In this document: positions 1-64,000 of the stretch, in pieces
How the letters are laid out: each line of letters opens with the position of its first letter
Position numbering within the stretch: the stretch's first letter is position 1
Source: the human T2T-CHM13v2.0 reference genome, Homo sapiens
Assembly (NCBI RefSeq): GCF_009914755.1
Contig: NC_060946.1
Direction: 5' to 3' (one strand)
Length of the DNA: 64,000 nucleotides
The notes under the pieces: generated by a model
Told to the model about the DNA's origin: nothing
Seen by the model: the letters and a program-made list of their open reading frames with translations, nothing else
Database searches by the model: none
Made by a program: the position numbers and the translations under genes

Positions 1-435
<435 letters not shown>

Positions 436-1048
436 TAATTAATCACACTTTGTCAAATGCTGAGGAATGGTGTTGCTGGCTGGGGTATGCTACCCGCCCC
501 ACTCCACCCCACACACTTTTTTTTCCCGGCTGCTGCAGAGGAACACACAAGACTCTTTGCATTCATTCAATCAACACTTGCAGGACGGCGCTCTCCCAGG
601 GCTAGTCGGTCCTGGGCGCCAGGAACTTCAAGGACAATTGAGCTTCAGCCTCTGATCATGCCACCCACACCCCGGCTCCTGGCATGGACACCTCCCAGAC
701 CCACACTCAATAAATGAGCAGCCAGGCCACGGTGGCTTTTGATCAGATGCCAAGGAGGTTATGTCTGCTTGTCTTCCTCTTTCTCTACAGCCCCATGAAA
801 ACGTTTACAGGGTTTTTCCTTATGCGGGGCCAAACCCAGCCATTCTGGCACAGGTATCAGGAGGTCACACTTGGCTACTGTGGCCCTCTCTCCTCCCTCC
901 AGTTCAGGAGATACTAGCGCCCCTGGATGCTCCCCACAGGCTGACATCTCCTGAATTGTCATCTTGAACCCAAATCTCTCTCCTCACTTGGACACAGTTG
1001 CCCACTCTCTTCCTCCCTGCACCTGGGTGTTGAGCCTGGTCCTTTCCC

Positions 1049-1106
1049 CAGCATACCCCACCTGCAGCTGGTAGCAGCAGCATACCCCACCTGCAGCTGG
1101 TAGCAG
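1049..1106. repeat. Perfect 29-bp tandem duplication
   Basis: CAGCATACCCCACCTGCAGCTGGTAGCAG x2. Confidence 0.9.
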
Positions 1107-4100
1107 CTCCATCCTTTCATGCTGGTGCCAAAAACCTTGAAGGCAGCTTTGATTCTTCTTTCTCACCCTAATCCAATCCAGCAGCAACTCCTGTTAACTT
1201 CACCTTTAAAACAGAGCCAGAATCCGCCATTTCTCACCACCCGCACTGCCAGACGTTTGTTTCAGGCGTTCACTTCTTACCACTCTGGTCCAAGCCACCT
1301 CATCACTAGCTTCCCTGATTCTGCCCTTGTCTCATCAGTTGATTTTCAGCAAGCAGCCACAGTGACCTTAGGAAAACGGAAGTCAGGCTATGGCCCTCCT
1401 CTGCTCCGCATCCTCCCATGGCTCCCACTTTACTCAGGAAAAACCAGTCCTCATTTGCCTTACAGGTTTGACCCCACCCCTTACCTTTCTGCCCCCAACC
1501 CCACTGGCCCTTGCCTCTTCTCCAGCCACGCTGGCCCCCTTGCTGTCACTCAAACACACAAGCACCCTCCCTCCTCTGGGCCAGTGCCCTGGCTGTGCCC
1601 GCTGCCCGGATGCCCTTTCCCCAAACATCCACTTGGCTCACTCTCTCACCCTCCTGTCCTCTCTCACATCGCACTTCTTCAAGGCCTCTTCTGATCAACC
1701 AGTTAGTGCTGCAACCTGCCCCGCCAACACGGCACTCCAGAAGCCCTCACCCTGCGTGATTTTTTTTTTCCCCCAGCACTCACCACCTTCTAACACATCA
1801 TATGATTGACTTACATATTCTGCATTCATTGTCTGGGAGCCTTGAATGCTCTGTTTCCGGAGCATTGCAGCTCAGTAGGTGGTCAATTAATATTTACTAG
1901 ATAGAGTTGTCACTCTGCACCCCTTCTCCTAAGGCCACAGAATCCTGACCGGCCCCTCTCAGCATAGCAACCGTGAAATGGCCAATTCTCCACTAGTCTG
2001 TCACTTGGATGCTTGACAGCATTTCAAACTCAACACAATCAACCTAAACTCCTAATAGGATCTCCTGAGCTTGGTTTCTCTTCCAGGCTTGCCTGTTGGA
2101 ACAAGCCAGAAACCCAAGATCATGAACCTCTTCCTCCCCATGAACCCCTGATCCAATCACCACTGAGTCCTGTGCATTACACTCAACACCCCCAGGATCC
2201 AACTGTTTCTCTCCATCACCAGCAGCCCAGTCCAAGTCCCCACTGTCCGCCACCTGATCATGCTTCCACCCCTGCCTGTCCCCATATGGTGGCATGTCAC
2301 CCCCGCCTTCACTATACTTTCAAAGCTTCCCACTGTCTTCAGTATGCAATTTCTTCACGTGGCTTAGAGGGGTGTCATGATCAGACCCCTTCTCCAGCCC
2401 CATGGACCTTCTATCAGCCCCAAGGGTGCCATGCATCCCTGGCTTTCTTATTTTCATTCTCAGTCCACCTTCGACCCCTGGTGCAGACACATAACCTAGG
2501 CCTGGCCAATCACAGCATTTCATTCCCAGACTGCAGTGTTGGTTCAAAGATGGACGTTTGACCCAATCTAGGTCAATGAAACTCAACTGGAGACTTTTAC
2601 AGAATTCTGCGGGGAGGCTAAGCAAGTAGGGTATAGGGCTGGAGGTGTGGGGCCATCTCTAGTCACCACCTGCAAAGCTGGCATGAGAGCAAAGCCAACC
2701 TAGGAAGGTGGAGCCGAGATGGAGACACAAATCCCTAAAATTACTTGAGTCCTTGGATCTAGCCATACCTGAGGCTCACCTCTTACATAATCCAATAAAT
2801 TTACCTTTTTGCTCAATGCTATGGAAGCTGGGTTTCTGTCTCTGTTTATCAAGAGTCCTAGCTAATAGATGGGTCCATACCCTCTTCCCACCTTATCTTG
2901 GGCTGCTTATCTCCTCAGCTAAAGTATCTCCTTCTTCAGGAAGCCTTCCCTGAATACCCCGACTAGATTAAGCTCTACCCTCCTATGTCTCACAGTCCCC
3001 TCTGCCTACCACTCACCATTCTGTATGGTAAATGCTGTTTGCCCTTCTGTTTCCCATATTCCACTGTGAGTGCTCACGGGCTGGGAGGCATTGCAGTCTG
3101 GTGGGTTTTTTTTCTTCTTCTTCTTTTTCTTTTTTTCCTACACTTATCACAGAGCCTGACACTGAGAGGCATTCACATTTTATTTTTTTCAGGTCATTTT
3201 GCTCATCAATAAGTTTCCTCAGATATCAGGGAGTAGTGAAAAAAGAATGCGTTTTGCAGAAAGATGCGCCTGAGTTTGAATTCCCCACCTATTAGTTTTG
3301 TGACCTCAGGTAAATCACTTAACCTCTCTGGGCCTCATTTTTCTCATCTGTGAATCGGGAGAGCAGCTAAATACACATAAGGGCTTTACTACCATATTAG
3401 AGCTGGTTAAGTGTTTAATTAATGATAGTTCCTGGCTCTACCTTCTTCCTCCAGGGACTGCTCAAGCAATCTTCCCACCTCAGCCCCTCGAGTAGAGAGG
3501 ACCACAGGTACACACCACCACACCTGGCTAATTTTATTTTTTGTCGAGATGAGGTCTCACTATGTTGTCCAGGCTGGTCTCAAACTCCTGGGCTAAAGTG
3601 ATCCACCCTCCTTGGCCTCCCAAAGTGCTAAGATGACAGGCGTGAGCCACGGCGCCCTGCCTAGTTCCACCGTCTTATCTGAAGGCTCGGGGTGACAGCT
3701 GGGGCCAGTCACTGACTCCGACTTCCGCCCCAACAATGCGGATTTGAGTTTCCACACAAGATGTGACTCTAGAGTATCTTTATTAACATGTCAGAAGGTT
3801 TCCTGATGTTTCTGCTTACAAAGTCTTCAGCTAACTTCCCTCTTCCCCTGGCCCCAGCTGTAGTTTATGGCTTTTCTGATTGCATGACTTTCCACTTCTT
3901 TGTTGTGGAGGTTTTGCAATGGCTGATGGCCAAAAAGTGAAAAGGCTTGACCAAGAACAAAGCAAGCAATAAATAAATACTTGCTGGATGTAATGTTCCT
4001 CAACAAGATGGCCTCAACCTTTTTTTTTGTGGTTCATCCAGGAAGCATGAGGCCTTCGTCCTGGTAATATTTTGGGCATATTATTAGGGGCAGCAGTTGG

Positions 4101-6044
4101 CTCTAGGTGGGGGTTTTAAGAGCAGAATTTGCCAGCCCCAATTCTGGGGTAGTGCATACTACGAATCCGGTTTCCTGAGCATTCACCTGCTCCTCTGTTT
4201 CCTTCCTGGACAGACTGTGATATCTTCTTCGTTTTCACTCACTCCTAGAAGCAGGAAGAACCGGAAGAATTGCAAAGGCTTTAAGAGCTGCTCAGAGTAT
4301 GAACACTTAAAACATCACAGGGAGAAACCCACGAGAGAGAAGGGGCATGATCTCATGGTTCACTGTTTTGGGGGACAGATTTACAATTGGGGAACAGCCT
4401 TTTCCTAATGGTGCAGGGCTTTGGGGGACCTGGGTTTTATGGAAAGTATTTCCATCTGCAAACTTGCCTGGCCATTACCAGGAAGCAAAATGCCATGGGG
4501 AGAGTCCCTTAACTTCTCTGAGCCTCAGTTTCCTTATCTGTAAAATGGGTGAAGAACAACAAAATTTTCGTTGCTATGAATTACTGAGCACTTCTATGCA
4601 TTAGATGCCATATAACTATTATCTGTCACCCACAAAATAATCATTATTATGATCCCTGTTGCACAGATGAGGAAACTGAGGACCAGAGAAGTGTCTGGAG
4701 CAAGGTCTCAAAGCTCATGCATAAGCCAGCTGGAGTTCTAACTCAAGTGTGTCTGACTTGAGAGTTGCTATCATCCCACAACAACAGGCCTTCTCTTGAT
4801 GCCTGCCTCACGGGTCACTGTGAGGTTCCAATGGCATCACACACACAAAAGATAAAGATACTGCCTGAGGCACCTGTTTGCCCAGGAACGAGCAAGCCAT
4901 AGGTATTTGGGAGGCGACTGGCTGGAGACAAATACAAGTCCCTTGGATCCTCATTATCTGCTTTTCTCCTGGGCTCCCCTCATGCCCAGTCCTAAGTAGA
5001 GAGGGTCTCAGAGAGCAGAAACGAGGAAAAGGCGACAGTGAGCAACTGCATCCTTGCAATGAAGGAGCACTCACCAGCATCCTCACCACCCAGAATGTAG
5101 GCTCCCAACCATGGGCTGCACTGTGCCTATCACCTCCCACAACTCCAGCCCCGCCAGGGACTTGCCACCAACCAGGAGAACCCAACTAGAAGGGGTCCAG
5201 GAGGAGCCATCCTTTCCTACCCACTCTTGGAGGGGCTGCATGCCACTGGCTTTCTGGACCATAAAATGAGATGTGCCATGAACTTCCCCACCCTGTCCAT
5301 CCCGGGACCATCTAAGGGACTCCAGCAGGAGGACAGTCAAGATTTGAGCCCTCCCTATGAGGACCTGTCCCCACTCAGTCTCATTTCCCATCACACACCC
5401 TAGATGCAGGGGTAAGAATCTAGGTTTGACTCCCGCCCCTCCACTTCCCCAGACAAGTGGTTCAGTTCCCCCGTGCCCTATGTCTTTCATCTGGAAAATG
5501 GGGATAACACAGCACTTCCCTGGAGGTTGAGATGAATTTGCACCTAGGAAGTCCTTAGCAGAGTACCTGACACACACTAGGGCATCCATAAACATTGGCT
5601 GTGAATATTACGACTTTGACACCGAATGCCTTCTTGACCCTGTACTGAAACTATTCCCTCTTCCCACAATGCCTCCCTTCCCCTTTTGCCTCCTCTCCCA
5701 AATAATTACGGCAATAACAGTAATCATCACACTTACCAATTGCTAAGGGCCTCCTACTTGCAAGACCACGCACAGAACACTTCTCAAAGACCATCTCCTT
5801 CCTGCTGCATCCTCCGGAGACAGCGACACTATCATTTCTATACCTCCCCTTGTGTCCATCTAAAATATCAGCTCTCCCAGGGCAGGAACAGGGTCTCTCC
5901 TGCTCACTGCTGGATTCCCGGCATCCGGCATAGAGCAGGCACACAGGAGGTGCTCATATTTGCTGCAGAAATGAGACCCCACTGAATCCTCACAAAAACC
6001 CGCTGCTGTAAATGATGATGGCATCCTTTTAAAATGAAGATGCA

Positions 6045-10590
<4,546 letters not shown>

Positions 10591-11345
10591 ATAAGAAAAT
10601 CACCAGACAGAGAAGGAGAGAGATGAGCACTAGCAGCAGCCTGGAACAGGAACCTCAGCTCCTACACCATCAACGGGCACCTACATCCCTGCACCCACAT
10701 CTTAGCTACACAGCCATCCCGCCCTTCAGTCAAGGCCCCTGGGTATCCAGGGAAGAAGGGGAATGTTGAGAGAGAGGTGACTACTGGCCCAGCCCCCTCC
10801 AGCCCTCTCACCTGTTGTGGGGCTCTCCAAATTCCAAGCTTCTGAACACTACCTTCCCAATGTTAATTACATCCAGAACCCCCTTTAATCGTATTCATTT
10901 TTGTTCAATGGATCCAATATTTTTAAAACATATTTTCAAGGGAAACTATAATCCACTGGATTAAATTTAAAACATGCCCTAATTAAAAAATTAATGCAAA
11001 AATAAAATCGAAGGAAGCAATGTTTTTTTATGCCTTCTGGCTAGAGACGGCCGCCAGCCTAAGGAAGGATCCCCAAAGGAGCCGGTTGTGTCCGATCTTT
11101 GTTAAACAAGAGGAGTCTGGGGAGAAGCACTAAAGACGCGTTAGCACCTAATGGAGGCTTTCTCCGGAAAGTCATCAGAGGGTGGGGAGGAAGACTTTCG
11201 CTCTGTGATTTAGCACTTCATACTAGGCAACAGCAGCCTCCAGGGCAAAATTCAAGTCCTTTGGCATCGCACTGAGGCTCTGTTGTGACTTAACTCCTGC
11301 TGACCTCCAATTTTATTATAACACCACCGATTCCCCCAACCCTCA

Positions 11346-11352
<7 letters not shown>

Positions 11353-11390
<38 letters not shown>

Positions 11391-11399
11391 CACACACAC
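11353..11399. repeat. (CA)n microsatellite, interrupted
   Basis: Direct reading. Confidence 0.95.
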
Positions 11400-12149
11400 T
11401 ATAGTCTTTGTGCCCTGAACTCTACCAAACATACCAGGCCACAGAGTTTCACACCTCCAAACTTTTGCACTTGTGATTCTCTCTCCTTGGAAAACCTTTC
11501 CTGACCTCCTCTACAAAGCTAACTCCTACTGGCATCATTTGCACCCCTTCCTCCAGGAAGTCTTCCCTGACTGCCTCCTGTCCCTGTACCAGTATCCCCC
11601 AAGGTGCTTAGCATCCTGTGTGGCTTCTGGTGTTGCTTCCCTGCCAACCCCATGGAATGTGCAGGGCTGGGACCCCATCCTAGTCCCCACATCCTCTCAG
11701 AACCCAGCATGGTCCCCAAACTTCCAGCACAGGGTGCACAGGTATTTGTTGAGTAAACAGAAGGATGGATTGAGAAAGAAATGAAGGCACCAGAACACTC
11801 TGGGACAGAAGGAAATCTAAACTAAACCCTCTCTGTGCTCTGGGAAAAAGTTCTAGGCAGAAGCTCCTGTCCAATAAGAATCAGTCAACTTGACTCAAAT
11901 TGGCCTCACCTACTCATTGGTCCACAAACTCTGGGCCAATGGCCCAGCCTCTATTCAGTTTTCTCGCCTGTAAAGTGGAGACAGTAGTATTGCCTATGAT
12001 AGAATTGAGCTAAGAAAAATAAACGTAAAGAGCTAAGTACCCAGAAAGCACCCAAGTCTTAACTGCAATCATTACTATTTTTATCAGCATCTAACACTCA
12101 CCAAATCAAAGTTTTATAACTTGTAGGGACTCAAAAGATGATTAGAAAA

Positions 12150-12884
<735 letters not shown>

Positions 12885-13129
12885 TCAGAGATGTGGGTTA
12901 CTTTTTCTTGCCTGATGCCTCCACCAGAACGTAAACTCCAGGACAACTAGGACCTCGTTGCTTCTTAAATCTTGCACCCCAACATCCAGTTGAGGGTTCT
13001 CATGTGTCCTTATTCTAGTGGAAGACGTCACTCAGTGGCTATCCGTGCAGTGCTGGGATCAAGGCATGACTTCCACTGACAGCCTCTGAAGTTGGGCAGA
13101 TGGGCTTTGAGTCCTGGTGCTGAATCTCA

Positions 13130-18905
<5,776 letters not shown>

Positions 18906-19899
18906 TTGCATGAGATTTTTAAAAATCAGGTGATACAAAGATGTATATTAAGTAAACAACAGTACAATTGGGGTTCAGTGGGGTGGGGGGATTCAGAAAT
19001 GACCCAACAGTTCCTTTAGGACAATGAAATAAACCCAGCTTTACAGTTATGGAAACTGAGACTAGATCGGAAGGAAAATGCGTCGCCCGGGCCACATCAC
19101 TACTAAATCCGGTGTGTCACAGATCTGTTCAAATCCAGAAGCCTACCCTCGCCAGCAGACCACCCTGCTGAGATGAAAGGGTTATCACATGGAGGCTAGG
19201 GAGAGGTGTCCACCCACAGCCCAGTCTGGCAGACAGACATGCAAGGGAATGTCTGTTGGGAAGTGAGAAAAAGGGCTGGCTAACTCTGTGGGGTTCAAAA
19301 CAGGAAGCACCCAACAATACCAGGAGAATGCCAGGGAAGGCTTCCCGGAGGAGGTGCTGCTTGAGGGGGCTTCTGTAGGATAAGTAGGAGTTCAACAGCC
19401 CGCCTCCTCAACATCCCCAAGGACATTAAGTCAGGAGGCCTGTGAGTGAGTTTCAGCTCTGCCACATCCTAGCTGTGAATCCTAGGGTCACGGGCAGGTG
19501 ACCTCTCCAAGCCTCAGTCTCCCCATCTGTAAAAGGGGAAGGGGGCAAGAGGTTAGGCACGGTTCTTTCTAATGACTCTGCTGAGGTGGATGGTTCCTTC
19601 CCTAGGGAACGGGCCTTTGAGTGGGAATGCCAGACCTCGACCTCTGTCCCATCTAACAACGACTCTGCCAGGTCAGGCGTGCTCAGCCTCTGAGCCCATG
19701 CTCCCAGTCCCCTGCTACCAGTCCCAGTCCCGGCTTTCCGGGCACCTCCCATCCAGCTCACACCGAGAAGCGGAGTTTACGGAGGGAGGTTGGGGGTTGG
19801 GGTGGGATCCTCGGGTCAAATTCCTCTCCACTCCTCACCAGTGACCTCCAAGTTCACTAGGGCTCCCCAACCCAGTGCTCCCAGCGCCCACCTCCCCAG

Positions 19900-20700
19900 C
19901 CGACGATTTCCGCCCCCAACGCCTCCACTTCTGACGCTCCTCGCAACTCCACGGCTGCTGCAAGTTAACTTCCACGCGCCCTGGCGCCCGCCTGGGGGTC
20001 CCCGCGCGCCTGGGCGAGGTTGGGGACTCCGGAGGCGGGGACGCGCCGCCCTCCCCCCCAGTCCCCCCGCCAACAGACGCTGAGCGTCTCCCAGGCGCTG
20101 GGTCCTAAGCGGGAAGCGTGGTAACGGGGGCCCGGTGGATGCCGCACCCCGCGGAAAGCGCTCGGGACGCCGAGCGGGTGCGGATCCCAGAACCGCGCGC
20201 CCGCGCCGCCTGCCTGCCTCCCAGATCCCAGCTCCCAGCCCCGGAGCCCGAGCAGTCGCGCCGGGCCCGGAGGCAGCCGCCAGGACGGAGGGCTGCCAGG
20301 CGCCCGAGGCCGACCCGCACGGCCCCCAGCCCGCGCCCCCGGCTGCAACCCGAGGCCACCCCCTGCCGCCCCAGGGCCACCTACCGTGGCGAGACGCGGC
20401 GAGGCAGCCCCACGCACCCAGCGACTCCCGGCTCTCCAGCCGCCCCAGCCGGGGAAGGGGGAGGTGCCCGCGCGGGGGCGGGGCCGCGGCGACGTGACGT
20501 ACGGGGGCGGGCCCGATACGCGGCCCCGCCCCGCCCCGCCCCATCCCCTCCACTGCGCCTCGGGACCGCGAGGTGAGCAGAGGCTGGTCGGGAAGTTTCC
20601 CGGAGGCTCGCCCCGGGAACCCCGCCCCGCCGCCCTGGAAGCCCCTGTCTGCTCGCTGGCTTACCCCTAGGACGGGCAGCTCACCACTTCTCCCGGTCAG
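19900..20700. promoter_or_regulatory. TPST2: CpG island / TATA-less promoter of TPST2
   Basis: Very GC- and CpG-rich block with several Sp/KLF GC boxes (GGGGCGGGG 20475-20483; (CCCCG)3CCCC 20524-20542) and a GACGTGACGTA CRE/E-box-like motif at 20491-20501. Gene identity comes from recalled gene order next to CRYBB1. Confidence 0.85.
20385..20480 (-). other. TPST2: Non-coding exon 1 of tyrosylprotein sulfotransferase 2 (5' end approximate); intron 1 runs off the left edge of the window
   Basis: Minus-strand donor GCCACG|gtaggt (GT = plus 20383-20384) just downstream of the GC boxes. No coding sequence in the window confirms the identity. Confidence 0.65.
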
Positions 20701-20919
20701 TTCTGTTTAAGAGAAGTTCCTTTCTGCCTGTAAGCAATGAAGTGGAATGATCACCAAAAAGTGGTGTAAGAAAAGAAAAGTAGACCCGCAGCGGGGTGTA
20801 TTCGTGCTACTGTTTGTGTAAAACACAGAAAAAAGAAAGGGGTGGTCTGATGTATAGTCATACACACCAGTGGTTTTGGAGGGAGTTTTTGTGGATATAC
20901 CACATTCTCTCCATTTATC

Positions 20920-21160
20920 AGGGATTTTGCCCTGACATCCCTCCACCACCACGACATTTGGCAATCTCTGAAGACATTTTTGGTTGTCATAACTGGGGAA
21001 GTGGAGAGGCGATACTGGCATCTAGTGAGTAGAGGCCTGGAATGCTGCTAAACATTCTGCGGTGCATAGGACACCCTTTCCACCCCCAGCCCTGCCACTA
21101 CCCCCCCAAAAAAAACCCTGCAAAAAATGCCGAATAGCGTAAAGGTTGTGAAGCCCTGAT
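20920..21160. mobile_element. MER20 DNA transposon
   Basis: GACATTTTTGGTTGTCATAACTGGGG...GGCATCTAGTGAGTAGAGGCC hallmark. Confidence 0.75.
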
Positions 21161-21421
21161 ATACACAAATGAAACAAAACTCCTGACTGATAAATCTTAG
21201 CACAGTCTAAGTTCTATAACCTTTCAGTGCTTCTGCTTCTTCATGTGTAAAATTGGAAAAATAATAGAGCTATCTATGCATCGTATGCTTGTGCATTGAA
21301 TACCTGAAGAAAAGGTAGGGTAGGCATGCAGGCTTACTTTTCATTGTGAACTTTGGTTCTTTGTTCTCTTTTAACTTTCTATTTGCCATATGTATATATT
21401 ATCTGTTTAAAATAAATTTCT

Positions 21422-29033
<7,612 letters not shown>

Positions 29034-29760
29034 TGTGTGATTGCTTTCTATGTATATGATGCTGATTTTCCACTTCTTGGAGCATTATAAGGATTTATTT
29101 ACAAATCAGTGCATTTAAGGACAAAAAATAAGTCTATTTAAATAAAAATATGTCAAAAGTAGACCAGGTGGCATGCAGACAGTGCAAAAAATCCTGAGGG
29201 GGGATGCTCAACTGGCTACAGTTTGAAAAAAATTTATAGATTTGTCTTGAAGAGTACAGGCTCTGGAGCCAGACAGCCTGAATTCAAGTCTTGACTTGCT
29301 AACTGTGTGACCTTGGGAAAATCACTTCCCCTCTCTGAACCTCAATTTCCTCATACCAACCTCCTGGAGCAGTCTTCATAATGAGTAAGGCCAAGTACTT
29401 GTCCTCCACCCCAACACATCCATTCAGGACCCAGAAACCAACCTGCCTCCTCTGACCTGCTGCACGAATGCCCTGGCTGGACCATCTCTTACCTAGTATC
29501 CTTGGACAGCATCTCACAGGTGTATCTGGGTTTCCCCTGCTAGGTGGAGCAAACTCCTTGACGGCAGGAACTTGGCCTTATTCATTTCTGCCTACACATT
29601 TGGTAGACTCACATAACAGGCAGAAAGAACTTTTCAGTGTTTGCTGCTTTTATTATCGTTGTAATTATTAAGAGCGAGGAAGTCACATCCCAGTAACTAT
29701 GGGGGACCTCAAGGCACACATCTGTTTACAGATCCAGGAGAAATTTTGGCTTTAGGGAAT

Positions 29761-29766
29761 TTTATT
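29761..29766 (-). terminator. CRYBB1: CRYBB1 polyadenylation signal AATAAA
   Basis: TTTATT on the plus strand, ~75 nt 3' of the TGA stop. Confidence 0.85.
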
Positions 29767-29839
29767 TGCCTGGGAAAAATGGGGGAAATAATTGAACATG
29801 AAGAAGGGTTGGGGCAAGGTAGCAGAGTGAGGTGTGGAC

Positions 29840-30023
29840 TCACTTGGGGGGCTCTGTGGCCAGGACAGGGAAGGACCCCTCGAGGTGCCACTGCTTGTCA
29901 CGCAGGCGACGCAGGGACTGCATCTGTGGCTGGAAGGCTCCCCACTCATTCCAGTGCCGGAAGTCACCAGGCTCTAGGAGGTACTGGTACCCGCGGTAGC
30001 CAGGATACTGATAGCCAACCCAT
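29840..30023 (-). CDS. CRYBB1: betaB1-crystallin exon 6 (Greek key 4 and C-terminal arm): [60 protein letters not shown]
   Basis: Acceptor ctctcag at 30024-30025; 184 coding nt; TGA at 29840-29842. Confidence 0.97.
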
Positions 30024-30532
30024 CTGAGAGAAAAGTGAGAAGGACAGAGTGGAGACAGCCTGTCTCGTTGCCTGGCACCCAGACCCCTGCCAGACCAGCC
30101 TGTCCTTCATTGATCCCTGCAGTCGGCTGCTCTCTCACTTCTGTCCTGGCTATATCCCTTCCTGCTCTGTGCCCTGGGGCAAGGACTTTGCCTCTCTGAT
30201 AGGCCTCGGTTTCCTTTTCTAGGAAGTGAGCATGGTCACGGTGCCTGGTTTTATTAAGAGTGCTGGGGGGGACCAAATGGAGAATGCACCTCAAGTGTTT
30301 GCTAAGCATGTTGCCTGTGCATGGTAGGAATATGAATACACATCCCATTAAACGTGATGATGCAGGGCTCAGAGAACAAATCCAAGGAAGCAAGAATAGG
30401 ACTTAGGGACTGGTTAACAATGAAGCAAATGAAAGAGAGGAAGTGTTATTTCAAAAAATTGGTTTTCTTGGCTGGGCGCGGTGGCTCAAGCCTGTAATCC
30501 CAGCACTTAGGGAGGCTGAGGCGGGCAAATCA

Positions 30533-30847
<315 letters not shown>

Positions 30848-31942
30848 CTAGCTCTGCCATTGATTTACTAGCTGTGAGAATCTAGGTGGATAAGGTATCA
30901 GAACCTCAATGTACTGTCTGTACAGTGGGGATGATAATGCACCCACCTCCTTGGTTTGTTATGAAGATTTAATAGTTATTCATTTAAAGTGGTTAGCACA
31001 GTCCTTGGTACATAGTAAGCACTCAATAGAAGTTATCATCAGTGATTAATTTCTAACTTCTCTCATTGTCTTTGCTGAGAGGGTCTTTCCAGGCTTCTGC
31101 CAGACCCCCTCCCTATATTGTAAAGCCTGGTTTAAGTTCCATCCTCTGCAGATAAACCTTTGACCTGCCCTCTGCCCTAACATACACAGCCAAATCCTAG
31201 AAACCTCTCCTCCTCTGACCTCCTACAACACAGTTGCCCTGGCTGGCCCATTCTTTACCTAGTATTGTTGGACACCATCTCACAGGTATATCTGGGTTTC
31301 CCTGCTAGGCCAAGTAAGTTCCTTGAAGGTAGGAACTTGGCTGTATTCATCGCTGCTTTCCCCAGTGTACCTAGCACAGTGCCTGGCTCACAGACAAGGC
31401 TCCGTATATTTCAGATGGCTTGAATGGCAGGGATATAGGTTTCAGGGAGGCAGAAAGGAACAAGAAAAAGGCCATAGCCATGATGGTGTTACAGGAGCTC
31501 AGAACAAGTCTGGGAATGGAGAGACAGAGCCTTACGTTTACCTAGAGGAGATCAAGGGTGTCTGGCATGTTCATTTGGAGGCAGGGGGATGGATAAAGTG
31601 ACTCCTTTGATCTGGCCCTTCCATGTATTCTCATGACATAAGGTCATGGGGCTCCGTTTTGATAGCTTCAGATCCTGAGCGTTCAGAGCAGGAAGGGCAC
31701 TCTTGGATCAGGGAATTTTGTGTGCCCATTGCCTAGCTGGCAAGACTGAGAGGCAGAGAGGTGTTTAGGCTCACTCGAGTTCCTCAGCATGTCAGTAGCA
31801 GGGTCAGGGCCATCTTATGATGCAAATTCACTGCTCAGAACTCATTCTGTTCATTCTCCCAGAAGCTCCTGATTTCCCTGAATATTCCCTGCTCCTGGAT
31901 GCATCCAGCCTCATCTATCCACATCAGCGCCGGCCCTTTTAG

Positions 31943-32312
<370 letters not shown>

Positions 32313-32547
32313 CCTAACAGCTTTTTAGAGCTGATTTGTTTACACTGACCTGGAATTCCTCAAAGTGTGACTCTATTCCCCAGAGGAATAGAGCTCTGTT
32401 GGCTGATCCCAGGAACCAGCACTGGGAGACTGTGGAAGGGGCCATGGCCTTCTCTAGGAATCTGATGTTATAACCTGTAAGGGGAGCAGCCTCTGATTCT
32501 GCCTGTGCTTGAAGCAGGGGACGCGGACCTGGCAGGAGGGATGCTTA

Positions 32548-32793
<246 letters not shown>

Positions 32794-33146
32794 TCAGGCT
32801 GCTGGGGGACTCTCCAGGGACCACTGCTGTCTAGTCTGGAAGGAGACATAAGGAAAATGGGATGACAACTCCCACGTCATAGGGTCCTCGTGAGGATGAA
32901 ATGAGTGTATCCATATAGAGCACTGAGCACGATGCCTGGCATACATCAAGTGCTCAATAAATGCATTTATTGGCCGGGTGCCATGGCTCATGTCTGTAAT
33001 TCCAGCACTTTGAGAGGCCCAGGTGGGAGGACTGCTTGAGGCCAAGGGTTCAAGACCAGCCTGGGCAACATAGCAAGATCCTGTCTCTCAAAAAAATAAT
33101 TTTTTTTTTAATTTGCCAGGCATGGTGGTGCATGCCTGTAGTCTCA

Positions 33147-33314
<168 letters not shown>

Positions 33315-33917
33315 TCAGAGAGGTCAAGCTTATTGATCAACATCACACAGCCAGGGAGGGGCAGAACCTTTCAGAGAAACACTTCATTCCTAAGCAGTGT
33401 CCCTGTGCCATCAGGAGTTTAACCAATTGCCCTTTTGTAAATGCTTCTTACAAACCAGGTGAAACGTGGAACATTGGTGGAACACAGATCTAGGTTCAAA
33501 TCCTGCCTCTAGGCCGGGTGCGATGGCTCACTCCTATAATCCCAGCACTTTGGGAGGCCGAGGCGGGCAGATCATGTGGTCAGGAGATCAAGACCATCCT
33601 GGCTAACACGATGAAACCCCGTCTCTACTAAAAATACAAAAAAAATTAGCCGGGCGTGGTGGTGGGAGCCTGTAGTCCCAGCTACTTGGGAGGCTGAGGC
33701 AGGAGAATGGCGTGAACCCAGGAGGCAGAGCTTGCAGTGAGCCGAGATCGTGCCACTTGCACACCAACCTGGGCAACAGAGCGAGACTCCGTCTCAAAAA
33801 AAAAAAAAAAAAAAACAAAAAACAAATCCTGCCTCTGACATTTATGCACTGGTGATCTTGGACATTTTACTCTGCCTCCTTCAGAGCCTCAGTTTGTTCA
33901 TCTGTAGAATGGGGTTA

Positions 33918-34196
<279 letters not shown>

Positions 34197-34481
34197 TCAA
34201 ACAACAACAACAAAAAAGAATGGGGTTACTATTGCTTCGTGGGATTGTCATGGCTACTCAACTCACGGTTCAGTCCAACTATAAAACAGGCCTGGCCGGT
34301 CGCGGTGGCTCACGCCTGTAATCCCAGCACTTTAGGAGGCCAAGATGGGTGGGATCACAAGGTCAGGAGTTCGAGACCAGCCTGACTAACATGGAGAAAC
34401 CCCATCTCTACTAAAAATACAAAATAATAATAATAATAATAATTAGCTGGGCGTGGTGGCACGCACCTGTAGTCCCAGCTA

Positions 34482-34710
<229 letters not shown>

Positions 34711-36578
34711 TTATTTCTGAGGGCAGGGATCATCCATCTTTTCAAAAGTCATCATGCACTGTTTTAGGCCCAAGGGTTTGAAGAGCCAAAGAGATGAACA
34801 GGAAATAGCAGAGTGATGCCAACCTCAGTGTCTAGGTTCAAACCCACAGACCTTGGTTCAAATCCCAGCCCCAGCAACTCCCAGCTGTGTGGCCTTAGGC
34901 CAGTCATTTTCTACTTCTGAGTCTCAGTTTCCTTGCTTTTAAAATGCATGTTATCATAGCCTGTAGCATAGGACAGTTGTAGGGATTATGTAAAAGGCAG
35001 GTAATATACCCAGTACGTAGTTGGTGCTTAAAAATGGATGCTGTGATTATCTACTGTTATTATCTACTGTTATTCACCACCACTAGGAGGAAGAGGAGCC
35101 CAGAACGTAAGTGCATCCTTCTGTGAAAGACTCCAGTAGGAGATTATAGATGAAGAAAGAACTGGTTAATTCTTCCAGAGAAAAGCAGAGCAGATCAGGG
35201 AAGGCTTCATGGAAGAAGTGACACTAGAGAGGGACCTTGGAGGTTAAGGAGGAGTGCACAAAGCTGAGAAGGGAAGGAGGGTTGAGGGAAGGCACTGAGG
35301 CAGAGAAGGCATAGGCAAAAGCTGGGAGGTGGGAATGTGCAAGACAATATCTGTGTGGCCAGGGTGCAGGAAGGCAAGTGCAAGGTGCCAGGCAGGGATG
35401 TAAGCACAGGGGACCCTTTGGGGCATGGCAAGACAAATGCCCTTAGTGCAATTACCAGCCAGTGGTAAAAGTACAACAATGATTACTTATTACTGTTACG
35501 GTCTTGAGGGCCTTGGGAAGGTTGTTAGTCAATGGCTCCCCACTGCTAGAGGGGTCAAGACTGAACTTGCCACCACCTATGAGACCCTACAAGACCCTGG
35601 TCTCCACCACCACCTCCCCTCCCATCTTGCCTCCCTCTTTCCTCCACTCCCTCTGCTGCAGCTTTGTTGGCCACCTTTAATTTTCTTGGTCCCACCAGTC
35701 CATCGTTGCTCTAGGAGTTTTGCACACACTGTTCCCTGGAAGGCTTTACCATCTGCTCTTCACGTGGCTGAGTTGGTTTCCAAACTTTGGGAGCTGGCTT
35801 CCCTGATGACCCCCTGACCACTCCCACCTCTAACAATATCTGAGCCCCCAGTTCCTGCTTCTGCTTTCCTAGTTAGATTGCATGGCCTTTGTGTAACACC
35901 TACCACAGTTTGCAATTGTAGATGGATTTTTATGATTAGCTTTTTGATAGCTGCCTCCCTGGGTAGCTTAAGTCCCATGAAGACAGGGACCTAGTCTGTT
36001 TGATGCACAGTTTTGCACTCAGAGCCTAGAACCAGAGCCTGGCAGAAACAGGCCAACTGGTTGGGCGCACTGGCTCATGCCTGTAATCCCAGCACTTTGG
36101 GAGGCCCAGGCGGGTAGATCACTTGAGATCAGGAGTTTGAGACCATCCTGGCCAACATGATGAAACCCTGTCTCTATAAAAAATACAAAAATTATCTGGG
36201 CGTGGCGGTGCACACCTATAATCCCAGCTACTTGGGAGGCTGAGGCAGGAGAATTGCTTGCCCCAGGGAGGTGAAGGTTGCAGTGAGCCAGAACGTGCCA
36301 CTACACTCCAGCCTGGGCAACAGAGTTAGATGTGTCTCAAAAAAAAAAAAAAAAAAAAAAGGAAAATAGAAACAGGCCAACCAAAATGTCTGGGTTCAAG
36401 TAGAAGATGGTCAGGTTTATTTTTTTTTTTTATTTTGAAAAGATCCCTCTAACTTCCCACGACAGGGGGCTGGAAAGGAGTCAGGGAACCCAGCAGGGAG
36501 AGAGCTGAAGATGACCAGGTCAGAGATGATGGTGGCCTGGACCAGGACTGTGGCAGGGCAGAGAGAGGAAGGGTTAGA

Positions 36579-36797
36579 CCAAGCTTATTTAACCTGCGGC
36601 CTGCAGGCCACATGTGGCTCAGGATGGCTTTGAATGTGGCCCAACACAAATTTGTGAACTTTCTTAAAACATTATGAGATTTTTTTTGCAATTGTTTTAA
36701 AGCTCATCCGCTATCGTTAGTGATAGTGTATTTTATGTGTAGCCCAAGACAATTCTTCCAGCGTGGGCCAGGGAAGCCAAAATATTGGGCACCCCTG
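36579..36797. mobile_element. MER30-like hAT DNA transposon
   Basis: GGATGGCTTTGAATGTGGCCCAACACAAATTTGT...GGGAAGCCAAAATATTGGGCACCCCTG. Confidence 0.7.
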
Positions 36798-37652
36798 AAT
36801 TAGATGGTTGGATCTCAGCCCTGGCTGCACAGACGGACTACTTAGAGGGCATAGAAAAGATAGCAGTGCCGGAGTTCCAGCCCTAGAGATTCAGAATTAA
36901 TTGGTCTGGGGTGGGGTCTAGGCTTTGAGATTTCTAAACATTTCTAATAACATATTTTATTTAAACAAATATACCTAAAATATTATAATTTCAATATGTA
37001 ACCAATATAATGATATCAATGCATTGTTGACATTCTTTAAAATTTTTTTTACTATGTATTCAAAACCTAATATGTATTTTACACTTATGACACATCTCCA
37101 TTTAGCCAAAATTCAAGTGTCCAATGGCCACATATGGCTACTGCCTATTATGTTGAATAGCAAGCTTCTAGAAGCTACTGGAAATGCCCTGGTTGATCAC
37201 TCTTCCAAACAAACCCCTTAACATAGGTTGGCATATAAGAACCATTCAATGATTGAGAGAGACATCTGTGAATTCTTACAGAGAGTGCATCATGAAGGCA
37301 AATAATTCAGTCTTACATTCTGCGAAAAGTGTTGGGAATGATCTGTTTGAATAATCCATTAAGATAAATTTGGTGATGTCAAAACAGCTGGTGGTTGGCA
37401 CTTGATAGCCTCAAATGCACATTCATGAAAATTCTTATAAATGTTCCCATCATGGAAGACAAAAGTCGGTTACCATCAGCAACTAACATTGGTGAGTAAG
37501 ATGTAGCTGGTTCATGACTCATCATCAACTTAATTCTGGAAAAAACTGTGAATCACTTGGAGATATCGCCACCATTTTGACCTTGAATCTTCTGGAAGTT
37601 GACTTAGTTAAATATTATAAGAAACTAATTCAGTATATTGTCTTATTATTAA

Positions 37653-38102
<450 letters not shown>

Positions 38103-38557
38103 TAATCCTAGCACTTTAGGAGGCCCAGGCGGGAGGATCACTTGAGGCCAGGAGTTCAAGGCTGCAGTGAGCTATGATCACACTACTGTACACCAGGCTG
38201 GGGGACACAGCAAAACCCCATCTTTGGGGAAAAAAAAAAAAAAAAAAAGCTCCCAGTAAGGTCTAAATGTGCAGCCAGGGATATCAAGAGAATCAAGGAA
38301 GATGCTGAAGTTTTTAGCTCTAACTTGGAAGCTTTTGTGCTTATCATTTGCCCAGGGTTCCTAGCTGGGTATGTAGTGAGTGTGTTAAGGACACTGATGA
38401 ATTGATGAGCTCAAGAATCCACGGTCCTTTGACAACTCGGAGGCTGCCACGCCTCCCTACCCACCATCATCTCCTTCTTGCCCTTGTCAGATCTCAGACT
38501 TACACCTGCCCTGCCCCGCCTGGCTGATTCTCCAGCCCCAGCCGGAGAGCCACTCAC

Positions 38558-38690
38558 CATTTTGATGGGCCGGAAGGACATGAGCCGATCACTGCGGTAG
38601 CTGCTCGACCATGTGTTCCAGCGAGGGTACTCGCCCTTCTCCAGGATGAACATCTCCCCGCGGAAGTTGGACTGCTCAAAGGCGACCCAG
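38558..38690 (-). CDS. CRYBB1: betaB1-crystallin exon 4: [44 protein letters not shown]
   Basis: 133 nt; tatccag acceptor, gtgagt donor; matches ORF 38411..38749. Confidence 0.97.
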
Positions 38691-40043
38691 CTGGATACAA
38701 GAAGGACCATGAGGCAGACAGGAGACATATGGTTAGTAGAAGCCCCCACTCCCTACTTGCCTTTCTCTCTCCCCTGGCAAGGCAGCCCTGAGGCCAGTAG
38801 GAAAGTCCAAAGGGGGCTGAACATGTCTGGGTTTGATTTTAGGCTCTGACACTTACAGGCTGTGTGACTATGGGCAAGTGACTTTACCTCTCTGAGCCTT
38901 TGTTTCTCATCTACACTCATATGCCTGTTTCCTTGGAGTTGGTGAAGGATTAAGTGAGATAAATGTGTGTGATTATCTGAGCACACTGTTTCTCTAGATG
39001 TAAGTTTCATACATGCTTCAAGTACTATCAGGACTTGGAGCCAAGGAACACATAGACATTTGAAACTTGACGCCAGCTAGGAGAAAGGCTCGTTTGATGT
39101 TAATGTGCCTTTAACACTTACTAATCTCTCCTTTTTTTCTTTTGTAACAAAGAGAGAAAAGACCACTAGCCCAGAACCTCCAGCAGACAATGGTGTAATA
39201 GCAACATAATAATACCACTTTTGTGTTTATTGTTAATTTTGTATGGATACCTTTTACTTATAGGAAATAATACTAGCCTTCCATTTGTAAAAAGTGGTGT
39301 CAGGGTTCTTTTAAAATGTGTTTATTTGTGGTTAGCAGGATCATTTTAAATGAAATATATTAAATGAACGACAGTCTTGGAGGTACAGGGGTAAGGGAAA
39401 AATTGATACAGGTGTTTGCATCCTTGCTGGGTAAATACTGGCCTGGTATTCGGGAGATACTCAGTAACTAGTATGAGGCAATGGGAAGGGAATGATGGTA
39501 ATATCTACCCTCAGATACCTATGGTAATATAATGTGATAGCGCTTATGAAGATGCTAGGTTCCTTACATGGACTAATTAGAAGTTTGAAATTAGATGGAA
39601 GATTTTCCTGGCTTTCCCAGTGAAGATTGATTAAGGACAAGAAGTGAGCTTGTGTTACAGGGACCAGGGATTGTGGCAGTGCAGGTGGGGTAGATAAGAC
39701 AATCCCCATTCCGTAGATGAGAAAGCTGAGACTAAGGAACTCCTTGACCTTTGCTCCCCGTGTGTTCAAGAGTTCTTAGGAAAAAAGAGACGGATGAGGG
39801 GACACTGACACTAGCATCTTCTCCCAGGGGGCTGCTGGGACCCTGCTCTCCCCAGAAGGAGACAAGGATGATGGGCTATCACCATGGGCTGAGACAGAAT
39901 GCATCACAGGAGCCTCAGGTCTTTGTCTGAGAGATGAGTTAACCACACTGGAGTAAATTAAAGATATGTTTGTCTTCCCAGAATAGAGTTGCATTTGCCT
40001 CAGCCCTGTCTGGTCTGGAGTAGAAGAGAAATAAATGGGAGAA

Positions 40044-40385
40044 TAGATGGATGGATGGACAGATGAATGGGTGGATGGATGGGTGGATGAAAGGATGGTT
40101 GAATAGATGGATAGGTGGATGGGTAGATGGACAGATGAATGGATGCATGGATAAAGGGATGGATGAAGGGATGGTTGAATTGATGGATAGCTAGATGGGT
40201 AGATGGATGGGTGGGTAGATGGATAGATTTATAGATGGATGGGTGGGTGATGGAGAACACATGGTGGGTACGTGTGTATAAATGGAGAATGGATGTATGT
40301 ATGGATAGATCAATAGACGAATGGGTAGATGCATGGGTAAGTAGATGGATGATGAATAAATGGGTGGATAGACGCATGGGTGAAT
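40044..40385. repeat. Degenerate (TGGA)n simple repeat in CRYBB1 intron 3
   Basis: Direct reading. Confidence 0.9.
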
Positions 40386-42123
40386 AAGAAGGGAGCCTTG
40401 GAAGGTGGTTTCATGTAGGAGTTAAGAGGACAGACCCTGGAAACAGACAGACCTGAATTCTAATCCAAGCTTTGCCATTTGCTGCATGCATTTGGGCAGC
40501 ACTTACACCTGCTAAGCTTTAGTAACAGAGAAGAAATGATACATCTACTTTGTTGCATCTACCTTGTTGGGAGATTATGAGGGCCTAAAAGAGGGAATGC
40601 ATGGAACAGATACAGCACAGAGTAAGCCTCCAAATTAATACTGTTCCTGATTAAAGGGAGAAGGAAACTGGAGGTCTAGGCTTCTGGAAAAACAGACACT
40701 GATGTGGTCTTGCCACCATGCCCAAGGTCCCCCTAAAATCTCCCCTATCTTCTTCAGCAGGACCAGTGAGGATCTAAATTTTAAATGTTTATATCTATGC
40801 CTTTTCTTATCTCCCATGGCTCATTTCAACCCGCAAGCAGGGAGAGAGGGTAGGGCAGGAATTTTAATTTATAAGATATGGAAACTGAGGCTAAGAGGGG
40901 TTAAGTCCCCAGCCTAAGGTCACATGATGGTGTTGGGTGTCAGGCTGCAGTCTCCTGGGTTTCAGGCAGGCAGGCCTCCTCACTTTCCCCATGCCTACCT
41001 CACCCTCTTCATTCTTTTTTTCCCATGGCCCTGCCAGCGCCCACACAGACCCAGGCCCCCGGACCACAGGCCCGTTTCCATGCCCATCAGGCACGGCTCC
41101 AAGGCACACGTCAGACACCAGCTGCATCTTTGTTTGAGGAGAAATACTCTGGGTTTGAGTCACTGGTACCAAAAAAAGCCTGAAAACCCATGCTGGCCAC
41201 ATCCGGTAGCTTCTGCTTCCAGCTGGGTTTTGGGGCTGAGGGTGGAGCTGAGGCTGCGTTGACCACACTGAGGGTGCAGGAGGTAGAAATGGTCCCGGGT
41301 AGCCTCCAGGATAAGTTGGCTAAATTCACCGGGCAGGGAGGTGGGTACGTGACCATCAGAGTCACCTGCCATGTTTGGGTGCCCACAAGGTAACAGGCCC
41401 ATGCTGTATGATCTCCCTCAGACCTCAGCATAATCCTGTGAGGAGTGGTGAGGGCCATCCTTCTCCCCATTTCAAAGATGGGGAAACTGAGGCTTGCACA
41501 CTGAACAAGGCAAACAGGGGAAGTCAGGACTCAAACCCAGGCTTGTCTGACCTCAAAGCTCATCTCGGAATGGGCTCAGAATACAGGATGACTGGAACCC
41601 TTGCAGGCTTTCAAAGTGGGGGAGACAAGAGCAAACGAGCTGCGTGGATCTTGTCCTGGGGCTGCCCCTCCACCCTGACCTCAGCACACACAGGCTGGAC
41701 ATAGGGCAACCACTCTGCCCAAGGATGACTATCCCTGTTTTATATGGGAGTCACTAAGGCCCAGAGACACCCACAGAGACAGGAACAGGCAGTGAAGCAT
41801 GGTGATTAAGAGCTTTAGGAATGAACTCAATCAACCTGAGTTGAATCCTGGCTGTGCCACTTACCAATAGGTGACCTTGGGTAAGAGACTCACCCCCTCT
41901 GAGCCTCAGTCTTTCCATCTGTCAAGTGGGCATAAGAATAGCCTCTGCCTCCTACAGCACTGTGAATCATCTAGATGTGGTCCCGAGTCAGTGCCTGGCA
42001 CCTGGTGGGTGTGCCACAGATGCTTATCATTACTCCCAGGCAGCTGGACGCCCAGGAGAGGGGACAGCGAGTGGACACTTCACTCTTTGACCTCTCTCAG
42101 CCCTCGGTAATGGGCTAGAGTTT

Positions 42124-42443
<320 letters not shown>

Positions 42444-42740
42444 GGGCTAGAGTTTTTGCTATAGTAGAAGCAGCATTTCTCCAGAGCCCAGAACCATGGC
42501 TTACTGCCAGTGTGATCTTATGCTAATTGGATCACCTCTCCGAGCCTCAGTTTCCTCATCCGTAAAATGAGATTGAGAACAATTCCTCCCTCTTCAGTTT
42601 GATATGAGGATTGGACATAATGTATGTGCCAGGAGTACGAACGGCCGCAGGCACAGAGCAGATGCTGGAGAAATGGCAGCTACTGTTGTGTGGTCATTTT
42701 ACTGTGGCAGAGAGTGTGCCCCTCCGCCGCCCAGTACTCA

Positions 42741-42905
<165 letters not shown>

Positions 42906-44061
42906 TCAAAAATTCATTAAGTATCTACATAAATAAAAGCCAGCAGTGCAGGAGTCACATAAAAGTGTGATGAGCCACAGTTTGTGAAATGATCCTGTCC
43001 TCCCATCCCCCAATTCTTTACTGATTTTTGTTTTTTGTTTGTTTGTTTGTTTTTCTGAGTCTCACTCTGTCGCCCCAGCTGAAGTTCAGTGGCGCAATCA
43101 TGGCTCACTGCAACCTCCGCCTCCCAGGCTCAAGCGATCCTCCCACCTCAGCCTCCGAGTAGTTGAGATTACAGGCACCCACCACCATGCCTGGCTATTT
43201 TTTGTAGAGACAGGATTTTGCCATGTTGCTCAGGCTGGTCTCGAATTCCTGAGCTCAAATGATTGGCCTGCCTTGGCTTCCCAAAGTGTTGGGATTACAG
43301 GCATGAGCCATTGCACCTGGCCTCATGCCCTAATTCTGAAGCTAAGATCTGCGCCATCATTAGGAACTTATGAACCTCCCTTTCAGGCCTTTCTTTGTGC
43401 TATTCCTCCTGCCTGGAATGCCTTCTCCACCACACATATCCAGCTTGGAGCTCCCACTGCCTAACTGAAGTTCCCTAATACGCATTCCAGCTCGTTATTC
43501 TGTTTTAGGCTCAGGTGCCACCTTCTCCAGGAAGCCTTCTCTGATTGCCCCTTCCTCCATCGGCCTTGGTTGAGCATCCCCCACTGTCCTCTCCCCATTA
43601 GCAGCACAACTAACCCACCACACAGTCACTGCTGTTTTGCTTTGGGGTCTCCCTCTCTCTCTGCACTCCCTCTCTCCCATTACCCAGCCCCTCCAAAGAC
43701 CAAGGACTCCTCCAGGGCAGGGCCTGAGGTTGATCAATTTCTGTATCTCCAGCCCCAGCCCCAGTACCTGCCACAGAGCTGATGCTCAGGAGACACTTGC
43801 AAATCCAACCCTCCACAACATAGGGGAAAACTTGAGCTAATCTTCTCTCCTCACTAAGCCTCATGTTTGGTTCCTTGTCCACTTGCTGTTCCAAGTTGGG
43901 ACAACGTTGCCATTCACATGGACCAAGGCACAATTTTCTGCCTTCTTTGAGCCTCAGTTTCCCCAGCTGTAAGAGGAGGGGAGGTTCATATAACCATGAC
44001 CCAGCACTTCCACTTCTACCTTTGGTTGCCCAAGAGAAACTCCTGTATGTGTGCCCCGGGA

Positions 44062-45130
44062 TGTTGCGGGAAGTCAGGGACCCCAAACGGAGGAACTGGC
44101 TGAAGCCATGGCAGAAGAACGTGGATTGTGAAGATTTCATGGACATTTATTAGTTCCCCAAATTAATACTTTTGTAATTTCTTATGCCTGTCTTTACTGC
44201 AATCTGTAAACATAAATTGTAAAGATTTCATGGACACTTATCACTTCCCCAATCAATACCCTTGTGCTTTCCTATGCCTGTCTTTACTTTAATCTCTTAA
44301 TCCTGTCAGCTGAGGAGGATGTATGTCGCCTCAGGACCGTGTGATAATTGCATTAACTGCACAAATTGTACAGCATGTGTGTTTGAGCAATATGAAATGT
44401 GGGCACCTTAAAAAAGAACAGGATAACAGCAATTGTTCAGGGAATAAGAGAGATAACCTTAAACTCTGACCGCCAGTGAGCCGGGCAGAACAGAGCCATA
44501 TTTCTCTTCTTTCAAAAGCAAATGGGAGAAATATCGCTGAATTCTTTTTCTCAGCATGGAACATCCCTGAGAAAGAGAATGCGCACCTGGGGTTAGGTCT
44601 CTAAACTGGCCCCCCTGGGCGTGGTCGTCTCTTATGGTCGACGCTGCAGAGATGAGATAGACTCCAGTCTCCCATAGCTCTCCCAGGCTTATTAGGAAGA
44701 GGAAATTCCTGCCTAATAAATTTTGGCCAGACCGGTTGATCTCAAAACCCTGTCTCCTGATAAGATGTTATCAATGACAATGGTGCCCAAAACTTCATTA
44801 GCAATTTTAATTTTGCCCCGGTCCTGTGATCCTGTGATCTCTCCCTGCCTCCACTTGCCCTGTGATATTCTATTACCTTGTAAAGTACTTGATGTCTGTG
44901 ACCCACACCTATTCTCACACTCCCTCCCCTTTTGAAACTCCCTAATAAAAACTTGCTGGTTTTTGCAGCTTGTGGGGCATCACGGAACCTACTGACATGT
45001 GATGTCTCCCCCGGACGCCCAGCTTTACAATTTTTCTCTTTTGTACTCTGTCCCTTTATTTCTCAAGCTGGCCGACGCTTAGGAAAAATAGAAAAGAATC
45101 TATGTGAATATCGGGGCAGGTTCCCCGATA
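44062..45130 (+). mobile_element. MER11 (HERV-K11/HML-8) solo LTR, ~1.07 kb, in CRYBB1 intron 2, antisense to CRYBB1
   Basis: Starts TGTTGCGGGAAGTCAGGGACCCC and ends TTCCCCGATA; 6-bp TSD CCGGGA/CCAGGA; AATAAA at 44944-44949. Confidence 0.88.
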
Positions 45131-46205
45131 CCAGGAGACAGGGATAAGAACGTCCAAGCCATGCTGTTCACGAGAGCAAAGCTAGCAACCACTGAAATCG
45201 TGCTTAGCAGGAAAGAGATGGTCACGCTCTGAAATATCAGGCAGCAGCCAGAATGAATGGCCGGCAGTCATGCGCAACAATATGGATGGATATTAGGGAT
45301 CTCATAGTAAGTGAAAAGTACAAAGAAAAGCCCAGAATAATCACATTGCATATTTCAATAAATTAAAAACAAGTAAATCGGCCAGTTGCGGTGGCTCACA
45401 CCTATAATTCCAGCACTTGGGGAGGCGGAGGCTAGGAGTTCGAGACCAGCCTGGATAATATGGCAAAACCCGTCTCATAATTCGGTCTCAAAATAAATGA
45501 ATAAATAAAACAAGTAAATAAATATACATGTGTATGTGTGTATACATTTTTAAAGGAATAATGCATAAAATTGTATACAAAAGCAAGCAAGCAGATTACA
45601 GACACAGGTTGAGGATAGGACAGTATTTCCTGGAGTTGGGGAGGAAAATGATGGACTCAAGGGAGACACCTTAGAGTTAGGTAGAAAGTTTTTAACCAAG
45701 TCCTGGCTTTTATATGGGTGGTGGGTTTGTAGGTGCATATTGCATTATTAGAAATTAAATAAAACTAATGATTAAATAGGTACATAAATAAAAACCTGCC
45801 ACGCACTGACCACATGAGAGCGTGTCATGAACTAGGGGTTGCAAAATGGCCTACTTCTGTGACCTGAGGTTGAAACCACACCAAACCAAATCCCAGGGGA
45901 CTGGACACCTTGCTCCACAGGATGCCTTTCAGCCCAGACCACCTCGAGCAATTTTGAGGGTCTGAGGCCATCCTGCTGCCCCAGTGAGCCTCCAAGGACA
46001 GCTGGTTCCCTGCTGCTAAGCCAGCCCACTTCCTTTTCTTCTTTTTTTTTCTTGCTTTCGATAAACTCTAAGCATGTGCGTGTGCAGGTGTAGCCTGATT
46101 GCCAGGTGTCCCTTCAGCTGTGAAGTGGTATGGTTTGGTTGTTGTTATTGCACAACTCAACTATAGGTCCCCTTTTTCTTTCTATTCTTTTCTTTTTTTT
46201 TTTGA

Positions 46206-47028
<823 letters not shown>

Positions 47029-48239
47029 TCAGGGATGACACCCCCAAACTGCCTCCTGCCCTCATAGCCCCACATCCTGTGCTTTCAGCCTCCTTGGAGC
47101 TCGTTTCCTCTCTATCTCCTTCTGAAACGGTTAAGCCTGGAAGTTTTTCTTTCATCCCTACTTCCCAGCCAAGACCTTCCCGTCTGGGGGCCACTCATCC
47201 CACATATATCCTTCCTCCAGGCTTTTGACCATGCGGTTCCCTCCACTAGCTGTTCCACCCTCCATTACCCCGCTAGGTCCTTCCTTAGCCCCCTGCAATT
47301 TTCCACACTGCTTATCACACTGATTTGCTTGTGCAACTCCAATTTGCCTCCCTAGACTAATAACAAGAAGTCCCATTTGGGAGTACTTAAGGTGTGCCAG
47401 GCACTGTGACATACATTAATTAACCCATCTGACCATGAACCTCACCCGATGGAGTAGCTGCTATCATGATCCCCTCTGAGCAGCAGGGGGCTGGAGAAGG
47501 AAGGGGCCCAGCTCAGGCCCAAACAGCTACTAAGTGGTAGGGCTCTGATTTCAACTCAAGGAAATGGAGCCAGCAACTGGGCTTTTAAAGTATTCTGCCG
47601 TTTGCTTAATCTGATTTATTCACCGTCCATCCCTAACACTTGCTCTGCACCTGGCACATAGGAGATGCCCAATTAACATTTGTTCAGAGAATGAATGAAT
47701 GCATGCTCCCAGCTCCTTTCCCCGTCTGCTTCCTCTGAGGGGTTGGTGTATGGGTGCAAATACAGGCCGGGGACTGAGGCTTATGGGAGGACCCAAGAGG
47801 ATGTATTTACTGCATGTGGAGGGTTCTGAAAATGAGGACTGGGGCTGGGTAGGCTTTGGGTGGAGAGGGCTTTGGTCAATTCCAGTGGTTCCTTGTTGCT
47901 TTGGGGTCGTGGACTCCTTTGAATGTTTGATGAATACCTCAACTTTGTCCCCGGACAAAAATAATGCTCTCTTTAACTTTGGAGACAATGTTAAGGGATT
48001 TGAGGACCCCCTGCTAGCACAGATTAAGACCCTCTGGTCAAGCTGATTCCCGAACACATTCTGTAAGGCGGAGCTAGTTGGGATAAGCACATCCCTCCCC
48101 CAGCCTCCTCCAGGAAGGCTGTGCATATTCTGGGGTGCCCCCTGTTCACCAGGGGTGAGGCCAGACATCTGGACCACATCTGTGGCTTTAAACACTCCCC
48201 CAGGGCTGGCAGCTGGACTCATGCCTTCCTGGAGATATT

Positions 48240-48615
48240 CTCATTCTCTCTCTCTCCCTGCTTCACCCTCTCCCTCTGTTCCTCCTCTCTTCCCTGTCTT
48301 TGCCTCTCTATCTGTTTCTTACTTCTCTCCCTCTTTCTGCCTATCTGCCTGTCTGTTTCTCTCCCTCTCTGTTCCTCTCTCCCCCACTATCTCTCCCTCA
48401 TTGTATCTTTGCTTATCTCTCTATCTGTCCTTTTTAATTATATTTACTTCTCTCTCTATTTCTGTCTTTTCTCACTCTCTCCCCTCTCCCTCTCCCTCCC
48501 TTTCTTCCTCTCTCCACTTCCGTCTTTATCTCCATGGCCCTGCTCTCTGACTCTCATGGCACTGCTATCTCTGCCTCCCTCTCTCTGTCTCCCTTTTCTC
48601 TTCCCCTCCCCTTCA
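48240..48615. repeat. CT-rich low-complexity tract just inside CRYBB1 intron 1
   Basis: Strongly pyrimidine-skewed plus strand. Confidence 0.85.
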
Positions 48616-48646
48616 GCTCTCAGCTGGGCTGTGGGTTCCCTCTTAC

Positions 48647-48700
48647 CTGGGGACTTGCTACTTCCTGCTGGAGGACAGGCAGGCGGGCAGGTGCTATGGG
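48647..48700 (-). other. CRYBB1: CRYBB1 non-coding exon 1 (TSS approximate)
   Basis: Donor CCCCAG|gtaaga (GT = plus 48645-48646); TATA box 25-30 nt upstream of the inferred start. Confidence 0.85.
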
Positions 48701-48721
48701 TGACTAGAGTCCGACCCCCCA

Positions 48722-48880
48722 TTTTATAGTCTGGCAGACATCAGGCCCTATAGTCTGTGGCACAAAGGGGAAGCTGGCTCAGCAGGCCTGGGCAGGGAGT
48801 GGGGGACTGGGGCCCTGACCTCGCCTGGATCACTGCAGACAGCAGCACTTTCCTTTGTGAGACCAGCACACACAGCAGAA
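48722..48880 (-). promoter_or_regulatory. CRYBB1: CRYBB1 proximal promoter: TATAAAA (48722-48728), Sox-type CTTTGT (48762-48767), MARE-like TGCTGAGCCAGCT (48772-48784), further TGCTG half-sites to ~48880
   Basis: Motifs read directly; the MARE-like site matches TGCTGA(G/C)TCAGCA at 11/13. Maf and Sox regulation of crystallin genes is established. Confidence 0.75.
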
Positions 48881-51800
48881 ACCCTGGCCACAGCAGCTTC
48901 ACCTTCCAACCCTACCCTGACTCCTTTCTCAACAACCCCAGCCAGGGATGGGCCCCCAAAAGGGTCCCTGCTGGCTGCCAACATGGGGCAGGGAAAAGGG
49001 GAGACCCTGGGAGGCAGGAGACCAGAGTTTGAATCCTGACTCAGCCACTGCGCGCTGTGTGGCTTTTGGTAGGTCTCTACCCCTAGGGGGGCCTCTGTGT
49101 CTGCAATTATAAGGTGGGCACGTGTCCCTGTTGGATGCCATATAGAAAAGAAGGTGACAATGAGCACAGAAGCGTTTTGTAAAGGCAGATGTGGGTTTGA
49201 TATGGACAGCCTTTTTTACGGAGTGCTTACTGTGTGCCGAACCCGTGTTATCTCGGTCAGTCCCCGGGACAATCTGCCTTATTTGGTACTTTCATTATGC
49301 CCATTTCACAGAAGAGGAAAGTGAAGGCACAGAGAGGTCAGAGCCAGCCCAGGCCAGCCAGCTCTGGGCCTGTGTGCTTTCTTCTCCTGCTGTCCAGCCT
49401 TGACCTTGGCCTGAGGCCCCCTGGCCTGACTTCCTCTTTGTAGGTTGGGGTGGGAATGGGAGAGTCGCACTGTGCTCAGCTGGGTTGGATATCGGAGACC
49501 TGGGTCTTTTTCTTTTCCCCACATTGGGCCCCATCCTTTCCTGACCTATCGACAGTGATCCCTCTCGCCACCCCAGTTCCCCGCCTCTACCCAGGCCACG
49601 TTATCTGACCTGGAGGACAGTGCTGGTGGCCAGAAATATGACTGCCTGTCCCAGAGCCTCCTGCCCTGGCAAGCCCCAGATGCCCACCACATCTTGTTCA
49701 CCACTGGCCCCAGCACCTAGCTGGGCCTGGCTAGGTAGAGCTTGGCACATCATGGGTTCTCAGTCAATAACTGGTGACTCAATGGTGGTTCCAATGGATC
49801 GGAACAGAAGGTAGGGTACGGAGGAGATAGGGAAACCAAGGCAAGGAGAGAGAAGTAAGGAGGCAGATAGAAGTAACAGACAAAGAGAGAGGTGGAGACA
49901 GAGACACAGAGAGGCACAGGGGACATGGACAGTGAAGGAGCGAGAGACGGAGAGACAGAGGTCAAGTTGGGGTGATCAAGCCTCAGGACGGAGGAACAGA
50001 CGCCAGAAATCACAGGGCCCAATCCTCCCATTTCACAAATGGAGAAACCGAGGCCCAGGTGGAACAAATGACTTCAACATAGTCACATGGCGGGAACTCA
50101 CAGTACAGCTGGGGTCAGAAGGAGCCTGGGGAGCTGCTCAGCTAGGTCACCTGCAGTCGGCTCCCCAGTCCCAGGCAGGGTATATTGCGGGGGCATCTGG
50201 ATAGGCTCCTGTCTCTTCTTTTTCGGGGTTCTAGGCTCCCCGTGGAGCCCAGCTCTGTCTTGAACTCTCCCTGGCCTGGAGCCAGCTTTGCCTCTGTCCC
50301 TCCACCACCCAGCACCCCCTCGCTTCCTAGCCTCTCCTTGGCCTTTCATCCTGGGCCAAGACTTGGTGGGTGGGGTGTGGGCAGGAACTGCAAGATGGGG
50401 TAGCCACTGGAACTGGGGCCAAGACGCCTGTGGTGAGGGCCCACCCACCAGTCTAGGCTTCAAAGCCAGGTCATCTGGGGCAGTTCCGTGCCCCCCCTAA
50501 AGCCCCAGGAATGGGCTGTCTGCCAGAGGGTGGGGGCAGAGAAGGGGGATGGCCCACCATGTTGGTGGCTCCACTCTGAGCATTTATTATTATTATTGTA
50601 TCCTTCATTATATCTTTTTCTTTTTTGCCCTGTCTTATGGAGCCAATTTATTTTCTTTTCTTTTTTTCTTTTCTTTTTTTTTTTTGCATTGTCCTGTACT
50701 CCTCAGTATAAGGATGAAGTCTCTGGGATTAACCCCAATTACGGATAAGGAAACTGAAGCAACTCCCTTTCCTTCCTCTCTCTCAGCCACTTTCTCATAA
50801 AAATGGAAATGTAAGATAAAATTGGAACTCACATCTTCTTTACTCATGAACCCAGGCTCTTAAAAACTATGCACCCCTGCTTTTTGATCAACAATTAATA
50901 ATAATCATCTTTCTTATTAGCAATGGTGATGATGAAGATGATGGAAATACCACAATATTTTTTATGTTGCAGGAGCAATTCCAGCTGCTGTTCATGTGCT
51001 ATTCACATTTATCCTCACAATCCCCCTGTTTCTTAGACTAATCCCAACTTACCTTGTTACACCCATTTTACACACAAGTAAACTGAGGCTCAGAGTGCGT
51101 AAGTAACATGCTTAAAAGTTACCCAGCCAGCACCAGTGGGATGCAAACCCAGGCAGTCTGGCTGTAGAGGGTGCATTGTTAACCTTTCATTTTCATGCCA
51201 ACCCTTCATCAAAGTCATGCATTCCTTTTTTTTTTTTTTTTTTTTTGAGACGGGGTCTTGCTCTGTCACCCAGGGTCAAGAGAAATGGCATGATCTTGGC
51301 TCACTGAAACCCCTGCCTCCAGGTTCAAGCAATTCTCCTGCCTCAGCCTCCCTAGTAGCTGGGATTACAGGCGCCCGCCGCTACTCCCGGCTAATTTTTG
51401 TGTTTTTAGTAGAGACGGGGTTTCACCATGTTGGCCAGCCTGGTCTTGAACTCCTGACCTCAGGTGATCCACCCACCTCGGCCTCCCAAAGTGCTGAGAT
51501 TACAGGCGTGAGCCATTGCGCCCAGCCTAAAGTCATGCGTTTGATAGAGCTGCATTTCACCCTCTTAAAAGGAAACTGGTGTGGCCACTTTACAGGTCAT
51601 GAGCAGGACTCAGGTGTCCTCCAGGTCACACGGATGGTAAGAAAGAAGCAGGGCTGGATTTCATCTCAGATGATCTGGTTTCCAGTCATGCTGTTTTCCT
51701 ATGCTTGTTACACCCATTTTACACACAAGTATGTATGTATGAGGGACCTCTTAGGTCCCTCATACGCCAATTCAGAGGGCAGGGTTTCGGGACAAGAGGC

Positions 51801-52487
51801 ACACAGCAAATTGTACAAGTCCTGGATATTTGGCAAGTGTGCCACAGTTTGCAAAGCATGTTTGCAACTAACAGCTCCTCTATGCTGCCCACAGTGCCAT
51901 CCGGATTCATCTTCAGGCTTTGTGGACCCAGCAGGCCCTGGCCTAGCCCTCTTCTCCTGCCTCACTTCCCTTCAGGTCCCCTGAGCTCCAGGCCAATTGG
52001 GCTACCAGCTCTTTCTTGTACATGTGCCCCAAGTTCCCACCTCTGAACTTTTTCTTAGAATGCCTCTCCTTCCATCTCACTCTGTACATATCTTCCTCAT
52101 CCTTCAGAGTCTAGTTCAAATGCCTCCTCTAACGGCAAGCCTATCTGGATTGCTTCAACTGGAAGAGAAAGGGGAAAGAGAGAAGGAAAGGAATAGGCAT
52201 TTCCTGAATGTTTACTCTGTACCAGGCATGTTATGTAACCTCACAACAACTCTGTGATATGGTTTGTTTCTGCCCCATTTTATAGGCAGAAATTGAGGGG
52301 AAATGACTCGCTGGAGCTCACATAGCTAGGAAGGATGCTTCTGGACTCCTCATCTAGTGCTCATTCTCCTGCTCTAGTCAGGAACCTTGTGGGGCTGATG
52401 AGGGCCAATATTCCACCTCTCTCCTTCTTCGTGGCTGATCCCTGGGGGTGGTGATCTGGTCCTTTCCCTCCCTGCTAAAGCCAGAGC

Positions 52488-52601
52488 TGCTGACGGCTTG
52501 CCATTGGCTCTTCAGCCAGGGCTGGCTTTTGTTTCTGTGGCCCAGTTGCTGAGTCGGGGCTTTGTCTCCCAGGGGCCCCTCTTCCCTCCCTGCCTATAAG
52601 A
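52488..52601 (+). promoter_or_regulatory. CRYBA4: CRYBA4 proximal promoter: TGCTGAC half-MARE (52488-52494), inverted CCAAT (52503-52507), MARE-like TGCTGAGTCGG (from 52547), Sox-type CTTTGT (52560-52565), TATAAGA (52595-52601)
   Basis: Motifs read directly upstream of exon 1. Confidence 0.75.
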
Positions 52602-52621
52602 GCCCGACCTCGGCTGGTCTC

Positions 52622-52651
52622 AGATCTGACATGTTCCCTGGGCCTATCTCG
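52622..52651 (+). other. CRYBA4: CRYBA4 exon 1 (~30 nt, nominally 5'UTR; TSS approximate)
   Basis: Donor TCG|gtaagt (GT 52652-52653); starts ~27 nt after the TATA box. Confidence 0.85.
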
Positions 52652-53261
52652 GTAAGTCCCAGGTTTGGAGGAGGGGTGGGATCAGAGTTCTGAGTGAGCA
52701 TTCTGGGAGGCGAGGAACCCAGGTCCCCAGTCCTAGGGATGTCACTGTGTCATCCTGAATGCCATCCTCATCCTAACCAAGGATGAGCCCCAACCATCAA
52801 GACCAGCACCTGCTTCCCTCATTTAAAAACAAATTATTCCTGTAGCCCTATTGCCTAAATTTCCACCATCAGAGCTACCTCTTTGAGCTAGGTGCTGTCT
52901 TTGGAAGGGCTCTCTTATGCTGAGCATTTCAGCACTCGCTGGGGTGATGCACCCACCCACCAGCAGCCACAAAAATTTTCCCATAACAAGCAGATAAGAG
53001 AATACAGAGTGGGGCTCAGAGTCAATGAGACCCAGCAAGGGTGAGTTTTGAGATGGGGATAGGATGGAAGATGGCATTGGTGACAGATGGAAAGGACAGG
53101 AGAGGGACAGGCCAAAGCCATGCATTGCCCCTAGCCCAGTCACTCCTGGACTCCCTATGTGGATCCTGACCAGGTCCAAGCCAGCCATCTGCATAAAGAG
53201 GAGAGCAGAGGGTCAGGGTGGAAGATTATAATGTTCTTCTCTTCTGCAGGAAGGGGCCACA

Positions 53262-53300
53262 ATGACCCTGCAATGCACAAAGTCAGCGGGACCCTGGAAG
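53262..53300 (+). CDS. CRYBA4: betaA4-crystallin exon 2 coding part MTLQCTKSAGPWK (exon starts at 53250)
   Basis: Acceptor ctgcag at 53248-53249; Kozak GCCACAATGA; donor gtagga. Confidence 0.95.
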
Positions 53301-53649
53301 GTAGGAAGAGGCATGGGGAGGGGGTGTTCAGGGGGTATGGGGAGGGTTCAGGTCCCCATGAATCCTAGGAGGGGGGCATTATAAATGCCTATTTCACAGA
53401 GGTGCAATCAAGGCTCAGAGTTGAGAAGGGACTTGTATGTCACATACAGGGAGGTTGAATGTGAATTTGGGTCTTCTGGTTCCCAAAGTTGACCTGTTAC
53501 ACTCTTTGGCAGAGGTTGCAGTCTTTGGGCATGATTTCTTTGACCATCTCTGTGTGTGTTTGTTTGTTTTATAAAGCTTTTGGATTTATCATCAGCCTTT
53601 AAAAGCCTGGAAGAACCACATAAAAGTCCAGATCTAGTGATTGTCTTGA

Positions 53650-54018
<369 letters not shown>

Positions 54019-54535
54019 TGAGTCTAGGGGGACACTGAGTTGGGGTAGAGGGTGGACAGGAAGGGACCTAGAGACGGGTGCTAGGACTTTTAGATATTCT
54101 AGGTCCCCTCTCCCTAGGCTCTTACTGTTGTGCCCTCCTGAAGTACTGAGGAGTGTGCAGGACTGCCATGTAAGATTATGCAGGTTGCGCACTGCCCAAC
54201 AGTAGGAGGGTGCCATTTACACAGACCCTGCCCACTGGATGAGGCAGTTCTGCAGGAGATCCTTAGAATCCAGTGTTGGATCTAAAAATGTCCCTCCCAG
54301 CCGTAAATTGAAAGCCAACATCACCCGCCTAAAGTAGAAGGTAACTGTAAAAATAAACATAATGTTTTAATGCTATTAATTTTTAGCTAAATAGTCTTGC
54401 TGCTAAGCATGTGGCCTGATCATTTTTTGTAAAAAAAAAAAAATTAAAAAACAAAAAAGAGAGTGAGAGAGAGAGATTAGTGAGACACAGAGAGGTGTTA
54501 AGGACACACTAATAACACACCAAGACTTTCTAGAC

Positions 54536-54741
54536 CAGTGTCATTCAGTGGACCTGTCTGCAATGATGGAGATGTTCTACATCTACACCATCCATTTCAG
54601 AGCCACTGGCCAGATGTGACCATTGAGGATTTGAAAGGTAGCCAGCATGAGTAGAGAACTGAATCTTGTTTAATCTTAATTTATTTAAGTTTAAATTTAA
54701 TTAGCTACATATGGCCAGTGGCTACCATATTAGATAGAAGG
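54536..54741. mobile_element. MER3-like hAT-Charlie non-autonomous DNA transposon
   Basis: Resembles the MER3 consensus along its length; 8-bp hAT-type TSD TTCTAGAC (54528-54535) / TTCTAGAA (54742-54749). Confidence 0.75.
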
Positions 54742-55157
54742 TTCTAGAAGGTTGGAAAGCAGGTAGAAAGGAGATGTGGCCAGTAGCTACCATATTGGAT
54801 AGAAGGCTCTAGAAGTTTGGAAAGTAGTTGGAAAGATGTGGCCAGTAGCTACCATATTGGATAGAAGTTTCTAGAAGGCAGGAAAGTAAATAGAAAGGAG
54901 GTGTGGCCAGTAGCTACCATACTGGATAAAAGTTCTAGAAGTTTGGAAAGTAGATCGAAAGGAGATGTGGCCAGTAGCTTCCATATTGGATAGAAGGTTC
55001 TAGAAGGTTGGAAAGTAGCTAGAAAGGCAATGTGGCCAGTAGCTACCATATTGGATAGAAGGTTCTAGAAAGTTGGAAAGTAGATAGACAGGAGATGTGG
55101 CCAGTAGCTACCATATTGGATAGAAGGTTGTAGAAGTTTGGAAAGTAGATAGGAGAT
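54710..55157. repeat. Minisatellite, ~7 copies of a 61-66 bp unit (GTGGCCAGTAGCTACCATATTGGATAGAAGGTTCTAGAAGGTTGGAAAGTAGATAGAAAGGAGAT)
   Basis: Units start at about 54710, 54776, 54838, 54903, 54967, 55032 and 55097. Confidence 0.95.
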
Positions 55158-55842
55158 TTGGAGTCACTTAATGCTACACCTGTGAGTGCCACCTGAGGTC
55201 ATCTTGGGTGATTTTTGCACATCTCATGCTTTAGTAAATACTCTTTTAGCTTCTGATTTGTGCAGGTGGGGAATGGGGGTCAGATGGGAACAGAGGCTTT
55301 CTAGGGGTATGTCCAGCAGGCTGACAGACTCAGCCAGTAAGCAGACAATGAGCTTGGATAGATTCAGACAGTTTATTACTTATACAGACAGTAAAGGCAA
55401 GGTGTAGCCTCCTGTGTCCCTTGTCCTACTGGACGACACCAAAACAAAGGGGGCTGAATGACAGGCATTAGGAATGGTAGGAACCCCGTGGCTGAAGAGC
55501 TGCTTCCATGCTTCAACGATAGCTTGCTGCTGTCGCCTGTGGGGAGGCGAGGTGGAAAGCCCCACATCTCAGAGTGGCCAGAGAGGCAGATGAGGGGCTG
55601 CCTCGTGGCAGCCTCCCACAAGAGAGGGAGGAAAATGAGAGATGGCCATGCGGTCGCTCCTTGCAAGACTGCCCGTCTCCCACACCCTGGCAGGATCACG
55701 GGGAATTCCACCAAGGTGAGATCAGTCTGTGATCAGCTTTGCCTCCTTGGCCTCTGTGGACACGGACGGAGGAGCAAGGTTGTCAGGGCACCTGTGTGAA
55801 GCAGTTTCCCTACCTATGGGACACACAGCAAGTGAGGTCTAG

Positions 55843-56394
<552 letters not shown>

Positions 56395-56747
56395 TGACAA
56401 GGGCTGTTCAGTCTCTTTCCTCTCCAAGCCTCGGTTTCTTCATCTTGAAATGGGGCAATAGTACCAATGTTCTTGGGAAGAAGAACGTATAACATCTGAC
56501 CAGAGCCTGCCTTAAACTCTCTGCTCACAGCAACCCTGGTTGTGATAGGAGCCCCTGCCAGTTTTGTGCCCTTTTTTTTTTTGTGATTCAGGGACCCTGA
56601 GAGAATCTGGGTACCAGGGATGGTAGGGCCAAGTGGGGAGGAAAGGTTTCATTTCTTGCTCCTAATTCAGCATCAGTGCTCCTGATCTTACATTTTACTG
56701 CTGTTTTTGGAGTGTGGGTGGAGGTGGGCATTATTATTCCCATCTCA

Positions 56748-57130
<383 letters not shown>

Positions 57131-57214
57131 TTATTTTTCAATTCTTATTGATTTAAAATGACATAAGTCACCATATTTACCATCCAAAATTCTGAAGGAA
57201 AATCCTGCTATGGT

Positions 57215-57450
57215 CAGGGTTGAGTATCCCTTACCTGAAATGCTTGGGACCAGAAGTGTTTTGGATTTTGAATATTTTCCCCAGATTTTGCAATATTTGT
57301 AATACTTACAGTTGAGCAGCCTGAATCCAAAAATCCAAAATCTGAAATACTGCAGTGAGCATTCTTTGAGTGTCATGTCGTCACTCAAAAAGTTTTAGAT
57401 TTTGGAGCATTTTGGATTTCGGATTTTTAGGTTAGGGATGTTCAACCTAT
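57215..57450. mobile_element. Tigger4a/MER46-like TcMar MITE
   Basis: Inverted termini GGTTGAGTATCCCT ... AGGGATGTTCAACC with internal AATCCAAAA repeats. Confidence 0.7.
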
Positions 57451-57940
57451 ACATTTGTGTCTCTATGTATATACACATCCAAATCAACATCTACATCTAT
57501 ATCTGTATAATCTATATATCTTATCTATATTGCACACATAATTTTGTCATAAAATTGGAATCATAATGAATCTAAGGCTTGGAAACTAGCTTTTCTCACT
57601 GAGCAAATGTGTCGCAATCATCAGTCCAGGTGATTAAATCTCACTTCCATCGTTTTTCATAGCTCCCTAGTATTCTGTTTTGTGAATAAGTCCATTTGTT
57701 CATTTATTCTGCAAACAGTCTAGATATTGTGCTAATATAGGGACCCGTGGCGGGCTGCAACAGAAACAATCCCTCATTCCCAGCAGTTTGCAACTCCTGA
57801 TTTCATTTAGTCCTCAAAAGAACCCTGAAAAATGGGTAGGGTTAGTTTCATTTTATAGATACAGGAACAGAGGCTCAGAAATCCTGTCTAACCTCAGTCA
57901 GTTGGTAAGTGGCAGCTGCCTCCTAGCAGGAAGGATTTGA

Positions 57941-58590
<650 letters not shown>

Positions 58591-58914
58591 TAACCACAGT
58601 GTAATGCCTCAGCTTACCACTGGATCCCCAATTTTGGACATAAAAGTTGACTCCTTTTTTTGTTTGTTTGTTTTTGAAAAAACTGTTATGATGAACATTC
58701 TTGCAGCCTATTTATTCCATGATTATTTTCTTTGTGGAAATTTCTGGAAGGGCAAATGGCAAGGTTTCTGGTACCTGTTGCCTTATTGCCCTTCCAAAAG
58801 GTTTGCAAGGAAGGCTGATTTGGGAGACAAGGGCAGGGAGTGTGGAGGCCAGGAGAGGCTCCTGGGTTTCCAACTGGGAGCCTGCTGGTCTGACTGTGTT
58901 CCCTGTTCCTGTAG

Positions 58915-59058
<144 letters not shown>

Positions 59059-60013
59059 TAAGTGTATTCAAGGCTCTACCTGGCAGGGGAGGGGCTACTG
59101 GGAGGGGTAGGTGTACCTCCTGTGAAAACTGTGTGCTGGGGACTTTTGTGCTCTGATGCCCACATTTCAGAGGAGAACACTGAGGCACAGGGAGGTATCA
59201 GGCAGAATTTGAGGGACTGAAACCCAGATCAAACTGGTTTGAGCCCAGAAGATATTTATCAGCCCCTGTAATTAGCTTCAAGCATAGCTGGATCCAGGTA
59301 CTACAGCAGGTATCTCTCTCCCCCCACAACCCCCAACCTGTTGCCCTGCCTGCCTCTGTGTGACTATATTCTTAGACAAGCTCTTCCTGTGTGAAGGCAA
59401 AGGTGGCGGCTTCATCGTTACATCCAGCCCTAGGGAAAGACAGTGTCCAGGCTCAGTGATTCTATTAAAGGTTCCAAGAAAGGTGCTCATTGGTCCAGCT
59501 GGGTCCTGTGCTCAACTCTGAACCAATCATCATGCCCATAGGAATGGGGTGTTCTGATTGGCTAGGTTTGGTCATGTGGTCCATTGCTAGATTCAGCCTC
59601 ATTTTCTCACCTTGGCTGAGAGTGAGAGGCCACAGGCTCTTTGGCTAGAAGAGGGGAGAATGAATGCCCCTAGCCATAAAACACAGGTGTGGCTCCAGCA
59701 ACCTGCTCAAAGTCCATCAGCAGGTAGGTAACAATCCAGCTTCAAACTCAGCACTGACTGGCCCTTTCCTTTCCACCCAGGAGGTGGCAGGTGAAGGCTA
59801 AGGTGTGAGATTCTTATTTAGGGAGGACATCAGAACCACTTTCTGAGGTGCCCCTTGGCTCCTGGTAGGCAGGGGGCAAAGATGGGAGGTAGGGTTTTTC
59901 ATCTTTTTTTTTTTTCTTTTTTTGGCTTTAGTTTTCTCAGGAACCACCAAAGAATCATGTTGTTTTAGAGTAAGAGGGACCCCTTGTGATTCTTGAGTTC
60001 ACTTCCTCTTTTA

Positions 60014-60220
<207 letters not shown>

Positions 60221-60927
60221 TTAGCTGGGTGTCGTGGCTATGCCTCTAGTCCCAGCCACTCGGATGAGGCAGAATTACTTGAACCCAGGAGGCAGAGGTT
60301 GCAGTGAGCCGAGGTCATGCCACTGCACTCCAGTCTGGGCAACAGAGTGAGACTCTGTCTCAAAAAAAAGAAATCAATGAATTGAAATGATAGCTTTTTT
60401 TCTTGGAAGTGCCTCTGGATAAGGAAGGAGGGAGAAAGCGGAAAGAACAAGACTTCCCATTCCTTCACTTGTTCACTTATTCAGCAAATATTTAGGAACC
60501 CCTTCTTCCTTGCTAGACTTTTATATATTTACGCAGGTGGTGATAACGATGAACAAAACATACACGTTCTTACACTCAGGAGCTTGCCTGCTGGCAGGGG
60601 AGGCTGATATTTTACAAATAATTTGAAAACTATCGAATTACATGAGTGCTACAAAGGTATAATAAGGGACTGTGGCCTGATTTGGGGAACGAGTCAGATT
60701 GCCCTCATAATTAAGATGAGCCATGAAGGACAAATACAACTTGTCTAGGAAAAGAAAGGCTGGGATGGTGCTTCTGGCAAAGGGAATGGCATGATCAAAG
60801 GCCCTGTGGTAGGGGAGAGAGCATGGCACATTGTGAGCACTGAAGAAAGGCCAGGATGGCTGGAATTGTGTGCGTGTGCATAGATCCCTTTGCCCCTGTG
60901 TTGATCACCATGCTGGTGTCTCTGTAG

Positions 60928-61104
<177 letters not shown>

Positions 61105-61263
61105 ACAGGGGTGCGGCACGGAGGAGCGCATGCGTGCTTATCTGCAATGGAGGCGCTCTGGAGGCTGTGGTGTGTTCTCTCCTTCTGCCTCCCCCTGTAA
61201 CCTGTGTGAACCCAGCACCCATGTGAACTGGTCCGTGCACAGTCAGCACAAAAAACTCAAACG

Positions 61264-61269
61264 AATAAA
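61264..61269 (+). terminator. CRYBA4: CRYBA4 polyadenylation signal AATAAA
   Basis: 160 nt after the stop, followed by GU/U-rich sequence. Confidence 0.85.
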
Positions 61270-61289
61270 AAAGAGAAAGTCTGGTATTA

Positions 61290-62520
61290 GTTGTGCTTTT
61301 CAATTTTATTAATCTTTTCAAAGAACCGGTTTTTAGCCTTGTTTTCTCTATCATTATTCCACTGATTTTTACTCTTAACTTCAGTATTTCCTTTCTTCTA
61401 TTTACTTCAGGCCTACTTTGTTCTTAGTTTTTCTAGCTTTTTTTTAAGGCAGACTTTTGGGTCATTAATTTTAGGCCTCTCTTTCCCCCACCCAGTACGG
61501 TCATTTAGCTATAAATTTCCCTCCAAGTATGGCTTTAGCTGCTTCCCACAAATATTAATTTGATGTGTTTTCATTATCATTCAGTTTGATATTTTCTAGT
61601 TTCACTTGTGGTTTTTTTTTTTTTCTTTTGACCTATGGGCTATTTAAAGGGATGTTATTTAAATTCCAAATACTTTAGGATTTTCTAGGTGTTTATTGTT
61701 ATTGGTGTGTTTTTAAAGACCAATGTGGTCGGAGAACATATTCCTTAAGATTTAAGTCTTCTGCAATGAATTAAGACTTATTTTATGGCCCAGCACATGG
61801 TTTTTGTATTTTAATTTTATTTTTTGTTTGTTTGTTTGTTTTGTTTTTAATGAGTCAAGGTTTCACTGGTCACCCAGGCTGGAGTGCAGTGGTGCAATCT
61901 CGTCTCACTGCAGCCTCGACCTCCCAGGTTCAAGCAATTCTGCCTTAGCCCCACAAGCAGCTGAGATTACAGGTGTGTGCCACCACACCTGGTAATTTTT
62001 GTATTTGGTAGAGACAGCGTTCGCCATGTTGCCCAAGCTTGTCTTGAACTCCTGAGCTCAGGACATCTGCCTGCCTCAGCCTACCAAAGTGCCAGGATTA
62101 CAGGCCTGAGCCACTGCTCCTGGCCACATGGTCTATCTTTGAAAGGCTTGGTAGTACACTTGAAAACTATTTATATTCTGCAGTTATTGGGTACAGTGTT
62201 CTGTAAATGTCAGATCAAATTTGTTAACAGTGTTGATGCGATTTTTCTATACCCTTGCTGATTTTTTTTTTTTTTTTGAGACAGGATCTCATTCTGTCAC
62301 CCAGGCAGGAGTATAATGGCACAATCATAGTTCACCGCAGCTTGTTTTTAAAAAATCAATTTTAGTGAATTACATAGAAAGAATCATTGATTATTTGGAT
62401 TTATCTGTTTCTTCCCTTAGTTTTGTCTATTTTTGCTTCCTGATTTTTTTTTTCCTTCAGGAATTGTGATGCTCTGTTGTTAGGTGTACATATATTTATG
62501 ATTGCTATGTCTTCTTGATA
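61290..62520 (-). mobile_element. Old L1 fragment (antisense) interrupted by Alus, directly after the CRYBA4 poly(A) site
   Basis: T-rich L1 ORF2-like antisense sequence (GCTATAAATTTCCCTC...; TCTGTTGTTAGGTGTACATA). Confidence 0.65.
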
Positions 62521-62589
62521 AATTGTTCCTAGCTTGTGGTTTTCAAAGCCACGCATGGAGAGTCAGTTCTCTCCCCTAGCAAAACTTCT

Positions 62590-63056
62590 TTTCATGCGCG
62601 TCCGTGTGAAGAGACCACCAAACAGGCTTTGTGTGAGCAATATGGCTGTTTATTTCACCTGGGTGCAGGCGGGCTGAGTCCAAAAAGAGAGTCAGCGAAG
62701 GGAGATAGGGGTGGGGCCATTTTATAGGATTTGGGAAGGTAATGGAAAATTACAGTCAAAGGGGGTTGTTCTCTGGTGGGCAGGGGTGGATCTCACAAAG
62801 TACTTTCTCAAGGGTGGGGAGAATTACAAAGAACCTTCTTAAGGGTGGGGGAGACTACAAAGTACCTTCTTAAGGGTGGGGGAGATTACAAAGTACATTG
62901 ATCAGTTAGGGTGGGGCAGGAACAAATCACAATGGTGGAATGTCATCAGTTAAGGCTGTTTTTACCTCTTTTGTGGATCTTCAGTTACTTCAGGCCATCT
63001 GGATGTATACGTGCAAGTCACAGGGGATGCGATGGCTTGGGCTCAGAGGCCTGACA
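62590..63056 (-). mobile_element. HERV-H solo LTR (LTR7 family, probably LTR7Y or LTR7B)
   Basis: Minus strand starts TGTCAGGCCTCTGAGCCCAAGCC and ends GCGCATGAAA; 5-bp TSD CTTCT on both sides; TATA at 62720-62726; ~31-bp internal tandem repeats. Confidence 0.9.
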
Positions 63057-63870
63057 CTTCTCATACCTTTTTTCTCTCTTCCCAATTCTCTCTCTCACAC
63101 ACACTACCCTGGAGTTTCTCATTTAACACCCTCCATGCTCCAAAGAAAGCCTATAAAACAAAGAAACCCCTGTTTCACTTGAAGACTAAGTGGCAGGATT
63201 GGTCTCTTCTATCTCTCTTTTTCTCCTCCCCTCCTTACTTTCTCCTGGTTCTGCATTTTATAGGTTGTCTAAACCTCTCTCATGAGCCCTCTAGCTCTTG
63301 TTTCAGGCTCTCTTGGCCCATCTTCCTCTGCCCACAAATGTCCCTGATCAGTCTGATAGGGACAGGAAGGGGTGGGGACCAGAACATTCTGCTGGAAAAG
63401 ATAACATTATCTGGCTCAGGAAGGGGAGGGGAATGTTTAGGAACATTTGCGCCTCAGTAAATTTTAACTCCTCATTGTATCATACCATTTATTCAACAGA
63501 TCATTTGCCTGGGACATACAATGGTAAACATGACACCTAAAGTTTTTTCTCCCACTCAGTTTAATGGGGAATGAATGCGGAAAAGTACAGAGCTGTTTGC
63601 AAATATTCTATGATAGGGGCTGTGGGGGCGGGAAGCATGGGGTTGGGGGCGGACCCTTCTTGTGCCTACCTCTACTCAGACCGTCCCAGAACATCTGACC
63701 ACTTGCTTGACACCTTGATGTGAATGTCTAATACACATCTCAAACAAAACCGGACCAAACATAACTGAAGCTACACTTTTCAAGTTGTTCAGGCTAAATG
63801 TCTGGAATGATCCATAACCCTTCTCTTTCTCTCACACCTCACATTCTAATCCATTGGCAATTCCTACTAG

Positions 63871-63999
<129 letters not shown>

Positions 64000-64000
64000 T

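What the first reader, a model, noticed from the sequence alone, without database searches (positions are those of the whole stretch)
54710..55157. Transposon-born minisatellite forms a 7-copy heat-shock-element array inside a lens crystallin gene
Seen: each ~65-bp unit is the last ~30 bp of the adjacent MER3, then its TSD (TTCTAGAA), then ~25 bp of flank, so a transposon/host junction was tandemly amplified. The junction spells aGAAggTTCtaGAAg, a canonical three-unit HSE (nGAAnnTTCnnGAAn). Four copies are perfect (54736-54750, 54863-54877, 54992-55006, 55057-55071) and three have one mismatch (54801-54815, 54927-54941, 55122-55136). Established: HSF4 is the lens-fibre heat-shock factor that regulates crystallins and is a cataract gene, and HSF trimers bind HSE clusters cooperatively. 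Inference: this may be a copy-number-variable HSF1/HSF4 enhancer ~2.1-2.5 kb from the CRYBA4 TSS and ~6 kb from the CRYBB1 TSS. I am not aware of it being described.
Basis: partly seen in the sequence, partly recalled or inferred. Interest (0 to 1): 0.8.

Follow-up and report, generated by a model that had tools for sequence, protein, structure and literature searches.

The report
Transposon-born heat-shock-factor docking array in CRYBA4
A short tandem repeat inside a lens crystallin gene, made by copying the edge of an old transposon seven times, carries seven heat-shock-factor binding motifs and is listed as bound by HSF1 in published data from stressed human cells, but whether it controls the crystallin genes is still unknown.

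Summary
Window 54712-55152 is a 65-bp minisatellite of 6.8 copies. Each unit is 30 nt of the 3' tail of a ~206-bp hAT-type MITE, then its 8-bp target duplication TTCTAGAA, then 27 nt of flank. Published HSF1 ChIP-seq peak lists place a broad peak over the array in 5 of 5 lists inspected: MCF7 and K562, heat and arsenite (PMC10654513), and an earlier K562 set (PMC5557961). The enhancer claim is not shown. In K562 the site is classed "noHD", an untranscribed HSF1 target, and no dTRE boundary falls there in the K562 or MCF7 sheets. The motif bases are no better kept than the rest of the unit. CRYBA4 gene-body nascent transcription rises about 4.3-fold in heat-shocked K562 without TSS activity. 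HSF4, lens activity, copy-number variation and primate distribution could not be tested. Verdict: a real HSF1 docking array, undescribed in text, with regulatory function open.

The parts
54528..54535 (+). Left 8-bp target-site duplication (TTCTAGAC) of the transposon
   Evidence: Read. Its position next to the family's 5' terminus is shown by the alignment of 17 genomic copies. It matches the right duplication at 7 of 8 bases.
54536..54741 (+). ~206-bp non-autonomous hAT-type transposon fossil (MER3-like; the name is recalled, not tested)
   Evidence: 45 matches in the own genome, 39 outside this locus at 69-88% identity. Termini and flanks aligned. Internal 17-nt inverted repeat 54601-54617 / 54707-54723. 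42 of 197 positions differ from the majority of 17 copies.
54742..54749 (+). Right target-site duplication TTCTAGAA, the palindromic core of the heat shock element
   Evidence: The published hAT target motif is WWNNTYTARANNWW with an 8-bp duplication (PMC2836564, Discussion passage).
54712..55157 (+). 65-bp minisatellite, 6.8-7 units. Each unit is 30 nt of transposon tail, 8 nt of duplication and 27 nt of host flank.
   Evidence: The unit is unique to this locus in the genome search, apart from one 57-nt match at 81% on another chromosome.
54736..54750 (+). HSE 1, perfect (aGAAggTTCtaGAAg)
54801..54815 (+). HSE 2, one mismatch (TTC>CTC)
54863..54877 (+). HSE 3, perfect
54927..54941 (+). HSE 4, one mismatch (GAA>AAA, with a 1-nt deletion just before it)
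54992..55006 (+). HSE 5, perfect
55057..55071 (+). HSE 6, perfect
55122..55136 (+). HSE 7, one mismatch (TTC>TTG)
54709..54714 (+). ATATGG, upstream member of a short imperfect direct repeat that brackets the founding 65-bp segment
   Evidence: Printed. The partner ATTTGG lies at 55156-55161. That it seeded the first duplication by slippage is inference.
55156..55161 (+). ATTTGG, downstream member of the bracketing direct repeat, at the end of the array

Best explanation
This is a transposon-junction minisatellite that works as a multi-site docking platform for heat shock factors.

Origin. An old hAT-type MITE inserted into a TTCTAGAN target, the kind of palindrome this superfamily prefers. 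The duplicated target supplied TTCnnGAA. A one-base loss and a C>A change in the transposon's last bases supplied a correctly spaced third GAA. The 65-bp junction segment is bracketed by a short AT(A/T)TGG repeat. It was then duplicated by slippage or unequal exchange to seven units, probably tens of millions of years ago.

Action. In stressed human cells HSF1 occupies the array (shown by published ChIP-seq lists). In those non-lens cells it sits among the 'untranscribed' HSF1 targets and does not fire as a transcribed enhancer.

My reading is that it is mainly an opportunistic, evolutionarily unconstrained binding array with at most a modest local effect. One such effect could be the heat-induced intragenic CRYBA4 transcription seen in K562. 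I do not think it is a required crystallin enhancer.

Shown: anatomy, origin, motifs, HSF1 occupancy. Inferred: order of mutations, slippage mechanism, age, lack of selected function.
For: Anatomy and origin.

HSF1 occupancy (PMC10654513 Supplementary Data 2, hg19):
- chr22:27019782-27020581 (MCF7 heat)
- chr22:27019804-27020624 (MCF7 arsenite)
- chr22:27019684-27020706 (K562 heat)
- chr22:27019712-27020682 (K562 arsenite)
PMC5557961 Supplementary Data 3 adds chr22:27019645-27020885.

Mapping. Aligning the hg19 CRYBA4 TSS (27017928) with window 52628 puts the array at about 27020012-27020452. All five intervals cover that range. Peak centres map to window 54881-54914 and the array centre is 54932. 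The CRYBB1 TSS maps consistently, within 6 bp.

Peak width. The array peak is 799-1022 bp wide in the four PMC10654513 lists. It is the second widest of the 21 rows shown around it for MCF7 heat and the widest of 21 for K562 heat. That fits several occupied sites.

Internal control. A single perfect HSE at 58737-58749 in the same gene has no peak in any of the 4 lists.

Against selected function:
- noHD class in K562.
- No dTRE boundary in the interval.
- Motif bases are not better conserved than the rest, 3/63 versus 23/380, p = 1.
- Lens expression of CRYBA4/CRYBB1 from a shared promoter region is described in chicken and stated to be shared with mouse and human (PMC8897925 passages). Basal lens expression therefore does not look dependent on this repeat. 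That those species lack the array is my inference, not tested.
Against: CRYBA4 coding-strand gene-body PRO-seq rises from 3.39 to 14.63 RPK (4.3-fold) after 30 min of heat in K562. It is labelled UpNoTSS. This is the class the authors removed because the change may come from run-over transcription, an internal TSS or an internal regulatory element. CRYBA4 is also in the K562 heat 'up' list of a second laboratory. So the array may do something locally.

The transposon-tail plus duplication half of the unit has a third of the substitution density of the flank half: 8/261 versus 17/181, Fisher p = 0.006. That could reflect constraint on the half that holds the motif.

No lens data of any kind could be consulted. 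In lens fibres the gene is highly active and HSF4 is abundant, so behaviour there may differ from K562 and MCF7.
Confidence: 0.6

Rival explanations
1. Lens enhancer. In lens fibre cells, where the locus is open and HSF4 is the dominant heat shock factor, HSF4 trimers load onto the seven elements. The array would then boost CRYBA4, and possibly CRYBB1, as a primate-specific intronic enhancer whose strength scales with copy number.
For: The motifs are ideal three-unit HSEs. A family member, HSF1, binds them in vivo even in closed chromatin. Hsf4 motifs are among those enriched in open chromatin of mouse lens, and Cryba4/Crybb1 show stronger ATAC peaks in fibres (PMC6498704 abstract and passages). 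HSF4 binds the HSE of the Cryab promoter (cited in PMC5737492 passages). The motif-bearing half of the unit changes more slowly than the flank half, p = 0.006.
Against: No HSF4 or human lens dataset was found. The search HSF4 + ChIP-seq + lens + heat shock element gave 9 papers, 8 listed, and none reports HSF4 ChIP-seq in lens by title or abstract. Motif bases are not specially conserved. The paper on the mouse Cryba4-Crybb1 pair does not contain the word Hsf4 (0 occurrences). The site is untranscribed in the two cell lines examined.
Confidence: 0.2
2. Stress-inducible intragenic start site. HSF1 bound at the array recruits polymerase weakly and launches sense transcription through the downstream part of CRYBA4 in stressed non-lens cells. 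This would explain heat induction without promoter activity.
For: CRYBA4 is UpNoTSS in K562: pause-region signal goes 56.0 to 34.9 RPK while gene-body signal goes 3.39 to 14.63 RPK. CRYBA4 is in K562_HS_up_promoters of PMC10654513.
Against: dREG-HD called no initiation at the array: noHD and no dTRE boundary. The absolute signal is very low. Run-over transcription from upstream is an alternative the authors themselves name. CRYBA4 appears in only 1 of the 4 'up' lists of PMC10654513, although HSF1 is bound in all 4. Mouse Cryba4 is also induced by heat and by MG132 in fibrosarcoma cells (PMC3127947 Discussion passage), so heat inducibility may not need this array.
Confidence: 0.15
3. Artefact. 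The ChIP-seq peaks are a mapping or pile-up artefact of a tandem repeat and HSF1 does not really bind.
For: The site is repetitive. PMC10654513 mentions nonspecific pile-ups at some high-signal sites (passage).
Against: The unit is single-locus in the genome search. The peak recurs in two laboratories with different data sets, two cell lines and two stresses. It carries four perfect motifs. A second, non-repetitive transposon-junction HSE in the same window, at 37166, is also under a peak in 4 of 4 lists.
Confidence: 0.04

Closest known systems
Untranscribed HSF1 target regions (Vihervaara et al. 2017, PMC5557961)
   Same: HSE-containing, heat-induced HSF1 binding outside promoters and dTREs, with no initiation before or after 30 min of heat. 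This locus is literally a row of that list with the label noHD.
   Different: The paper treats the class in bulk. In the text I searched it does not describe this locus, its tandem-repeat nature, its transposon origin or its position in a crystallin gene.
Satellite III (HSATIII) arrays bound by HSF1 in nuclear stress bodies
   Same: Tandemly repeated DNA carrying heat-shock-element-like motifs that recruits HSF1 on stress. In the genome scan, most pairs of perfect HSEs 40-65 nt apart lie in GGAAT-type arrays on contig C9. The link to stress bodies is from my knowledge and from the listing of review PMC8535310 (listing only).
   Different: Those are very large pericentromeric satellites built on a 5-nt unit, and they are strongly transcribed on stress. 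This is a 440-bp euchromatic, intronic, single-locus minisatellite that was untranscribed in the cell lines examined.
Transposon-derived minisatellites (Ahmed and Liang 2012, PMC3389668)
   Same: A tandem repeat whose unit derives from a transposable element. The paper reports that at least 7,276 tandem repeats, 23% of human minisatellites and satellites, derive from transposable elements. Some are initiated between short flanking direct repeats (abstract and section 3.4 passage).
   Different: Here the unit spans the element/host junction, including the target duplication and unique flank. The amplified junction is a transcription-factor site with documented occupancy.
Canonical HSE of the alphaB-crystallin (CRYAB) promoter bound by HSF4
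   Same: A heat shock element in a crystallin gene. HSF4 is the lens heat shock factor (PMC5737492 passages).
   Different: That is a single promoter-proximal element tied to the gene's small-heat-shock-protein ancestry. This is an intronic seven-copy array in a beta-crystallin gene, born from a transposon, and HSF4 binding was not tested.

Membership tests
Heat shock element / HSF1 target site | At least three contiguous inverted nGAAn pentamers | tested here: met
   Four exact and three one-mismatch matches to GAANNTTCNNGAA in the array.
Heat shock element / HSF1 target site | Stress-induced HSF1 occupancy in vivo | tested here: met
   Peaks cover the mapped array in 5 of 5 published lists inspected. 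I saw peak coordinates only, not signal tracks or input.
Heat shock element / HSF1 target site | HSF-dependent activation of a linked gene | tested here: inconclusive
   CRYBA4 gene-body PRO-seq is up 4.3-fold in K562 but labelled UpNoTSS. It is in 1 of 4 'up' lists of PMC10654513. No HSF1-knockdown data were seen.
Transcribed enhancer (dTRE) | Divergent unstable nascent transcription called by dREG | tested here: not met
   Labelled noHD in K562. No chr22 dTRE boundary between hg19 27,019,600 and 27,020,799 in the dTRE file of PMC10654513 (sheet names). Non-lens cells only.
Lens HSF4-dependent enhancer | HSF4 occupancy and open chromatin in lens fibre cells; reporter or deletion effect | not testable with these tools
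   No human lens or HSF4 genome-wide data could be reached. The paper on HSF4 binding regions in mouse lens (PMC2662063) is not held.
hAT-superfamily non-autonomous transposon (MER3-like) | Dispersed family with terminal inverted repeats | tested here: met
   45 matches in the own genome, 39 outside this locus. Shared termini in the alignment of 17 copies. Internal inverted repeat.
hAT-superfamily non-autonomous transposon (MER3-like) | 8-bp target-site duplication of the NTYTARAN type | tested here: met
   TTCTAGAC and TTCTAGAA, 7 of 8 alike. The motif is as published in PMC2836564.
hAT-superfamily non-autonomous transposon (MER3-like) | Match to the curated MER3 consensus (Dfam or Repbase) | not testable with these tools
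No repeat library is held.
Transposon-derived minisatellite | Head-to-tail array whose unit is homologous to a transposable element | tested here: met
   Unit 1 is continuous with the element body and keeps the family's G at unit position 9, where units 2-7 share A.
Copy-number-variable VNTR | Different unit counts among human haplotypes | not testable with these tools
   Only one assembly is held. The only hint is that CRYBA4 spans 8,709 bp in the hg19 table row and 8,659 bp in this assembly (hub table). The 50-bp difference is of unknown location.

The most novel reading that the evidence does not exclude
The array is a primate-lineage, transposon-born HSF4/HSF1 enhancer of the CRYBA4-CRYBB1 pair in lens fibre cells. 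Its unit number would tune beta-crystallin dose, and so cataract risk. More broadly, the hAT transposase's taste for TCTAGA-type targets would have seeded heat-shock-factor sites at transposon edges across the genome. Both independent TTCTAGAA origins in this window are hAT 3' junctions, and both lie under HSF1 peaks.
Probability: 0.12. Interest if true: 0.8.

Novelty: new member of a known kind. Interest (0 to 1): 0.5.

Why it matters
HSF4 is a cataract gene and beta-crystallin dose matters for lens transparency. An HSF-occupied seven-site array 2 kb inside CRYBA4 is therefore a concrete, testable candidate for non-coding or copy-number effects on crystallin expression.

It is also a clean worked example of how a transcription-factor platform can arise with no pre-existing regulatory sequence. 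The steps were a transposase's target preference, two small mutations at the element's edge, and tandem amplification.

It also gives a face to the poorly understood class of 'untranscribed' HSF1 targets. At least this one is a repeat-born motif cluster strong enough to be bound in closed chromatin, while a lone perfect motif 3.6 kb away is not.

Tried and rejected
1. Selection on the motif. The nine specified bases are not better kept than other positions: 3/63 versus 23/380, p = 1; an earlier count gave 3/63 versus 30/384, p = 0.6. I dropped the idea that the HSEs are under detectable purifying selection among units.

2. A genome-wide link between TTCTAGAA and intact hAT termini. TTCTAGAACAG occurs 3,305 times on both strands, which is 1.3% of the 246,540 sides of 123,270 TTCTAGAA sites. 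The reversed control gives 2,046 of 124,238 sides, or 1.6%. There is no enrichment, so this crude test does not support the general idea. Old termini are mutated, as here, so the test is weak.

3. Uniqueness of HSE-bearing tandem repeats. This was rejected. Pairs of perfect HSEs 40-65 nt apart occur 116 times against 22 for the control, in satellite arrays on C9 and in several other minisatellites.

4. Earlier findings of this scan were not open to the session.

5. Papers not held: PMC2662063 on HSF4 binding regions and PMC1832089 on the ages of human DNA transposons.

6. The first number-prefix search of the supplements, 270199-270204, found no chr22 row in either paper. The peaks were found only after widening the prefixes, because they are broader than the array.

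7. Not readable: the PDF supplements of both papers and one oversized xlsx of PMC10654513. They may hold class definitions or further peak data.

8. The hub table names 6 RefSeq enhancers 'and 5 more'. I could not see whether one of the unlisted five overlaps the array.

Full report
THE OBSERVATION

The sequence at 54300-55500 holds a head-to-tail array. Tandem Repeats Finder reports 54712-55152 with period 65, 6.8 copies, 86% matches and 2% indels. The repeat finder also sees a two-unit periodicity of 127 nt.

The pattern GAANNTTCNNGAA matches exactly 7 times in the 64-kb window. Shuffles give a mean of 0.77, and 0 of 100 reach 7. Four of the matches are in the array, at 54737, 54864, 54993 and 55058. 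With one mismatch allowed, the remaining three units appear at 54802, 54928 and 55123. The statistical excess is real, but it reflects one motif copied seven times.

WHAT THE UNIT IS MADE OF

A search of the window's own genome with 54525-54760 returned 45 matches. Thirty-nine lie outside this locus at 69-88% identity, and most end at query position ~213, which is window ~54737. An alignment of 17 of these copies with their flanks shows a ~210-bp family. It begins CAGTGCTGTCCAAT..., ends ...TATTGGACAGCRCAG, and is flanked by 8-bp duplications that cluster around nTCTAGAn. This agrees with the published hAT target motif WWNNTYTARANNWW with an 8-bp duplication (PMC2836564, Discussion passage).

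In the window the element is 54536-54741. The left duplication is TTCTAGAC (54528-54535) and the right one is TTCTAGAA (54742-54749). The name MER3 could not be tested because no repeat library is held.

Each array unit is 30 nt of the element's tail, then the duplication, then 27 nt of host flank. Unit 1 is continuous with the element. It keeps the family's G at unit position 9, whereas units 2-7 share A, so they descend from one founder duplicate.

The founding 65-bp segment is bracketed by ATATGG (54709-54714) and ATTTGG (55156-55161). That is the arrangement expected if slippage or unequal exchange between short direct repeats started the array. This mechanism is discussed for transposon-derived tandem repeats in PMC3389668 (section 3.4 passage). 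That it happened here is inference.

HOW THE MOTIF AROSE

The palindrome TTCTAGAA supplies two of the three pentamers. It is simply the target duplication.

The third GAA comes from the element's last bases. Family copies read GACAGCRCAG before the duplication, which leaves three bases between GCA and TTC and is out of register. This copy reads GATAGAAGG. It is one base shorter and has C>A.

A second, related element in the same window shows the unmodified state...AATAGCAAGC followed by TTCTAGAA at 37166. The three-unit element therefore needed the transposase's target choice plus two small later mutations. All units share those mutations, so they predate amplification or were homogenised. The order of events is inference.

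AGE AND CONSTRAINT

Units differ from their majority sequence at 5.7% of aligned positions. The element body differs from the majority of 17 family copies at 42 of 197 positions, or 21%. The array is therefore much younger than the insertion, but it is not recent. With commonly used mammalian neutral rates (my knowledge, not a tool result) this means tens of millions of years. I predict that the array is shared at least among apes and Old World monkeys. No other eukaryote genome is held, so this is untested.

The nine specified motif bases are not better kept than other positions: 3/63 versus 23/380, p = 1. However, the element-tail plus duplication half changes about three times more slowly than the flank half: 8/261 versus 17/181, p = 0.006. 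I cannot explain this difference. It is not specific to the motif.

IS IT BOUND?

This is the decisive result, and it comes from published supplementary tables read here.

PMC10654513 (Nat Commun 2023) gives HSF1 ChIP-seq peaks in hg19 on four sheets (sheet names). Each sheet has one broad peak at this locus:
- MCF7 heat: chr22:27019782-27020581
- MCF7 arsenite: chr22:27019804-27020624
- K562 heat: chr22:27019684-27020706
- K562 arsenite: chr22:27019712-27020682

PMC5557961 (Nat Commun 2017) uses an earlier K562 HSF1 data set. It lists chr22:27019645-27020885 among HSF1 targets outside promoters.

I mapped hg19 to the window through the CRYBA4 TSS. The hg19 position 27017928, from the gene table rows, corresponds to window 52628 in the hub table. 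The CRYBB1 TSS maps consistently, within 6 bp. The array then lies at about 27020012-27020452, inside all five intervals. The peak centres fall within 20-50 bp of the array centre.

Because CRYBA4 is 8,709 bp in hg19 and 8,659 bp here, the mapping may be off by up to ~50 bp. That does not change the overlap.

The array peaks are among the widest rows shown in their neighbourhoods, as expected for several occupied sites.

A lone perfect motif at 58737-58749 in the same gene has no peak in any of the four lists. Multiplicity, or the TTCTAGAA core, therefore seems to matter.

I saw coordinates only. I did not see signal, input or unstressed tracks.

DOES IT ACT?

In PMC5557961 the locus carries the label noHD, meaning no dREG-HD element. 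The text describes such sites as HSE-containing 'untranscribed HSF1 target regions' in closed chromatin.

In PMC10654513 no dTRE boundary lies between 27,019,600 and 27,020,799 on chr22 in any sheet of the dTRE file. A single dTRE longer than 1.2 kb that spans the whole interval would have been missed.

So in two non-lens cell lines the array is bound but is not a transcribed enhancer.

Against a purely inert reading, CRYBA4 coding-strand gene-body PRO-seq rises from 3.39 to 14.63 RPK in heat-shocked K562, while the pause-region signal does not rise (56.0 to 34.9 RPK). The gene is labelled UpNoTSS. The methods say such genes were set aside because the change may stem from run-over transcription, an internal TSS or an internal regulatory element. 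CRYBA4 is also in the K562 heat 'up' sheet of PMC10654513, but in none of the other three sheets.

Mouse Cryba4 is reported as induced by both heat and MG132 in fibrosarcoma cells (PMC3127947, Discussion passage). This suggests that heat responsiveness of the gene may not depend on this array.

LENS AND HSF4

Nothing could be tested. Papers on lens chromatin show fibre-enriched ATAC signal at Cryba4/Crybb1 and enrichment of Hsf4 motifs in mouse (PMC6498704). They also show a shared demethylated, open promoter region in chicken (PMC8897925). None mentions an intronic element of this kind. The paper on the mouse Cryba4-Crybb1 pair does not contain the word Hsf4. I found no HSF4 genome-wide data for lens. 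The paper on HSF4 binding regions in mouse lens is not held.

CONTEXT IN THE GENOME

The unit is single-locus. Pairs of perfect motifs 40-65 nt apart occur 116 times genome-wide, against 22 for the reversed control. Most are in GGAAT-type satellite arrays on contig C9. Several others are in euchromatic-looking minisatellites on C2, C7, C8, C16 and C20. HSE-bearing tandem repeats are therefore a small class, not a singleton.

I found no text that describes such minisatellites as HSF targets. Only a satellite III review holds HSF1, minisatellite and heat shock element together in the listing. No text links HSF1 to hAT target duplications: the search gave 4 papers, none relevant by title.

VERDICT

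The claim that the array is a crystallin enhancer is not supported by the non-lens data and remains open for the lens.

I file it as a new, well-characterised member of known kinds: a transposon-derived minisatellite and an untranscribed HSF1 target. It is a good lead for lens biology.

Noticed in passing
window 37085-37185 (TTCTAGAA at 37166-37173): A second, related hAT-type element ends here with the same target duplication, TTCTAGAA, followed by gcTACtgGAA. That makes a four-unit HSE with one mismatch. It maps under HSF1 peaks in 4 of 4 lists of PMC10654513 (hg19 chr22:27002271-27002773 and three similar intervals). The narrowest of these, 27002349-27002660, excludes the nearby perfect HSE at 37422. 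All six TTCTAGAA sites in the window (two independent origins) are hAT 3' junctions.
   Followed up: partly
window ~63000-64000 (hg19 chr22:27028332-27028940 and 27028373-27029359): An HSF1-bound site just downstream of CRYBA4 is classed as a dTRE in K562 (PMC5557961 file 3). It is present in the two K562 peak lists but not the two MCF7 lists. It overlaps the RefSeq transcriptional_cis_regulatory_region 63093-63843. Only a one-mismatch HSE (63431-63443) was found there.
   Followed up: partly
window 58737-58749: A single perfect three-unit HSE (GAAATTTCTGGAA) in CRYBA4 intron 4 has no HSF1 peak in any of the four lists. It serves as an internal control showing that one perfect motif in this gene is not enough.
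   Followed up: partly
window ~20400-20900 (TPST2 promoter; hg19 chr22:26986061-26986486): An HSF1 peak sits at the TPST2 promoter in all four lists. TPST2 gene-body PRO-seq is up 1.75-fold (UpHC) in heat-shocked K562. Overlapping one-mismatch HSEs lie at 20587-20604. The MCF7 heat list has five peaks between hg19 26,986,061 and 27,051,901. That is about 66 kb, against roughly one per 170 kb on average for ~18,000 peaks.
   Followed up: no
own genome (T2T contigs C2:37525064-37525452, C7:48473597-48473715, C7:75206557-75206724, C8:779956-780086, C8:1554935-1555172, C16:95241344-95241511, C20:24856841-24857133): These are other tandem repeats with two or more perfect three-unit HSEs per 40-65 nt spacing, besides the GGAAT satellite arrays on C9. 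Whether HSF1 binds them was not checked.
   Followed up: no
own genome, whole: TTCTAGAA occurs 123,270 times, twice as often as its reversed palindrome AAGATCTT (62,119). The excess is unexplained. Adjacency to an intact CAG terminus is not enriched (1.3% versus 1.6% of sides).
   Followed up: partly
window 54712-55157, within units: Substitution density is 3.1% in the transposon-tail plus duplication half of the unit and 9.4% in the flank half (8/261 versus 17/181, p = 0.006). The slow half includes far more than the HSE, so constraint on something other than HSF binding, or a mutational bias of the purine-rich flank, is possible.
   Followed up: partly
window 52628-61286 (CRYBA4): The gene spans 8,709 bp in the hg19 rows of the published table and 8,659 bp in this assembly. 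The location of the 50-bp difference is unknown. It could lie in the minisatellite or in the poly-A/AG tract at 54430-54476.
   Followed up: no
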